NCBI GenBank assembly: GCA_963717145.1
Contig: OY970325.1
Coordinates: 1,504,001 to 1,568,000 of the forward strand
DNA from: an uncultured Armatimonadetes bacterium
GTDB taxonomy: Bacteria > Armatimonadota > UBA5829 > DTJY01
Direction of reading: 5' to 3'
Length of the DNA stretch: 64,000 bases
Part shown: positions 1 through 64,000 of the stretch, piece by piece
Position numbering within the stretch: position 1 is the stretch's first letter
Layout: each line of letters begins with the position of its first letter
Program-made: the position numbers and the translations under genes
Notes under the pieces: generated by a model
What the model saw: only the letters and a program-made list of their open reading frames with translations
Told to the model about the DNA's origin: nothing
Database searches by the model: none

Positions 1-1144
1 GGATCTCCAGCGTATTCGGGCAGTCGCTCTCCTGGTACTCACGGGGATTGGCATGCGGGCAGGTGAACGGGCAGCCGGAATCGCCGTAGGTGATAGTATT
101 CAGGAACATCGGCGACATGTAGATCGGCTTCCCGATGTACCCTACTCCTGCCGGGATTCCCTCCTTCGAGAGCGCCTGGCCGAACTCGACCGGCGTGACC
201 CCAAGCAGCGATTCGTCGATCGTGATCGGATAGAGCCACCAGGAATGCTTGCAGCCTTCGCGGACGGTGGGAAGGTTGACTCCGGGGGCGTCGGCGAGAC
301 CCTTCGTGACGGCTTCGGCGATCTTCCTTCGGCGGGCGACAACGCTCTCAACCTTGCCGACCTGCGCGACCGCGACTGCGCCCGTCAGCTCGTTCATGCG
401 GTAGTTGATGCCGAGGAACGGGTAGTCACGCGCGCCCGGCTCTCTCGGCCAACCCTTGTCGGCAAACAGCTTGGCGCGTCGGCCGAGGACATCGTCGTTG
501 GTGACCGTTATGCCTCCGTCGCCGGCGGCCATGTGCTTCGACTGCTGCATGCTGAAGCAGCCGATGTCGCCCATCGTGCCGACGAGCCGTCCCTTGTACT
601 CGGCGAGATAAGCCTGGCAGCAGTCCTCGATGACCTTCAGATTGTGCTTCTTCGCAATATCGAGGATCGGGTCCATGTCCGCCGATTGGCCGAACAGGTG
701 GACGACCAGGATCGCCTTCGTTTTGGGCGTGATCCGCGCCTCGATGCTCTCGGGGAGCATCGTGTACGTCTTCGGGTCGAGATCGGCGAATACGGGAATC
801 GCGTTCTGGAAGAGGATACCGATCAGCGACCCCATATCGGTGATCGGCGCGGTGATGATCTCGTCGCCCGGATTCGGGTTGGCCGCGGCCACGGCGACAT
901 GGATCGCCGAAGTGCCCGACGTCGATGCTATGCCATGCTTGAGGCCCAGAAGAGCCGCAAAGTCGGCCTCGAATTTGTCTACGAACTTCCCCCCGTATCT
1001 GAAGAGGTTGCCGGAATCGATCACCTCTCTGAGATTTGCCGTCTCCTCCGCGCCGAACCCCCGGCCCGACTTGTTGCCTACGGAAGGCAGCGGCCCCGTC
1101 CGAACCGGAGTCCCGCCGTCTATCACCAGTGTCTCGCTGTCCAA
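1..1144 (-). CDS. DegT/DnrJ/EryC1/StrS family PLP-dependent aminotransferase (3' end runs off the window)
   Basis: Manual minus-strand translation (absent from the ORF track because it has no stop in the window): ...SGTSAIHVAV...PGDEII...VVHLFGQSADMD...VIEDCCQA...GCFSMQQSKH; TTG start at 1144 after GAGGTG. Confidence 0.9.
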   Translation of the reverse strand, partial: MDSETLVIDGGTPVRTGPLPSVGNKSGRGFGAEETANLREVIDSGNLFRYGGKFVDKFEADFAALLGLKHGIASTSGTSAIHVAVAAANPNPGDEIITAPITDMGSLIGILFQNAIPVFADLDPKTYTMLPESIEARITPKTKAILVVHLFGQSADMDPILDIAKKHNLKVIEDCCQAYLAEYKGRLVGTMGDIGCFSMQQSKHMAAGDGGITVTNDDVLGRRAKLFADKGWPREPGARDYPFLGINYRMNELTGAVAVAQVGKVESVVARRRKIAEAVTKGLADAPGVNLPTVREGCKHSWWLYPITIDESLLGVTPVEFGQALSKEGIPAGVGYIGKPIYMSPMFLNTITYGDSGCPFTCPHANPREYQESDCPNTLEI

Positions 1145-1357
1145 AGTAGCCACCTCGCATTATCTTTTTTGCCCAAGCGACTCTGCCCGGACATACACGC
1201 TTAAGATGCTACACCGACCACTGAATTCCCTCCCGCCTTCATCCGCACTCCAAAGGGTGTCAAGCCACCGCACTCCGACGAGAAGCGCCCTGTCCGCGGC
1301 TGGAAGCCGTGGGCAGGGCGCTTATCTTGCATATATCTGAAACCTGATCGGTCGGCT

Positions 1358-1798
1358 CTACTTCTTGCTCAGCTCCGGCACGATCTTGGTGAGCTTTGCG
1401 ATATCCTTGCTGTCGATGGCGGAATTCGCGCCCAGGACCGACGGGAGAGCTTCCACCAGTGGCTGGCGCAGGATCCTGCGGCAAACGTCATCCATCAACC
1501 GAAGACCTACCTCCTCACGCGTGATGTTGGCAGTGTACACGAAGGCATCCGTCTTCCTCGTGCCCAGTCTCTTCTGGGTAAGTATCCCCTTCTTGGAGAG
1601 CTTTGCCATCGTAAGCATGATGGTAGAGTAAGACAGCTCTCGGCGCGGGTACATGATCTTGAAGACTTGGGCCGATGTGATCGGCGGCTGGAGTTCCCAG
1701 ATCACGTCCATGATCTGCGCCTCCAACTCCCCAAGCGACTGCCCCAACAAGCCTTTCCGAATCCCGACATAGTCCCGCGCCCCGTTCTTTGCATTCAT
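1358..1798 (-). CDS. BlaI/MecI/CopY family transcriptional regulator
   Basis: LGELEAQIMDVIWE...LSYSTIMLTMAKLSKKGIL winged-helix signature; AAAGGAG RBS. Confidence 0.85.
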   Translation of the reverse strand: MNAKNGARDYVGIRKGLLGQSLGELEAQIMDVIWELQPPITSAQVFKIMYPRRELSYSTIMLTMAKLSKKGILTQKRLGTRKTDAFVYTANITREEVGLRLMDDVCRRILRQPLVEALPSVLGANSAIDSKDIAKLTKIVPELSKK

Positions 1799-2063
1799 AT
1801 AGCCACACTCCTTTGCTGATCTTCAGCGAATTCTGGGCTCCTCGCTGCGGTTCTGCGACGTCACATCCATGAGCGCCCGCGGTCAAGTCTGAGAGTTACA
1901 ACAACTAGTACGCGTGGCGATCTGTGGGTCTCAAGACCGCAAGGAACGTGTTGCTGTGATATGATAGCAATCCGTGGGAGCGCTGTCAAGCTTTATGTAC
2001 GACTTTGCCCAGGTGCAGCAATGATCATCGTGTCTGGTCACGTGGATCTGTATCCGACCCATG

Positions 2064-3215
2064 CTACCGGGCCGCGCGCGGCTCGAATTTCGGCTTGTAG
2101 TCCGAGCAGTTGAAGGACTTGGAGCTCTCCTGCGGCGATTCGGCTTCCGACAGGTAGACGTAATCGCCGGAGACCGAGCACCGCTGATACGTCTCGTCAT
2201 AGAGCCCGCAGTCCATGCAGCGTCGAAGGACATTCCAGCATACCGCACAACGCAGGCTGCCGACGAGTTCGATGCGACCGCACAACGGGCAGTGGATGTA
2301 GACCTCTTTGAAGCCGTGATCGTCCTTTCGGAGCGCCAGCCTGATCTTGTTGCAGAAAACGTCCAGTTCGGCGGAAGCCGTCGCACAACTGCTGAGCACC
2401 TGGTTCATCTCCTCCAGCTTCATGTACTCGATCAGCCGCTCGTCGATCACGTCCGACAGGTGGTTGGCCGCTTTTTCCAGGGCTTGAAGATGCTGGCCCG
2501 CCGTTTGTGACTTGAAAGGCTTCGTCTTCTTCTGCGCCTTGCCGATCTGCTTGAGGATCTCCTCCGTCACGCGCAGAGGCACGCGCAGGAACGCTTCCGT
2601 CTTGGCCGGAACCTCACGGATCGCCTCCAGAATGCGCTGCGTCTCGGCTGCTGACAGATTCTCGTCCTTGATCTTCCGTACGATGCGGGCCTGGAGTCCC
2701 GGATCGGAATTCATGGTCTTCAGCAGACGCGCATGGGCCTCGGAAAAGCAGCTCTCTGACGCGCCGCTGAATGACTCGATCAGCTCGCGCTGAATGGCCT
2801 CGGGGAGTTCGAGCAGGTCGAGATGACGGCGGAGGGTGCTCTCGCTCACACCGAGCGTTTTCGCGCACTTCTCCCACGTCATGAAGCCGAGCAGCGACTC
2901 GATGGCCCTGGCGCGGTCGATCGGGTTCAGGTCTTCACGCTGGAAGTTTTCGAGCAGCGCATCTGCGGCGGCATCCTCGTCGTTCATCTCCCGGATGACC
3001 GCCGGTATCTCATCCAAACCCGCCAGGCGGCTCGCGCGATACCTGCGCTCGCCCATGACGATCTCGTACTTATCGTCTTTGGGTCGGACTACTATCGGCT
3101 CGAGGACCCCGCGCTCCTTTATCGACTGAGCCAGCTCTTCCAGGCTGCTGTCGTAGAACGTCTGCCTCGGCTGCTTGCTGTTGGTGACAATCTCGTCAAC
3201 GCTGATTAGTTGCAA
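2064..3215 (-). CDS. ParB/RepB/Spo0J family protein with C-terminal Cys-rich (zinc-ribbon-like) extension
   Basis: QPRQTF...GVLEPIVVRP...IVMGERRYRA...LLENFQREDLNPID, then HTH; C-terminal CPLC/CAVC/CMDC. Start placed at TTG 3215 after GGGGTG (ORF track extends to 3371). Confidence 0.85.
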   Translation of the reverse strand: MQLISVDEIVTNSKQPRQTFYDSSLEELAQSIKERGVLEPIVVRPKDDKYEIVMGERRYRASRLAGLDEIPAVIREMNDEDAAADALLENFQREDLNPIDRARAIESLLGFMTWEKCAKTLGVSESTLRRHLDLLELPEAIQRELIESFSGASESCFSEAHARLLKTMNSDPGLQARIVRKIKDENLSAAETQRILEAIREVPAKTEAFLRVPLRVTEEILKQIGKAQKKTKPFKSQTAGQHLQALEKAANHLSDVIDERLIEYMKLEEMNQVLSSCATASAELDVFCNKIRLALRKDDHGFKEVYIHCPLCGRIELVGSLRCAVCWNVLRRCMDCGLYDETYQRCSVSGDYVYLSEAESPQESSKSFNCSDYKPKFEPRAAR

Positions 3216-3364
3216 TGCGCACCCCCATTTGCTTTCCCCACTGAGAATACTCCTACTCATTATTATGGGATCAGAGCACGAGCCGAATAGGGACGAAGGC
3301 CGCTGCGGACGAAAAACCGGCATATGTACTTGTGGAAGCCGAGCTTGAATGCTATACTCCGAAT

Positions 3365-4627
3365 ATGCCACGCTCCATAGCAGGAAGGTTTCTCGTACTG
3401 TCCGTCATCCTGATCATCGCCCTGTCCGGCTGCGGCGGAGGCGGAGGATCGCGGCTTTCCGTGATCCCGGACGATCCGCGATCCCCCCGAGTCTGGACGG
3501 TGCTCGTCTACATGGCGGCGGACAACAGCCTGGAGTCGTCCGGAATCGAGGACATCAACGAGATGGAGACCGTCGGCTCGACAAGCCAGGCGACGGTACT
3601 GGTGCAGATCGACCGCAGACCCGGCGGCGATGACACCAACGGTGGCTGGACGACTACGAGAAGGTATCGCATCACTCGCGATTCCGACCCATCCCTGATC
3701 GGTTCGGAGCTTCTGGCGGACCTCGGCGAGCTGAACATGGCCGATCCCGCGCGACTGACCGATTTCGTTCAGTGGGGAGTGCAGAACTACCCGGCTGAGC
3801 ACTACCTCCTGGTGCTTTGGGACCACGGACAGGGATGGCAGAGCCGCGCGCTCTCCGTTCGACCAAGGGAAGTCCGAGCGATCCACGTCGACGAGACGAG
3901 CGGAGGCGACGACATGAGCCTCCCCGAACTGGAGGAGGCGTTTGCTCCCCTGCCCCGCATGGACATCGTGCTCTTCGACGCGTGCCTCATGGGGATGGTG
4001 GAGGTCGCGCATTCGATCGAGAACTCGGCGGATATCATGATCGCATCCGAGGAGGAGATCCCCGTCGCCGGCCAACCGTATCAGTCGCTGGTGGGGAGGC
4101 TCGTCTACAATCCGAGTATCGAGCCGCCAGCGGTTGCATCAGCGGTGGTCGATGACTACATCAGCCACTACAGCGGAATCAGTTCGCCGTGCACCCTCTC
4201 CGCTCTCGACCTGAGTCGCATGGGGGAGCTGGTATCGGCCACGGATGATCTTGCCGCACAGATGATTGCCGCCAGTGGAGCATGGGGGTCGGCGATCCGG
4301 CTGTCAGCCGAGCAGGCCCAGCACTTCCAGAGCGACAGAGCCGGCAACTCGACCTATACCGACTACCGCGACCTCTACGACTTCGCCTGGAGGGTCAGGG
4401 GATCGGTGCTCAGCGTGCCGATGCGGACTGCGGCATCGGATGTGATCTCCGCGATCGAAGCTGCGGTCATCGCCCAGAGGAACACCGGGGGCACTGTCAC
4501 CAACTCGCACGGAGTCTCGATCTACCTGCCCACGCCGGAGACTCGTTCGGGTGCGCTCCTCACGCAGTACGCGGGCATCAGCTTCGGGCGGGATACGCAG
4601 TGGGACGAGTTCCTCGCGGCATATTAG
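3365..4627 (+). CDS. Clostripain-family (peptidase C11) lipoprotein
   Basis: WTVLVYMAADNSL, LVLWDHGQGW (catalytic His), FDACLM (catalytic Cys), ASEE; lipobox LSGC. Confidence 0.85.
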   Translation: MPRSIAGRFLVLSVILIIALSGCGGGGGSRLSVIPDDPRSPRVWTVLVYMAADNSLESSGIEDINEMETVGSTSQATVLVQIDRRPGGDDTNGGWTTTRRYRITRDSDPSLIGSELLADLGELNMADPARLTDFVQWGVQNYPAEHYLLVLWDHGQGWQSRALSVRPREVRAIHVDETSGGDDMSLPELEEAFAPLPRMDIVLFDACLMGMVEVAHSIENSADIMIASEEEIPVAGQPYQSLVGRLVYNPSIEPPAVASAVVDDYISHYSGISSPCTLSALDLSRMGELVSATDDLAAQMIAASGAWGSAIRLSAEQAQHFQSDRAGNSTYTDYRDLYDFAWRVRGSVLSVPMRTAASDVISAIEAAVIAQRNTGGTVTNSHGVSIYLPTPETRSGALLTQYAGISFGRDTQWDEFLAAY

Positions 4628-4630
4628 AGG

Positions 4631-5524
4631 CTATCGGCGGAGAGTGGTGTCCACTCGTGGCCGACCATCCGCAAATGACACCTCGACCGCGCCGTCCTGA
4701 TCCGTGCGGCACGCCTTGATCCCCCGCGCCGTGAGCCTTTCCAACACCTGCCTGCTCGGATGGCCGAATGGGTTGTTCCGACCGACGCTGATGACCGCGA
4801 CCTGAGGGCTGACCTCATCGAGCCAGGAATCGCTCGTGGAGTCGCTGCTGCCGTGATGAGCCACCTTCAGCACGCCGCTCCTGATGTCGCCCGCGAACTC
4901 CATGATGCTCGCCTCGGCATCGCGTCCGGCGTCACCCATCAACATGATGGACGACCGCCCGCTGGTCACGCGGAGGACGATAGAGTTGGTGTTGACGTCA
5001 TCCTCTGTTCCGACCAGGTGCTCTTCCGGCGGGTTGAGTACCTCGGCTCTCGTTCCATCGCCGAGGTCGAGCACCTGACCCCTGACCGCCTTCCGAAATG
5101 GGATACCACGATCTCGAACGGCGACCAGGAAGTCCCGATAGGCCTTGGAGGGATGTGGTATCGCCGGATCGAGCACCATGCCGACGCGGAAGTCGCGCAC
5201 CACGGCGGTGAGTCCGTTGAGATGGTCCGCGTGCGGATGAGTGAGCACGAGGACATCGATGCGGTTGACACCCTGCCTTCTCAGGAACGGCTCGATGAGC
5301 TTGTAACCAATGTCGCCCGATCCCTCCGAGCCGCCGTCGACCAGCATCGTGCGACCCGAGGGAGTGCGGATGAAGGAGCAGTCCCCCTGCCCCACGCTGA
5401 GAAACGTGGCGGCGAACTGACCGGTCACCGGCGGCCTGAGCGCCTCCTGCCAGATCCAGGCGGCGAGGACGGCCAGAACCGCCATCAGGAGATATGCCCT
5501 GTTAAGGTGTTTTCGTGACGGCAT
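4631..5524 (-). CDS. comEC: ComEC/Rec2 metallo-beta-lactamase-like domain protein (separate ORF, or C-terminal part of a frameshifted comEC)
   Basis: FLSVGQGD, LTHPHADHLNG, NTNSIVL, LKVAHHGS, ISVGRNNPFGHP, RTDQDG. Confidence 0.85.
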   Translation of the reverse strand: MPSRKHLNRAYLLMAVLAVLAAWIWQEALRPPVTGQFAATFLSVGQGDCSFIRTPSGRTMLVDGGSEGSGDIGYKLIEPFLRRQGVNRIDVLVLTHPHADHLNGLTAVVRDFRVGMVLDPAIPHPSKAYRDFLVAVRDRGIPFRKAVRGQVLDLGDGTRAEVLNPPEEHLVGTEDDVNTNSIVLRVTSGRSSIMLMGDAGRDAEASIMEFAGDIRSGVLKVAHHGSSDSTSDSWLDEVSPQVAVISVGRNNPFGHPSRQVLERLTARGIKACRTDQDGAVEVSFADGRPRVDTTLRR

Positions 5525-7112
5525 TATTCGGCTTCCTGTGAGGTAAGATGATGCGGTAAGCGTATTCAAGTATCGCCAGAAGCACCGCATAGTACAGCAG
5601 CATGAACACCCATGTCGGGGAGCGGACGGAGTATGATGACCACGAGAACCCGCTCAGCGCAGTCACGATGGATAGCATCCATCCTGAGATCGATCCCGTA
5701 CCCAGCGCCGCCGCAGCACCGATCGGCGGGAGCCAGTTGAAGGCGAGCGAAACCAGGCCGAAGACCGTGAGCGCGACGACCAGGAGCGTCACCATCGCGT
5801 TTGCGAGAATTGATACCACCGAGACGTAGTTGAAGTAGTACGCCGTGATCGGAAGGGTGCCGAGAGTCGCGGCGACCGACAGGAGCACCGCGGCGGCGAT
5901 GTTTCGCCGGCACCACTCAGCGCACCTCCAGAACGGGCCGTACCTTCGAGCCGGTTTCTTGACGTCCTTCTCCTCCTTCGACCGAAGCGATACCTCCAGC
6001 AGCGGCATCACCAGGATGATCGCCAATACGGCTGCGAAGGAAAGCTGGAATCCGACATCGTAGAGGCTCAGGGGACTCGCCATCAGGATGATCAGGCCGC
6101 TCAGCATCACGCTGTCAAGCATGTCAGGCACTCTCTGGAGGAGATACGCGGACAGGAAGACGGTCACCATGATCGTCGCTCGGATGATCGACGGACCTCC
6201 GCCTGCGAGCCCAGCGAACCCCCACAGAAGCGCGATGAGAAGGACGTGCAGCCAGGCGCGAGGGACCGTCAACCTTCGAAGGATCCACCGGAAGATCAGC
6301 ACAATGATCCCACAGTTGTACCCCGAGGCCGCGAGCAGGTGCATTGTCCCTGTACGCATGAATGCCGACTGCACGCTGAGAGGGAGCGCGGAATAGTTCC
6401 CGAGCAGGATTCCGAGGAGCAGATTGCCCCGGTCGTCCGGGAAGAGACGGCGAACCTTCGCTGAGAGAATGGACTTGAACCAGCCGGTCGCGCGCCCGAG
6501 AACGCCTGATCCGGGTCCAAGGCGCTCCGTCACCCCGGTGGGAATCACCATCGCGCAGTAGATCCTCCGGCGGGCCAGGTAGTCGGCATATGAGCCTGAG
6601 TCGGGGTTCGCAGGCGGAGCGGGCACCTTCAGCCTGCCGTGGATGCGCACCCTGTCGGCATGGAACAGGACATGGTTGTCGATCTCCTCCGGCTGCCAGG
6701 TTGGCCGATAGATCGTCACCATCGCCCGGCCTGTGACGGGGTACTCGCCGGTGTACGTCTTCACCGATTCGGCGCGCAATTCGAACCGAACGCTGCCGTC
6801 ATCGCGCGGCTCGGGGTCGGAGGCAATGACTCCGGTGAGGTGGACGAGCTTTCCCTCAGCATATCGGCTGATGTCGTCAGGAGGCACGACCCATCCGGCG
6901 GAGGTCCGGATCAGCCCGACGAGGAATACGACGCCCGCCAAAACCATCATCGATCTCGGCACCGGTCTGATCGGCACGACTGCCGCCGCGAGGATGAATA
7001 TGGATCCGACCCACAGGCCAGTCATCGGCATCAGATGCATCGCGGCGGCGCACACGATCCCTGCGATGTAGGCGACTGCGATCGGAAACAGTGGTCGGTG
7101 ATGTAGGTTCAT
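5502..7112 (-). CDS. comEC: ComEC/Rec2 competence membrane channel (N-terminal OB plus Competence domain)
   Basis: GTMHLLAASGYN, PSIIRATIM, DVGFQLSFAAV, many TM helices; ATGA overlap with comEA stop. Confidence 0.9.
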   Translation of the reverse strand: MNLHHRPLFPIAVAYIAGIVCAAAMHLMPMTGLWVGSIFILAAAVVPIRPVPRSMMVLAGVVFLVGLIRTSAGWVVPPDDISRYAEGKLVHLTGVIASDPEPRDDGSVRFELRAESVKTYTGEYPVTGRAMVTIYRPTWQPEEIDNHVLFHADRVRIHGRLKVPAPPANPDSGSYADYLARRRIYCAMVIPTGVTERLGPGSGVLGRATGWFKSILSAKVRRLFPDDRGNLLLGILLGNYSALPLSVQSAFMRTGTMHLLAASGYNCGIIVLIFRWILRRLTVPRAWLHVLLIALLWGFAGLAGGGPSIIRATIMVTVFLSAYLLQRVPDMLDSVMLSGLIILMASPLSLYDVGFQLSFAAVLAIILVMPLLEVSLRSKEEKDVKKPARRYGPFWRCAEWCRRNIAAAVLLSVAATLGTLPITAYYFNYVSVVSILANAMVTLLVVALTVFGLVSLAFNWLPPIGAAAALGTGSISGWMLSIVTALSGFSWSSYSVRSPTWVFMLLYYAVLLAILEYAYRIILPHRKPNNAVTKTP

Positions 7113-7786
7113 AGCTTGACGAACGGCTTCATCTTCGCGAGCGTCTTCGGGCCGATGCCCTTGACCTCCTCGAGTTCATCGACCGACTTGAAGGCGCCGT
7201 GCTCCTTGCGGTAGTCGATGATCCGCTGGGCCATCGCGGGGCCTACTCCGACGAGGTGCTGGAGTTCGTCCGCACTCGCGCTGTTGATGCTGACCGTGCC
7301 GTCGCCGGGCTTCTTGTATTTCTGGACGCCGGCACTCCCGCCCTTGCTACCAGAGGCACGCGTGCCGGACGGAGGCTCGCCGCCTCTCACGACGGACACG
7401 ACCGGCGGAGGGACCCGGCCTTTCGGAGCGATGTATACCTGCTGGCCGTCCTGAAGCTTCTCGGCGAGGTTGATGGTTTCCAGGTCCGCATTTCCGGAAG
7501 CGCCGCCCGCCGCCTCGATCGCGTCCTGCACTCGGCTGGCAGGCTCCAGCTCATAGAGCCCCGGTTTCGCGACCTTTCCGGAGACGTGCACACTGACCGT
7601 TCGGGGCTTCTCAGGCTCAGGAGAGGTGACGGTGTCGGCGGACGCTCCTCCCGGCTGGATCAACTTCACCGGGCCTGAGTTCATTTGGGCCGCTCCGGAC
7701 TTGGACAGGTAGAAGACCGTGCCGGCGAGCACGATCACGAAGAGGACTATGACGCCGATGATCTGCGGCCGGGTGTAGCTCTTCAC
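7109..7786 (-). CDS. comEA: ComEA DNA-uptake protein (SLBB plus helix-hairpin-helix)
   Basis: VHVSGKVAKPGLYEL...RVQDAIEAAGG...INLAEKLQDGQQVYI; SINSASADELQHLVGVGPAMAQRII...VKGIGPKT. Confidence 0.93.
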   Translation of the reverse strand: MKSYTRPQIIGVIVLFVIVLAGTVFYLSKSGAAQMNSGPVKLIQPGGASADTVTSPEPEKPRTVSVHVSGKVAKPGLYELEPASRVQDAIEAAGGASGNADLETINLAEKLQDGQQVYIAPKGRVPPPVVSVVRGGEPPSGTRASGSKGGSAGVQKYKKPGDGTVSINSASADELQHLVGVGPAMAQRIIDYRKEHGAFKSVDELEEVKGIGPKTLAKMKPFVKL

Positions 7787-7938
7787 GGCAGGACACCTCC
7801 GGGGATCAGGATGCAGAAACCGCTTACTGGCGGGATTATATCACCGGTACTGAGGGAAAGCAAGGCCTGGATTCCTGCGCGGACATGAACATGGTAGTGG
7901 GGCGCGTGCAGAATGAAGGCGACCATTGGGCTCGCCAG

Positions 7939-8403
7939 TCATGGGCCCTTGGCAAGACGGATGGCATCCGCCAACTCGTCCGGCCTCTGAGAGCCAATGA
8001 TAATGTGCTTCCCATCCCAGAGCAGAAGCTGTACCCCCCGGTTGCCGATGACGTGATAGACCCTAGTTCGGAATACCCAGCCGTAGTATTCAAAGAGCAC
8101 ACCGTAGGCCCGCGCTTCGACGTGGGCAATGTCGCCGAACTGGATCGCGCGGTACGACCTCTGCCATGGGATGCGCTTGATGTATATGCCGTCATTCCGG
8201 ACCTCGGTGATCTGCTTTGTCACGAGGAGCAACACTGCAAACAGCCCGAGAACCGAGGTCATGACGATCAGGCTCCCAATGACCTCGGCTTTGTTCAGGC
8301 CTGAGGTCGCCCAGATGCAGAACACGTAGATCAGCGCGATCGACCATATCCATTTCGACGCGCTCTGGACTTCGCGAAATGTTACGTTGGACTGAACATC
8401 CAT
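7939..8403 (-). CDS. small membrane protein (DUF6141-like)
   Basis: TFREVQ...two TM helices...TEVRNDGIYIK...EYYGW...GNRGVQL...IIIGSQRPDEL; GGAGAG RBS. Confidence 0.6.
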   Translation of the reverse strand: MDVQSNVTFREVQSASKWIWSIALIYVFCIWATSGLNKAEVIGSLIVMTSVLGLFAVLLLVTKQITEVRNDGIYIKRIPWQRSYRAIQFGDIAHVEARAYGVLFEYYGWVFRTRVYHVIGNRGVQLLLWDGKHIIIGSQRPDELADAIRLAKGP

Positions 8404-8461
8404 CACTGCTCTCCTGCCCGATATGTGGCATCTCCAGATGCAAACGTTCCCTTCGATCACA

Positions 8462-8922
8462 TCAGAACGAGTCCTCGGTAAAGCGGTAGCCTCTGCTCCG
8501 GACATTAGTGCAAACACTACCTCTAGGTAAGGTTGGTAGTTAGCAGCACTATGGTGTGCTGCAGTCGGTGCACCCCGGGGTTTTGCCCTGGCAGACAGAG
8601 ATGATGCTCACTCTAACCGCCTCATGCAGACGAGAATCCGTATCGTTCTCTCCTGCGAGCGAGCTTCAGAAATCCTCTTCTCGGAATCGGTAGCCTCTGA
8701 TCCGGACCTTTCTGCTGCCACTACCCTTAGATAGGGTTGGTGATTGGCAGCAGTAATGCGGGCATTGCGGTGCTGCCAACGTAGCACCCTGGCTCTTTCC
8801 CTTGCAGGCAGAAACGATACTCAGTCCAAACCGCCTCATGCAGGCGAGAATCCCTATCGTTCTCTCCTGCCAAAGCTTCAGAAATCCTCTTCCTTGAACC
8901 GGTAGCCCCTGATCTGCGCCTT
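8462..8922. repeat. degenerate tandem repeat, ~205-212 bp period, ~2.2 copies, overlapping the 3' end of the sialidase-like gene
   Basis: aaccgcctcatgcagrcgagaatccstatcgttctctcctgc at ~8615 and ~8829; cggtagccyctg at ~8484, ~8688 and ~8900. Confidence 0.85.
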
Positions 8923-9987
8923 CGGGGCGTCATCCACGATGTAGTTCACCGCGAGGAAGCTCCCGGGCGCGGTCTCGACCCAGCCGGTGTATCCGCTGTC
9001 CGAGTGCGGGCTGCGGTCGTGATCAAGCGGGAGGATCACCCCATCCTGCTGCTTGCGGACCGGATCGAGCGCGCTCTTCGCGGACTCCAGGTATGCGAAT
9101 GTGTTCTTGGCCCACTTGGTGTGTCCGCCGGTGTAGTGGCGGTAGGTGATCAGCACCTTGCCTGATCTGGTGACATGTGCGACGGGGCGGTGGCCCGCAC
9201 CCATGAGCGTCTCGAACGGGCCTTGCCAGGTGAGCCCGCCATCCGTGGAGATGCACTTGTAGATCGGCCTCCCCTGCCCCGTGTTCTCGCGCATGTAGCA
9301 GATCAACTCGCCACCGGGCATCTCGATGATCGACGCCTCGCAGAAGTCGTAGCCCTTCCGTGACGCCACAGTGATCGGAGCGCTCCATGTGGCGCCCTTG
9401 TCGGCACTCCTGTGCACGTATTGGGCGGTGCTGCCGGTCGCCTTGTCGCGGGAATGGGTCGCCAGCAGCCAATCGCCGCTCTTCAGCTCGACCACCTCAT
9501 CCGGCATGATGCCGTGGACGCCGGTGACCTTCGGCACGGACCACGTCTCGCCGTTGTCGTTGCTGAAGAAGAGCAGGTTCTCGGCCTTCTTCACGCCCGC
9601 ATTGGTCTCATCGGGGCAAGCGAGAAGATCGCACACTATAAGCAGGCGGCCGTCCTTCAACTGCTGGACCTTCGGGCAGTTATACTTCGAGATGCAGTCG
9701 TTCTCGCGCTTGACATCGATCAGCACCTTGCGGTCGGAGAATGTCTTGCCCGCGTCGTCACTCGTTCGGACGATGATGCGGCAGAAGGTGATCGGCTGAT
9801 GGCCATCGCTCTCCCGATAGACGAGCACGATCCGCCCACTCTTCGTCTGAGTCAGGCTCGGGAAACACTCGTGCGCCGAGTCATCCCGGCTGATGGTGAA
9901 CTTCTCGATGGACACTCCGATACCTCCTGTGGCGGCGATTGACGCGCAGAGCATGAGGGCAAGCATGGCTAATGGTCGATGGTTCAT
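8878..9987 (-). CDS. secreted exo-alpha-sialidase-like / BNR (Asp-box) repeat protein
   Basis: Asp boxes TSDDAGKTF, FSNDNGETW, RSADKGATW, ISTDGGLTW; DSGY near C-terminus; signal peptide; ATGA overlap with upstream stop. Confidence 0.8.
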   Translation of the reverse strand: MNHRPLAMLALMLCASIAATGGIGVSIEKFTISRDDSAHECFPSLTQTKSGRIVLVYRESDGHQPITFCRIIVRTSDDAGKTFSDRKVLIDVKRENDCISKYNCPKVQQLKDGRLLIVCDLLACPDETNAGVKKAENLLFFSNDNGETWSVPKVTGVHGIMPDEVVELKSGDWLLATHSRDKATGSTAQYVHRSADKGATWSAPITVASRKGYDFCEASIIEMPGGELICYMRENTGQGRPIYKCISTDGGLTWQGPFETLMGAGHRPVAHVTRSGKVLITYRHYTGGHTKWAKNTFAYLESAKSALDPVRKQQDGVILPLDHDRSPHSDSGYTGWVETAPGSFLAVNYIVDDAPKAQIRGYRFKEEDF

Positions 9988-10754
9988 GGTTGATGGGCGT
10001 GAAAGACGATGACGCCGAAGTTCTTCGGCTGGTGATAGACGCCGGGGGAGAGCGACCACGCGAGGAACTGATCGTCCTCTGCCCCAGGCCCGACGCGCTC
10101 ACAGCGAAAGAGATTGACGCGCCAGGAGTCGCCATCCACGGGCGGGCTGCTTCGGGCGCGGCCCTTGAACTCGATCCATGGGATGGCGATCTCGACGGTG
10201 TACCCCTCGTCCGTATCCTCATGGTCATCGAGCGTGCCGTGGACCTGCGCGCCCGTCCTGAGGCCGAGTACATCGTACTTGGAGAAGATGGCGTATCTCC
10301 CCTGCCAGCCGGCTGCGGTCACGTTGAGATCGACGCCGACGTTCCGGGGGCTGACATCGATCTCCCAGTAGTGGCGTCCGCTCCAATCGGGATCGATGAA
10401 TATCTCGACGGCATCCTGAGCGAATACGGGATCATCGAACTTTGTATAGGTATTCCACACATCCCTGTCCTCGCAGTCGAACGCGACGTAGAGGTATTCA
10501 TCGTCCCACAGGAGCTTGGCGCTGGTGGAGTATACGGGCGCATAACCGGCCTGGAAGCACTCGGTGAATCCGCCGGCACTTGGGGCGCTCCCCCATTCCC
10601 GGGCGCTCAGGACTCCGTCGATCTTCATGCATGCGGGGGCACGGTAGACATCGTAGTACGACCACTGGTTCGGGTTGACGACAGCCGGCTGGATGGTGAT
10701 CACCGTCTGCGTGATGGCGAGAAATGCGATGAGGAAAGCTGACATCCGTTTCAC
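9984..10754 (-). CDS. secreted CBM9-like (DOMON-like) carbohydrate-binding protein
   Basis: IDGVLSAREW, AKLLWDDEYLYVAF, DAVEIFIDP, YTVEIAIPW, WRVNLFR, HQPKNFG. Confidence 0.8.
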   Translation of the reverse strand: MKRMSAFLIAFLAITQTVITIQPAVVNPNQWSYYDVYRAPACMKIDGVLSAREWGSAPSAGGFTECFQAGYAPVYSTSAKLLWDDEYLYVAFDCEDRDVWNTYTKFDDPVFAQDAVEIFIDPDWSGRHYWEIDVSPRNVGVDLNVTAAGWQGRYAIFSKYDVLGLRTGAQVHGTLDDHEDTDEGYTVEIAIPWIEFKGRARSSPPVDGDSWRVNLFRCERVGPGAEDDQFLAWSLSPGVYHQPKNFGVIVFHAHQP

Positions 10755-10845
10755 TCCCTTTCGCGGGTAGTATAGCGGAACGGACGAATGAAGGCAAATG
10801 GAGTAGTCGAGGAGTAACGAAGCCGTCTCGTCGCCCGCTCAGACA

Positions 10846-10941
10846 GGATGACCCTCACCCCAACCCTCTCCCTCAGAGGGAGAGGGGGTCGTCTGGTGCT
10901 CCCTCTCCCTCTGAGGGAGAGGGTTGGGGTGAGGGTCATCC
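10846..10941. repeat. intergenic inverted repeat of CCCTCACCCCAACCCTCTCCC-N-GGGAGAGGG units (BoxC-like)
   Basis: ggatgaccctcaccccaaccctctccctcagagggagaggg...ccctctccctctgagggagagggttggggtgagggtcatcc. Confidence 0.85.
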
Positions 10942-10971
10942 GGCCTCGGACAGGTCCGACTGAGCTGTCAA

Positions 10972-11394
10972 CTAGATCGGGTTCAGCCGCCCCGGAATCA
11001 TGCTGAGGAGCTTCCCATCCTTATCCACAAAGAGCGTCCAGTCGAAGGTCCCCTTGTCGCTGGTCGCCGTCCAGGTCTTCTGCACGGAGTCCTTGCCGAA
11101 TGCCTGGGCGAACGGGCCCTCAACGGGTCCCTCTGACTTGAATTTGAGCGTCTTGACCGCGCCGTAGACCTGCTTCATCTGTGCGGCGGCCTGGGGGAGC
11201 TGCGCCTTGACCTGCGGGTTGTCCAGCGCCTTCCGTGCCTCCGGGTTCAGGGTGTCCTGAATCGGTTCCAATGATCCCGCGTACATGCAGTCCATCACCT
11301 GGCGGGCATACCGGGTATCCGTGTCCTGGTACCAGTAATACGCTCCGCCCGCTACCGCCAGGATCAGAGCGATAATAAGTCCATTCCTCAACAT
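10972..11394 (-). CDS. hypothetical membrane-anchored protein
   Basis: N-terminal TM/signal helix, CAGGAGG RBS, GC3-rich codons. Confidence 0.7.
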   Translation of the reverse strand: MLRNGLIIALILAVAGGAYYWYQDTDTRYARQVMDCMYAGSLEPIQDTLNPEARKALDNPQVKAQLPQAAAQMKQVYGAVKTLKFKSEGPVEGPFAQAFGKDSVQKTWTATSDKGTFDWTLFVDKDGKLLSMIPGRLNPI

Positions 11395-11429
11395 ATACCT
11401 CCTGAAATCTCGTTGCTGTCACCTATACA

Positions 11430-11456
11430 GACGCGCGGGACGCCCATAAGGTTGCA
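11430..11456 (-). promoter_or_regulatory. putative ECF-sigma promoter TGCAAC-N17-CGTC
   Basis: minus strand TGCAAC cttatgggcgtcccgcg CGTC, ~35 nt before ATG 11394. Confidence 0.55.
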
Positions 11457-11508
11457 CGACCGCCGGCGGACCGTGTTATCATTCCTCGTCCCGCTTACGT
11501 CTAATCAG

Positions 11509-11535
11509 CGAAACCTGCGGTCCGCTCAGGTCGTA
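11509..11535 (+). promoter_or_regulatory. putative ECF-sigma promoter CGAAAC-N17-CGTA for htrA
   Basis: cgaaac ctgcggtccgctcaggt cgta, ~40 nt before ATG 11577. Confidence 0.5.
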
Positions 11536-11576
11536 GGTATCTCTGACAGACAATCCACTCTCAGCCAGGTGATGAC

Positions 11577-12632
11577 ATGCAGACAAAGCGTTTTCAGGTA
11601 CTCCTCGCAGCAATCGCTGTTGCGGTTCTCCTCGGCGGGGTCCCCGTGTTCCCCGCTCCGCCGGAAGTCAGCGCGCAATCGCAGACCGCAGTGGTCAAGG
11701 CGGTCCAGACCGTCGGGCCGGCGGTCGTAAACATCGACACTCTATCCCGACCGAAGCAGACCGCGTTCGACTTCTCGAACTTCTTCGGCGAGCCGCAGCC
11801 CGAGCAGGGACAGGCGTCGGGCTGGGTCTACGACGGCCAGAAGGGCTATATCGTCACCAACGAACACGTCATCCATGGAGCGGACGAGATCACGGTCACG
11901 ATGCCCGACAAGAAGCAATACGTTGCGAAACTGATCGGACGAGATCGAGTGAGCGACATCGCGGTCGTCAAGGTCGAGGCGAAGGGCCTCCCGAGCGCCA
12001 AGCTGTCGAAGGGCGGCGATCCGGTGATCGGCTCGTGGGCGATCGCGATCGGCAACCCGTTCGGATTCCAGAACACGGTGACCGTCGGGGTCATCAGCGC
12101 GACGGATCGTCGGCTCAAGGCCCCTGATGGCCGCGAGATGGAGAACCTCATCCAGACCGACGCGGCGATCAACCCCGGCAACTCGGGCGGTCCGCTCTGC
12201 GACATAGACGGCAATGTCGTCGCGATGAACACGGCGATCATCCCCTACGGCCAGGGTCTCGGTTTCGCGATACCGGCGAAGACGATCTCCAAGGTGGTTC
12301 CCGAGCTGATCAAGAACGGACGGATCATCCGTCCGTGGACCGGTTTCGCCTCAGCCGATGCGAGTCCGAAGCTTGCCAGGTGGTTCAGAGTGACGTACAC
12401 CGAGGGCGTGATCATCCAGGTGTACCGGGGTTACGCCGCCGAGGAAGCCGGACTCAGGAACGGTGACATCATCGTGGAGGCCGCCGGTAAACCGATCAAG
12501 ACTTCCGAAGATCTGGAGGCTGCGATCGGGAAGCACAAGGTGGGCGACAAACTCCCTCTGGTGGTGGTCCGCAGTGGTGGGCGAACCAAAGCTACGGTGA
12601 TCCTGGGCGAAAAGCCGGTGGACATGCAGTAG
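11577..12632 (+). CDS. htrA: HtrA/DegP-family trypsin-like serine protease with one PDZ domain
   Basis: IVTNEHVI, DIAVVKV, IGNPFG, IQTDAAINPGNSGGPL, C-terminal PDZ (AGLRNGDII). Confidence 0.93.
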   Translation: MQTKRFQVLLAAIAVAVLLGGVPVFPAPPEVSAQSQTAVVKAVQTVGPAVVNIDTLSRPKQTAFDFSNFFGEPQPEQGQASGWVYDGQKGYIVTNEHVIHGADEITVTMPDKKQYVAKLIGRDRVSDIAVVKVEAKGLPSAKLSKGGDPVIGSWAIAIGNPFGFQNTVTVGVISATDRRLKAPDGREMENLIQTDAAINPGNSGGPLCDIDGNVVAMNTAIIPYGQGLGFAIPAKTISKVVPELIKNGRIIRPWTGFASADASPKLARWFRVTYTEGVIIQVYRGYAAEEAGLRNGDIIVEAAGKPIKTSEDLEAAIGKHKVGDKLPLVVVRSGGRTKATVILGEKPVDMQ

Positions 12633-12762
12633 ATAGTGCACCGTGAACAGTGAACGGTGGGCAGTGGGTTGGGGCGGGAGTTGTATTCCCGCCCCTTCTG
12701 CTGTCGGGATCAGGATGCACGCCCAACCCACATACCGCTTGGTTGCGAATCTTCCGAGTCGA

Positions 12763-12789
12763 TGCAACTAAAATGCAGTGACAACCGTC
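12763..12789 (+). promoter_or_regulatory. putative ECF-sigma promoter TGCAAC-N17-CGTC upstream of the three tandem paralogues
   Basis: tgcaac taaaatgcagtgacaac cgtc; boxes and spacing identical to 11430-11456. Confidence 0.55.
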
Positions 12790-12846
12790 TACCATGTAGA
12801 AAGACTACTGTGTTGCGCGACCGTGCTTCTGCGGCATGCGGAAGCC

Positions 12847-12953
12847 GTAGGGGCGGGCTTCTACGCCCGCCCGCAGACGGGAGGCCGTTGAAGACCTCCC
12901 CCTACGAATGCTGACTATTACACAGACGGGAGGCCGTTGAAGACCTCCCCTAC
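12847..12953. repeat. GTAG-type REP cluster (one forward, two reverse units)
   Basis: GTAGgggcgggc ttctac gcccgccc, then two copies of gacgggaggccgttgaagacctcccCTAC. Confidence 0.8.
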
Positions 12954-12976
12954 CGGAATCACTGAGAGGAGCGACC

Positions 12977-14920
12977 ATGCGCCGTGTACTTATCCCTTTG
13001 TTCATCGTCCTCATATCTGCAGGAGCGTGGGCACAAGACGCAAAGCCCGACAAGCCGGATGCCCGACTCGACCAGAAAGTCACCCTCGAAGTCAGCCACA
13101 CCAAGCTTGAGGACGTTTGCACGTACCTGACCGAAGAGACCGGAGTCACGATCAAGGCCGGGAGCGGGGAGCGGGACTGGAAGGTCCGCGAGCGCAAGGT
13201 CACGATCCAGGCGAAGGATGTGAAGCTCGATACGCTGATGAAGGAGATCTCCAGGCTGCTCGGGTTCTACCTGTCGAAGAGCGGCAAGGAGGGCGAGTGG
13301 GCGTACCTCTACTGGCAGGACAAGAAGAACCGCGACCTAGAGGCCGAGATGTTGAGCGCCGAGAAAGAGGCCGCCGCACAGCGCGCTCGGAAGATGTGCG
13401 AATCGGCGATCGATCAGGCCTCCGATGCATTGAAACTCACTCCTGAAGAGGCGCTCAAGAAGAAGAGCGAGGATCCGCTGCTGGCCTACATGGGCGGAAC
13501 GAGATCCGGGCGGGGATTCGCGCAGTTGCTGGAATCGCTCAACGGCCTCCAGACCGAGCGTGAACTCCTGATGCGGGGTCAGAACACCATGATCGAACTG
13601 AGCGGCGCGATGCTGAAGGCGGCGATGGATGCTGCTTCCGGTGGGATCATCGCTAGCGAGATGAAGGGTCAGAACAGGGAGTTTCCCGGTGACCTGGAAC
13701 CCTACCAGTTAACTATCATGCCCCTCAACGAGGCGGAGAACTTCGAAGCCGGGGTGCTCGGAGTCGGCGGCTTCATCGCAATATCGGGAGTCAATCCGGG
13801 ACAGACACCGACCACCAACGGGGAGAACCCTTTCGGCCAGGGAGACATGATGGGCATGTTCCTTCTGGCGGATCCGAATTCCAAGGTCAGCGACCTGTTT
13901 GCGAGTTTTCTGTTCGACATCGAGTCGGGAATGAGCGCTGAGGAAGCCAACCGCAAGATCAACGAGGAGATGCAGAAACCGGAGTTGCTTGCCTCTGTCC
14001 TTGCCAAGGATTCACCGACGGAGAAGGATCCACCGACCGACCCCAGGCTGACGCGCGAGGTCGAGATCAGCGACAAGATCGGCAAGTCTGCCGGCATTAC
14101 CGACCTCAATGATAGCCCGGAGAACACCGGGAAGACGATGGCCGAGATTTCGAGAGCACTCGGCGTCCCGGTACTCTTCGAGTCATTTGCCAGGCTCATG
14201 CCCGTGTCCGTTTTCGTGAAGCCGGGCAAGCAGCCGCTCTACAAGGTACTGATCGGCCTGGAGAAATGCGATCTCAACTGGGAACTCGATGACGATGCGC
14301 TCCGGATTCGGCCGCGGAACTGGGCGCTCCGCAGGTCATATGAGATCCCCGACCGTTTCATCGCCCACTACAAGGACCTCCTCGAGAAGCAGGGCGAGCT
14401 TACCCTAGATGACATCGCGGACGTGGCACTCGCTCTCACCGACGGGCAGATCGGGAACACCCTGCTCGCGGACCCCGACCTGGGTTGGCTGTTCAACTCC
14501 ATCTTCGGCGAGATGGTGGGGCAAGGCAAGACAATAGTCAGGCTGTACGGTTCCCTGACCGCGCCGCAGAAGTCGGCTCTGAGTACCGAGGCCGGGCTGC
14601 CGTTCTCACAGCTCACCGGCGAGCAGTGGGACCGAGCGAGCAGCCTCATCTCCAGCGGATTCGGCGGCGTCTACGTGCAGGACGGAAGCATTCGGTTGAA
14701 ACCTGACACCAATCCAGCGGAGACACAGAGGTCAGTGCACAACTACTACTTCGAGATCAGCGTTCAGGTAGCTGACGAAGCGAAACCTCGCATGCTGCCT
14801 GAAAGGATCTCGGTGATGGGCAAGGAGACGATCGCCTCCGTGAAGAAGCAGCGGGATGAAACGGCGGCGGCGAGGAAGAAGGCCGCCGAAGAACAGCAGA
14901 AGACCGAACCGGCGAAGTGA
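12977..14920 (+). CDS. secreted protein with STN-like (secretin/TonB short N-terminal) domains, paralogue 1 of 3
   Basis: signal peptide; DARLDQKVTLEVSHTKLEDVCTYLTEETGVTI; second STN-like segment DPRLTREVEI...EISRALGVPVLFES; colinear with the next two ORFs. Confidence 0.75.
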   Translation: MRRVLIPLFIVLISAGAWAQDAKPDKPDARLDQKVTLEVSHTKLEDVCTYLTEETGVTIKAGSGERDWKVRERKVTIQAKDVKLDTLMKEISRLLGFYLSKSGKEGEWAYLYWQDKKNRDLEAEMLSAEKEAAAQRARKMCESAIDQASDALKLTPEEALKKKSEDPLLAYMGGTRSGRGFAQLLESLNGLQTERELLMRGQNTMIELSGAMLKAAMDAASGGIIASEMKGQNREFPGDLEPYQLTIMPLNEAENFEAGVLGVGGFIAISGVNPGQTPTTNGENPFGQGDMMGMFLLADPNSKVSDLFASFLFDIESGMSAEEANRKINEEMQKPELLASVLAKDSPTEKDPPTDPRLTREVEISDKIGKSAGITDLNDSPENTGKTMAEISRALGVPVLFESFARLMPVSVFVKPGKQPLYKVLIGLEKCDLNWELDDDALRIRPRNWALRRSYEIPDRFIAHYKDLLEKQGELTLDDIADVALALTDGQIGNTLLADPDLGWLFNSIFGEMVGQGKTIVRLYGSLTAPQKSALSTEAGLPFSQLTGEQWDRASSLISSGFGGVYVQDGSIRLKPDTNPAETQRSVHNYYFEISVQVADEAKPRMLPERISVMGKETIASVKKQRDETAAARKKAAEEQQKTEPAK

Positions 14921-14962
14921 TGCTGGTTACTGGATACTGAATTCCGCAGAGGAGGAACAACC

Positions 14963-16969
14963 ATGAACCGTACCTGCTGGCTGGCAGCATTCCTATTCGC
15001 ATTGGTCGCTACATCGGCAATCAGCGCCGAGAAAGCCTTGACTGACAACGCCGATCCCCGGCTCGACAAGAGGATCACCATCTCCGTGGCCCACACCAAG
15101 CTCGAGGACGTGGTCAAGCAGCTCTTCGAGCAATCGGGAGTCGAGATCAAGGCCGGGACTGGAGCGCGCGACTGGAAGGTCCGCGAGCGGAAAGTCACCA
15201 TCGAGGCGAAAGACGTCCGGCTCGGGACCGTGTTGGACCAGCTTTCGAAGCTGCTCGGGTTCTATGTGTCCAAGAGTGGCAAGAAGGACGAGTGGGCATA
15301 CACCTTCTGGCAAGACATGAAGGCCCGGCTCCTCGAGTCCGAGATGCTGAACGCCGAGCGGGAGGCGCTCGCGCAGCGGTCCGTGGCCATGCGTCAGAGC
15401 GCACTCGACACCGCGGCGGATGCGCTGAAGCTCTCTCCTGAGGAAGCCATGAAGAAGAAGGACACCGATCCATGGTTGGCATACCTCGGCGGAACCAAGG
15501 ACGGGCGGGGATATGCCTCACTGCTGGATTACCTCGGCGGGAACTTCCCCATCGAGCGCGACCTGATGCTCAGAGGGAAGAAGACGACTTTCCCGCTGGA
15601 GAACCTCCCGCCGTATCTGCAGCAGGCCCTCGATGATACCAGGATGGGCGGCTTCATGGCCATGGCAACGGACAACATCCCACCCGAGGCTCAGGAGATG
15701 TTCAAGGGTCTCACTGCCTATGAACTCACCGTGATGCCTATGACAGGGATGGGCGGAGGAGAGCAGGAGATGTCCGCGGCCGGTTTCGGCGGCATGGTGA
15801 TGATGATGGCCAAGATGCCCAAAGAATTCGGCGGCGGGGGAATGGACTCGGAGTTCGGAGGCGGGTTCCCTATGGGGATGTTCCCGCTGAGCGGTTCGGA
15901 CACTTTGATGGGCAAGATATGCGGCAAGATGCTTCTCAGCGTCGAGGACGGACCGAAGGACGGAGACATAGGAAGCCGGATGTCGAAGACGGCCGAGGAG
16001 ATGGGAGACCCGGCGGCTCTCATTGCAGACACAATGGCCCGCGAATCCCCGACCGAGAAGGAGCCGCCAACCGATCCCGAACTGCTCAAGGAGGTGGAAC
16101 TGGGCGAGCTTCCGACGTTCAGTATGACGCAGGCGGATTCCGATTCCCCGAAGTCGATCGGCAAGGAAGTCGTCGCGATATCGAAGGCCATCGGAAAGCC
16201 CGTGCTGCTCGAATCCTTCATCGGATCGATGCCGATCAGCCTGTACGTGAAGGCCGGGAAGCAGCCGCTCTACAAGATCCTCATCGGGGCAGAGAAAGCC
16301 GGCTACACCTGGACGTTCGGTGACGGCACGCTCAGACTCCGCCCGGATGACTGGGCGCTCCGGCGCTCATACGAAATTCCCGAGAGTCTGATGGCCAGGT
16401 ACCGCGACATCCTCACGAGGAACGGCGAGTTCACACTGGACGATCTTGCCACTATCGTGATCGAGTTGACCGACGACCAGATCGACAATACGTTGGCGAA
16501 GGAGCCCGAGTTCCTGTTCCCGCTTGCGAGTCTGCGGAACTTCGGGTCCGGCGGCACCAGGGAGCTTCTGAGGCTCTATGGCAGCATGACCGGACCGCAG
16601 AAGGGGACGCTGACCGCGGATGCCGGCCTGGGCTTCTCCCAGTTGAGCGGAGCGCAGTGGGACCGGCTGAACCAGATCATCAGCGAAGAACTCGGCGGCG
16701 TGTACATCCTGGATGGCGTCATCAAGCTCACGATGCCGGGAGCAGGCGAGCAGGCGGCGATGGCCGGGATGTCCAGGTACAAGTTCGAGTTTGCGGTGCA
16801 GGTCGGCGGCGAAGAGAAGCCCCGGACGTTCTCGAAGACGGCCATGACTTACGGCAAGGCTCAGTTGCAGGAGATGCAGAAGAATCTCGACGCCGCCAAG
16901 AAGAAAGCCGAGGCGGACAAGGCCGAGAAAGACAAGCAGAGCCAGGAAGCACCGAAGACGGACCAGTAG
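14963..16969 (+). CDS. secreted STN-like domain protein, paralogue 2 of 3
   Basis: GAGGAGG RBS, signal peptide, RDWKVRERKVTI, PTEKEPPTDP, GKQPLYKILIG, WALRRSYEIP shared with neighbours. Confidence 0.75.
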   Translation: MNRTCWLAAFLFALVATSAISAEKALTDNADPRLDKRITISVAHTKLEDVVKQLFEQSGVEIKAGTGARDWKVRERKVTIEAKDVRLGTVLDQLSKLLGFYVSKSGKKDEWAYTFWQDMKARLLESEMLNAEREALAQRSVAMRQSALDTAADALKLSPEEAMKKKDTDPWLAYLGGTKDGRGYASLLDYLGGNFPIERDLMLRGKKTTFPLENLPPYLQQALDDTRMGGFMAMATDNIPPEAQEMFKGLTAYELTVMPMTGMGGGEQEMSAAGFGGMVMMMAKMPKEFGGGGMDSEFGGGFPMGMFPLSGSDTLMGKICGKMLLSVEDGPKDGDIGSRMSKTAEEMGDPAALIADTMARESPTEKEPPTDPELLKEVELGELPTFSMTQADSDSPKSIGKEVVAISKAIGKPVLLESFIGSMPISLYVKAGKQPLYKILIGAEKAGYTWTFGDGTLRLRPDDWALRRSYEIPESLMARYRDILTRNGEFTLDDLATIVIELTDDQIDNTLAKEPEFLFPLASLRNFGSGGTRELLRLYGSMTGPQKGTLTADAGLGFSQLSGAQWDRLNQIISEELGGVYILDGVIKLTMPGAGEQAAMAGMSRYKFEFAVQVGGEEKPRTFSKTAMTYGKAQLQEMQKNLDAAKKKAEADKAEKDKQSQEAPKTDQ

Positions 16970-16991
16970 CGCTGCACTAGGAGGAACGGTT

Positions 16992-18977
16992 ATGCGATGG
17001 ATAGGGATTCTGCTGCTTGTCGCCGTGGTGGCGACGAGCGTCTTCGCAGCGGACGTTGCGACGACGGACAAGCCTGATATCAGACTCGACAAGAAGGTCA
17101 CCATCTCGGTCGTGCACGCCAAGCTCGAGGATGTGGTCAAGCAACTCTCCGAGCAATCGGGAGTCGAGATCAAGGCCGGGACCGGGGCGCGCGACTGGAA
17201 GGTCCGCGAGCGTAAGGTCACGATCGAGGCGAAGGACGTCCGGCTCGGAACCGTCCTCGAGGAGATCTCGAAGCTGCTCGGATTCTACCTCTCGAAGAGC
17301 GGCAAGAAGGATGAGTGGGCGTACACCTTCTGGCAGGACATGAAGGCCCGACTCCTCGAGTCCGAGATGCTGAATGCCGCGCGCGAGGCGGTCGCACAGC
17401 GTTCCGTGGCCATGCGTCAAAGCGCGCTCGACAGCGCATCCGAAGCACTGAAGCTCTCGCCGGAAGAAGCGATGAAGAAGAAGGCTGAGGATCCCTGGAC
17501 GGCCTACCTCGGCGGAACGAAGTCAGGGCGAGGGTATGCGCAGATTCTCGGCTACCTGGCCGGCAACTTTCCAATCGAGCGCGACCTGATGCTTCGCGGC
17601 AAGAAGACGACCATCTCGCTGGAGAGCATCCCGCCGTATCTGCAGCAGGCGATCGAGGATACCAAGTTCGGCGGCTACATGGCCCTCGGGGCTGAGCACA
17701 TGAGCCAGGAAGAGTCCGACATGTATGGAGGTCTCACTGCCAGTCAGCTCACCGTGATGCCGATGAGCGGATTCGCAAGTGATCAGGACATGGCCTCGGC
17801 GGGCTGGAGCGGAATGGTAATGATCAATGCCAGGCTCCCGGGAGACCTCGCAGGCGACGAGGTGCCCCCCGAGGTGGATTCGATGTTCGGCGGAGGAATG
17901 CCTCTGGCCATGTTCCCCCTCGCTCGCTCGGACTCGCTCACGGGGAAGCTGTTCGGCAAGATGCTCCTCGCGATCGACGAGGGGATGAAAGAGGGTGAGA
18001 TGGAGAAGCTCATGGAGGATGAGATGGGCAACCCCGACCTCTTTGCGGAGACGCTCGCGTTGGAATCTCCGACGGAGAAGGAACCTCCGACCGATCCCGA
18101 AATGACGAGGGAGGTGGACCTCGGTGAACTCCCCAAGGTCAACACATTCGAACCCGACACGGATCTTCCGGAAACGATCGGCAAGGAAGTGATCGCAGTC
18201 TCGAAGGCGATCGGGAAGCCCGTGTTACTCGAGTCGTTCCTCGGATCGATGCCGATGGGCATATTTCTGAACTCCGGTAAGCAGCCGCTGTACAAGATCC
18301 TGATCGGCATGGAGAAAGCCGGGTACAACTGGACCTTCGGCGACGGTACTCTGCGACTTCGGCCGGACGACTGGGCGCTTCAACGCTCGTATGAGATCCC
18401 CGAGAGCACGCTGGCGAAGTACAGCGAAATCCTCAAGAACCGCGAGTTCTCTCTCGACGACCTTGCCGGCCTGGCCACCGAGCTTACCGATGGTCAGATC
18501 ACCAATACGCTGATGGAGATGCCCGAGTTCACGTTCCTGGTGATGAGCATGCAGTCCGATTTCGGGGGTGGAAGCAGAGAACTGCTTCGGCTGTACGGCA
18601 GCATGTCCAGTCAGCAGAAGAGCGCCGTGCAAGCCGATCCCGGTCTGGGATTCAGCCAGTTGAGCGGCCCACAGTGGGATCGGCTGAACGTGATCATCAG
18701 CGACGAGTTCGGGGGCGTGTACGTTCTGGACGGCGCTATCGTGCTGACCACGCCGGAGGCCGACGCAGAGGGATACCCGTACACCTTCGATTTCACGGTC
18801 CAGGTCGGCGGAGAAGAGACTCCGAGGACCTTCTCGAGATCTATCACCGTATACGGCAAGGCGATGCGGGAGGAGATGCAGAAGTCCGTCGACGAGGCAA
18901 AGAAACAGGCAGAGACAGACACGCCTGGACAGGACAAGCCTATTCAGGAACAACCGCCTACAGAGGTTGGCAAATAG
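16992..18977 (+). CDS. secreted STN-like domain protein, paralogue 3 of 3
   Basis: AGGAGG RBS, signal peptide, N-terminal third nearly identical to paralogue 2. Confidence 0.75.
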   Translation: MRWIGILLLVAVVATSVFAADVATTDKPDIRLDKKVTISVVHAKLEDVVKQLSEQSGVEIKAGTGARDWKVRERKVTIEAKDVRLGTVLEEISKLLGFYLSKSGKKDEWAYTFWQDMKARLLESEMLNAAREAVAQRSVAMRQSALDSASEALKLSPEEAMKKKAEDPWTAYLGGTKSGRGYAQILGYLAGNFPIERDLMLRGKKTTISLESIPPYLQQAIEDTKFGGYMALGAEHMSQEESDMYGGLTASQLTVMPMSGFASDQDMASAGWSGMVMINARLPGDLAGDEVPPEVDSMFGGGMPLAMFPLARSDSLTGKLFGKMLLAIDEGMKEGEMEKLMEDEMGNPDLFAETLALESPTEKEPPTDPEMTREVDLGELPKVNTFEPDTDLPETIGKEVIAVSKAIGKPVLLESFLGSMPMGIFLNSGKQPLYKILIGMEKAGYNWTFGDGTLRLRPDDWALQRSYEIPESTLAKYSEILKNREFSLDDLAGLATELTDGQITNTLMEMPEFTFLVMSMQSDFGGGSRELLRLYGSMSSQQKSAVQADPGLGFSQLSGPQWDRLNVIISDEFGGVYVLDGAIVLTTPEADAEGYPYTFDFTVQVGGEETPRTFSRSITVYGKAMREEMQKSVDEAKKQAETDTPGQDKPIQEQPPTEVGK

Positions 18978-19042
18978 TCGATCGGTCGCATGTCAACATA
19001 ACTTGCATGAATTGGCCAGGTGTTTTGGCAATACAGCGCGAA

Positions 19043-19058
19043 TGGCACGATTCTTGCA
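19043..19058 (+). promoter_or_regulatory. sigma54 (-24/-12) promoter
   Basis: TGGCAC-GATTC-TTGCA, exact match to TGGCAC-N5-TTGCW in an intergenic region. Confidence 0.8.
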
Positions 19059-19068
19059 GGTAAGAACA

Positions 19069-19180
19069 CCAGGTGATTACAAGAGTTTTCTTCTTCTTTA
19101 CCTTTCGTGGCAAAATCGCCGGTTGGCTACCGGCACAGAAGACAGGCCCGACCGCAGACGGCGGTCGGGCTTATTTTTTT
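19069..19180 (+). ncRNA. candidate sigma54-dependent small RNA or attenuator leader (~110 nt)
   Basis: lies between the sigma54 promoter and an intrinsic terminator; pyrimidine tract ttttcttcttctttacctttc and hairpin gccggt-tggct-accggc. Confidence 0.5.
19143..19180 (+). terminator. intrinsic terminator
   Basis: gcccgaccgc-agacg-gcggtcgggc followed by ttattttttt. Confidence 0.85.
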
Positions 19181-19266
19181 GCCTGATTGATGCGGAATAT
19201 CCAGTCCCGAGCGTCTAATATGTGAACGAATAATCAGGCGATGGTGGCAAAACAGGTTCTCAGGCC

Positions 19267-19295
19267 TTGACAATTGCCCTGAAAAGTCGTAAAAT
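19267..19295 (+). promoter_or_regulatory. sigma70-type promoter
   Basis: TTGACA-N17-TAAAAT. Confidence 0.8.
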
Positions 19296-19402
19296 GTGTC
19301 AAGAATTTGAAGACCCGGTGCTCCGGCATGCCTCTGTCAGAGTTCCGTACCCCCCATACGCGCTTCACTCGTAAACTGCATACTCGGAAGGGAGCAACAA
19401 CA

Positions 19403-22348
19403 GTGACGAAGCGAAATCACCCCCGGCTCACTCACGTCTTCTTGATCGCCGGCCTGCTAGTGATGGCGGCCTGCAGCGCAACCTGGGCGCTCGGGCCGAT
19501 GGATTCACCATGGCCGATGTTCCGCCATGATTCGCGCCACAGCGCGACCAGCCCTTACGGAGACCCCACCCCGACAGGCCCCGCATGGTCATACTCCGCA
19601 GGTGGCGGACTCTCGTCCCCGGTCATAGCATCGGACGGCACGATCTACATCGGTGGAAACGGCTATCTGGTGGCCATGAACGGCGACGGGACATTCAAGT
19701 GGAAACTCAGCATCGGCGGCGGCGGTACGCGCAGCACCCCTGCGATCGCCGATGACGGTACTGTCTATATCGGAACGACAGCCGGCAGAGTCTATGCAGT
19801 GAATCCAAACGGCACTCAGAAGTGGTACTACAGCACTGGAGGGAGCGAGATCTCCTGCTCACCGACCATTGGGCCGGACGGGGTGATCTACATCGGAAGC
19901 AGGAACGCCAGCTTCTTCGCCATAAACCCTGATGGAACACTGAAATGGTCCAGGCCCACAGGCGGCGGCCACATGGGGGCGGCCTGCATCGGCCCCGATG
20001 GCACGATATATGTGGGCGGCGGGTTCAATCTATACGCCGTCAACCCGGTCGACGGCAGCACCAAATGGATGTATGTGACCGGATATACCATCCAGAGCGC
20101 CCCGGCGATGAGCCCCGACGGAAGCAGAGTCTACGTCGGATCTTGCGACGCATACCTTCATGCGGTGAACGCCGAGACTGGTGCGATGATATGGCAGACC
20201 ACGGTGCCTCTGGTCCCTGCCAGCACTTCATCCTCGCCGGCGGTCTCCCCGAGCGGTATGATATACATCGGATCGAATGGCGCATCGGCATCGATGGGCG
20301 GCGGGGCTCTCTTCGCCATCAACTCCAGCGGTGAGATAGTCTGGCAGTACCAGACCGCCTATGATGTACGTTCTTCGCCTTCAGTCAGCGCCGACGGCAC
20401 TGTGTACATCGGCGTGATGGACGGATTCGTCTTCGCTTTTAACCCCGACGGCACGAAGAAATGGCAGTATCTGACCACAGCAAGCGGCAGCGGCATCTAT
20501 GGATCGCCAGCCATTGCTGCGGACGGAAGCATAATCGTGCAGAATATCGGCGGCACAGTCTTCGGCAATCTAACCTGCACGCCGCCTGCAGCCAATGCGC
20601 CGAGTGACCTGGTCGTCACGGCGACCTCGGATTCGGCTACGAGCCTGACATGGGTAGATAACTCGGACAACGAGTTCGGCTTCCGCATTCAGCGCAGGAT
20701 GGGCACCAAGGGCGACTTCGTAACCGTAAAGAGCGTCGGCGCCGGCATCACAACCACCACGAACACCGGACTCGCATCAGGACAGACGTACTACTACCGG
20801 GTGTGCGCATACCAACAGGCTGGCGACTCGCAATTCTCCCCGGCCACGGGGATACTCATGCCCGGACTGCCCGCGCCCACCGACCTCATCGCCGAGCCGA
20901 TCACCGGCACACAGGTCGATCTGTCATGGACGGATCTCGCAACCGAGGAACTCGGATTCAAGATCGAGCGCTTCCAGGGAGTCGCCGGTCCGTTCGTACA
21001 GGTGGCGAGAGTCGGCGCCGATGTTTCCTCGTACAGCGATATGAGCGTCAACCCCGGGATCAACTACTACTACCGCGTGAGGGCATACGACGCCACACGG
21101 GATTCCAGCTACTCCAACGAAGACTGGGCGGTCACTCCCGGATTCGACTACGGCAACATCATCCGAGGAAACACTGAGAGACCGCAGATAGCGCTTACTT
21201 ACGATGCGGGCACGGCGGGCATTCGAGGAGCATTGCTCGACACGCTGAAGCAGAAACAGGTGTACTGCAACTTCTACATCACCGGATACGTTGCGCAGAC
21301 TCAGCCGGCCCTGTTGAAGCGGATAACGGATGAAGGTCACCTGATGGGCAACCACAGCATCGACCACCCGGCGTTCACGCAGATCACCGACCAGGAGATG
21401 GATCGTCAGTTGAACACGACTGACAACATCATCTACGGGCTTACCGGACACAAGACGAGACAGTGGTGGCGTGGTCCCTACGGCTCAGTTAACGATCACG
21501 TAATCGACGTGACCAGCACTCTCGGCTTCCGCCATGCAGCCTGGTCTATCGACAGCGGAGACGTGGGAGGCCGCAGTTCCTCTGCGATCACGGATACGTT
21601 CGTCGATGGTGCAGCTAACGGGAACGTGTGTCTCTCACACTGCACCCTGGCCAATTCCGAGGGCGCGGCGGCCGGTACTATCGATGGCCTGCGCGCACTC
21701 GGGTATGAACTCGTAACGGTCGCGGAACTGGTCGCACCACTCCAGGTAACCGCTCCTGCCAGCGATGTAGCCCCCGGTTGGAACTTTCTTTCTTTCCCGA
21801 TCGACCCGGCAAACACGACGCCGATGTGCACCTTCCGTGGAGTCGATATCGACGCCAAGCTGTTCAGGTGCAACAAGGAGACCGGCGTCCAGTCTGCCTT
21901 CAGCCAGACTACTCCTGAACCCTTCGGACAGCTCAGCTCCGACGAAGGATACTGGCTCTATCTGACCCCCGGGCAGAACGTCAAGTTCAACGGTTACGAG
22001 GCAACCAATGATCGGCACATCAAACTGCCGCAGGCTTGCACAACTCCTGACGGGGCTATGACAATGATCGGCTATCCATTCCAGGACCCGCAGCCGGTCG
22101 CGAACCTCATGGTCTACAACCCGAATGCTCCCGAACCGAAGCTTCGTTCCTTGGAGCAGGCTCGGAACGCTGGATGGGTATCGAGCATGCTCTATGGCTA
22201 TGACGCCGTGTATCAGAGCATGTTCATGACAGGGCTTGAAGACGACTACGTGGAGTTCACGCTGCTCCAACCGTGGCACGGCTACTGGTTCACCAGCTAC
22301 GTGAACGAACTCGAGCTGATCATACCCACCCCGGTTCAACCCACGTAG
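19403..22348 (+). CDS. secreted PQQ-like beta-propeller + 2 fibronectin type III + NodB-type polysaccharide deacetylase + C-terminal GWN..P module
   Basis: SPWPMFRHD, repeated SSP.I..DGTIYIG...NPDGT.KW; APSDL...WVDNSDNEFGF...YYYRV; IALTYDAG, NHSIDHP, WRGPYG; GTG start after AAGGGAG (ORF track starts at 19307). Confidence 0.85.
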   Translation: MTKRNHPRLTHVFLIAGLLVMAACSATWALGPMDSPWPMFRHDSRHSATSPYGDPTPTGPAWSYSAGGGLSSPVIASDGTIYIGGNGYLVAMNGDGTFKWKLSIGGGGTRSTPAIADDGTVYIGTTAGRVYAVNPNGTQKWYYSTGGSEISCSPTIGPDGVIYIGSRNASFFAINPDGTLKWSRPTGGGHMGAACIGPDGTIYVGGGFNLYAVNPVDGSTKWMYVTGYTIQSAPAMSPDGSRVYVGSCDAYLHAVNAETGAMIWQTTVPLVPASTSSSPAVSPSGMIYIGSNGASASMGGGALFAINSSGEIVWQYQTAYDVRSSPSVSADGTVYIGVMDGFVFAFNPDGTKKWQYLTTASGSGIYGSPAIAADGSIIVQNIGGTVFGNLTCTPPAANAPSDLVVTATSDSATSLTWVDNSDNEFGFRIQRRMGTKGDFVTVKSVGAGITTTTNTGLASGQTYYYRVCAYQQAGDSQFSPATGILMPGLPAPTDLIAEPITGTQVDLSWTDLATEELGFKIERFQGVAGPFVQVARVGADVSSYSDMSVNPGINYYYRVRAYDATRDSSYSNEDWAVTPGFDYGNIIRGNTERPQIALTYDAGTAGIRGALLDTLKQKQVYCNFYITGYVAQTQPALLKRITDEGHLMGNHSIDHPAFTQITDQEMDRQLNTTDNIIYGLTGHKTRQWWRGPYGSVNDHVIDVTSTLGFRHAAWSIDSGDVGGRSSSAITDTFVDGAANGNVCLSHCTLANSEGAAAGTIDGLRALGYELVTVAELVAPLQVTAPASDVAPGWNFLSFPIDPANTTPMCTFRGVDIDAKLFRCNKETGVQSAFSQTTPEPFGQLSSDEGYWLYLTPGQNVKFNGYEATNDRHIKLPQACTTPDGAMTMIGYPFQDPQPVANLMVYNPNAPEPKLRSLEQARNAGWVSSMLYGYDAVYQSMFMTGLEDDYVEFTLLQPWHGYWFTSYVNELELIIPTPVQPT

Positions 22349-22409
22349 TATGTGGGAGACTCCGATATGCTCAGTGGGATGAGGGAAATACTTTGGAACG
22401 GAACAACCT

Positions 22410-25351
22410 ATGACTAAGCGACGTTGCTTTCGGCCCATTCAGGTACTGTCAATCGTCGGCCTGTTGGTGCTTGCGGGGTGTAACGCAGCATGGGCGCTTG
22501 GGCCCATGAACTCGCCCTGGCCGATGTTTCGCCATGACGCGCGACACAGCGCGACGAGTCAGTACCACGACCCCGTGCCAACCGGTACGCCGTGGTCGTA
22601 TACCGCAGGCGGCGGACTCTCATCCCCGGTCATAGCGACCGACGGCACGATCTACGTTGGCGGGAATGGCAATCTGAGGGCTCTGAACGCCAACGGGACC
22701 TCCAAGTGGAGCTTCTCGATAGGCGGCGGGGGAACTCGGTCCACGCCTGCGATCGCGGATGACGGCACCGTATACATCGGAACGACGGCGGGCCGGGTCT
22801 ACGCGGTGAATGCCAACGGCACTCAGAAGTGGTACTACAGCACGGGCACTGAGAATCTCGGGGTCGCCCGCAATCGCTGCTGACGGCACGATCTATATCG
22901 GCAGCAGGAACGGCAACCTCTATGCCCTGAACCCCAACGGATCGCTCAAGTGGTCCAGGGCGGTAGGCGCGGTACACATGGGATCGCCCTGCATCGGCGC
23001 GGACGGGGTAGTGTACATAGGCGGCGGTTTCAACCTGAACGCGGTCAATTCGGATGGTACGGAAAAGTGGCACTACACCACCGGCTACACCATCCAGAGT
23101 TCCCCTGCGCTCAGCCCTGACGGCAGCAGGGTCTACGTAGGATCTTGCGACGCCTACCTGTATGCGATAAACACTTCCGACGGGTCGATGGTATGGGCGA
23201 CCACGGTTCCTCTGGTCCCGGCCAGCACATCGTCATCTTGCGCGGTGTCACCGAGCGGCATGATCTATATCGGATCGAATGGCGCATCGGCGTCGATGGG
23301 CGGCGGGGCTCTCTTCGCCATAGAGCCGACTGCCGGTGAGATCGTCTGGCAGTACCAGACTGCTTATGACATCCGGTCCTCGCCTGCCATCAGCGCTGAT
23401 GGCACGGTGTACATCGGGGTGATGGATGGCTTCGTCTTCGCATTCAACCCTGACGGAACGAAGAAGTGGCAGTTCCTGACATCCGCCAGCGCCAGCGGCA
23501 TCTATGGATCGCCCGCCATTGCCGCTAACGGCAGTGTGATCGTCCAGAGCATCGGCGGCACGGTTTACGGCAATATCACGTCTACCCCTGCTGCCGCGAA
23601 CGCACCCAGCGGTTTGGTAGTCACTCCCACCGGGGACACGACAACCCACCTGACCTGGGTGGACAACTCGGACGACGAGTACGGCTTCCACATCGAGCGA
23701 AGAATGGGCACTGTTCGGCGATTTCGCCTACGTCAACAAAGTGACCGCCGGGGTAACGGTGTTCGACGATTCAGGCCTGTCATCCGGTCAGACCTATTAC
23801 TACCGGGTATGCGCTTACCAGCAGGCCGGCGATTCTCAGTTCACCCCTGCAACGGGAGTCCTGATGCCCGGACTTCCGGCCCCGACTGGCCTTTCCGCGG
23901 ATCCGGTGACCGGCACGCAGATCGATCTCTCGTGGACCGATGTCGCCGCCGAGGAGATGGGCTACAAGATCGAGCGGTTCCAGGGGCCGGAGGGACCGTT
24001 CCTGCAGGTGGCAAGAGTCGGAGCGGACCTCCAATCGTACAGCGACGTGAGCGTCAACCCCGGGATCAACTACTACTACCGCGTGAGGGCATACGACGCC
24101 ACGCGCGATTCGAGCTACTCCAACGAAGACTGGGCGGTCACGCCCGGGTACGACTACGGCAACATCATCCGAGGAAACACTGAGCGGCCGCAGATAGCGC
24201 TCACGTTCGATGCCGGCACAGCGGGCATTCGCGGAACGCTGCTCGACACTCTTCTGCAGAAAGAGTGCTACTCCAACTTCTACATAACCGGGTACGTTGC
24301 CAAGACCCAGCCGGCGCTCATGCAGCGGATAGCCGCTGAGGGCCACCTGGTCGGCAACCACAGCATCGACCACCCGGCATTCACGCAGATCACCGACGAA
24401 GAGATGGATCGTCAGTTGAACACGACTGACAGCATCATCTACGGACTCACCGGACACAGAACGCGTCAGTGGTGGCGTGCTCCCTACGGCAACATCGACA
24501 GTCATGTTCTGGATGTTACCAGCAACCTCGGCTTCCGCCATGCCGCCTGGACTATCGACAGCGGAGATGTCGGCGGCGCGAGTTCGCAGTCGATCATCAA
24601 CACCATGCTGAATGGGGCGCAGAATGGGAATGTCTGTCTGTTCCACTGCACCCTGGCCAACACCGAGGGCGCCGTCGCAGGCGTGATAGACGGGCTGCGC
24701 GGCCTGGGGTATGAGTTGGTGACCGTGCCGGAGCTTGTGGCGCCCCTCCAGGTGACCGCACCTGCGAGCGCGATCTCGCCCGGCTGGAACTTGATGTCGC
24801 TCCCAATCGAACCGGCTAATACTTCCCCGATGTGCGTTTTCCGTGGAGCCAACCTCGATGGCAAGCTGTACGCATGGACGAAAGACACTCAGAGTCTTCA
24901 GCTCTTCGACAGCTTCTCGCCGGATTCGTTCGGACAGCTCAGCTCCGATTCGGGGTACTGGCTGGTTCTCGATCCGGGCGAAACCGTGAAGTTCAACGGT
25001 TACCCGGTCACCAACGATCGGCACATCAAACTGCCGCAGACAGCGGGCAACCCTCATGGCGCAATGATGATAATCGGGTACCCCTTCCAGACGGCGCAGC
25101 CTCTCGCGAACTGCCAGGTCTATAACCCGAATGCGCCCGATCCCAAGCTGCGGACGATCCAGGAAGCTCGTGACGCAGGATGGGTCTCCAGCAGCCTCTA
25201 TGGCTGGGACTCCGCGACCCAAAGCCTCTTCATGGTCGGTTTGGAAGACGACTGGCTGCAGTTCACTGAACTTGAGCCGTGGCACGGCTACTGGTTCACC
25301 ACTTATGTGAACGAGCTAGAGTTGATCATTCCCGTGCCAATAGACATCTAG
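22410..25351 (+). CDS. second paralogue of the propeller-FN3-deacetylase protein, interrupted by two +1 indels (~22854, ~23715)
   Basis: ORFs 22410..22883, 22810..24183 and 23741..25351 join into a protein colinear with 19403..22348 when one base is removed at each site. Confidence 0.8.
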
Positions 25352-25376
25352 CTTCAGCCGCCACTCCGTTGAAAAT

Positions 25377-25410
25377 GGGCCGGTCGAGTTCACTCGTCCG
25401 GCCCTTCTTT
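25377..25410 (+). terminator. probable intrinsic terminator
   Basis: gggccggtcgagt-tc-actcgtccggccc followed by ttcttt. Confidence 0.55.
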
Positions 25411-25479
25411 GCGCCAACTGCAGCTCCCCTTGTGAATCCTGGTACAAATAGCAGTTTTTTTTCGCCGCCCTGGCACTTT

Positions 25480-25495
25480 TGGCATGGTTCTTGCA
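25480..25495 (+). promoter_or_regulatory. sigma54 promoter upstream of the PEP-CTERM gene
   Basis: TGGCAT-GGTTC-TTGCA; TGT-N10-ACA at 25431-25446. Confidence 0.75.
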
Positions 25496-25637
25496 AGTTA
25501 GCTCCAGTGAGAATGGCTTCCCCCCGGCCCGAGGGAAGCCACCGAATCGTTTCACGTCCGGATGCTACGACAGCCGACCGGCGGTTTCACCATGCCGGTC
25601 TCAGCCGAGATAGGATGCGGTCGAAAGGAGCTGTGCA

Positions 25638-26393
25638 ATGAGGAAGTCCCTTGCCATTACAGCAGGAATCGTGTTGCTGCTCGGCCTGCAGTGCGCGAGT
25701 TTCGCAGATGCCCCTAACCCAGCCGTAAAATGGTCTCAGTTGCCGGACATGGGCAATGGACACCAGTTCTCCAGCGAGGTCAAGGTCCCGTCCACGGTAG
25801 CGGATGACTGGACTTGCCCGGACGGCAGGCCGATCACAGACATCCACTGGTGGGGCGGCTACTGGACACCTGTCGCCGACGGGCAGTATTCCCATTACAC
25901 CGACGGCCTATCGGCGGCGCTCACTCCCGGGTCGCTGCAGACATTTACGATCAACATATGGAGCGATGCCCCCGCAGGCGGCTCCCAGCCGTTCAGCAGA
26001 CCAGGGAGCATTCTCGAAACATACGTTTTCAACCTGGCCGATGTCCATGAGGTTCTCTACAACACTACAACATCGGGAAGGACGGTCTATCAGTACTACG
26101 TGGACCTGCCGGAGCACTTCGAGCAGGTGCAGGGGACGACCTACTGGCTGTCCATCCGTGCGGATCTGCCTCCCACGTCCGTGCAATGGGGATGGCACGA
26201 ATCGAACGACCATCGCGTGAGCCCCGCAGTCGAGGATTTCAAGGGCTCCGGATGGGTTCAGCTACAGAATAATCAATACGACAACGACATGGCGTTTGAA
26301 TTGACAACGATCCCCGAGCCGGGCGGACTCAGTGTCCTCTGCACCGGTGTTGTGAGCCTGGCAGCCTTCCTCTACAGACGGCGCAGAGTGTAG
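25638..26393 (+). CDS. PEP-CTERM sorting-domain surface protein
   Basis: signal peptide; C-terminal IPEPGG + hydrophobic helix + RRRRV; GAAAGGAG RBS. Confidence 0.88.
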   Translation: MRKSLAITAGIVLLLGLQCASFADAPNPAVKWSQLPDMGNGHQFSSEVKVPSTVADDWTCPDGRPITDIHWWGGYWTPVADGQYSHYTDGLSAALTPGSLQTFTINIWSDAPAGGSQPFSRPGSILETYVFNLADVHEVLYNTTTSGRTVYQYYVDLPEHFEQVQGTTYWLSIRADLPPTSVQWGWHESNDHRVSPAVEDFKGSGWVQLQNNQYDNDMAFELTTIPEPGGLSVLCTGVVSLAAFLYRRRRV

Positions 26394-26422
26394 AATCAGG
26401 CAGAGATACGCATCAGATATAC

Positions 26423-26454
26423 GACAGCCGCTCCCGTTGGGGCGGCTGTCTTTG
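26423..26454 (+). terminator. intrinsic terminator
   Basis: gacagccgctcc-cgtt-ggggcggctgtc followed by ttt. Confidence 0.7.
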
Positions 26455-26573
26455 CGCTAGACCTCCACAGCACGCCCCATCTCCTTGACTTTTGGCCTCC
26501 ACTGCTCTACAATTTGTCTCGGATCACGTGGCTTATTCCCAGCCCGGATGCTGGTTACAGGAGTTTCTACATA

Positions 26574-29258
26574 ATGCGAATCAAACATCTTTTACTCATC
26601 ACACTTTGTGCTCTTCTAGTCGGTACATCCGCTGCCTATCCGAGCATCGCGGATGTCATGAAAGGCAAACAGCCTCAACAGACGAAGCCCGCTCCCGCCA
26701 AGCAGGCGGCTCCTCCGGGACAAGCCGAGCTTATCAAGGCCATCGAGTTCATGAAGGCCAACAAGCCGAAGGAAGCCATAGCCCAACTCAAGATCGTCAT
26801 CCAGAAGGATCCCAAGAACATTGCGGCTCTCGCGAATCTCGCTCAGCTCAGCGCGCGGACAGGTGATTCGAAGGCCGCGCTCGGCTACATACAGACCGCG
26901 ATCAAGCTGCAGCCCAAGGACGCCCAGTTGCGCCTGATGGCCGCCGGAATCTACATGCAGTTGAAGCAGCCCGAGCAGGCCAGGCAGAGTCTCAAGCAAG
27001 CCGTCTCGCTGAACCCCAAGTTGACGCAGGCGCACCTGCAACTCGGCATGATGTATGCATCCGAGAAAAAGTATGCTGCCGCAGAGACCGAGTTCCTCGC
27101 GGTCGTCAAGTATACTCCGAACGATGCCCAGGGTTGGTACAACGTGGGCTCCGTCCGCGTGAGCCAGAACAAGTTCAAGGAAGCGATCCCTGCCTTTCAG
27201 AAGGCCTCCAAGCTCACCCCGAAGGAAGCGCACACGTACTTCGCCATCGGATCGTGCTATGTCCAGTTGAAGGACAACAAGAGCGCCGCCACCTACTTCA
27301 AGAAGGCGGCCGATCTGGACACCAAGAACCCCCAGTACATCATGGCGGTTGGAGTGGCTCATCAAGAGTCCGGCGAGTACGAGAAAGCTCTGACCGCCTA
27401 CGCCATGGCAGCACAGCTTTCGCCGAAGAACGTGGGCATTTATCTGAACTCCGGGCAGTGCTTCTTCATGATCCAGAACTACGCCGCGGCCGAGAAGAAG
27501 TTTGGCGAGGCACTTGCCATCGATCCCAAGAATACGCAGGCAATGGTGAACGTCGCTGTCGCCAAGACCTATCTCCAGAAGTACGACGAGGCCGAGACCT
27601 GGTACAAGAAGACACTCACGTTCGAGCCGAAGAACAAGACTGCCGCAAACGGTCTGGCCTACCTCTATGAGCAGCAGGGCAAGAAGGACGAAGCCATCGC
27701 GCTCTACCAGAAGATGCTCGCGGAGGATCCGAAGGACATGCAGGCTCGCACCCGCCTGGCGATGGCATACCAGGGGCAGAATAAGACCGACATGGCCATC
27801 CAGACTTACCGCGACCTCATCAACATCGATCCGAAGAACATCCAGGCGCGCGCAGCCATTTTCGAGATGCTGAGGAAAGACCAGAAGTACGACGACGCTG
27901 CCAAAGAGATCCAGCAGATGCTGGATATCAACCCCAAGAACACCGACACACTCGCCAGCGCCGCCCTGCTCGCCCAGGAGATGGATGACTACGAGAAGGC
28001 GATAGGATACTACAACCAGATCAAACAGATCAACCCCAAGGACGAGTCGCCATATCTCTCGATCGCACAACTGAACGAGACTTCCAAGAAGGATCCCGAA
28101 GCGATCAAGGAGTACGAGGCTCTCATCAAGGTCAACCCTAAGAGCGGCGCGGCATATTCCGGCATTGCAGCCATCTACGAGCGCCAGAACAAGACCGCGG
28201 AGGCCCTCGCGAAGTACAAAGAGCTACAGAAGGTAGCACCGGATCAGGTCCAGCACCTCACCAACATTGGCCGCCTGCTCGAGAAATTGGACCAGAAGGG
28301 CCAGGCGCTCATCGAGTACCGCAAGCTGGTTGCCGCGAATCCCAAGAGCATCGCCGCGAGGTACGCACTTGCCGGTGGGCTCGTCAGGATGGAGAGGAAG
28401 GATGAGGCCGTCAAGGAATACGAGACCGTCCTCAAGCAGAAGCCCGGCGATTTCACCTCCATCAACGCAATCGCGGACATCTACGCAGATACAGAGAAGT
28501 ACGACCTGGCGATCGAGCAGTACAAGCAACTGCTAGCCATCAGCCCGAACTACAGCCCCGTCCTCGACAAGGTGATGACCATGTACGAGAAGCTCAATAA
28601 GCAGTCCGAGGGCATGGACTACCTGAAGACCCTGATAGAAAAGGACACGAGCAACGGCGCGGCCATGGCGGCGCTCGGAAAGGCATACAATACGGCGGGC
28701 AAGAACGATGACGCGATCGCATACTTCAAGGGCCTCGCCGATAAGAATCCCGATCTTCTCCCGGCCAGGCACGCGCTCGTCACCGCCTATACGAATGCCG
28801 GCAAGAAGGACGAGGCTATCGCGTTTTACAGAGGGTTGCTTGAGAAGAAGCCGGATGATGGCGCAACCAAACGGGCTTTGGCCCAGTATCTCGAGGGCGC
28901 TGAGCGTTACGACGATGCGCTCGCCGAGTATGAAGCCCTGCTCAAGACGACACCCGATGACTCGTTCCTGAGTTACCGAATCGCGCAGATCTACGAGAAG
29001 CAAGGTAAGAAGGACTTAGCCATCGAGATATACAAGAAGCTGGTGGAAAAGAACCCGGACAGCGAGTTCTTCAAGACCCAGCTCGACAAGTTGCAGGCGC
29101 CGCCTCCTGCTCCGGAAGGCACTCCCGGGGCGGAGACCAAACCGGCCGAGACGCCGGGGACTGACGCCAAACCTGCTGAGACTCCGGCAGCCGAGACCAA
29201 GCCCGCCGAAGCTGCCGGCGCGACAACACCAACGGCCCCGGTGGAAGGTACGAAGTAG
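26574..29258 (+). CDS. secreted tetratricopeptide-repeat protein (about two dozen repeats) with Pro/Ala/Thr-rich tail
   Basis: 34-aa periodicity (A...Y.....L.P.N); signal peptide MRIKHLLL...; tail repeats AETKPAETPG. Confidence 0.9.
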   Translation: MRIKHLLLITLCALLVGTSAAYPSIADVMKGKQPQQTKPAPAKQAAPPGQAELIKAIEFMKANKPKEAIAQLKIVIQKDPKNIAALANLAQLSARTGDSKAALGYIQTAIKLQPKDAQLRLMAAGIYMQLKQPEQARQSLKQAVSLNPKLTQAHLQLGMMYASEKKYAAAETEFLAVVKYTPNDAQGWYNVGSVRVSQNKFKEAIPAFQKASKLTPKEAHTYFAIGSCYVQLKDNKSAATYFKKAADLDTKNPQYIMAVGVAHQESGEYEKALTAYAMAAQLSPKNVGIYLNSGQCFFMIQNYAAAEKKFGEALAIDPKNTQAMVNVAVAKTYLQKYDEAETWYKKTLTFEPKNKTAANGLAYLYEQQGKKDEAIALYQKMLAEDPKDMQARTRLAMAYQGQNKTDMAIQTYRDLINIDPKNIQARAAIFEMLRKDQKYDDAAKEIQQMLDINPKNTDTLASAALLAQEMDDYEKAIGYYNQIKQINPKDESPYLSIAQLNETSKKDPEAIKEYEALIKVNPKSGAAYSGIAAIYERQNKTAEALAKYKELQKVAPDQVQHLTNIGRLLEKLDQKGQALIEYRKLVAANPKSIAARYALAGGLVRMERKDEAVKEYETVLKQKPGDFTSINAIADIYADTEKYDLAIEQYKQLLAISPNYSPVLDKVMTMYEKLNKQSEGMDYLKTLIEKDTSNGAAMAALGKAYNTAGKNDDAIAYFKGLADKNPDLLPARHALVTAYTNAGKKDEAIAFYRGLLEKKPDDGATKRALAQYLEGAERYDDALAEYEALLKTTPDDSFLSYRIAQIYEKQGKKDLAIEIYKKLVEKNPDSEFFKTQLDKLQAPPPAPEGTPGAETKPAETPGTDAKPAETPAAETKPAEAAGATTPTAPVEGTK

Positions 29259-29349
29259 GGGAGGCCTTCTACGGCCTCCCGTTCGGCGGGCGACCGTGGA
29301 AGGATCGCCCCTACGGATAGGCGGGTGACCGTAGAAGGATCACCCCTAC
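29255..29349. repeat. GTAG-type REP cluster (one forward, two reverse units)
   Basis: GTAGgggaggcc ttctac ggcctccc; gggcgaccgtggaaggatcgcccCTAC; gggtgaccgtagaaggatcacccCTAC. Confidence 0.8.
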
Positions 29350-29426
29350 GGGTTTCGGGCGGACGTTTCGCTGATCCCCTGGCGCATCCTGTCGTCGGGG
29401 CATGAGACATGTGAGGAGGCAATCAT

Positions 29427-30362
29427 TTGAGAACCAGATCGTTCCGCATCATGATCGCTGTGGCCGCGATCGGCATCATGCTGGCCGCCACATCCTGCAC
29501 TAAGCAGACCACCGGCAAGAAACAACTCACCGTTGGCGTCACGCTCCTCACGAAGAGCCACCCATTCTACCAGGAACTCGAAGCCGCGATGCAGAAGACC
29601 GCCGCCAAGGAGGGACTCAAGCTCAATATCCAGTCAGCCGAGTTCAAGATGGACGAGCAGCAGGCGCAGATCGAGAACTTCATCACCCAGCAGGTCGATG
29701 CCATCGTCGTCTGCCCGGTTGACTCGAAGACCATCGGCGGGGCGATCCAGCGCGCGAACGACGCCAAGATTCCCGTTTTCACCGCCGACATATCAGCAAA
29801 CGAGGGCAAAGTCGTTTGTCACATCGCATCCGACAACGTGGCAGGCGGACGCATCGCCGGGGAATACATGGCGAAACTGCTGAAGGGCAAGGGTAAGATC
29901 ATCATCATCGACCACCCCAAGGTCATGAGCGTTACTGACCGGACCAGGGGCTTCGAAGAGGCAGTCTCCAAGTTCCCCGGCATCAAGATCGTGGCGCGAC
30001 CACCGGGTGACGGCGAGCGCACGACATCCATGAACGTGATGGAGGACATGCTTCAGTCGCACCCGGACATCAGCGGCGTGTTCGCGATCAATGATGTCAC
30101 GGCTCTCGGGGCTCTGGCGGCTCTCAGGCAGGCGAAACGGAATGACATCGTCATCGTCGGCTACGATGGCGCCCCCGAGGCCCGAGAGGAGATCCTCAAG
30201 GGAAGCCCGCTCAAGGCCGACGCGGTCCAGTATCCGACCAAGATCGGATCGACCACGATAGAGATGGTGGCAAAGCACCTCAGAGGCGAGACGGTCCCGG
30301 CGAAGGTCCCGGTCGAGGTTGGCGTGATCGACAAGGCGAAACTCGAGGCGGAGAAGGAATAG
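29427..30362 (+). CDS. sugar ABC transporter substrate-binding lipoprotein (RbsB-like)
   Basis: lipobox ATSC, HPFY, VDAIVVCP, IASDNVAGG, VFAIND, IVGYDG; TTG start after GAGGAGG. Confidence 0.9.
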   Translation: MRTRSFRIMIAVAAIGIMLAATSCTKQTTGKKQLTVGVTLLTKSHPFYQELEAAMQKTAAKEGLKLNIQSAEFKMDEQQAQIENFITQQVDAIVVCPVDSKTIGGAIQRANDAKIPVFTADISANEGKVVCHIASDNVAGGRIAGEYMAKLLKGKGKIIIIDHPKVMSVTDRTRGFEEAVSKFPGIKIVARPPGDGERTTSMNVMEDMLQSHPDISGVFAINDVTALGALAALRQAKRNDIVIVGYDGAPEAREEILKGSPLKADAVQYPTKIGSTTIEMVAKHLRGETVPAKVPVEVGVIDKAKLEAEKE

Positions 30363-30374
30363 GTTCGGGAGCGG

Positions 30375-30470
30375 GTAGGAGGGATTTGCCGGGATGATTG
30401 TGCCCGGTAATCCCGATGGCGAGCGGTATCGGGATTACCGGGCACAATCATCCCGGCAAATCCCTCCTAC
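30375..30470. repeat. perfect 43-bp-arm inverted repeat with GTAG/CTAC ends (REPIN-like)
   Basis: gtaggagggatttgccgggatgattgtgcccggtaatcccgat + 10-nt loop + exact reverse complement. Confidence 0.92.
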
Positions 30471-30486
30471 ATGCGAAAGAGAAACC

Positions 30487-31994
30487 ATGGAGAACAGGAA
30501 CGGCACTCCTGCCCTACAGATGAAGGGCATCACTAAGACATATCCCGGCGTGCGGGCGCTCGATAACGTCGACTTCGACGTGCGCAAGGGTGAGGTTCAC
30601 GCGCTCGTCGGCGAGAACGGCGCGGGCAAGTCCACGCTGATGAAGATCCTCGCCGGCGCGCAACCTAAGGACTGCGGCGAGATCCTCATCGACGGCGCTC
30701 CCGTTCACATCACGACGCCCCAGAAGGCGATGGACCTCGGCATCAGCATCATCTACCAGGAGTTCAACCTCGTCCCGTACCTGAACGCCGCGGAGAACAT
30801 CTTCCTCGGCCGCGAGCCCAAGGCGTCCATGCCCGGCTTCGTCGACTTCGGGACGATGTACTCCGAGGCGCAGACGGTCATCGACCAGCTCGGCGTGAAG
30901 CTCGACGTGCGGACGCCGGTCAACCGCCTCTCGGTCGCTCAGCAGCAGATGGTCGAGATCGCCAAGGCGACCTCCCGCAACGCCTCCATCATCGCGATGG
31001 ACGAGCCGTCCGCCACGCTCACCGAGCACGAGCTGGAGAGCCTCTTCGAGCTGATCCGCTCGCTCAAGGCGAAGGGCGTCAGCATCATCTACATCTCGCA
31101 CCGGCTGGAGGAGATATTCGAGATCGCCGACCGCGTGACCGTCCTGCGCGACGGGCAGCTTCGTCGGCACGAAGGACGTCGCCGACCTCGGCCGCGATGA
31201 CATGATCCACATGATGGTCGGCCGCGAGCTGAAGGAGAAGATCCCGAAGCAGGCCGCCGAGATCGGCGAGCCGATGCTCACGGTCAGGGGACTGAACCGC
31301 AAGGGCGCCCTCGAAAACATCAACCTGGAGGTCCGCAAGGGCGAGGTGCTCGGCCTCGCGGGACTCGTCGGCGCAGGACGGACCGAACTCGCGCGGGCGA
31401 TCTTCGGCGCTGACCCGATCGACTCGGGCGAGGTCACCTTGAACGGCAAGCCGGTCCACGTCCGCTCGCCCAAGGACGCGATCAAGCTCGGGATCGGCCT
31501 CGTGACGGAGGATCGGAAGGCGCTCGGCCTGATCCTCGGCATGGCCGTGCGCGAGAACATCACACTGGCGAACCTGGACGCCGTCACGAAGCTCGGCTTC
31601 GTGAACCAGCGCGAGGAGAAGCGCGCGGCGATGAAGTACATCGAGGACCTGATGATCAAGACGCCCTCGAGTCGAGCAGCCGGTCCAGAACCTGAGCGGC
31701 GGAAACCAGCAGAAGGTCGTCCTCGCGAAGTGGCTCTTCACGCAATCGAGAGTCCTGATCTTCGACGAGCCGACGCGCGGCATCGACGTCGGCGCGAAGG
31801 TCGAGATCTACCAGCTCATGAACCGGCTGGCCGCAACCGGCGCCGCAATCATCATGATCTCCTCCGAACTGCCGGAGGTCCTCGGGATGAGCGACCGCAT
31901 CCTGGTGATGCACGAGGGCCGAATCGCCGGCGAGCTTTCCCGGGAAGAGGCAACCCAGGAGAAGATCATGTAGCTTGCCACCGGGGGAGAGTAA
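30487..31994 (+). CDS. sugar ABC transporter ATP-binding protein (RbsA/MglA-like) with +1 indels at ~31160 and ~31670 and an in-frame TAG at 31971
   Basis: [20 protein letters not shown]; second domain [15 protein letters not shown], then [22 protein letters not shown] in a third frame. Confidence 0.88.
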
Positions 31995-31997
31995 CCG

Positions 31998-33005
31998 GTG
32001 GGCAGGCCGCAGAACGCGCTGAGGCAGGTTTCGCAGTACGGCATCATCGTTTTTCTGATCCTACTGTGCGCTTACTTTACCTGGCGGACCGGCGGGCTCT
32101 TCGCCACTCCCAACAACCTCGTCAACGTCTCTCGCCAGATTGCCATCAACACGATCGTGGCCGTCGGGCTCACCTTCGTCATCATCAGCGGCGGTATCGA
32201 CCTCTCCGTGGGCTCGGTGGTCGCACTCGCAGGCGTGATCTCGATGTCGGTCCTCCGTGACGGATTGACGGTCCACGCAGCCACGATCATCCCGATCCTC
32301 CCAATGCTGTTTGCGATCCCGCTCTCCGCGATCATCGGCGCGTTGATCGGCGGAGGGCTCGGCGTCTTCAATGGGTTCGTCATCACCAGATTCCGGGTCG
32401 CGCCGTTCATCGCAACACTTGGGATGATGACCATCGCGCGCGGATTTGCATTCATCTATGCGAAAAACGGCCAGCCCGTCAGTTCACTGCCTCAAGCCGT
32501 AAGGGCATTCGGCGCGGGAGACCACGGGATCGGGCCGTTTGTGATCCCCAATCTGGTGGTCGCAGCGTTGCTCGTCGTGGGGCTGGGGCACCTGCTTCTC
32601 ACTCGCACGAGATTCGGCCGCTATGTGTACGCCATCGGAGGCAACGAGGAGGCGGCCAGGCTGTCGGGCATCAGCGTGTCTCGCGTGAAGACGAGGATCT
32701 ATGCACTCTGCGGAATGCTCGCCGGGCTGAGTGGAATGCTTCTCGCCACACGGGTGGCCTCAGGCGACCCGAAGTCAGGCGAACTCCTCGAGCTGAACGC
32801 GATAGCGGCGGTGGTTCTCGGCGGCACGAGCCTCATGGGCGGACGAGGCACGGTGATCGGGACGCTTGTTGGCGCGCTGGTGATCGGCGTCCTGAACAAC
32901 GGCCTCAGCCTTCTGGACGTCTCGCAGTACTACCAGTGGGTCGTCAAGGGCGCGGTTATCCTCGGTGCGGTGATTCTCGACCAGGTGACCCGCGGCACGG
33001 AGTGA
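31998..33005 (+). CDS. sugar ABC transporter permease (RbsC-like)
   Basis: GGIDLSVGS, PFIATLGMM, YAIGGNEEAARLSG, ELNAIAAVVLGGTSL. Confidence 0.92.
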   Translation: MGRPQNALRQVSQYGIIVFLILLCAYFTWRTGGLFATPNNLVNVSRQIAINTIVAVGLTFVIISGGIDLSVGSVVALAGVISMSVLRDGLTVHAATIIPILPMLFAIPLSAIIGALIGGGLGVFNGFVITRFRVAPFIATLGMMTIARGFAFIYAKNGQPVSSLPQAVRAFGAGDHGIGPFVIPNLVVAALLVVGLGHLLLTRTRFGRYVYAIGGNEEAARLSGISVSRVKTRIYALCGMLAGLSGMLLATRVASGDPKSGELLELNAIAAVVLGGTSLMGGRGTVIGTLVGALVIGVLNNGLSLLDVSQYYQWVVKGAVILGAVILDQVTRGTE

Positions 33006-33027
33006 CCGCACTCCAAAGGAGATACCC

Positions 33028-33816
33028 ATGTCCACATTACTGATCGGATACGATACCGAATGCATGCACGACCCGGAGATCACGCGGGCGTTCCTCAGGA
33101 AGGCGGCTGAGGTCCACCGGGAGCACCCCTGCACGCTGTTCCTCGTCGGTAAGGTGATCGAGAACAACGCCGCCGACCTCGAGGCGCTGGCGGGCAACCC
33201 GATGTTCGACTTCCAGCAGCACACGTATTCCCACCGCCTGCTCAAGAGCGTCTGCATCGACCAGGGGAACGGCAAGATCGACTTCATCCCGGGGATGTCG
33301 CTCGCTGAGATCGAGGATGAGGTCGCCCGCACGAGCGAACTGCTCCGCCAGCGCTTCGACAAGGAGTGCCTGGGGATCACCGGCCCGTGGGCGTATTACA
33401 GAGGTCTTCAGGACAGGCAGGATATCCTGGAGATACTCCATCGGCTCGGCATCCGGTTCACGCGCACGTATGGCAGGGATCATCACGACTTCCAGCCCGT
33501 ATCATTCGCGATCCAGCCGTTCAAGTATGAGGTGCAGGGCTTCGCGGACATCACGGAGTTTCCGCTTCACGGATGGCAGGACGTCTACTGGCGCGACATC
33601 AACGGCTGGGACAACGTGAATGGATATACCAGGCACTTGCTGAACTGCATTCATCACGTGGCCGGACACAACCTGGTTTGGAGCTACGGCTCGCACGACT
33701 GGTCGAGCATCCGTGAGGATCCGGATATGACGATCATCCGGTCGTTGCTCGCAGGTGCGGACAAACGTGGCGTCAAGGTGGAATCATATCTGCACTACTA
33801 TGAGGCAAACGCATGA
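33028..33816 (+). CDS. cytoplasmic polysaccharide deacetylase-family (CE4-like) protein
   Basis: IGYDTE, TLFLVG, QQHTYSH, GSHDW; no signal peptide. Confidence 0.75.
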   Translation: MSTLLIGYDTECMHDPEITRAFLRKAAEVHREHPCTLFLVGKVIENNAADLEALAGNPMFDFQQHTYSHRLLKSVCIDQGNGKIDFIPGMSLAEIEDEVARTSELLRQRFDKECLGITGPWAYYRGLQDRQDILEILHRLGIRFTRTYGRDHHDFQPVSFAIQPFKYEVQGFADITEFPLHGWQDVYWRDINGWDNVNGYTRHLLNCIHHVAGHNLVWSYGSHDWSSIREDPDMTIIRSLLAGADKRGVKVESYLHYYEANA

Positions 33817-35075
33817 CAGACAAACTCGCGATCGAGGGCGGTGCGCCCGCCAAGACAACGCCCGAGCCGCCGATGTTTCCAGGGGCGATGGAGATCTCCG
33901 AGGAGGAGAAGCGGGCGGTATGTGAAGTGCTGGAGGAGAAGGTCCTCTTCCGGTACCATGGACGACCGAGCGGCAAAGGCCGAGTCGAGGAGTTCGAGGA
34001 GCGACTCGCCGAGCAGTTGGGCGTGAAGCATGCCCTCGCGGTCAACTCCGGCACCAGCGCGCTGATCTCAGGTCTCGTGGCCGCAGGGATCGGTCCGGGC
34101 GATGAGGTGATCGTCCCGGCGTACACGTTCGTCGCCACCCCCGCGGCGGTGATCGCGGCAAAGGCAATCCCGGTCATCGCCGAGGTCGATGATTCGCTCA
34201 CCCTCGATCCGAGCGACTTCGAGCGCAAGATCACCGAGCATACCAGGGCCGTGATCCCAGTCCACATGCGCGGCGCTCCGTCGGACATGGACCGGATCAT
34301 GGAGGTCGCGCGGAAGCACAAACTGAAGGTCATCGAGGACTCTGCCCAGGCGGTCGGGGCAAGCTACAAGGGCAAGCGGCTCGGCGCCTTCGGGGATGCC
34401 GGATGCTTCAGCCTCCAGATGTCGAAGGTCATCACCTCGGGCGAGGGCGGCGCGATGATCACGAATGACACCAATCTCTACCAGAAGGCGCGCATGTACC
34501 ACGACGCGGCGGTCAGATTCTGGGACCAGGACACCGGCATGCCGGCATTCCCCGGCGTGAACTTCCGCATGAGCGAAGTGACGGGGGCGCTCGCACTGGT
34601 TCAGTTGGCCCGGTTGGAGAGCCTGCTCGCGCGCATGAGAGCAAGCAAGTCGAGGATCAAGACCCGGATCGAGCCGAGAGACGGACTGCAATTCCGCCGG
34701 ATTCACGATCCCGAGGGCGACGCGGCCGTGTGCATCGTCTTCTTCCTCCCCGACGTCGAGACGACGAAGCGGTTCGGCGAGGCGCTCCGAGCCGAAGGTG
34801 TCGGAGCGGGTACGATCCACAACCAGGGCATCCCGGACAGGCATATCTACAACGCGTGGGCCGAGGTTCTGGAGTATCCGCGCGACGTGCAGATGGGCTG
34901 TCCGTTCACGTGCCCGATGTACAAGGGCAAGGTCAGCTACTCGAAGGACATGTGCCCACGGACGCTCGATTGCCTCGGGCGCACGATACACGTCAACGTG
35001 AGCCCGCTCTTGACGAACGACGATTGCGATGCGATTGCTCTGGGGATAAACAAGGTGGCAGCCACGCTGCTGTAG
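33813..35075 (+). CDS. DegT/DnrJ/EryC1/StrS family aminotransferase
   Basis: NSGTSAL, GPGDEVIVPAYTFVAT, IPVHMRG, IEDSAQA, FSLQMSKVITSGEGG; ATGA overlap with the deacetylase. Confidence 0.92.
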   Translation: MTDKLAIEGGAPAKTTPEPPMFPGAMEISEEEKRAVCEVLEEKVLFRYHGRPSGKGRVEEFEERLAEQLGVKHALAVNSGTSALISGLVAAGIGPGDEVIVPAYTFVATPAAVIAAKAIPVIAEVDDSLTLDPSDFERKITEHTRAVIPVHMRGAPSDMDRIMEVARKHKLKVIEDSAQAVGASYKGKRLGAFGDAGCFSLQMSKVITSGEGGAMITNDTNLYQKARMYHDAAVRFWDQDTGMPAFPGVNFRMSEVTGALALVQLARLESLLARMRASKSRIKTRIEPRDGLQFRRIHDPEGDAAVCIVFFLPDVETTKRFGEALRAEGVGAGTIHNQGIPDRHIYNAWAEVLEYPRDVQMGCPFTCPMYKGKVSYSKDMCPRTLDCLGRTIHVNVSPLLTNDDCDAIALGINKVAATLL

Positions 35076-35083
35076 CAGCAGGA

Positions 35084-35278
35084 TCAGCTCTCATGGACCG
35101 TGATTGCGCCCGTTGGGCACGCGTCCGCCGCTTCGCGGACCTGGTCCTCTAGTGCCGCGCTCGGAGACTCGTCGATCACATGGGCCAGGTTGTCGTCCCT
35201 CATCTCGAACACCTGCGGGCAGATGTCAACACATATCGCGTCGCCGATGCACAGGCTTTCGTCTATTTCCGGTCTCAA
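35084..35278 (-). CDS. monocluster ferredoxin (CxxDxxC...CP)
   Basis: CIGDAICVDICP...AADACPTGAI; TTG start after AAAGGAGG. Confidence 0.88.
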   Translation of the reverse strand: MRPEIDESLCIGDAICVDICPQVFEMRDDNLAHVIDESPSAALEDQVREAADACPTGAITVHES

Positions 35279-35452
35279 GGTCTATGCCTCCTTTGTAACC
35301 CTCGCCAACCAACGCCTGCTCTCTTCCCAGTTCTACCCACATGCATATCCGCCAAAACGAACGCAGGAAACGGCATCCGCCACCGCTAACGATGATGAGG
35401 CAGGCGGTATTCCCAACGGCGGGCCCGCCCCTGACCGGAAACTCGGGAGGTA

Positions 35453-36763
35453 ATGATGGTCAAGCTCGTACGTATACCCCTTGTGCTGCTGATTGCGGCG
35501 CTGCTCGTCACCGGTCTGTTCGATCTTCCGACTCAGAGATCGCTCGCGGACGGTGAGAGCACATGCAGGACGTGTCATAGCCAGTCCACGCCGGTGATCG
35601 TGGCTCAATGGAACGATAGCAAGCATGGCCAGTCCGGAATCGACTGCGCGGTATGCCATGCGGCCAAGGAGGGCGCGCCCGGAGCGAAGAAGCACTTCGA
35701 TGGGAGCTTCATCACCCCCGTGGTCAGCCCCAAGGTCTGCGGACAGTGTCATGCCGATCAGGAGAAGCAGTTTACCGCAAGTCATCACGCCGGCGCCGCG
35801 AGGTTCATCGGCTCATTGGATAACGTCCTCGGCGAGATGATCGAGGGCGGACCGTCTGCGAACCTGGGATGCAAGCAGTGTCACGGAAGCACCGTGAAGG
35901 TCGCTGAAGATGGCAGCCTTGATGACGAGACTTGGCCGAACTCCGGGATCGGGCGCATCAACCCGGACGGCAGCAACGGCGCATGCTCGTCCTGCCACTC
36001 GCGACACACCTTCTCGATCGCTCAGGCGCGCGAGCCGGAGACATGCGGGAAGTGCCATCTCGGACCGGACCATCCGCAGCTCGAGATCTTCAACGAGTCG
36101 AAGCATGGCATCCTCTACAGGGCCAACAAGGACAAGATGAACCTGAGCGCCAGGCCCTGGGTGGTCGGGAAGGATTACTCGGCCGCGCCGAACTGCGCCA
36201 CATGTCACATGTCCGCGACGCCGAGCCAACCGATGACTCACGACATCGGTACTCGGATAAGCTGGACTCTCAGACCCGCCATCTCAACGAAACTCGAGAA
36301 CTGGGAGGCGCGCCGGGAATCGATGCAGGGGGTATGCCGCCAGTGCCACTCACTGAGCTATGTGAAGAGCTTCTACAAGCAGTTCGATGGCGCGGTGAAC
36401 CTGTACAACGACAAGTTCGCCAGGCCCGCGAAAGACGCCATGGATAAGCTCTACGCGGACAAGCTCCTCACGGACACGCCGTTCGACGAACAGATCGAAT
36501 GGGATTACTACATGCTCTGGCATCATGAGGGCCGCCGGACACGGCACGGAGCGGCGATGATGGGGGCGGACTACGTCCAGTGGCATGGGTTCTTCGAGGT
36601 CGCCGACCGGTTCTACAACGACTTCCTGCCCGAGGTGAAGAGCCTCAAGCCCGAGTACGCTGAGAGCATTCTGAGCCTCAACGACCACAAGTGGAAGACC
36701 GGACTCCCCAAAGAGGAACGGGAGAAGGTCCTCCAGTACTACAAGGAGCGGTACGGGCAGTAG
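35453..36763 (+). CDS. octaheme cytochrome c, hydroxylamine oxidoreductase (HAO) family
   Basis: eight CxxCH motifs (CRTCH, CAVCH, CGQCH, CKQCH, CSSCH, CGKCH, CATCH, CRQCH); GIGRINPDGS, CHLGPDHPQ, ESKHG; signal peptide. Confidence 0.9.
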   Translation: MMVKLVRIPLVLLIAALLVTGLFDLPTQRSLADGESTCRTCHSQSTPVIVAQWNDSKHGQSGIDCAVCHAAKEGAPGAKKHFDGSFITPVVSPKVCGQCHADQEKQFTASHHAGAARFIGSLDNVLGEMIEGGPSANLGCKQCHGSTVKVAEDGSLDDETWPNSGIGRINPDGSNGACSSCHSRHTFSIAQAREPETCGKCHLGPDHPQLEIFNESKHGILYRANKDKMNLSARPWVVGKDYSAAPNCATCHMSATPSQPMTHDIGTRISWTLRPAISTKLENWEARRESMQGVCRQCHSLSYVKSFYKQFDGAVNLYNDKFARPAKDAMDKLYADKLLTDTPFDEQIEWDYYMLWHHEGRRTRHGAAMMGADYVQWHGFFEVADRFYNDFLPEVKSLKPEYAESILSLNDHKWKTGLPKEEREKVLQYYKERYGQ

Positions 36764-36769
36764 GGGGGA

Positions 36770-36824
36770 CGGTTGATGGTTGATGGCGGAGCATTCCCCA
36801 TCAACCATGAACCATCAACCATTC
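36770..36824. terminator. hairpin built from inverted heptamer repeats between convergent genes
   Basis: ggttgatggttgatgg...ccatcaaccatgaaccatcaacc. Confidence 0.55.
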
Positions 36825-36826
36825 CG

Positions 36827-37639
36827 CTATGGCCCCACGAGTTCTATATTGGCGAGGGCATGGATATCCTGCGGGGTCAGGCTGTAGAGGATGTCGTACA
36901 ACACCGTGTGGAACGTGCCGGGGCGATTCCCGGTATCGTGTGCCGCAACCTGGCCGGCGATCCCGAAGGCAGTCAGCCCCCCCACCGCCGCGACGAACGG
37001 ATCACTTTGCACGGCCGCGAACGCGCCTACGATCACGTTCGACATGCATCCTGTACCGACCACCTTGCTCAGCATCGCGTGACCGTTGGAGATCCGCACG
37101 GTGCGCTCGCCGTCGCTGACTACATCGACAACCCCGGTTATCGCCACAGTGCAGCCGTACATGCGCGCAAACTCCTGAGCGATCGTTTCGGCTGATTCCG
37201 AAGCATCGATGTGCTCGACCCCACGCACCTCAGCCGCGATCCCTGCCAGCGTGGCCACTTCGCCCGCATTCCCGCGCACGACTGAAATCCTGATGTCTTC
37301 AAGCAATCGCTTGCTCGCAGTAGTCCTCAGCGTAGTAGCGCCTGCCCCGACCGGATCGAGGATCACCGGAATCCCACTCGCATTTGCCTGCCTGCCCGCT
37401 AGCGCCATTGCCTCCACCCAGTCCGGGGTCAGTGTGCCAATGTTCAGCACCAGGGCGCCGGCCAGCCGCACCATCTCCTCGACCTCCTCGGCCGCGTGAG
37501 ACATTATGGGGAGCGCCCCGATGCAGAGCGTAGCGTTGGCCGTCTCGTTCATGACGACAAAATTGGTGATGCTGTGTACCAGCGGGCGTTTCTCGCGAAT
37601 CAGCGCCAGGTCATCAGCGACAGTTTGTACCAGATCCAT
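36827..37639 (-). CDS. thiM: hydroxyethylthiazole kinase
   Basis: PLVHSITNFVVMN, LNIGTL, LDPVGAGAT, RGNAGEV, VVGTGC; ATG after GGAGG. Confidence 0.95.
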   Translation of the reverse strand: MDLVQTVADDLALIREKRPLVHSITNFVVMNETANATLCIGALPIMSHAAEEVEEMVRLAGALVLNIGTLTPDWVEAMALAGRQANASGIPVILDPVGAGATTLRTTASKRLLEDIRISVVRGNAGEVATLAGIAAEVRGVEHIDASESAETIAQEFARMYGCTVAITGVVDVVSDGERTVRISNGHAMLSKVVGTGCMSNVIVGAFAAVQSDPFVAAVGGLTAFGIAGQVAAHDTGNRPGTFHTVLYDILYSLTPQDIHALANIELVGP

Positions 37640-37858
37640 GTCGGCCTCCACGAGTTGGGGTATTGCCAGTATTGTAACCGAAATCGCACGCCGATGGAAG
37701 GCCCGGAAGATCGAGACTCGCAGTTTTGCCTCGACGTCGGACGGAGAAAGAGCGCGAAAAGCAAGGGTAACTAGCCAAGCATTCGGTAGTCAAGTTTACG
37801 TTTGCTCAAAAATGGGCAAATTCCTTATAGGATGCCTCCGTCTGTCCCATGAGGAAAC

Positions 37859-39763
37859 TTGATGCCGCTTAGTCTTCGGTCTATCATACGACCTCTGCTG
37901 GTTCTTCTTACGATCCTTGCGGTCGCCTCAGCGGTGATCGCACGTACCGACACGCCTTTTTCGATGCGGACGGGCCGCAAGAACGCGATCGTATGGCAGG
38001 ACTTCGAAAACTGGCTCATGATCACCGAAGATCTCACCGCCGGCCGGATATGCTACTTCTATGATCCGGTAAGGAAGATCATCATCAACCTCATCGATGA
38101 GATGCAGACCACTGCGGCCCCGCTCGGGTCCACCATCAAGTGGCTGATGTACGTGGATCGTTACCAGAATTTGGACCGGCTGATGTCCGGTGATGTAGAC
38201 AACGACGGCTCCCACATCACCTACCTGAGCAATCAGAAGCAGGTCGGCTGCGGAATGACGGGCACTATCTGCATCTTTGGCCAGTACAGGAATGAAAAGG
38301 TCGGCGACATCTTCCCTGTGGACATCTACAACCTCGATGTGGAACGCGGCGGCGTAACGTTGTTCTGTGGGAGCGACACCGAGAAGAGCCAATTCGCGCA
38401 CGACGGCGACCTTATCGTCTATCGGGCCAACTTCAGCACGACCGACGCCCGCATATATGGCATCCACTTCAGCGGCGGAACGGAGTTCGAAATCGCACCG
38501 AGAAACGGCTTCGAGCCGTCGGTCTGCGGCCCACTCGTCGCATGGTACGAGGCGAACGGCCCCGGCTTCAACATCATGGGGAAGAACCTCGATACGGGCG
38601 AGCTGCGAACGATCGCCTACACGACAGCCACTCCTCCACGACCTGAGGCCGGTCGGGGCGCCATTTTCTGGCAGGACAAGCGGACCTCCGGCTCGACCGG
38701 GGTCGACATCTACGGCTATGACTGGGAAAGCGGCGAGGAGTTCCCCGTCACGACGGCGACCGGCGATCAGTTGAAGCTGCGAGTGTGCGACAACCTCGTC
38801 ACATGGACGACCGGTACCACCAGCCAGACCCAGTGGGGAGCATGGATACTGGACCCGGTCGAGATCAGTGACCTGGCCGTGACCCTTGTCACCCCGACTT
38901 CAACCACGCTCGGATGGACCTCACCGGGAGATACCGACAACCCACCCGTGACATACGATCTCCGCACGAGGACGGATGGTCCGATCACTGACGGCAACTG
39001 GGCGACATCGACCTCCGTCCCCGGAGTGCCCGCGCCGCAACCCGTCGGCGGAGTGGAATCGTTCACAGTCCCGCTGCCACCCGGCCGCCACTACTTCGCG
39101 CTCAAGGCACAACTCGAGAATGGCGACTGGTCGATGCCGTCCGACTGCGTCTCAGCCTACGTGGCGGACGAAGTGACTGCACTCAGGGATGCCGATGAGG
39201 GAGCCTGCATCAGCTTCACCGGGGTCGTAGGCGGGATCGGAGCGGGAGGGATTCTTTACTGCCAGAGAAGCGGTCGATCTCAGGGTGTGCGTACGATTCC
39301 GACGTCGCTCCCGGCGCTCACAGTCGGCCAACGGGTGACAGTCACGGGCAATCTGACCCAGGATGCAGTCCTGTGCGGGCCGGTCCTTCGGGACGCTGTC
39401 GTCTCGCTCAACGCAGGCACGGAAGTCGTTGGATCGCTCGCGATGAAGGGGCTCGCACTTGGGGGGTTCGATTCGCGATACGGCGGGACTGCTGAGAAGA
39501 ACCTTTCGAATCTGTGGATGCGAGTGAGGCTCTCAGGAAAGATCTCGTACCTCACCACGACCTCCGGATGCTCATTCTACATCAATGATGGCTCCCAGTT
39601 GCTGGACAATACGGGCAAAGGCGTACTTGTCACGAGCCCCTTCCCTGCTCCCGCCGGCATCGCTGACGGCAAGTTCGTCTCGGTCGACGGCATATGCCGC
39701 GTGTCCAGGTCGAGCGGCCGCCAGATCGAGGTCGTTGAGACCACGGGAATCCACGTCTGGTAG
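37859..39763 (+). CDS. secreted multidomain protein (propeller-like repeats, FN3-like, C-terminal OB-fold-like region)
   Basis: signal peptide; WQDKR...DIYGYD repeats; ISDL...LGWTSPGD...YDLR...HYFALKA FN3-like segment. Confidence 0.65.
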   Translation: MMPLSLRSIIRPLLVLLTILAVASAVIARTDTPFSMRTGRKNAIVWQDFENWLMITEDLTAGRICYFYDPVRKIIINLIDEMQTTAAPLGSTIKWLMYVDRYQNLDRLMSGDVDNDGSHITYLSNQKQVGCGMTGTICIFGQYRNEKVGDIFPVDIYNLDVERGGVTLFCGSDTEKSQFAHDGDLIVYRANFSTTDARIYGIHFSGGTEFEIAPRNGFEPSVCGPLVAWYEANGPGFNIMGKNLDTGELRTIAYTTATPPRPEAGRGAIFWQDKRTSGSTGVDIYGYDWESGEEFPVTTATGDQLKLRVCDNLVTWTTGTTSQTQWGAWILDPVEISDLAVTLVTPTSTTLGWTSPGDTDNPPVTYDLRTRTDGPITDGNWATSTSVPGVPAPQPVGGVESFTVPLPPGRHYFALKAQLENGDWSMPSDCVSAYVADEVTALRDADEGACISFTGVVGGIGAGGILYCQRSGRSQGVRTIPTSLPALTVGQRVTVTGNLTQDAVLCGPVLRDAVVSLNAGTEVVGSLAMKGLALGGFDSRYGGTAEKNLSNLWMRVRLSGKISYLTTTSGCSFYINDGSQLLDNTGKGVLVTSPFPAPAGIADGKFVSVDGICRVSRSSGRQIEVVETTGIHVW

Positions 39764-39791
39764 AGACCGCGCCGGGCCGCTTTCCGCACTC

Positions 39792-41045
39792 CTACTGCAG
39801 ACTCAGCCTCACGATATAGGCATCTGATTGGTCGAAATCCGGGAGAGTGATCCTGATCCGATTCGACTCGCAGTCAGCGCTCACTGCAACTACCTCGGGA
39901 CTGATGAGCGCCTTCCATCCCGATGCCGGGATGCGTTCTGCGCGCACGTAGACCTTTCCGCTCGCATTCAGGAATTCGAGTTCTACGGGACCGGATTCCT
40001 TGCCATCACGCCCCAGGACCACACGCACCGTCTTCGTCCCAGAGTCGAGACCTGCGACGCCATCGACGGTCGCGCTCGGCTTGAGGTCCACGAGCCGTCC
40101 GTTGATATCGGCATAGCCCTTGTACGCCCACCAGGTGGACCTCGGTTGCTTGTCGGGATGCGTCAGTATGCCGTCGAGCGATTGGTTCTCACAGGCGCTC
40201 ACACCCGCAGCCTCGTCGCCCCAGCAGGCGTGGCACGCGCCATCGACTCCCGCTCGTTCGATGTTGGCGAAGTAGTGGACCGTGACCCCCGGGTTAGTCG
40301 CCTGCTTGCTGTTGATGATCTCGTTCAAGCAGATCGGCAGATCCTTGATGCCCTGCTCCTTCATGAAGCGGCGCATCTCGTCGACATGCGCGGGGATCTT
40401 CCTCGGGTCGCCGAACTCGTGCCAGGCCAGCTTGTCAGGCAGGGCATCGTTCTCCTTCATGTGGAGGAGGAATGCCTCCAGGTACTTGCGGTCGTAGCCG
40501 GAGATGCTCGGGCCGACGATCACCGCCTTCGGGTCGATGGACCGGATCTTACGGTAGGCATGTATCCACGTCTCGAAGAGCCGCGCCTGATCGCGTTTCC
40601 AGAAGTAGCCGATGTTCGGCTCGTTCCAGATATCCCACTCGAAGGTGTAGCGCCTCTCCTTCGCGCGCTTGACGAGATTCTCCACGAGCGATTCCCAGGC
40701 GGCCCAGTTGCCGTTGTCCCCGGGCCAGACACCGTCCTGCGGGTAGCCGGTGCTATCGGAGATGACGACCTGCATCCGAGCGCCGAGTTTCTTCACCCTC
40801 GCGTAGTTGGCAAAGGCGCCCTCGCCCTTGCCGTGCCAGTCCTCGGCCCACATGCGAAAGAGCTTGGGCTTGAGCGGATCGACCAGCGACGGCTCGGGCA
40901 CGGTGGCCGTCATCGCGTGGAGGAAGCCGCTCGCACGATGCGAAACGGGCCCACGGTTGGCGGAGAGGTCGACGGTAACGACCTCCTGCGCCGAGCACGT
41001 CGCTGCCAGGATGACGAGCAAGATCATAGTCAACAGGGATCTCAT
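39792..41045 (-). CDS. secreted clan GH-A glycoside hydrolase (GH39-like)
   Basis: WDIWNEPN acid/base, IVGPS, LAWHE, PICLNE nucleophile; signal peptide. Confidence 0.7.
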   Translation of the reverse strand: MRSLLTMILLVILAATCSAQEVVTVDLSANRGPVSHRASGFLHAMTATVPEPSLVDPLKPKLFRMWAEDWHGKGEGAFANYARVKKLGARMQVVISDSTGYPQDGVWPGDNGNWAAWESLVENLVKRAKERRYTFEWDIWNEPNIGYFWKRDQARLFETWIHAYRKIRSIDPKAVIVGPSISGYDRKYLEAFLLHMKENDALPDKLAWHEFGDPRKIPAHVDEMRRFMKEQGIKDLPICLNEIINSKQATNPGVTVHYFANIERAGVDGACHACWGDEAAGVSACENQSLDGILTHPDKQPRSTWWAYKGYADINGRLVDLKPSATVDGVAGLDSGTKTVRVVLGRDGKESGPVELEFLNASGKVYVRAERIPASGWKALISPEVVAVSADCESNRIRITLPDFDQSDAYIVRLSLQ

Positions 41046-41071
41046 GGATTCATCTCCCAGTCATCCTCCAA

Positions 41072-42058
41072 TCAAAGCGCGGCGTCGATCTGAGCCAGCT
41101 CTTCGGCGCTGAACGACAGGTTGCTCAGTGCCGCCACGTTCTCCTCGATCTGGGACACCTTGCTCGCCCCGATGAGGGCCGACGTCACCCGCTCATCGCG
41201 CAGTACCCATGCGAGCGACATCTGTGCGAGCGACTGCCCGCGACCGGATGCGATATCGTTCAGCTTCCGGACCTTCGCCAGGACATCCTCGGTGATCCGG
41301 TCCGCCTTCAGGAATCCCCAGGGCTTGGAGGCGCGGGAATCCTCAGGGATGCCGTTGAGGTACTTCGTGGTCAGCAGCCCCTGTGCGAGCGGACAGAACG
41401 CGATGCACCCGATCCCCTCGGCCTCCAGCACGTCGAGCAGCTTCTCCTCGATCGAGCGGTTGAGCATCGAGTAGCTCGGCTGATGGATCAGGCAAGGCGT
41501 CCCCAGCCGCTTGAGTATCGCCGAGGCGGCCGCGGTCTGCTCCGGGCTGTACGACGAAATACCGACGTAGAGCGCCTTCCCCTGGCGAACGATCTGATCG
41601 AGCGCGCCCATCGTCTCCTCCAAAGGCGTCTCGGGATCCGGGCGGTGGTGGTAGAAGAGGTCAACGTAGTCGATCCCCATGCGGGCGAGCGATTGATCGA
41701 GGCTCGCGATGAGGTACTTCCGAGAACCCCAGTCGCCATATGGACCGGGCCACATCCCCCACCCTGCCTTGGTGGAGATGAACAATTCGTCGCGGTACGG
41801 CTTGAGGTCCTTGGCCATGACCCGGGCGAACGACTCCTCGGCGGAACCTGGAGGCGGGCCGTAGTTGTTCGCGATGTCGAAGTGCGAAATCCCAAGGTCG
41901 AACGCGCGAAGGAGCATCTCGCGGCTGTTCGACTGAGTATCGACTCCGCCGAAGTTGTGCCAGAGCCCGAGCGAGATCAGCGGGAGCTTGATCCCGCTCC
42001 GCCCGCACCGGCGGTACTGCATGGCTTCGTAACGTGTCCTGGATGCATCGTAAGTCAT
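41072..42058 (-). CDS. mgrA: aldo/keto reductase, L-glyceraldehyde 3-phosphate reductase (YghZ/MgrA type)
   Basis: YRRCGRSGIKLPLISLGLWHNFG, HFDIANNYGPPPGSAEE, STKAGWGMWPGPYGDWGSRKYL. Confidence 0.9.
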   Translation of the reverse strand: MTYDASRTRYEAMQYRRCGRSGIKLPLISLGLWHNFGGVDTQSNSREMLLRAFDLGISHFDIANNYGPPPGSAEESFARVMAKDLKPYRDELFISTKAGWGMWPGPYGDWGSRKYLIASLDQSLARMGIDYVDLFYHHRPDPETPLEETMGALDQIVRQGKALYVGISSYSPEQTAAASAILKRLGTPCLIHQPSYSMLNRSIEEKLLDVLEAEGIGCIAFCPLAQGLLTTKYLNGIPEDSRASKPWGFLKADRITEDVLAKVRKLNDIASGRGQSLAQMSLAWVLRDERVTSALIGASKVSQIEENVAALSNLSFSAEELAQIDAAL

Positions 42059-42135
42059 CTGAGTCCCCTTGGCTGGTAGTTACTGAGTCCCTGTTCGCCG
42101 TGCAGCCGGCATTGCCCTCCACAGCGCCGAAATCG

Positions 42136-42165
42136 TGTAACATCCCGGGTGTTTAGGCGTATAAT
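42136..42165 (+). promoter_or_regulatory. putative ECF-type promoter TGTAAC-N16-CGTA overlapping a TATAAT box
   Basis: tgtaac atcccgggtgtttagg cgtataat, ~35 nt before ATG 42201. Confidence 0.5.
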
Positions 42166-42200
42166 CCTACAGCAGAGCTTCGAAGTAGGAGGTTCATACG

Positions 42201-42563
42201 ATGAAGCGAGTTCACTGGGTTGCATTGGCGCTGCTCATGGTGATCAGCTTGCTGTCCGTGACAGGCTGCAAGGACCAGCGCACGATGATATCGAAGATCT
42301 TGGAGCGGCCGGACAAGTACGTCGGCCACGAGGTGAAGATCGCCGGAGAGGTGACCAGAACGTACTCGGTCGACCTGATCCTCGCCGAGGCGGGGGCATA
42401 CCAGATCGACGATGGCAGCGGGAAGATCTGGGTGGTTACGCGGACCGGTGTGCCCAGGGAAGGGGCGAAGGTCGGGCTCAGGGGTGATGTCTCAAGCGGG
42501 TTGAGGATCGCAGGTCAGGTCTTCGGCGCGGTGATCCAGGAGCAGGAGCGCCGGTACAGGTAG
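42201..42563 (+). CDS. small OB-fold-like lipoprotein
   Basis: lipobox VTGC; V.IAGEV, YQIDDGSGKIWV, VGLRGDV; AGGAGG RBS. Confidence 0.7.
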   Translation: MKRVHWVALALLMVISLLSVTGCKDQRTMISKILERPDKYVGHEVKIAGEVTRTYSVDLILAEAGAYQIDDGSGKIWVVTRTGVPREGAKVGLRGDVSSGLRIAGQVFGAVIQEQERRYR

Positions 42564-42572
42564 GAAGAGTAT

Positions 42573-42605
42573 CGTTGGGGAGGGAGCTGAAATCCCTCCC
42601 CAACG
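42573..42605. terminator. hairpin between convergent genes (REP-like)
   Basis: cgttggggaggga-gctgaaa-tccctccccaacg. Confidence 0.65.
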
Positions 42606-42625
42606 GCGTTTCTCACAGGAACCGC

Positions 42626-42811
42626 TTACTCACAAGTGAGTGCGCCGGCCGGGCACTCGTCGACGCAGATGCCGCAATCGCTGCAGGTGTCTTCATCAAC
42701 GGTCGGCACTGTGCCGCCCGTGGCCTGGACCAATGCGTCGAACGGGCATGCTTCCGCCGCCGGACAGGTGGCTTCCTTCGTGCACTTGTTCGAGTCTACC
42801 TTAACTGCCAT
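42626..42811 (-). CDS. 4Fe-4S ferredoxin-like protein
   Basis: CTKEATCPAAEACP and CSDCGICVDECP; AAAAGGAG RBS. Confidence 0.85.
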   Translation of the reverse strand: MAVKVDSNKCTKEATCPAAEACPFDALVQATGGTVPTVDEDTCSDCGICVDECPAGALTCE

Positions 42812-42961
42812 TTGTTCGAGATCTCCTTTTCGCGTATTCTCCACCATGCCCTCAGGCAAGGATATCGGACGTCATCAGACAATCCACCTAATATTCTACT
42901 TCAAGACGCGGGGTTTCTGCAAGTATTGGGGCGAAAGAACCAGGTCATGGTAGCAGGAGTC

Positions 42962-43432
42962 TCATCGCACCGCCATCTCCATGTACACGTCCGTCAGGGT
43001 ATCGAGAGTGTCGCTCTCGGCCCACTTGGCATCCTCCTCGGAGACGACCTTGAAGCCGTATTGCAGGTAGAAGGGGATCGCGCCGGCCTCCTTGATCGAG
43101 TAGACGGCCAGCTTGCGGACGCGCTTGAGGCTCGCGGTGTCGTACATGAAGTTGAGCATCATCTGGCCGATCTCTTTGCGTCGGAAGTCGGCGTGGACTC
43201 CCAGGCGCATGACGTGCAGGCGGTCCTCCTCAGTGTAGAAGCTCGCCGTGCCGACGACCTTGCCGCTGACGGTCGCCACGATGCGCGTGATCTCGCTCGG
43301 CGGTGTCCATTCCTCGTTGAGGAACTTCATCGTTGGCCGGTAGATCTGGTTGAGTTCCTCGTTGATGGAGGCCCAGACTTCGTTTGCCTCCATCTGATCG
43401 AACTGGTTTGCGAGCCGGATGGTGAGATCCAT
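42962..43432 (-). CDS. GNAT family N-acetyltransferase
   Basis: RLGVHADFRRKEIGQ motif A; AIPFYLQYGF motif B. Confidence 0.85.
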   Translation of the reverse strand: MDLTIRLANQFDQMEANEVWASINEELNQIYRPTMKFLNEEWTPPSEITRIVATVSGKVVGTASFYTEEDRLHVMRLGVHADFRRKEIGQMMLNFMYDTASLKRVRKLAVYSIKEAGAIPFYLQYGFKVVSEEDAKWAESDTLDTLTDVYMEMAVR

Positions 43433-44046
43433 TAGCGCTTCCTCCTCGATGCCTCTCGATATGCATTATGGCACTGTGCGACGAACTCCCTGTGCTTCTT
43501 GGTGGCGCGTTCCTCGGCCCGGTCGAGCGCAAGCGCCATGATCTCCCACGCGGAAAGCCCATCCCAGCCGTCGCCGCCGACTCGATCGGGCATGGTCTGT
43601 ATGGTCTGCTCTTCGATGCCCTCATCGCCGCGAATCAGGTGCTTGAGGTAGACGACCCAGAGCTTCAGGATATGAGCGACCGGGTCCTGCATCGCCTTCA
43701 GATCAGCCTGACTGATCGACGGGCAGTGCGGCTCGGCGATAAGCACGATGTCTATTTGCCAGAAGATCGGCACTCCTCTGGGATAGAAGTTCATGATATA
43801 CCATGTTGGCGCGAGACTGCAATTGAAGTCGTGGAAATGCGGGTCGAAGCTCTCGTACATCAGCTTCAAGAGCCTGTGGACGTATTGGCCGTTGTCGTGG
43901 CCCGAGACATCCACGTTGATGTCGATGTCCGAGTACTCATCTGGAGTCCCCTCCGTCAGACTACCCCTGAGCGTGACCTCCTTGACCTCCGGCTGGGCGC
44001 GGAAGAGGTCCATGACCTGGTTAGCCATCTCGATGCGCTTGTCCAC
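43432..44046 (-). CDS. nucleotidyltransferase (Pol-beta fold) domain protein
   Basis: LRGSLTEGTPDEYSDIDI; GTG start overlapping the cupin stop. Confidence 0.75.
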   Translation of the reverse strand: MDKRIEMANQVMDLFRAQPEVKEVTLRGSLTEGTPDEYSDIDINVDVSGHDNGQYVHRLLKLMYESFDPHFHDFNCSLAPTWYIMNFYPRGVPIFWQIDIVLIAEPHCPSISQADLKAMQDPVAHILKLWVVYLKHLIRGDEGIEEQTIQTMPDRVGGDGWDGLSAWEIMALALDRAEERATKKHREFVAQCHNAYREASRRKR

Positions 44047-44366
44047 TATCGGTAATCCTCCCGGATCGGGTAGAAAACGTCGATGACATAGCACGCCTCT
44101 TGGGCCTTGACGGAATGCGGCGTGTTCGGCGGGATGATCACCACCGAGCCGTCGTGAACGATCTTCGTCTCGTCGCCCACCGTCAGTTCCATCCTGCCAT
44201 GGATGACGTTGCTGACCTGCTCGTGAGGGTGCGAGTGCGCCGGAAGCTCAGCGCCCTCCTCCAGGTTCCAGTAGGAGAGCGTCATGTTGTCGGAGTGGAC
44301 GAAACGCACGTGGCATCCCGGGAGAATCTCCCGCTGCTCGGTACTATCGAGTTCGTGAAACGACAC
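44046..44366 (-). CDS. cupin domain protein
   Basis: PAHSHPHEQ and IPPNTPHS motifs, DVFYPIREDY. Confidence 0.88.
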   Translation of the reverse strand: MSFHELDSTEQREILPGCHVRFVHSDNMTLSYWNLEEGAELPAHSHPHEQVSNVIHGRMELTVGDETKIVHDGSVVIIPPNTPHSVKAQEACYVIDVFYPIREDYR

Positions 44367-44442
44367 TCTTTTCTCCGTGGTGCTCTACTGCATCTCAAAG
44401 CTCGGCGGTGTGCCATTTGTGTGGACACCGTCGGGCTTGCGG

Positions 44443-44937
44443 CTAAGACAGCCTTCCCCCAACAATCCGAGCGCTGCTGTACTGCCTTACCAGATCCTCC
44501 AACTCGGCCAGCGGTTCGGCAGACATCTGGTCCATATAGAATCTCGGATGCCCCTCTGATGTCAATACGGCCCTATTCGAGCGGGGCAGACCGCGCCCTA
44601 TCTGAGTGCGTCCAAAAGGCCCGAGCCACTTGTACTCGCGGATCTGATCCCACGGGATGAAGTGCCGGCGACCGATGACGGTAGTCAGCGCGATCCCGGA
44701 CGTCGTGCAGGCGAAGCTCATCGCGCCTCGAAATGCCATGTACCAGACACCGAATGATGCACCGATCACCCAGACGCCGAAGAACGCTCGTGTGCCCGCC
44801 AACTCCTCCCCGACCAGCGCTGCCAGGGCAAATACCGGAATCATAAGCACAAAGAACGGGAGCCCGACGTAGTAGTAGATACGGTCGTACCAAGGCCGGC
44901 GAAACGTCATCAGCGCATCCCCGTCGGCTGTCTGCAT
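44443..44937 (-). CDS. hypothetical membrane protein (two TM helices plus PH-like segment)
   Basis: two hydrophobic helices followed by FIPWDQI; GGGAGG RBS. Confidence 0.6.
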   Translation of the reverse strand: MQTADGDALMTFRRPWYDRIYYYVGLPFFVLMIPVFALAALVGEELAGTRAFFGVWVIGASFGVWYMAFRGAMSFACTTSGIALTTVIGRRHFIPWDQIREYKWLGPFGRTQIGRGLPRSNRAVLTSEGHPRFYMDQMSAEPLAELEDLVRQYSSARIVGGRLS

Positions 44938-44977
44938 CCCAAGTGCCTCCCTAGCGCCTAGATCGTCATGCCGCGTG

Positions 44978-45805
44978 CTACTTGAACTCCGGAGGTGCGC
45001 CCGTCGTGCGCAAATCGACGAAGCGACGGGTAAATCCGCCGTCGCTGACGGCGAACACCGAGTATCCGGTCATTCCCTTGTCCGGGCCCGTGGAGAAGCT
45101 GACGGCAGGCGTCGTCAGGAAGCTGATGCCGTAGTAGGACGCCTCCATCGAGCGGTGATAGTGGCCTGTCAGAACGGCCTCGACCTTGTACTGCTTGAGC
45201 AGGTCGAGGATCTCGCCGCGCACCGGATTCTCTATCGCGTAGTAGTCGCCGTTCGGGTCGGTCGGCGTCCTGGTAAAGAGCGGCTGATGCTCGAAGATGA
45301 AGATGCGCTTGCCCCTGAACTTCGCGAGTTGCGCCTTCAGCCAGTTGAGCTGCATCCGTTCCGCCGGATAGCCGGTGTTCCAGAGCAGCGAGTTCAGCCC
45401 GATGAATATGATGCCCTCGTGCTCGAAGGTGATTCGATCGGGCCCGACGGCCCGGTTCCATGCTGCGACTTGCTCGGCGGCCTTCGTGGCTCCGATGGTC
45501 TTCATGTTGAGCAGGTCGTGGTTGCCCGGACTTACGTACATCGTCGCCACGAACGACTTGCTGATCTCCATGAAGAGCGCCGCGCTCTCCGGCGACCACG
45601 CCTCCAACGCATCGCCGGTATGGATGACGAACGCGGGCTTCAGGGCGTTCACCTGCCGGATGACTTCCTGGTACCGGGCATTGTACGCGGCCTGCTTCAC
45701 TCCCACATGCGTGTCGCTGATCTGCACGAAGGTGAAATCACCGTGCGCAGTGACAACGCACAACAACAAGAGGCCGGCAAAGAGAAGTGCAAGCTTGATT
45801 CTCAT
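44978..45805 (-). CDS. secreted calcineurin-like metallophosphoesterase
   Basis: SDTH, HTGD, PGNHD, FEHQP, TGHYH. Confidence 0.9.
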   Translation of the reverse strand: MRIKLALLFAGLLLLCVVTAHGDFTFVQISDTHVGVKQAAYNARYQEVIRQVNALKPAFVIHTGDALEAWSPESAALFMEISKSFVATMYVSPGNHDLLNMKTIGATKAAEQVAAWNRAVGPDRITFEHEGIIFIGLNSLLWNTGYPAERMQLNWLKAQLAKFRGKRIFIFEHQPLFTRTPTDPNGDYYAIENPVRGEILDLLKQYKVEAVLTGHYHRSMEASYYGISFLTTPAVSFSTGPDKGMTGYSVFAVSDGGFTRRFVDLRTTGAPPEFK

Positions 45806-46005
45806 CGGCAATACTCCTTGGGGTACTGGCATGGCAGTTTTCGGCGCATGCACCTACTTGTCCTGCCTGCCACTCAGCGACCTGCCGATTCTGAGCATAG
45901 TGCCGAGCCGAAGCTCAGCCGATAATGTAGTATGAGCAATCGCCCGCTCCTCGTGCAATGAAGGGATTCCCCTGCTGCGTCATCTAAGCCAGTGGAGAGT
46001 GTACT

Positions 46006-47255
46006 ATGCGTCTATTGCGGATCTCCGTCTTTCTGCTTTGCCTCGTTGTTTGCCAGGGTCTGATGCCATACCCCGTACCGGTTGCGGCCCAGATCGTCGA
46101 TGTCTCGGGCATAGACGTTCCGCCGGTCAGTGGCCCGGAATGCGTGAGCGGCTGCGACGAGGAACTGCGGAAGATCCGGACCCTCAACCGGATCCTGATC
46201 CCGATCCTGCGCCCAATCCGGTCACGCCCGTTCAACCTGTCCGACCGCCGGTCGATCCCGTCATTCCCGTGCAGCCCGTCGAGCCGCCGGTCACTCCTGT
46301 TCAGCCGGTCGCGCCGCCGGTCGTATATACTCCTCCCGCTCCCGATCCAGCACAAGTGGCGTTCGAGCAGGGGAAGCACGCCCTGCTCGACGAGTTCCAG
46401 CTCATCTCGGGGTCGAATGATGTCGCGCCGGCAATCACCGAAGATTTCGTGATGCCGTTGACGCTGGGTTCGGGAGCAGTGCCAATCAACCTGAAGCAGG
46501 GCGGACTGACTCAGGAGGAGTGGGATGTGGCGCGGGAGTGCCAGAGGAAGATCGATCTACTCAGCCCGAAGTGGCCGCCGAACGCTCAGGAGATGGCGCA
46601 GTTGGACCAGCTCATCAGCAAACGAAATGCACTCTGGAAGAAGGCGGTCGGCATCCCGGGCCTGACAGCGGATGAGCGCGAGCGGCTCAGGATCAAGCTG
46701 TACACTCGCGACGTCCATGCGACGGACGGCATGCTCCCGACGGTGACCTCCGCGCAGATCAAGGCGTGGTCGAAGCCGCCTCCTCCCCTGCCCGATCCGA
46801 AACGTCCCCCGGATGAGCCGTCGCCGGACCAGGTCAACCCGGTGGCGCTCCGGTTGATCGCCGATTTCACGGCCGACAAGATGCAGGGCGAGATCGAAGA
46901 CACTGCAGAGGAACTTGCCGAATCGGAGTTGGGCAAGCTCGGCGAAAGGTTCGGCGATTTCCTCGAGGTCGGAGAGATCGCGGTCGCCTACAAGGAGGGC
47001 GGCGCGTCCTCGGCGTTGTCGGAGACGTTCGACATCCTGGTCGGCAAGATTGCGATGCCACGTGCAGAACTCGCGGTCGAGGGCGGAAGGCTGTACTCGA
47101 ACCTGGTCTACCAGGCGCAGAACAGATTCATGACCGACGCCATGAAGGTGGCAAACGGCAAATATGACGCAAAGCAGTTCTCGTCGGAGCTCGACAATGA
47201 CCTGACGGTCGGGCAGAAGGCGACAAAGGAGTGGGTCTCCTATGGCGAGGAATAG
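46006..47255 (+). CDS. secreted hypothetical protein with Pro-rich linker; apparent -1 indel near 46160
   Basis: signal peptide in the 46006 frame (GGAGAG RBS) continues into DPDPQPDP...PVQP repeats in the 45999 frame. Confidence 0.6.
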
Positions 47256-49706
47256 ATTGATCATCATTCCATTGGCGATTCTCACACTGGCGAATGCGTT
47301 CTGTGCCGAGACGACGAACGTCCAGCCCGGTGTCACGATTGCGCTTCCCAGGGAGTGCAGTGTGAAGGTACGGTGGGTCTGCCCTCCGCTCGACGAGAAG
47401 ACCGTCGAAGAGGCGAAGTGGTATGACGTCGACTTCGCTGTGGACAACATCGGCCGCCCATGGATCGGGCATGATCTCGATCAGATCGTGAGCCCCACTC
47501 AGCAGTACCAGTACACAGTGGACAAGTTCTTCGATGACATGGTTTTCCTGGACAATGGCGCGCTGATCCTAAGCACGGCCACGCACATCGGATCGCCGAT
47601 GCCGCCCAGGGACAAGACGTTCGATTACCGAGGACTCCCTCAGGCAACCTTCCAGCCGATCGCCGAGATGCCGTACCCGGCCTGCAAGCTCTTCGCCGGC
47701 GCGTCCAACTGCCTCTATCTGGTCGGGCACAACTCGAAATCCGAGCAGAAGGAGGTCTACCTCCTCCGCCCGGAGAAAGGCGGTCTGCGCCAATTCACAC
47801 GTCTGTTCACTTCGAAGGATGACATCTCCGCGGTGACCGGCGATGGCGAGAGGACGTATATCGCCACCGACCGGCTGGTCCTCAAGGTGCTGAGCACGGG
47901 CGCCGTCTCGAAGGTCTACGCGCATCCGACTCAGCGGATCAGCGGACTGGCATACGATCCGCAGATCGGGCTGTTCTACTCCACCGACGAAGGCGTCGGG
48001 TTCATCGGCTCGAACGGCTCGATCGATCTGCTTGCCGCATCGAAGCCGGAGATCGAAGTGCGGCAGGGTGCCCTCTACATCTTCCTCCCGAAGTCATACG
48101 GCATTCTGGCGCTCGACAACGTTGCTGATCTGAAGCGGTTCAACCTGGCGTTCAAGGATGTGCCGGCCACCAAGTCGGCCGAGATCAAGGTAACGGGCGT
48201 GCGATTCTTCGAGGGCGGAGAATCGGCCCCGAGCCGGATGCTCGCAGTTTCGCGTCGAAGTTCGATCGCGACTCGACTCGGTACGTCTACTGCCAGGTGG
48301 ATACTGACAACCTGCTCTACCAGAAGCGCGCGCACAAGCAGACGCTCGCGGTCGAATTCCTCGCTCCCAACCAGGGCTGGGGTGAACCATTCACCTGGAC
48401 GGTGGATTTCACGACGGACATCCCCGGCGTCTGGTCGTGGGCGCGCATCGGGGCTGGGACTCCGGACACGCTCTATCCCGGCGAGTACACCGCAAAGGTC
48501 TACCTCAACGGCTCCAAGATCGACGAGCGGAAGTTCACGATCGAGGGCGACGCGACCGTGCTCCTGGCGGCCTACTTCAAGGACACCCCGCGCCTCAGAT
48601 CCCTGCTCGCCAGGGGCGGCGACCCGAACGATCCCGCAGAGGACGGTTCCACTCCTCTGGTTTGGGCGGCGTGGAACGGCTCGATGGCGGATGCGAAGCT
48701 CCTCCTCGACCGGAAGGCGGATGTGAACTCTCGGAATGCCGATGGCGAGACGGCGCTCAAGATTGCCGCCTCCCAGATCGATGCTGAGCCCCTGGTGCAA
48801 CTTCTTCTTTCACGAGGCGCTGACCCGAATGTCCGGGACAGTGACGGCAAGACCGCGCTGCATGCGGCGGCGCTCTTTGGCAGCCCGGCGCTGATGCGCA
48901 TGCTGCTCGAGCATGGCGCCGATCCGAATACCAAGGACAACAACGGCAGCACCACACTGCAAAGCATGAATCTCAGGTACTCTGACCCGATACTGGCGGC
49001 CAGGCCCGAGAACGTCGAACTGCTGCTGAAGAACGGCGCGGACCCAAATGCCACCGACCAGTTCGGGGCGACACCCCTGTTCGAGTGCGTCGAAGGGGGA
49101 AGCGTCGAGGCGGCGCGCCTGCTGATCGAGTACGAGGCCGACGTTAGTGCAATCCAGAAGGGAAGGGACGGCGCTCCGGACACGAGCGTGCTGGGCCGTG
49201 CGATCATGGGATACGGTTGGGAGGACGACCCGGGGATACGCGACCGAATCAGGGCAATCATCCGCCTGCTCAGCATGTCGGGCGGTCAGCTTCTACCCGG
49301 CGAAACGGCTCTTGCATTCGAGAACGGGATGGACAGCCTGCTCGACAGGCGCGTGATCAGAAGCTGCCTGGAGAAGAACGATCAGTTCGTGTTCAGCTAC
49401 ACGCCCGAGGATCCGGGGCTGAGGGCGCTCGTGCTCGAACGGCTGATCCGGATCGCGTTCTCCGGGATCGCATCGGCGAACTCGGCAGACGACTTCTCGA
49501 AGGTCTTGAACCTCTGTCTCGACGCGCGCACAAAGGCCGATATGTGGGGGCTGCTTCCGAATCATCCGGAGATCTCGTTCAACTGCGGGCTGCTGTGGAC
49601 GAAGACCGGCAACCCATCGAACGCGCGGATGTATCTCGAGGAGTACCTCCGCCTCGCTCCGAACGGAAGCGCGGCATCGAAGGCGAAGGATCTGGTGGGA
49701 CGGTAG
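47242..49706 (+). CDS. secreted protein with propeller-like N-terminus, ankyrin repeats and C-terminal TPR-like helix; apparent -1 indel near 48231
   Basis: ankyrin motifs GSTPLVWAA, GETALKIAA, GKTALHAAA, GATPLFEC; YLEEYLRLAPNG; ORFs 47242.. and 48297.. join if one G is restored. Confidence 0.72.
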
Positions 49707-50579
49707 TCAATCCTTGCGGACAATCTCGAGTACGCCGTACTTGCCGAAGTGTCCTCTCGAGCGCGTCGAGGGGATTCGGAGGTCGTACACCACGCCGTCG
49801 CCCTCGAACTCGGCGGTGTCGCCGGGCTTCATCACACTGCCTGTATTGATCGTATACGCGGTAGCGTTCGTCAGCAGGCCGTGGTAGTGATTGGAGTTCT
49901 CCTCGTCCTTGAACCTGATCTCCAGGTCGGGCAGCCCGAAGTACTGCATCCCGTGAGTATGCATCCAGACCCCGCCGCTGTCCGGCACGAGGTGCACCGA
50001 TGCGCAGAGCAGGAAGAGCGCCTCGCCGCTGAGCAGATCGTCATCCATGAACGCCTCGATCGTCTCCCTCTGGTGATACGCGGGCGATGATACGTTGACC
50101 AGGCCGACGCCGGGATAGAGCTTCAGGAGCGTGATCAGCATCCGGGCGACCGACCGCACGCATTGGACCGCCTGCTCAGGATCGGGCACGGATTCGACGG
50201 TCAGGACCGCCTTGTGGAATTCCAGGTCGTCGCGCTCCTGATTCGTGAGCGCGTGTGAGGTCATGAGCGCCAGGTCGGTCAACTGCTTGGGGAGCGGGAT
50301 GCCGTAATCCGAGATGACCGCCCGGCTGATTCCGTCCGCAACGGCATACCGCCGGACCTTGTCCTTCGGCTGAGCCCACTCCTGGTTCTCGTCGCATGTC
50401 GTGTCGCCGCCCCATTGCTCGCGAAAGGCACGGGTGAACTCCGCCGGGCTGAATTCGCTTGGCCCGGACAGAGGCACGGCGAACCGGAGAAACGACTCAT
50501 TGATCTCGGCGCGCCGTCTCGCCGACCACACCATGTAGAGAGCGATCAGCACGGCCAGTATGATGATGGCGTATTGCAC
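49707..50579 (-). CDS. membrane-anchored DUF4261-like protein
   Basis: WMHTHGMQYFGLPDLEI...MKPGDT; N-terminal TM. Confidence 0.6.
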   Translation of the reverse strand: MQYAIIILAVLIALYMVWSARRRAEINESFLRFAVPLSGPSEFSPAEFTRAFREQWGGDTTCDENQEWAQPKDKVRRYAVADGISRAVISDYGIPLPKQLTDLALMTSHALTNQERDDLEFHKAVLTVESVPDPEQAVQCVRSVARMLITLLKLYPGVGLVNVSSPAYHQRETIEAFMDDDLLSGEALFLLCASVHLVPDSGGVWMHTHGMQYFGLPDLEIRFKDEENSNHYHGLLTNATAYTINTGSVMKPGDTAEFEGDGVVYDLRIPSTRSRGHFGKYGVLEIVRKD

Positions 50580-50597
50580 CTGGAGTCTCCTGGCGGG

Positions 50598-51887
50598 TCA
50601 ACCGCTTGTCCTCGCTATCCTCAACTTCGGCCTGGGAGAAGGCTCTTCCTTCTCGTCCCAGAGGGCCTTAGCGAGCGGGAACGGTTCGAGCGCGCGATCG
50701 AGGATGCCGTGGACGAACGCGAGCGTGATGCCGTAGTTGGTCATCGGGATGCCGGCCTCACGCGCGACCTGCTGCCGGTAGCAGACCTCGCGGCGGTTAA
50801 GCGTGCAGGCACCGCAGTGGATGATGAGGTCGTAGGTCTTGAAGTCCGCCGGGAACTCGATCCCGGAGCTGAAGCCGAACTCCAGATCGCCGCCGACCAT
50901 CTGCCTGAGCCACCGGGGAATCTGGACCGAGCCGATGTCGTCGCCTTGCCGGTGGTGCGTACAGCCCTCGGAGATGAGCACGCGGTCGCCGATCTTCAGC
51001 CCCCGGAGCGCCTTCGCCCCCTGCACGAAGTCGGCCAGTTCGCCCTTGTAGCGCGCCATCAGGATCGAGAAGCTGGTCATCCAGATGTCCTTCGGGGTGT
51101 CGGCCGCAACCTTCAGGAACGCCTGAGAGTCGGTGATGACGATCTTCGGCTTGCGGCTAAGTGACTGTAGGGCGCTCTTCAACTCGCGCTCCTTGACGAC
51201 GAGCGCGTAGGCATCGTGATCGAGCGCGTCGCGGAGGGTCATCACCTGCGGGAGGATGAGCCGTCCCTTCGGCGCGGCCTTGTCGATCGGCACGACCAGG
51301 ACGATGATATCGCCCGGGTCGATCAGGTCGCCGATGATCGTCGGCTCGGCGAACCCCTCGGGCGCATTCGAGATGAGCGCCTGCTTGAGGCCGCCGATGT
51401 TCTCGCCGGTGACCGCCGAGACTGCGACGAAGGGGAGGCTCCTCTGCTGAGCCCAGGTTTCGATGGGACCGATGGGACTGATAGGACGAATATCAAGTTT
51501 GGTCTTCGCGACTACCATCGGGATATTCCGCTCGCGGATCATCTCGACGAGCCGATCCTCCCAGTCGGATGGAGCGCTGCCGGCTTCGATGGTCAGGACG
51601 GCGAGGTCGGTCTTCTCCAGGACTCGGAGCGTCTTCTCGACCCTCAGCTCGCCGAGCGCGCCGACGTCGTCGATCCCAGCGGTGTCGGTGATGATGACCG
51701 GGCCGATCGGAAGGATCTCCATCGCCTTGGTGACGGGGTCGGTGGTGGTCCCGGCGACCTCCGAGACGATGGCGACCTTCTGCCCGGTGAGCGCGTTGAT
51801 CAGGCTCGACTTGCCCGAGTTGCGCCGCCCGAAAATCGTTATGTGCATCCGCTCGCCGGATGGGGTTTGATTGAGGCTCGTGCTCAT
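50598..51887 (-). CDS. hydF: [FeFe]-hydrogenase H-cluster maturation GTPase
   Basis: GRRNSGKSS, GTTTDPV, DTAG, APKGRLILPQV, TDSQ, EGCTHH...HCGAC. Confidence 0.96.
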   Translation of the reverse strand: MSTSLNQTPSGERMHITIFGRRNSGKSSLINALTGQKVAIVSEVAGTTTDPVTKAMEILPIGPVIITDTAGIDDVGALGELRVEKTLRVLEKTDLAVLTIEAGSAPSDWEDRLVEMIRERNIPMVVAKTKLDIRPISPIGPIETWAQQRSLPFVAVSAVTGENIGGLKQALISNAPEGFAEPTIIGDLIDPGDIIVLVVPIDKAAPKGRLILPQVMTLRDALDHDAYALVVKERELKSALQSLSRKPKIVITDSQAFLKVAADTPKDIWMTSFSILMARYKGELADFVQGAKALRGLKIGDRVLISEGCTHHRQGDDIGSVQIPRWLRQMVGGDLEFGFSSGIEFPADFKTYDLIIHCGACTLNRREVCYRQQVAREAGIPMTNYGITLAFVHGILDRALEPFPLAKALWDEKEEPSPRPKLRIARTSG

Positions 51888-51903
51888 ATTCGTATTCGAG
51901 GGC

Positions 51904-52278
51904 TCATGGCCTTGGGACGAACTCGACTCCGGGTAGTCCCCGAAAATGGGCATCGCTGGTGACGACGGTAGCGCCCTCAGCCTGAGCAGTAGCATAGATG
52001 ATGGCATCAGCCATCGGAAGTTTGTGCTTGATCGCGATCTCTGCCGCAGCAGTCGCCAGCTCATCATTCAACGGAATGGTTCTGGTTCTGGCTACCTGGC
52101 CGGCACCGGCATAAGCCGAATCTGCATCCAGTTCACGCAGCAGATACCTGAACACCTCATACAAAATGATGGTCGGCGTGATGATCTCTTCACGTCCACG
52201 AAGATGCTGCTCGTACTCGTCCGCCAACTTGCCGCCGGCCAGGTAAGCTATCCATCCGACAGAGTCTATGATCTTCAA
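51904..52278 (-). CDS. vapC: type II toxin, PIN-domain VapC
   Basis: IIDSVGWI, ILYEV, LPMADAIIYATA, VTSDAHF. Confidence 0.9.
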   Translation of the reverse strand: MKIIDSVGWIAYLAGGKLADEYEQHLRGREEIITPTIILYEVFRYLLRELDADSAYAGAGQVARTRTIPLNDELATAAAEIAIKHKLPMADAIIYATAQAEGATVVTSDAHFRGLPGVEFVPRP

Positions 52279-52484
52279 AATCGGTCTTCTTCCTCTCGGA
52301 TACCATCGAGGGACAGACCCGGGAATGCGCCTTTCATCTCTGAGATGTCCCGGTTAGGAATGATCTCAATACGGTTGCCGATAGCTAGGATAGTCATGTC
52401 CTGGCCCTTACGTAACTTCAGGCTCTCTCGGATCCTCCGCGGGATGCAGACTTGGTACTTGCTGGAAAGCTTAACCTGAGCCAT
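52275..52484 (-). CDS. vapB: AbrB/MazE-family antitoxin
   Basis: KLSSKYQVCIPRRIRESL; 4-nt overlap with vapC. Confidence 0.88.
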   Translation of the reverse strand: MAQVKLSSKYQVCIPRRIRESLKLRKGQDMTILAIGNRIEIIPNRDISEMKGAFPGLSLDGIREEEDRF

Positions 52485-52555
52485 TGCGCCCTCCGTTCTA
52501 CACTTTTCTGATCGATCATGCTATTGTACAACACCAGACCGATGCAGTCAAGGCA

Positions 52556-53488
52556 CTAGGCGCTTTCGAACTGCTTCCGGGCAGCGGCAACCTGCTCTAT
52601 GGCGGTGAGGTGCTTCTCCCGCCACCTCGGTGTCGTCTGACGCCAGATCGTCTGGAGGAAGCCCTTCAGCCGCTCGGGGGCGATGTTCTCGCGGGCGAAC
52701 GTCACAGTGTCGGCGAAGTTGGTGTCGCACGACCAGTTCGCTCCTGTCGGGATCTGGTCGTAGCCGTGCTCCTCGAGGTCGAGGTATGCCTTCAAGTAGG
52801 TGTCTTCTTTGTTGAACGGCTCGCCGTAGTACCAGTTGCTCTGGAGGACCGATTTCGGCATCTTGTCCCAGAAGACCTCGGGGTGATGCCAGAGGTAGTC
52901 CGACCAGACCCACGGGCGCACGCCGCCAGCCTCGACCTGCTTGAAGAGGAAGTAGATGTCGTGCCACCAGAGGTCGAACTGGCGGCAGACGACATACTCG
53001 AAGTGCTGCTGGTGGGGATAGGTCTCCTCGTCCATGCCGAGATGGAAGAACCTCGGCTTGTCGAAGATGCCGATGATCTCGCCGATGAGGTCCTTGCAGA
53101 CGCCGTAGTAGGTGTCGGTCGAGAGCATCCTGGAGTACGGGCCGAGCCATATGTCGTGGCAGGCGGAGAAGTTGAGCTTCGGGATCGGCTCGATGCCGAC
53201 CTCGCGAAGGCGCGCGAGTTCCTGCTTGAGTCGGTCCACCGTCCATGCACCCTCGACGGCGATCTCGGGGTGGCTCTCGTACTTCACGGCGTCACCGAGG
53301 TCGAGGACGACCATGTTCACCCCGGCATCGACCATCCGCTCGACCAAGTCATTCCAGAGGTCTGTGTCGAAGCGCAGGTAGGGTCGCGTGACATGATCGA
53401 CGTCCCACACGGGGTCGTCGCGGTCGATCCACATGTTGGTGCTCAGGTGGATCAGCTCCGCCCAGATGAGTTGGTTGTTGTTGTTCAT
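52556..53488 (-). CDS. cytoplasmic GH20-like TIM-barrel protein
   Basis: IEPIPKLNFSACH, FFHLGMDEE (compare GH20 H.GGDE), WVWSD, NWYY; AAAGGA RBS. Confidence 0.6.
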   Translation of the reverse strand: MNNNNQLIWAELIHLSTNMWIDRDDPVWDVDHVTRPYLRFDTDLWNDLVERMVDAGVNMVVLDLGDAVKYESHPEIAVEGAWTVDRLKQELARLREVGIEPIPKLNFSACHDIWLGPYSRMLSTDTYYGVCKDLIGEIIGIFDKPRFFHLGMDEETYPHQQHFEYVVCRQFDLWWHDIYFLFKQVEAGGVRPWVWSDYLWHHPEVFWDKMPKSVLQSNWYYGEPFNKEDTYLKAYLDLEEHGYDQIPTGANWSCDTNFADTVTFARENIAPERLKGFLQTIWRQTTPRWREKHLTAIEQVAAARKQFESA

Positions 53489-53509
53489 TCGAAGTCCTTT
53501 CGGCCTCAC

Positions 53510-54225
53510 CATCAATGGCGAGTCTAGCAAATCAGAAGCATGCTGAAGCAAGCTGAGCAACCCGCAGCTTGCTTCAGCATGCTTACGTGCCATCAGCCTG
53601 ATGCTTCAACATCAGGGCCGAATGGATCATAGATCGCAGGTTCCTCCCGAACCATCGACGGTTTCCGATCGTCGTCCTCTGAGCAATCCTCAAGAGTCGG
53701 CCAGAGCTTGCCCGACGCATGATGCTCCTTCTGTCCGCTGATGTAATCCATCACCACTTGCAGGTTATCATGCCGGAAAGAGACAACCCCGTATCCCCGC
53801 TGCCATTCGAAGCCACGATCGCCCTCGGAGAGGTGGTTGATGTGATGAGAACTGGCCCCCTTGACCTCGCCAACGAACCTGGAGACGGACACTGAAGGAG
53901 GGATCGACGCACTTATGTGGACATGATCCTCCGTTCCATTCACCTCGAAGACCTCTCCGCCCAGAGCTTTGGCCTTCCTCCGCATGGCCTGGTGAACCTG
54001 ATCCTCGATTTCAGTGGTAATCCTCGGCTGCCGACCCTTGGTGGACCATACGATGTGGTAATACAGCTTGCAGAATGGCACGTTGCCTCCTCCCCTCATC
54101 ATCAATGATGAGTCTGTCGCGTTCAAAGCATGCTGAAGCAAGCTGGGGACAGGATGCGGTTCTCCGCCCAGCTTGCTTCAGCATGCTTCCGATACATCAG
54201 ACTGATGCTTTGACATCAGGTCTAC
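53510..54225 (-). mobile_element. IS200-like / REPtron-like element: Y1 transposase between two related hairpin cassettes
   Basis: both flanks (53510-53616, 54100-54225) read catcaatg..gagtct, hairpin with arm aagcatgctgaagcaagctg, then ctgatgctt..acatcagg. Confidence 0.75.
53593..54081 (-). CDS. tnpA: IS200/IS605-family Y1 (HUH) transposase TnpA, RAYT-like
   Basis: YYHIVWSTKGR, EDHVHI (HUH), KGASSH, WQRGY, DYISGQKEHH; GTG start after GAGGAGG. Confidence 0.92.
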   Translation of the reverse strand: MPFCKLYYHIVWSTKGRQPRITTEIEDQVHQAMRRKAKALGGEVFEVNGTEDHVHISASIPPSVSVSRFVGEVKGASSHHINHLSEGDRGFEWQRGYGVVSFRHDNLQVVMDYISGQKEHHASGKLWPTLEDCSEDDDRKPSMVREEPAIYDPFGPDVEASG

Positions 54226-54686
54226 GCCATCTCGTCCTGCTCGGGTGTGTTCTCCATTTCCGCCAGTTTTGCCTTGATGCCCTCGTGCAATGCCTTCGCC
54301 TCCGGATAGAGAAGGATCATGGCAAACAGATATGCACCGAATGCTATCCACCTGTCTCTCCCATCGGCAGCGATAGTCACTGGCATCATACAGAGCGCCG
54401 CCACCACCGCCTGCAGTGCCGTGCTGCCAATGTCAGGCGAGCGCAGTCCCACCGCCTCGTCCACATAGAAGCGAATACCTCGCCGCACGTCCCATTTCCA
54501 GAACAGACTGAACAGCAATCCTGCACATAGTCCGATGAGGAGTCTGTGCGGAATTGCATCGCGGAACCCGTACTTGGCCAGGGAGCACGCGACGATAGCC
54601 AGCCCGGTCGCGCAGACCGGCATTATCAACACCAGAGGATGGCTCCAATATGCGGCCGCTCTCTGCCACCAGGTAGGTCGTTTCAT
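54222..54686 (-). CDS. hypothetical membrane protein (about 4 TM helices)
   Basis: hydrophobic helices; ATG immediately follows the aspA stop, GGAGG RBS. Confidence 0.6.
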   Translation of the reverse strand: MKRPTWWQRAAAYWSHPLVLIMPVCATGLAIVACSLAKYGFRDAIPHRLLIGLCAGLLFSLFWKWDVRRGIRFYVDEAVGLRSPDIGSTALQAVVAALCMMPVTIAADGRDRWIAFGAYLFAMILLYPEAKALHEGIKAKLAEMENTPEQDEMA

Positions 54687-56105
54687 CTATGTCTTGTCCT
54701 CCATTGTGCTTTGACCGGCGATTCCCGGGTGGGTCATCTCGGTCGGGGAGAGGATGGTGTCGAGCTGCTTCTTGGTGAAGAGCTTCTTTTCAAGGGCAAG
54801 CTCGCGGATCGTCCTGCCGGTCGCGAGCGCCTCGCGGGAGAGTTCGGACGCCGCCTCGTAGCCGATGTAGGGCGAGAGCGCCGTCACGAGCGTGAAGCTG
54901 TTCTCCAGCAACTCGGAGCATCGCGCTTCATCGGCCTCGATGCCCTTGATGCACTTCTCGGCGAGAAGACGCGCCGCCGCAGTGAGCATATCGAACGACT
55001 GGAAGAGGTTGTGCGCCAATGCCGGGATGAACGCGTTCAGCTCGAGCTGGCCGTTCATCGCACAGAGTGTGATCGCCTGGTCGTTCGCCATCACCTGGAA
55101 CGCGACCTGACTGACCGCCTCCGTGACGACCGGGTTCACCTTCCCCGGCATGATCGACGATCCCGCCTGAAGCTCCGGCAGCTTGATCTCCCCCACCCCG
55201 GCGCGCGGCCCGGAGGAGAGGATCCTCAGGTCGGAGGCGATCTTCGCCAGGTCGGTCGCCGCCGCCTTGAGCATCCCCGAGACCTCGACGAACATGTCGA
55301 AGTTCTGCGTGGCATCGATCATGTTCTCGGCGCGCGCAAGTCCGACGCCGGTGAGGTCGCGGAGGATATCGACGACCTGGAACACGTACTTCCGGTCGGC
55401 GTTGAGCCCGGTTCCGACCGCCGTACCGCCGAGGTTCACCTGCCTGAGCCGCTCCTCGACCTTGTAGAGCCGCCACCAGTCGCGCTGGATCGCCTGCGCC
55501 CAGGCCGAAAACTCCTGGCCGAGCGTGATCGGCACGGCGTCCTGCATCTCGGTCCGGCCGACCTTCAGGATGCCGGCGAACTCTTTCTCCTTCTCCTGAA
55601 GCGCGGCCTGGAGATCCGCCATGGCCTGACTCGTGCCCTGAAGGAGCCGGATCGCGGTCAGCTTCACGGCGGTCGGGACGACATCGTTCGTCGACTGCGA
55701 GAGGTTGACGTGATCGAGCGGATGGACGATCGAGTAATCACCCTTCGCGCCGCCGAGGATCTCGATCGCGCGGTTGGCGATCACCTCGTTGGCGTTCATG
55801 TTCATCGAGGTGCCCGCGCCGCCCTGGAATGCATCGGTGATGAACTGATCGTGGAGCGCACCGCCGGCGATCTCATCACAGGCCGACGTGATCGCGTTCC
55901 CAATGCGCTCGTCGAGGTAGCCGGTCCGCATGTTGGCGATCGCGCACGCCTTCTTGACCAACGCGAGCGAGCGGATCAGTTCCCGATGGATGCCAAGCCC
56001 CGAGATGCGAAAGGTCTCGGCGGAACGGAGCGTATGGATACCGTAGTAGGCATCAGCGGGCACTTTGAGAACGCCCAAGAGATCATGTTCCTGCCTGCTT
56101 TTCAT
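54687..56105 (-). CDS. aspA: aspartate ammonia-lyase
   Basis: QGGAGTSMNMNANEVIAN, SQSTNDV, GRTEMQDA, GSSIMPGKVNPV, QLELN. Confidence 0.92.
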   Translation of the reverse strand: MKSRQEHDLLGVLKVPADAYYGIHTLRSAETFRISGLGIHRELIRSLALVKKACAIANMRTGYLDERIGNAITSACDEIAGGALHDQFITDAFQGGAGTSMNMNANEVIANRAIEILGGAKGDYSIVHPLDHVNLSQSTNDVVPTAVKLTAIRLLQGTSQAMADLQAALQEKEKEFAGILKVGRTEMQDAVPITLGQEFSAWAQAIQRDWWRLYKVEERLRQVNLGGTAVGTGLNADRKYVFQVVDILRDLTGVGLARAENMIDATQNFDMFVEVSGMLKAAATDLAKIASDLRILSSGPRAGVGEIKLPELQAGSSIMPGKVNPVVTEAVSQVAFQVMANDQAITLCAMNGQLELNAFIPALAHNLFQSFDMLTAAARLLAEKCIKGIEADEARCSELLENSFTLVTALSPYIGYEAASELSREALATGRTIRELALEKKLFTKKQLDTILSPTEMTHPGIAGQSTMEDKT

Positions 56106-56229
56106 GCGCGCATTATATCACGTCGAGGGATGCCGGGGGAGTCCTGGTGCTTCGGCAGCGCCACTGCGTTCTGCTGCCGAAGCGTCGATCAGGGGATAGG
56201 GCCGGGGGTGAGCCCCGGCCCCCAGTGCA

Positions 56230-56972
56230 TCATGCAGGCTGCCTGCAGCCCTGCCAGTAGTCGTAGTACACGTCGAGGTCTTCGGTGCCCTCGGTGTACT
56301 CGGGGCCGCCTGAAGATGGTCGGCGGTCATGTCGAGATGCACCAACTGGGTGTCCTCATCGGCCTCGAGCAGGTCGAGAGGGATCAGCGTCAGCCTCTCA
56401 TCCATCTTCCAGTATGCGCCATAGCTGACCACCGCCAGTCCACTACGATCATCCGACATCAAGTCGCTGATCTCACCGATCTCGTGGCCGTGGCTGTCCA
56501 CGAGCTTCCACCCGGTGACATCGATGGCGAGCATCGCTTGCTCTTCTTCCTCGGCGAGCAGATCGGTCTCCCTCTGCTCCCAGTAGTCGTAGTAGCGGCC
56601 GAAGTCACACAGCTCCTCGCCGTACTTCGGAGCTTCCTTGAGGTCCTCGTCGGTACCGAGCAGCAGCGCCTGCTCGCGCTCCGCATCCAACTCGAGCCAG
56701 TCGATCGGCACGAGAGTCCGGCTCTTGTCGTCGAGGCTGACGAGAGCCATGACCGCGGCGCCCGCTTCCTCGCTTACCATGAGGTCGTCAACCGTGCTCA
56801 TCCGGTCGCCATTCTGGTTCACGATCGCCCAACCACGGACATCCGGCTCGCCCTCGACGACCTGCCAGTCCACCATATCGGTGAGCTTCCTGAGATCGTC
56901 CGGCCGCTCGACGTAGTAGTCGTATTCCACCGTTTCGACGATCTCCTCCACGTAAACACGCTCTTCCATCAT
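56230..56972 (-). CDS. acidic protein with two PRC-barrel domains; apparent -1 indel near 56301
   Basis: EPDVRGWAIV...VDDLMV and DVTGWKLVD...IGEISDLM; restoring one G gives APEY...YYDYWQ...stop at 56230, matching the first repeat. Confidence 0.75.
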
Positions 56973-57034
56973 TACCTAACCTCCTTGTACGATGATGTCC
57001 CAGGCCTAATCCGTATACCCGCTCGGCGCGCTCA

Positions 57035-57466
57035 TTACGCGGCCGCCCAGTAGTCGTAGTGGGGATCAAGATCCCCGCTCACAGGATCGTATTCCGGCGC
57101 ATCATGAAGGTGATGGAGCGACCCGGTGAAGAGCACGCGGCTGTCCGGTATATCGAGTTCCAACCTGTCCACGGGAATGAGTATCCGCCGGTTGCTCAGG
57201 TGGCGATGGATGCCGTAATCCACGCTACTCTCTCCGATGACCTCCCCAGTGTTCAGGATTGCGAACACCGCCCGGGCAGTATCGGTACTGACGAGCACGT
57301 CTTCGACAGCGCCGATGGGCATCCCGTGCTCCTGCTCGTAGACAGCCCATCCTCGGATATCGGGTTCTCCCTCAGCCGGTTGCCAATCCGGTAGATCGCT
57401 AAGTCGCCGCAGGTCCGTACTGCGAGTAGCAAGTCCTTCGTGAATGTTCGGCTCGAGTTCATGCAT
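57035..57466 (-). CDS. PRC-barrel domain protein
   Basis: EPDIRGWAVY...IGAVEDVLV...ILIPV...APEYD...YDYW. Confidence 0.8.
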   Translation of the reverse strand: MHELEPNIHEGLATRSTDLRRLSDLPDWQPAEGEPDIRGWAVYEQEHGMPIGAVEDVLVSTDTARAVFAILNTGEVIGESSVDYGIHRHLSNRRILIPVDRLELDIPDSRVLFTGSLHHLHDAPEYDPVSGDLDPHYDYWAAA

Positions 57467-57544
57467 TGTGTTCGTCCTTACCGGAGCTTGGCGGTCTGCA
57501 TTCCTTGTCTATCCCGGACACGCAGGGCCTGACCGCACTCGATG

Positions 57545-57575
57545 AGTGTTTACCCTCAAGCCGGTAGAGCTATGC
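57545..57575 (-). promoter_or_regulatory. putative SigB/SigF-type promoter
   Basis: minus strand GCATA-N15-GGGTAAACACT, ~80 nt upstream of the PRC-barrel gene. Confidence 0.5.
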
Positions 57576-57691
57576 ACCCGCGCGATTATCTCAGCACAAA
57601 AAAGGTCACCGCATCCCAGCGTTCCTGCAGGAGTACGCCGAGCCACGGCGAAAGCAAGATTGACATTTCAATCGGAGGTATTCTCTTGCTG

Positions 57692-58390
57692 ATGACCAAC
57701 TCCGCTCGTTTGGCACTTGTTATCGGCGCAGGACTGATTCTGGTGGCGCTCTCCGCGACCGCCGCAGATAAGCCTCTCTTCCTCGACGACGAACAGCGTC
57801 CCTCGGACGCCGTTGTCCTGTTCGACGGCAAAGACCTGTCGCAGTGGGTCCAGGTCGGCTCCGACAAGCCTGCGGGTTGGAAGGTCGCGAAGGGTTATAT
57901 GGAAGTCGGGGGCGGAAACATACGCACGAAACAGGAGTTCATGGATTGCCAACTGCACATCGAGTTCTGGCTGCCATCGATGCCCGACGCGAAGGGGCAG
58001 GCCCGCGCTAACAGCGGGGTCTACCTGCAGGGCAGATACGAGGTGCAGGTGCTCGATTCCTATGGCCTCAGGAGTCAGAGCAACGATTGCGGCGCGATAT
58101 ACGGCGTTGCCGCTCCATTGGTCAACGCGTGCAGGCCGCCCGAGCACTGGCAGAGTTACGATATCCTCTTCCATGCGCCGAAGTTCGACGACACGGGTAA
58201 CCTGGTCACCAAGCCGCGGATCACCGTGCTGCAGAACGGCGTCCTGATCCAGGAGAATGTGGACGTGTTCGGCACGACTACCGCCGGCGCTCCCGGCGAT
58301 CCCAAGACAGCAGGACCGGTGATGCTTCAGGACCACGGCAATCCGGTGAGATACCGGAACGTGTGGGTCCGTCCGCTCCGGGAGATTTAG
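57692..58390 (+). CDS. secreted DUF1080 (3-keto-disaccharide hydrolase-like) protein
   Basis: LFDGKDLSQW, LHIEFW, NSGVYLQ, YEVQVLDS, WQSYDI, LQDHG, YRNVWV. Confidence 0.85.
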   Translation: MTNSARLALVIGAGLILVALSATAADKPLFLDDEQRPSDAVVLFDGKDLSQWVQVGSDKPAGWKVAKGYMEVGGGNIRTKQEFMDCQLHIEFWLPSMPDAKGQARANSGVYLQGRYEVQVLDSYGLRSQSNDCGAIYGVAAPLVNACRPPEHWQSYDILFHAPKFDDTGNLVTKPRITVLQNGVLIQENVDVFGTTTAGAPGDPKTAGPVMLQDHGNPVRYRNVWVRPLREI

Positions 58391-58454
58391 AGCAGACGGG
58401 GGCTCGGCTGGGATATGTGTCATATTTGTGACCGAATTATGCCTAAAAAAGTTC

Positions 58455-58483
58455 TTGACAAGTCTTGACAAGAGTAGCATAGT
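58455..58483 (+). promoter_or_regulatory. putative sigma70 promoter within a TCTTGACAAG direct repeat
   Basis: TTGACA-N17-CATAGT; tcttgacaag occurs twice with 10-bp period. Confidence 0.5.
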
Positions 58484-58689
58484 GGAGTATCAGCGATTTG
58501 CCAATCGCATGGCACGGAAGAACATCATAGTGATAGCGAAAATCCCAGTCCTCTCGCGTACCTCGTTGTACGGGTCGGCTTCTCATGAGTGGACAGCGTG
58601 ACGGGACCTGCAGTTCGTGTGGGTTCCCGGGGTTATTATAGACCGCATTTCCATTCCAGGAACGCAGCATGGAGGTTGGATGACAGCGA

Positions 58690-58703
58690 TGTAACCGTTT
58701 GCA
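58690..58703. promoter_or_regulatory. LacI/CcpA-type operator
   Basis: TGTAACCGTTTGCA, pseudo-palindrome with central CG upstream of a CAZyme cluster. Confidence 0.5.
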
Positions 58704-58963
58704 TTCAAGGCATCGGTTGAACTCTATCCGATAACCGAATAGGCAATACGAGGATCACCATCCGGCAGAATGCCGACCCGCAGGGTTGGAAGATAAACAG
58801 CAATTCTGTAATCATTTCATTCTGTAGTACCTGTAGTAAAAGCGATCCTGCCATCGCATTCAGGAGGTGGTGCGCAGCCGGCATCTGATACCCGGCGCGT
58901 CCGTAGTGTTTTACCTTGACGGGAGATATGATTCCCCGTATCGATCGGAAAAGGAGCGCAGCA

Positions 58964-59596
58964 ATGCGACGTTCAACATGGGTACTGCTCACGGCACTGG
59001 CAGTGCTAACATTGTGCTTGTCCCAGCAGGCCAATGCAGCGGAGCTTCGAGGCTTATGGGTAGACGCAGGGGGGTCAGGCTACGAGAGCCCGACTGCGAC
59101 CACCACAATGCTTGATTACGTCCAGGCGTGTAACTGCAACGCCGTCATAATCGAGATGCGCAAACGCGGTGACGCGTACTACACGTCGTCCATCGTGCCC
59201 ACGGGGATGAACATAACCCCGCAGGTCGGTTACGACTGCCTCGCAGACATCGTTACCAATGCTCACGACCGGACACTGAACGTCCACGCGTGGGCTGTGG
59301 TCTACCGGGGCTGGACCTTCACGACCCCGGATCACGTCTTCAATACGCACCCCGAGTGGTTCGACCTCACCGCTACACGCGCCCAGTTTGACTCAGCCGG
59401 AAACGGATACCCCGGCGTTGCCCGGACCCACGACGCAACTTCCCTCACGCGATACCATGCGGTGTGTGGGCTCCGGAGTCTCCAGCTTGGCAAGTTCGAG
59501 CGACTATCTTCGGTTCAACATCGAGTACAACTAGCCAAGCACGATTCGGCCAGCTGCAAGTCAGCTGGCCGCCGATTTTACTCGCAGGACAAATAG
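58964..59596 (+). pseudogene. decayed duplicate of the downstream GHL10 gene
   Basis: AAELRGLWVDA...CNAVIIEMRKRGDAYY...HVFNTHPEWF match 59684..; internal deletions remove LDPGHP...FVLDYIR and similarity is lost before the stop. Confidence 0.7.
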
Positions 59597-59683
59597 TTCG
59601 GCGAGTCACGTACCCGGCAGGGGCATGGTGGCCGCCCCTGCCGGGTACAAACGGGTCGCAAACCGACCCAAAGGGAGGTAAAA

Positions 59684-61474
59684 GTGAAGTACATGTACCA
59701 CCTGATTATCTGTGGTCTGCTGCTCTTGTCCATCCTGGCACCGGCAAACGCAGCAGAATTCCGAGCCTTCTGGGTCGACTCCTGGGGCAGCGGCTTCGAG
59801 AGTTCTTCTGCAACCACGACCATGATCAACTACGTTGACTCATGTAAGTGCAACGCGGTGATCGTAGAGGTAAGGAAGCGTGGTGACGCCTATTACGATT
59901 CCAGCTACGAGCCGACCGGCATCAACGTGACCCCGACCGCCGGCTACGACTGCCTGGCGGACATCGTGACCAAGGGCCATAATGCCGGCCTGGAGGTCCA
60001 TCCGTGGGTCGTGGTCTACAGAGTGTGGACCAGCACCACCGCACCGGCGCAAACCAGTCCGAACCATGTTTTCAACACGCACCCGGAGTGGTTCAACCTG
60101 ACAAACACGGGCGCCAAGTTCGATGCCGGCAACAACAGCTATCTCGATCCAGGACATCCCGATGTAGAGAACCACCACATCACCACGTTCATGGAAATCG
60201 TCAATAACTACGACATTGACGGCTTCGTTCTCGACTACATCCGGTACCCGGGAACGACCTGGGGCTACAATGCAACCTCCGTTGCCCGCTACAACGCTGA
60301 GTACGGCCTCTCGGGTAACCCGTCTTCCACCAACACCCAGTGGTCGAACTGGCGACGAGATCAGATCAACAACATGGTCAAGAGGATGTACCTCGAAGCC
60401 AAGGCGGTCAAGCCATACATCAAGATGGGCGCCGCCGTATGGAACAGCTCATCCACGGGCAACAGCAGCTACTTCGCGAACTGGGACCTGTGGATGACCA
60501 ACCACTGGCTCGATTACGCCAGTCCGATGGCCTACACAACGTCGAACACCACCTTCAACGGTTGGGTGAACACGTATTACAACCAGCAGCACGGCCGACA
60601 CGTTTATCCTGCCCAGGGATCGTACATGAATACGATCAGCAACTCCATGACGCAGCTCAACTACGTCAGGAGCAAGCCGATGCCCGGCTCTGAGCCGTAC
60701 AGCTATCGCGTGACAAACAGCGGCACGATCGACAAGACCGCCTTCAAGAACGCGCTGCTCGCCGGCCCGTATGCGACCACTCAGTCTGTTCCGAGCATGT
60801 CGTGGATCAGCAGCCCGACTCTCGGCATGCTGAAGGGATACGTCAGGACGAGCGGCGGCGCGGCGATCTATCCCGCTACCGTCACAATCCAGAGTAAGTC
60901 GACCAAGAACAGTGGCACAGGCTTCTACGGGTTCACTGATCTCTCGACCGGGAGCTACACGGTCTCAGTGACCGCCACGGGCTACAACCCGGCGAGCGCG
61001 AATGTGAGCATTAGCGCGGGACAGGTGACTACCTGCAACCTGACGATGACCACGGGTGGTGGCGGCGGCACCGAGATCATCATCGACAACACGTCGGGAT
61101 CATTCTCGTGCAGCGCCAACTGGTCTACCGGCACGTCATCGACCGACAAGTACGGCACGAACTACCGCTACCGAAGCGTAGCAAACACAACCGATCCGGC
61201 AACCTGGACGCCGAATATCCCGTCGTCGGGGAGCTGGTCGGTCTACGCATGGTGGCCTCAGGGCGCGAACCGATCGAACAGCGCACCGTATATCGTGTAC
61301 TACAGCGGCGGAAACACGACTTACTACATGAACCAGCAGATCAACGGTGGCAAATGGAATTTGCTCACCACGCAGAACTTCGGCACGGGGACAGGATACC
61401 CGACACAGCTCTCGTGCTGGACTAGCGCACAGACGGTCGTCATGGCCGATGCCGTCCGCTGGTTACAGCAGTAG
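59684..61474 (+). CDS. secreted GHL10/DUF187 (YddW/DigH-like) glycoside hydrolase + carboxypeptidase-regulatory-like + golvesin/Xly-CBD-like domain
   Basis: EFRAFWVD, VRKRGDAYY, GLEVHPW, YLDPGHP, YDIDGFVLDYIRYP, WRRDQIN, PMAY; C-terminal IIIDN...VYAWW...NQQINGGKWN...MADAVRW. Confidence 0.85.
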   Translation: MKYMYHLIICGLLLLSILAPANAAEFRAFWVDSWGSGFESSSATTTMINYVDSCKCNAVIVEVRKRGDAYYDSSYEPTGINVTPTAGYDCLADIVTKGHNAGLEVHPWVVVYRVWTSTTAPAQTSPNHVFNTHPEWFNLTNTGAKFDAGNNSYLDPGHPDVENHHITTFMEIVNNYDIDGFVLDYIRYPGTTWGYNATSVARYNAEYGLSGNPSSTNTQWSNWRRDQINNMVKRMYLEAKAVKPYIKMGAAVWNSSSTGNSSYFANWDLWMTNHWLDYASPMAYTTSNTTFNGWVNTYYNQQHGRHVYPAQGSYMNTISNSMTQLNYVRSKPMPGSEPYSYRVTNSGTIDKTAFKNALLAGPYATTQSVPSMSWISSPTLGMLKGYVRTSGGAAIYPATVTIQSKSTKNSGTGFYGFTDLSTGSYTVSVTATGYNPASANVSISAGQVTTCNLTMTTGGGGGTEIIIDNTSGSFSCSANWSTGTSSTDKYGTNYRYRSVANTTDPATWTPNIPSSGSWSVYAWWPQGANRSNSAPYIVYYSGGNTTYYMNQQINGGKWNLLTTQNFGTGTGYPTQLSCWTSAQTVVMADAVRWLQQ

Positions 61475-61710
61475 AGTAACAGAGCAGTAAGTGATCGAGG
61501 TCTGAACGTGGTAGGGGAATGGTGGCCCCCCTACCGGGTTCACCACAGCCGCCGGGGCTCTTCGGAGTCCCGGCGGCCGCAATCACTTCATGCCAACCGC
61601 ACCTCAGGCCGGGCATGGGTCACCACGAAGCACCACAACACTTTTTGGGAGGCTATGCAGGCAAGCACTATCCTCTGACAGGCCTGCGACCCTCCGGGGG
61701 GAAATTCAGG

Positions 61711-63612
61711 ATGAATTCGTCTCGCATGGGAAACGTGCGCGCATTGTTGACTCCTTTGCTGGCAGTGGCGGCGCTTACCACCGTTCTCGCAGGATCGTCG
61801 TTCGCCGCCGACGCCAACAAGCTCTACGGCATTCACTGGTGGGGACACAGCGAGGGCTACTCCGTGGACACCGCTCCGCAGGCTCTTCTGGACGTGCCTG
61901 CCTACTCCGCGTGGGATACGGAGACGATCCTTACCCATTCGGACTACCATTGGTCGGCTCCTTTCTTCACAGGCCTCTACTCGACCCTGTACGGCTGGAA
62001 TGTCAGCCTGATCACCCGCGTCGACTACACCTGGACCGATTGCGTGCCCGCACCGGGAGACGGCAATTACTCCGGCTGGCCCTCGTCCGTGGTGAACAGC
62101 GTAGTCAACCCGCTGAAGAACCAGTCGCATATCTGGATCGTCGGCAACGAGCCGAACATCCTGTGCGGCTCCGGCAGTCTGTGGACGAACAACAGAATTC
62201 AGCCCGCCGACTATGCCGATGCTTATCGACGCGTCAAGAACGCCATCCATGCCACACCCGCCGGCGCATCCGGGGCTCACATGGTGCTCCTGGCCGGACC
62301 GAGCTTCGGGCCCGCGGAAGGCGTGCGCTGGATGGCCGGGGCTGATTACCTGGCTCAGACTCTGAGCTACCTCGCTCCAAGCGAGGTAGACGGGTTCGCC
62401 ATCCATGCCTATGGGTGGGATGTCGGAGGCTTTCGGAACGACTACGAGAGCCAGATCAGGATTATCGACCAGACCGGATTCGGCAACAAGCCGATCTGGA
62501 TCACGGAATTCAATCGCTATACCACGGATGACAACGACGAGCAGTACACCGCCCAGTTTGCCCGTGACGCATTCGCCGATGTCAATGCGCACAACCAAAC
62601 CGTCGGCAGCCGGGACATCGTCGGGCTGACCTGGTTCGTATATGACTCCAATCAGCAGGCAGGCGGCGGCTGGAACAACTATGCCATCGAGTACTGGAAG
62701 GACCACGGCTTCCCGAGCGGTGATTCGAGGGACCTGTGGACGGCGTTCGCACAGACAGTGGACCTGCGCTATCCGGCCGGCGAGTGGAACGGAGGCCTCG
62801 AGGTGGTTGTCGACAATCCATCCTGCACACTGGTCGGCTCCTGGTACACGGGCACCTCTGCAGCGGACAAGTATGGCAGCAACTACTACTACGCCACGAC
62901 AGCCGCCACCGAGACCAAGTCGGCGACCTGGAGGCCGAGCATACCAACGACGGGTGAGTATGACGTATATGCCTGGCACAGCCAGGGGAGCAATCGATCC
63001 GCGGCCGCTCCGCACCTCGTCTCGTGGAATGGCGGATCACAGACCGTCAATGTAAACCAGACGATCAACGGCGGCAAGTGGAATCTGCTGGTCAGCCGGA
63101 AGCAGTTCGCGGCCGGAACGACTGGGACCGTGAAGCTCGGAAACGGCACTGGGGAGACTTCCAAAGTAGTCATCGCCGATGCGATCAGGTTCGATTACTT
63201 CGGGCCTACGGACATCATCCTCGACAACCCGCAGGCGACGTACTCAGGCACATGGTCGACCGGTTCTTCATCGACCGATAAGTACGGAGCCGACTACCGG
63301 TTCGCCCTCACGGCGGCGACTGAAACGGCATGGGCGAAGTGGACGCCAACCATCGTCAGCGGCACCAACTATAACGTGTATGTCTGGTATCCACAGGGCG
63401 GCAATCGGTCGATCAAGGCCCCGTACACCGTCTACTACAACGGCGGCTCGCAGGCGTTCCAGGTGAACCAGACCGGGAACGGTGGCCGATGGAATCTGCT
63501 CACCAACAAGAACTTCGCGGTCGGCACATCCGGCTACGTGAAGCTCGGCAACGGCACGGCTGAGACCTCCAAGGTCGTCATGGCCGACGCCGTGAAGTGG
63601 TCCACGCAATAA
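61711..63612 (+). CDS. secreted clan GH-A-like glycoside hydrolase with two golvesin/Xly-CBD-like domains
   Basis: WIVGNEPN, FAIHAYG, PIWITEFN; two VVDN/ILDN...NQT.NGG.WN...ADA modules; start uncertain (61711 or 61726). Confidence 0.75.
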   Translation: MNSSRMGNVRALLTPLLAVAALTTVLAGSSFAADANKLYGIHWWGHSEGYSVDTAPQALLDVPAYSAWDTETILTHSDYHWSAPFFTGLYSTLYGWNVSLITRVDYTWTDCVPAPGDGNYSGWPSSVVNSVVNPLKNQSHIWIVGNEPNILCGSGSLWTNNRIQPADYADAYRRVKNAIHATPAGASGAHMVLLAGPSFGPAEGVRWMAGADYLAQTLSYLAPSEVDGFAIHAYGWDVGGFRNDYESQIRIIDQTGFGNKPIWITEFNRYTTDDNDEQYTAQFARDAFADVNAHNQTVGSRDIVGLTWFVYDSNQQAGGGWNNYAIEYWKDHGFPSGDSRDLWTAFAQTVDLRYPAGEWNGGLEVVVDNPSCTLVGSWYTGTSAADKYGSNYYYATTAATETKSATWRPSIPTTGEYDVYAWHSQGSNRSAAAPHLVSWNGGSQTVNVNQTINGGKWNLLVSRKQFAAGTTGTVKLGNGTGETSKVVIADAIRFDYFGPTDIILDNPQATYSGTWSTGSSSTDKYGADYRFALTAATETAWAKWTPTIVSGTNYNVYVWYPQGGNRSIKAPYTVYYNGGSQAFQVNQTGNGGRWNLLTNKNFAVGTSGYVKLGNGTAETSKVVMADAVKWSTQ

Positions 63613-63628
63613 GAGAAGGAGTCAAGCA

Positions 63629-64000
63629 ATGAACTACAAGGGCAGATCGAGGGTTTCGCACATACAAGTGGCTTTGCTGGCGGCACTTGCGCTGATCGTT
63701 GCTGCCGCAGGCGCAGCACAAGCACTCCCGGCGCCGGTGATAGTGGACAACACAGATCCCGGTTTCTCAGCATCCGACAGGTGGCATCCGACGACCTTCG
63801 TTCCCGGCTATTACGGCACGAACTACCGTTACAGGGTAGCCGAGCCGGTAAACGATCCGGCGACCTGGGAGTATACCGTCCAGTCCACCGCCAACTACAA
63901 GGTCTACGCCTGGTGGCCGCAATGGTTTCCCCACACCAGTACGGCCCCCTATATCATCTACCACTCAGGCGGCTCGACAACCGTCTGGGTCAGCCAGCAG
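63629..64000 (+). CDS. secreted protein starting with a golvesin/Xly-CBD-like domain (runs off the window)
   Basis: manual translation MNYKGRSR...ALLAALALIVAAAGAAQA LPAPVIVDNTDPGFS...YGTNYRY...YKVYAWWP; AAGGAG RBS. Confidence 0.75.
   Translation, partial: MNYKGRSRVSHIQVALLAALALIVAAAGAAQALPAPVIVDNTDPGFSASDRWHPTTFVPGYYGTNYRYRVAEPVNDPATWEYTVQSTANYKVYAWWPQWFPHTSTAPYIIYHSGGSTTVWVSQQ

Follow-up and report, generated by a model that had tools for sequence, protein, structure and literature searches.

The 64,000-nucleotide stretch of DNA analysed here (the window) probably carries a stand-alone gene for a σ54-driven, trans-acting base-pairing small RNA (sRNA) of about 112 nt that masks the translation starts of PEP-CTERM genes. 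This reading draws on sequence features, conservation, complementarity and a shared promoter class, all of them observed directly. As proposed, σ54 holoenzyme, woken by one of three activator ATPases, would initiate near 19069 and an intrinsic terminator would stop the transcript near 19180. The unstructured first ∼45 nt would then pair with the translation initiation regions of mRNAs that encode exosortase-sorted (PEP-CTERM) surface proteins, the main predicted target being the gene at C1:4384460, with C1:97829 as a second candidate. Since the duplex would span the Shine-Dalgarno sequence and codons 1-8, ribosome loading would be blocked and no protein made, repression being the presumed direction of control; Hfq, which the genome encodes (101 bits), may assist pairing with an RNA that has a terminator U-tail. 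A dozen other PEP-CTERM genes lie behind promoters of this class, which would make the RNA the repressing arm of the σ54 regulon, through which one set of surface proteins would be turned on and another off. Most likely it is a regulator of a well-known kind but of a new family, from a bacterial lineage that has received little study.

Promoter, predicted transcript and reading frame

A σ54 (−24/−12) promoter, TGGCACGATTCTTGCA, was read directly in the sequence at 19043..19058 (+ strand), where the −24 GG and −12 GC elements stand at consensus spacing (TGGCAC-N5-TTGCA), as the original prediction had it. The pattern TGGCAYG-N4-TTGCA matched twice in the window against 0.01 matches expected from 100 shuffles, none of which contained two or more. 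The predicted RNA, here called A-type, extends over 19069..19180 (+), a placement on which covariance model R1, alignment A1 and the folds agree; R1 scored 117 bits at C1:1523065-1523184, corresponding to 19065-19184 of the window. The start at 19069 was placed from σ54 spacing and from the point at which conservation begins, and the start, the end and transcription itself are predictions from sequence. A search of sequencing runs for words sampled from the sequence returned three runs of DNA type, holding 5-8% of those words, and no RNA run. Within the pyrimidine-rich 5′ part, which includes a pyrimidine tract at 19086-19106, lies the putative seed or anti-translation-initiation-region tract, GGUGAUUACAAGAGUUUUCUUCUUCUUUACCUUUCGUGGC (19072..19111, +), a conserved and largely unpaired block in A1. 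It is followed by a small hairpin, GCCGG-UUGGCUA-CCGGC (19118..19134, +), with five pairs invariant in seven copies, and by the intrinsic terminator (19144..19180, +), a predicted stem-loop at 19144-19172 with a 12-bp stem, nine pairs of which are G-C, and a T-run to ∼19180. A 114-nt stretch folded at −46.6 kcal/mol (z = −4.6), and none of 200 shuffles was as stable. Both the small GC hairpin and the strong terminator had been named in the original prediction.

The next gene (19403-22348), which encodes a propeller/fn3/polysaccharide deacetylase protein, has a promoter of its own, as also claimed earlier: a σ70-like TTGACA-17-TAAAAT with 11 of 12 matches at 19267..19295 (+), outside the RNA. 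A search of the whole window with Rfam release 15 gave no match at gathering score, in keeping with the suggestion of an undescribed RNA. The best lenient match was MicC, at 25.6 bits where 90 are needed (E = 0.33), and mostly the hairpin and terminator were aligned. No Rfam match near gathering score was obtained for the paralogue or the type D loci described below, and none for the leader of the main predicted target.

The tract can also be read as a GTG micro-ORF of 37 aa (19073..19186, +), rich in Phe (FFFF), which had raised the alternative of a small-protein gene or of a PheL/PheM-type leader peptide, in which read-through of the terminator into the next gene would depend on ribosomes stalling at Phe codons. 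The frame is indeed open and runs through the terminator as described, and its first ∼10 codons are alike in seven of nine copies of the RNA gene, a likeness attributable to conservation of the nucleotides there. It is not, however, conserved as coding sequence and was judged non-coding. The GTG lacks a Shine-Dalgarno sequence, stands only ∼4 nt from the predicted RNA start and is replaced by CTG in one copy. Indels of 1 and 4 nt break the frame between copies, and the stop is not conserved, so that ORF lengths in the nine copies are 22, 24, 28, 37, 39, 47, 50, 55 and 70 aa. The downstream genes vary between genomes and, in agreement with the earlier remark that no phe gene follows, none belongs to the Phe pathway. 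With the next gene also supplied with its own promoter, the attenuator was rejected and any coding function of the frame appears extremely improbable.

Copies of the predicted RNA gene in related genomes

Two paralogues were found in the genome, the A-type in the window and a B-type at C1:3591203-3591318. A search with R1 located the A/B family in three of 11 genomes of the same bacterial family and in one metagenome, giving nine distinct copies from four organisms (two in G000, three in G001, two in G006 and two in the metagenome) at 96-126 bits. Orthologues in two other genera and the metagenome retain the seed, hairpin, terminator and, mostly, the promoter, which is kept in five of seven genome copies and in both metagenome copies; the A-type copy of G001 has a weak −24/−12 match, and inspection of the A-type copy of G006 revealed no recognisable one. 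An exact-pattern scan of genome contigs returned 48 loci, of which only three, all from one metagenome-assembled genome, matched R1 in the sense orientation; the others were set aside as chance matches by the same sense-strand check. Six loci from a metagenome scan comprised three that match the G001 copies, with identical R1 scores, two new copies and one non-member. An R1 match in G007 (29 bits) was discarded because the family features were absent on inspection.

In A1, conservation within the RNA is highest in the seed, which remains mostly unpaired across copies. In all eight copies folded, the 5′ part was only loosely structured and a terminator was predicted; four stem pairs of the terminator show compensatory changes between copies. 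The small hairpin was predicted in six of these eight single folds, and the other two had a shifted stem at the same place. Since the paralogue and the orthologues retain the same parts, 19043-19180 is, as judged by comparison of sequences, more than a chance feature.

The position of the RNA gene raises a further alternative, namely that the terminator serves an upstream three-gene operon and that the σ54 match and the tract are functionless 3′-UTR. The interval from the upstream stop (18977) to the σ54 promoter contains no terminator, and the one at 19144-19180 may therefore also end the upstream operon; B-type copies in three genomes likewise follow a co-oriented gene. Against this, flanking genes vary among copies, with upstream genes that differ between A- and B-types and between genera, yet the unit recurs together with its promoter. 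Conservation starts at the promoter whereas sequence farther upstream differs between copies, and a promoter match as good as this one is expected only 0.01 times per window. A 3′-UTR origin is thus very unlikely. The predicted gene is instead an independent unit conserved across differing gene neighbourhoods, as befits a trans-acting base-pairing sRNA, and the earlier view of an autonomous short RNA stands.

Complementarity to PEP-CTERM start regions

The 5′ ∼40 nt of the RNA are approximately a trans-antisense of the ribosome-binding site and first eight codons of the PEP-CTERM gene C1:4384460, which lies 2.86 Mb from the sRNA locus, the tract at 19072..19111 being complementary to −21..+24 of that gene. 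Its product carries a PEP-CTERM motif (PF07589, 22.7 bits at a cut-off of 20.7; TIGR02595, 22.8 at a cut-off of 16), and its promoters are σ70-like. Among 4491 gene calls, which like the PEP-CTERM label came from our own crude heuristics (at least one such label is false), C1:4384460 was the best duplex partner of both paralogues, at −44.8 kcal/mol for the A-type and −50.4 for the B-type, energies that take no account of intramolecular structure. A loop-penalising scan that covered every position of the genome on either strand also placed this site first among non-self sites, with only the antisense strands of the sRNA genes themselves ranking higher. The block score at this site was 70 for the A-type, against shuffle maxima of 49-62, and 79 for the B-type, against 52-64; in neither case did any of 40 shuffles reach the real score. 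By the more lenient duplex energy, the B-type value was beyond all seven shuffles, whereas one of six shuffles exceeded the A-type best (−46.2 against −44.8), which is therefore not exceptional. Complementarity of the predicted seed to the target start region is accordingly beyond chance by block score, though unexceptional for the A-type by lenient energy.

The original prediction, in proposing that the tract pairs with ribosome-binding regions of PEP-CTERM genes, was right in kind, as C1:4384460 illustrates, but its example near 25623 ranked only 1282nd of the 4491 gene calls for the A-type and 579th for the B-type. Neighbouring genes, at ranks 665 to 3388 for the A-type RNA, were likewise dismissed as targets. 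The ABC permease gene C1:4290336 gave the second-best match, with a block score of 68 that is beyond the shuffles; it was rejected as a second target since the site falls within the last part of the gene upstream and its sequence in G006 has diverged, for which reasons the match is probably fortuitous.

Orthologues of C1:4384460 in G001 and G006 encode proteins 52-58% identical to its product. Around the start codon, between roughly −45 and +40, the DNA is near-invariant in these genomes while the remaining coding sequence diverges, and duplexes between each cognate sRNA and the orthologous target reach −49 to −53 kcal/mol, the G006 A-type excepted. This diverged RNA pairs weakly with the C1:4384460 orthologue (−34.3 kcal/mol) and strongly (−45.5) with the start region of a PEP-CTERM gene 58% identical to C1:97829, the latter ranking second for the A-type RNA in the duplex ranking of the 4491 gene calls. 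At two or fewer mismatches, the antisense of its seed 16-mer occurs twice in G006, once in the sRNA gene itself and once in this PEP-CTERM start region, with a single mismatch at which a G-U wobble is still possible. By these alignments the predicted target site is conserved or co-varies with the seed in relatives. Three genomes in which R1 finds no A/B RNA (G004, G005 and G010) also retain the core of the target start, roughly −14 to +24, so pairing with that RNA cannot be the sole cause of its conservation.

This last observation fits a different account, in which the σ54-driven sRNA is real but its PEP-CTERM match is a relic of its origin (for example, from an inverted 5′ end) and its present role lies with other targets or in titrating a protein such as Hfq through the U/C-rich tract. 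The complementarity of ∼36 bp is far beyond what a base-pairing sRNA needs, the lenient energy of the A-type is unexceptional, and Hfq is at hand. Several findings run counter to it. When the B-type duplex and site sequences were read against a perfect antisense of the site, six of seven departures placed U opposite G, by which pairing is retained; this points to pairing having been kept by selection and not to decay. In G006, the diverged copy has become almost perfectly complementary to the start region of a different PEP-CTERM gene, the seed is the best conserved part of the RNA, and the alignment shows no repeated protein-binding motifs such as those of CsrB- or CrcZ-type sponges. A relic is thus a rather unlikely explanation, and regulation of PEP-CTERM starts by base pairing is preferred.

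The proposed σ54 regulon and related small RNAs

Since the promoter at 19043-19058 belongs to a recognisable 16-mer class, its occurrence was followed genome-wide. There are 26 strict sites, 13 of which precede 12 PEP-CTERM-like genes (from 62 such genes among the 4491 calls) and eight of which precede short terminator-ended RNAs. A second promoter of the class lies in the window itself, at 25480..25495 (+), 142 nt before a PEP-CTERM gene (25638-26393), and shows co-regulation by promoter class, as far as predicted promoters can. None of the predicted targets has a strict-class site in the genome list. C1:4384460 has a 43%-identical paralogue, C1:3055465, that is σ54-driven. The presence of rpoN, put forward earlier as a check, was borne out by two genes with matches above cut-off, alongside three proteins with a Sigma54_activat domain, one of which, 400 aa long, lacks an HTH_8 domain. 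For PrsR the highest-scoring activator gave 407 bits, short of the cut-off of 502.6. PrsT was detected within the window (314.5 bits against a cut-off of 312.2) and Exosortase_EpsH in the genome (187 bits). A crude k-mer count, rather than a motif finder, gave no upstream 7-9 nt k-mer common to more than seven of the 26 promoters that might mark an activator site.

Small RNAs of comparable design are known from other bacteria. Qrr1-5 of Vibrio are σ54/LuxO-dependent, Hfq-dependent quorum-regulatory sRNAs and resemble the A/B RNA in promoter, length (∼100 nt), paralogues sharing a seed, intrinsic terminator and pairing at ribosome-binding regions; they differ in phylum and targets, have no sequence or structure match by Rfam, and use a short seed in place of ∼36 bp of complementarity. 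The logic proposed here is closer to that of RybB, MicA and MicL of Enterobacteria, σE-dependent repressors of messages for outer-membrane proteins and lipoproteins. An alternative sigma factor can by itself only activate, and repression is added by sRNAs directed against messages for envelope proteins; in both systems the same factor activates other envelope genes, but there it is σE acting on porins or Lpp, here σ54 and PEP-CTERM proteins, with no homology between the RNAs. The C-rich RsaE/RoxS-type sRNAs of Bacillota also mask Shine-Dalgarno sequences with an unpaired pyrimidine tract, in the form of short motifs repeated in loops, whereas in the A/B RNA one long tract at the 5′ end is complementary to the first codons as well. 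Pxr of Myxococcus is a further σ54-dependent sRNA. Others are GlmY/GlmZ (PMC3045617), NrsZ (PMC4253122), CJnc230 of C. jejuni (PMC11187230) and Dv_sRNA2 under DVU0679 (PMC3333781). These RNAs, Pxr included, share with the predicted A/B RNA −24/−12 promoters under NtrC-type activators, and most have a dedicated neighbouring activator, which the A/B RNA lacks; no PEP-CTERM link appears in the excerpts available on them, and none was matched by Rfam models here.

RpoN-dependent PEP-CTERM genes have been reported (PMC9850573, PMC3333781), the excerpts of the second treating PEP-CTERM and the sRNA separately. In the literature searched, PMC8092127 aside, no link between small RNAs and PEP-CTERM/exosortase regulation was found, and a search for Armatimonadetes and sRNA returned, by title, only unrelated organisms. 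Regulation of PEP-CTERM/exosortase systems is poorly known beyond the σ54 link. The present locus offers a clean, testable case, with one predicted RNA, one outstanding target, a mutable duplex and a plausible logic for switching surface proteins.

The A/B RNAs may themselves belong to a wider group. Short σ54 RNAs of a second kind, type D, contain the invariant tract AACAUCUUUUUCUCCUUCC and share with the A/B family the promoter class, an 'ACC.GG' start, a pyrimidine tract and a terminator; in the longer ones there is also a hairpin with the UGGCUA motif. Within the phylum they occur in 21 of 401 genomes, which span three families of a single class, in contrast to the A/B RNAs (three of 11 genomes of one family), and are probably the parent superfamily of the latter. 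PEP-CTERM start regions rank top as predicted targets for two of five short type D RNAs and fifth for a third, with a general shift of duplex energies; as the genome-wide block scores (31-37) carry no shuffle comparison, this targeting is suggestive only.

Read jointly, these data could describe a class-wide σ54 battery of anti-start-site sRNAs, eight of them here, each tuned to the ribosome-binding site and first codons of PEP-CTERM genes that lack a σ54 promoter, so that one signal would swap coats; C1:4384460, for example, would be off while C1:3055465 is on. The A/B RNAs may have arisen by an inverted copy of the target 5′ end or by conversion against it, an origin of the sort proposed for young plant microRNAs. 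Since the k-mer count gave no upstream site shared among the 26 promoters, the activator without a DNA-binding domain might fire the regulon from solution. This extended scheme is tentative and distinctly less probable than the single-RNA reading given at the outset. Such RNAs can be annotated in metagenome-assembled genomes of the class with the covariance model and with the pattern of promoter plus tract.

The RNA unit and its paralogues

A consensus sigma-54 −24/−12 promoter (TGGCACGATTCTTGCA, 19043-19058, forward strand) lies just upstream of a predicted RNA (about 19069-19180) that ends in an intrinsic terminator (19144-19172, forward strand) of 12 pairs, nine of them G-C, followed by a T-run. 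The next gene, which encodes a propeller/fn3/polysaccharide-deacetylase protein by domain matches (19403-22348, forward strand), has its own sigma-70-like promoter (19267-19295, forward strand; 11 of 12 matches). The promoter, the terminator and the separate downstream promoter on which the original prediction was built are thus all present, and the genome, a single contig (C1) of 5.37 Mb, carries two rpoN genes, three genes for sigma-54 activators and hfq. The 64-kb window has two copies of the motif TGGCAYG-N4-TTGCA, where 100 shuffles predict 0.01, and the second of them (25480) is upstream of a PEP-CTERM gene. A 114-nt stretch folded with an energy of −46.6 kcal/mol (z = −4.6). Rfam returned no match at gathering score for the whole window, and the best lenient match (MicC, E = 0.33) was aligned mostly across the hairpin and terminator.

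A paralogue at C1:3591203-3591318 (B-type) is 84% identical to the window's copy (A-type). A covariance model built from seven copies identified family members in three of 11 genomes of the same taxonomic family: two in the source genome, three in G001 and two in G006. Full-length BLAST matches among 41 relatives were confined to the same three, and pattern scans of public collections added only the MAG corresponding to G001 and one further metagenome with one copy of each type. A 29-bit match to the model in another relative (G007) was weak and did not resemble a family member. Both types are retained in each organism, the A-type being marked by an additional CUU in the pyrimidine tract and a GGCCCGA-type terminator. 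Five of the seven copies from genomes, and both from the metagenome, retain the promoter; the exceptions are A-type copies, with a weak match in G001 and none recognisable in G006. Comparison of the seven copies showed compensatory changes at four terminator pairs. All eight folded copies have the terminator and a 5′ part of about 45 nt that folds loosely and inconsistently, and six have a small predicted hairpin, GCCGG-UUGGCUA-CCGGC. The unit is a conserved gene family rather than a chance arrangement.

No terminator was found for the genes at 12977-18977, and the RNA could be no more than the 3′ trailer of the operon before it. In three genomes the B-type copy does lie downstream of a conserved gene for a secreted protein of 287 aa; since the neighbouring genes otherwise vary, the RNA is not the leader or trailer of one particular gene, and the trailer explanation is very improbable. 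A peptide or attenuator device, for which the shared reading 'VITRVFFF' might speak, is more improbable still. That string is common to the copies because the underlying nucleotides are conserved, and the Phe-rich micro-ORF of the original prediction was not borne out as a peptide gene: its GTG, replaced by CTG in one copy, is about 4 nt from the predicted transcript start and lacks a Shine-Dalgarno sequence, indels of 1 and 4 nt separate the tracts, and the reading frame varies in length among copies (22, 24, 28, 37, 39, 47, 50, 55 and 70 aa). The micro-ORF is not a gene.

Predicted pairing with a PEP-CTERM start region

Duplexes were computed between the 5′ part of each RNA and every start region from 4491 crude gene calls. 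The top partner for both paralogues was the gene at C1:4384460, 2.86 Mb from the window's RNA, with energies of −44.8 kcal/mol for the window's copy and −50.4 kcal/mol for the paralogue. Its 238-aa product has a C-terminal PEP-CTERM sorting signal (PF07589 and TIGR02595, both above cut-offs). The predicted duplex consists of two blocks flanking a 9-nt loop: a first of 14 bp across GCCACGAAGGGAGG, including the Shine-Dalgarno sequence, and a second across GAAGAAGGUUCUUGCAAUCACCC, from the G of the start codon to codon 8. When all positions on both strands were scanned with a score that disallowed loops inside blocks, this site ranked first genome-wide once the antisense strands of the sRNA genes themselves were set aside. 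The block score was 79 for the B-type RNA (shuffle maxima 52-64) and 70 for the window's copy (49-62), neither being reached by any of 40 shuffles. By a lenient energy measure the B-type RNA exceeded all seven shuffles, and the window's copy was equalled or surpassed by one of six; since the latter is unexceptional, the case for the window's copy rests on the block score, the first rank among 4491 start regions and the site shared with its paralogue. As read from the duplex and site sequences, seven positions of the B-type RNA depart from a perfect antisense; six of them place U opposite G, so that the bases still pair, a pattern that speaks for selection on the duplex. The hairpin loop UUGGCUA (19123-19129) also has a complement in CCUAGCC(A/G), a conserved motif of the target leader (near C1:4384420) that lies some 20 nt 5′ of the main duplex; this 6-bp match is possibly a loop contact, although one of its size could easily arise by chance.

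Orthologues of the target protein are 58% (G006) and 52% (G001) identical, with DNA from about −45 to +40 nearly invariant and the remaining coding sequence diverged, and cognate duplexes in these relatives reach −49 to −53 kcal/mol. Upstream of the target, a sigma-70-like promoter (TTGACA-17-TATACT) is present in two identical tandem copies, of which the closer lies about 295 nt away. Patches of its leader (C1:4383997-4384459) are conserved across three genera, and an Rfam search of the leader gave no match.

We consider it fairly probable that the RNA of about 112 nt, transcribed under sigma-54, covers the ribosome-binding site and opening codons of certain PEP-CTERM messages and so prevents their translation, probably with Hfq. 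Features of the sequence, their conservation, the complementarity and the common promoter class are observed; that the RNA is transcribed, that it represses, that Hfq takes part and which activator is involved are inferred. A real sRNA that carries its target match as a relic, or that serves some other purpose, is an unlikely but more serious competitor than the trailer or peptide. The site core (about −14 to +24) is also retained in three relatives in which the covariance model detects no A/B RNA (G004, G005 and G010); this counts against a simple reading of target conservation; type D RNAs, described below, occur in these genomes by the strict pattern in two and by promoter match only in G005. 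The diverged A-type RNA of G006 pairs weakly with the orthologue of C1:4384460 (−34.3) and strongly (−45.5) at the start of a different PEP-CTERM gene, one 58% identical to C1:97829, the second-ranked partner of the window's RNA. The antisense of its 16-mer seed has only two sites in G006 at up to two mismatches, the sRNA gene itself and that gene's start region (one mismatch, wobble-compatible), against three matches for the reversed pattern. On these predicted pairings, G006 offers the closest approach to co-variation that was found.

The sigma-54 promoter class and its sister RNAs

TGGCA[CT]G-N4-TTGCA occurs at 26 sites in the genome. Half (13) are upstream of 12 PEP-CTERM-like genes, of 62 so labelled by a crude C-terminal pattern with at least one false positive; eight precede short terminator-ended pyrimidine-tract RNAs, two of which are the A/B copies, and five precede other features. 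One same-class promoter (C1:1443114, forward strand) stands before what looks like a very small ORF (about 30 codons) resembling a signal peptide, neither an RNA nor a PEP-CTERM gene. No 7-9-mer upstream of the 26 promoters was common to more than seven. The predicted targets have no site of this class, as checked against a looser genome list. One of the genes that this promoter class drives, at C1:3055465, is a paralogue of the main target with 43% identity. With the RNA, a single signal would then be able to swap surface proteins, repressing some and activating others, since other PEP-CTERM genes are switched on from the same class.

The six further RNAs (C1:3764492, 3764905, 4125874, 4126070, 4341232 and 2151822), like their counterparts in relatives (loci L125-L154), often form tandem pairs or triplets. 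Five are of type D, with the tract AACAUCU.UUUCUCCUUCC, the antisense of a Shine-Dalgarno sequence, spacer and AUG. Of 401 genomes sampled across the phylum, 21 carry the type D promoter-plus-tract pattern, all of them in the window's class (family f1, six of 10 plus the source genome; f3, five of six; f4, nine of 28; other families, none); the reversed pattern matched none of the 401. Two type D RNAs had PEP-CTERM start regions as their best-ranked partner and a third had one in fifth place, which is no more than suggestive of pairing. Rfam searches of the further RNAs gave no match and, judged by comparison of the window, the paralogue and the type D loci with Rfam, the A/B RNA belongs to no described family.

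Qrr RNAs are sigma-54-dependent with several paralogues, as are the A/B RNAs by their promoters. RybB, MicA and MicL are sigma-E sRNAs that form the repressing arm of an envelope regulon, the role proposed here, and the A/B RNAs would work as do other pyrimidine-tract sRNAs that mask Shine-Dalgarno sequences. What is new is the family itself; this general kind of regulator is already known. Added interest lies in the unusually long and specific PEP-CTERM match and the class-wide set of sister RNAs. No literature linking PEP-CTERM genes to small RNAs was found.

Sigma-54 control of PEP-CTERM genes has precedents in the RpoN1-dependent pepA of Aquincola (PMC9850573) and in an activator that binds PEP-CTERM genes in Desulfovibrio (PMC3333781). 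One of the three activators encoded here (C1:3047978-3049156, reverse strand; 400 aa) has receiver, AAA+ and lid domains by domain search and neither HTH_8 nor another DNA-binding HTH. Its neighbours are genes for a GAF/PAS kinase and a receiver-PilZ protein, and a PEP-CTERM gene preceded by a tandem pair of sigma-54 promoters is some 6 kb distant. The activator may fire the regulon from solution. A second sigma-54 promoter class, TGGCAC...AATTGCT (four sites; C1:244080-269485 and C1:245951), clusters near the second rpoN copy, an HTH-bearing activator and apparent flagellar genes, and the ...TCTTGCA class accompanies PEP-CTERM genes and small RNAs; each RpoN paralogue may read one class.

Neighbouring genes

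The window is a PEP-CTERM/exopolysaccharide neighbourhood that includes deacetylase genes, a sigma-54-driven PEP-CTERM gene (25638-26393, forward strand) and PrsT (26514-29258; 314.5 bits against a cut-off of 312.2). Three consecutive genes (12977-18977; 647, 668 and 661 aa) end 66 nt upstream of the sRNA promoter; they matched no Pfam or NCBIfam family, the middle one having only a sub-threshold STN match. The gene at 19403-22348 encodes 981 aa in the order propeller, fn3, polysaccharide deacetylase. Three overlapping ORFs at 22410-25351 (157, 457 and 536 aa) jointly repeat that order and may be a frameshifted or split paralogue of it.
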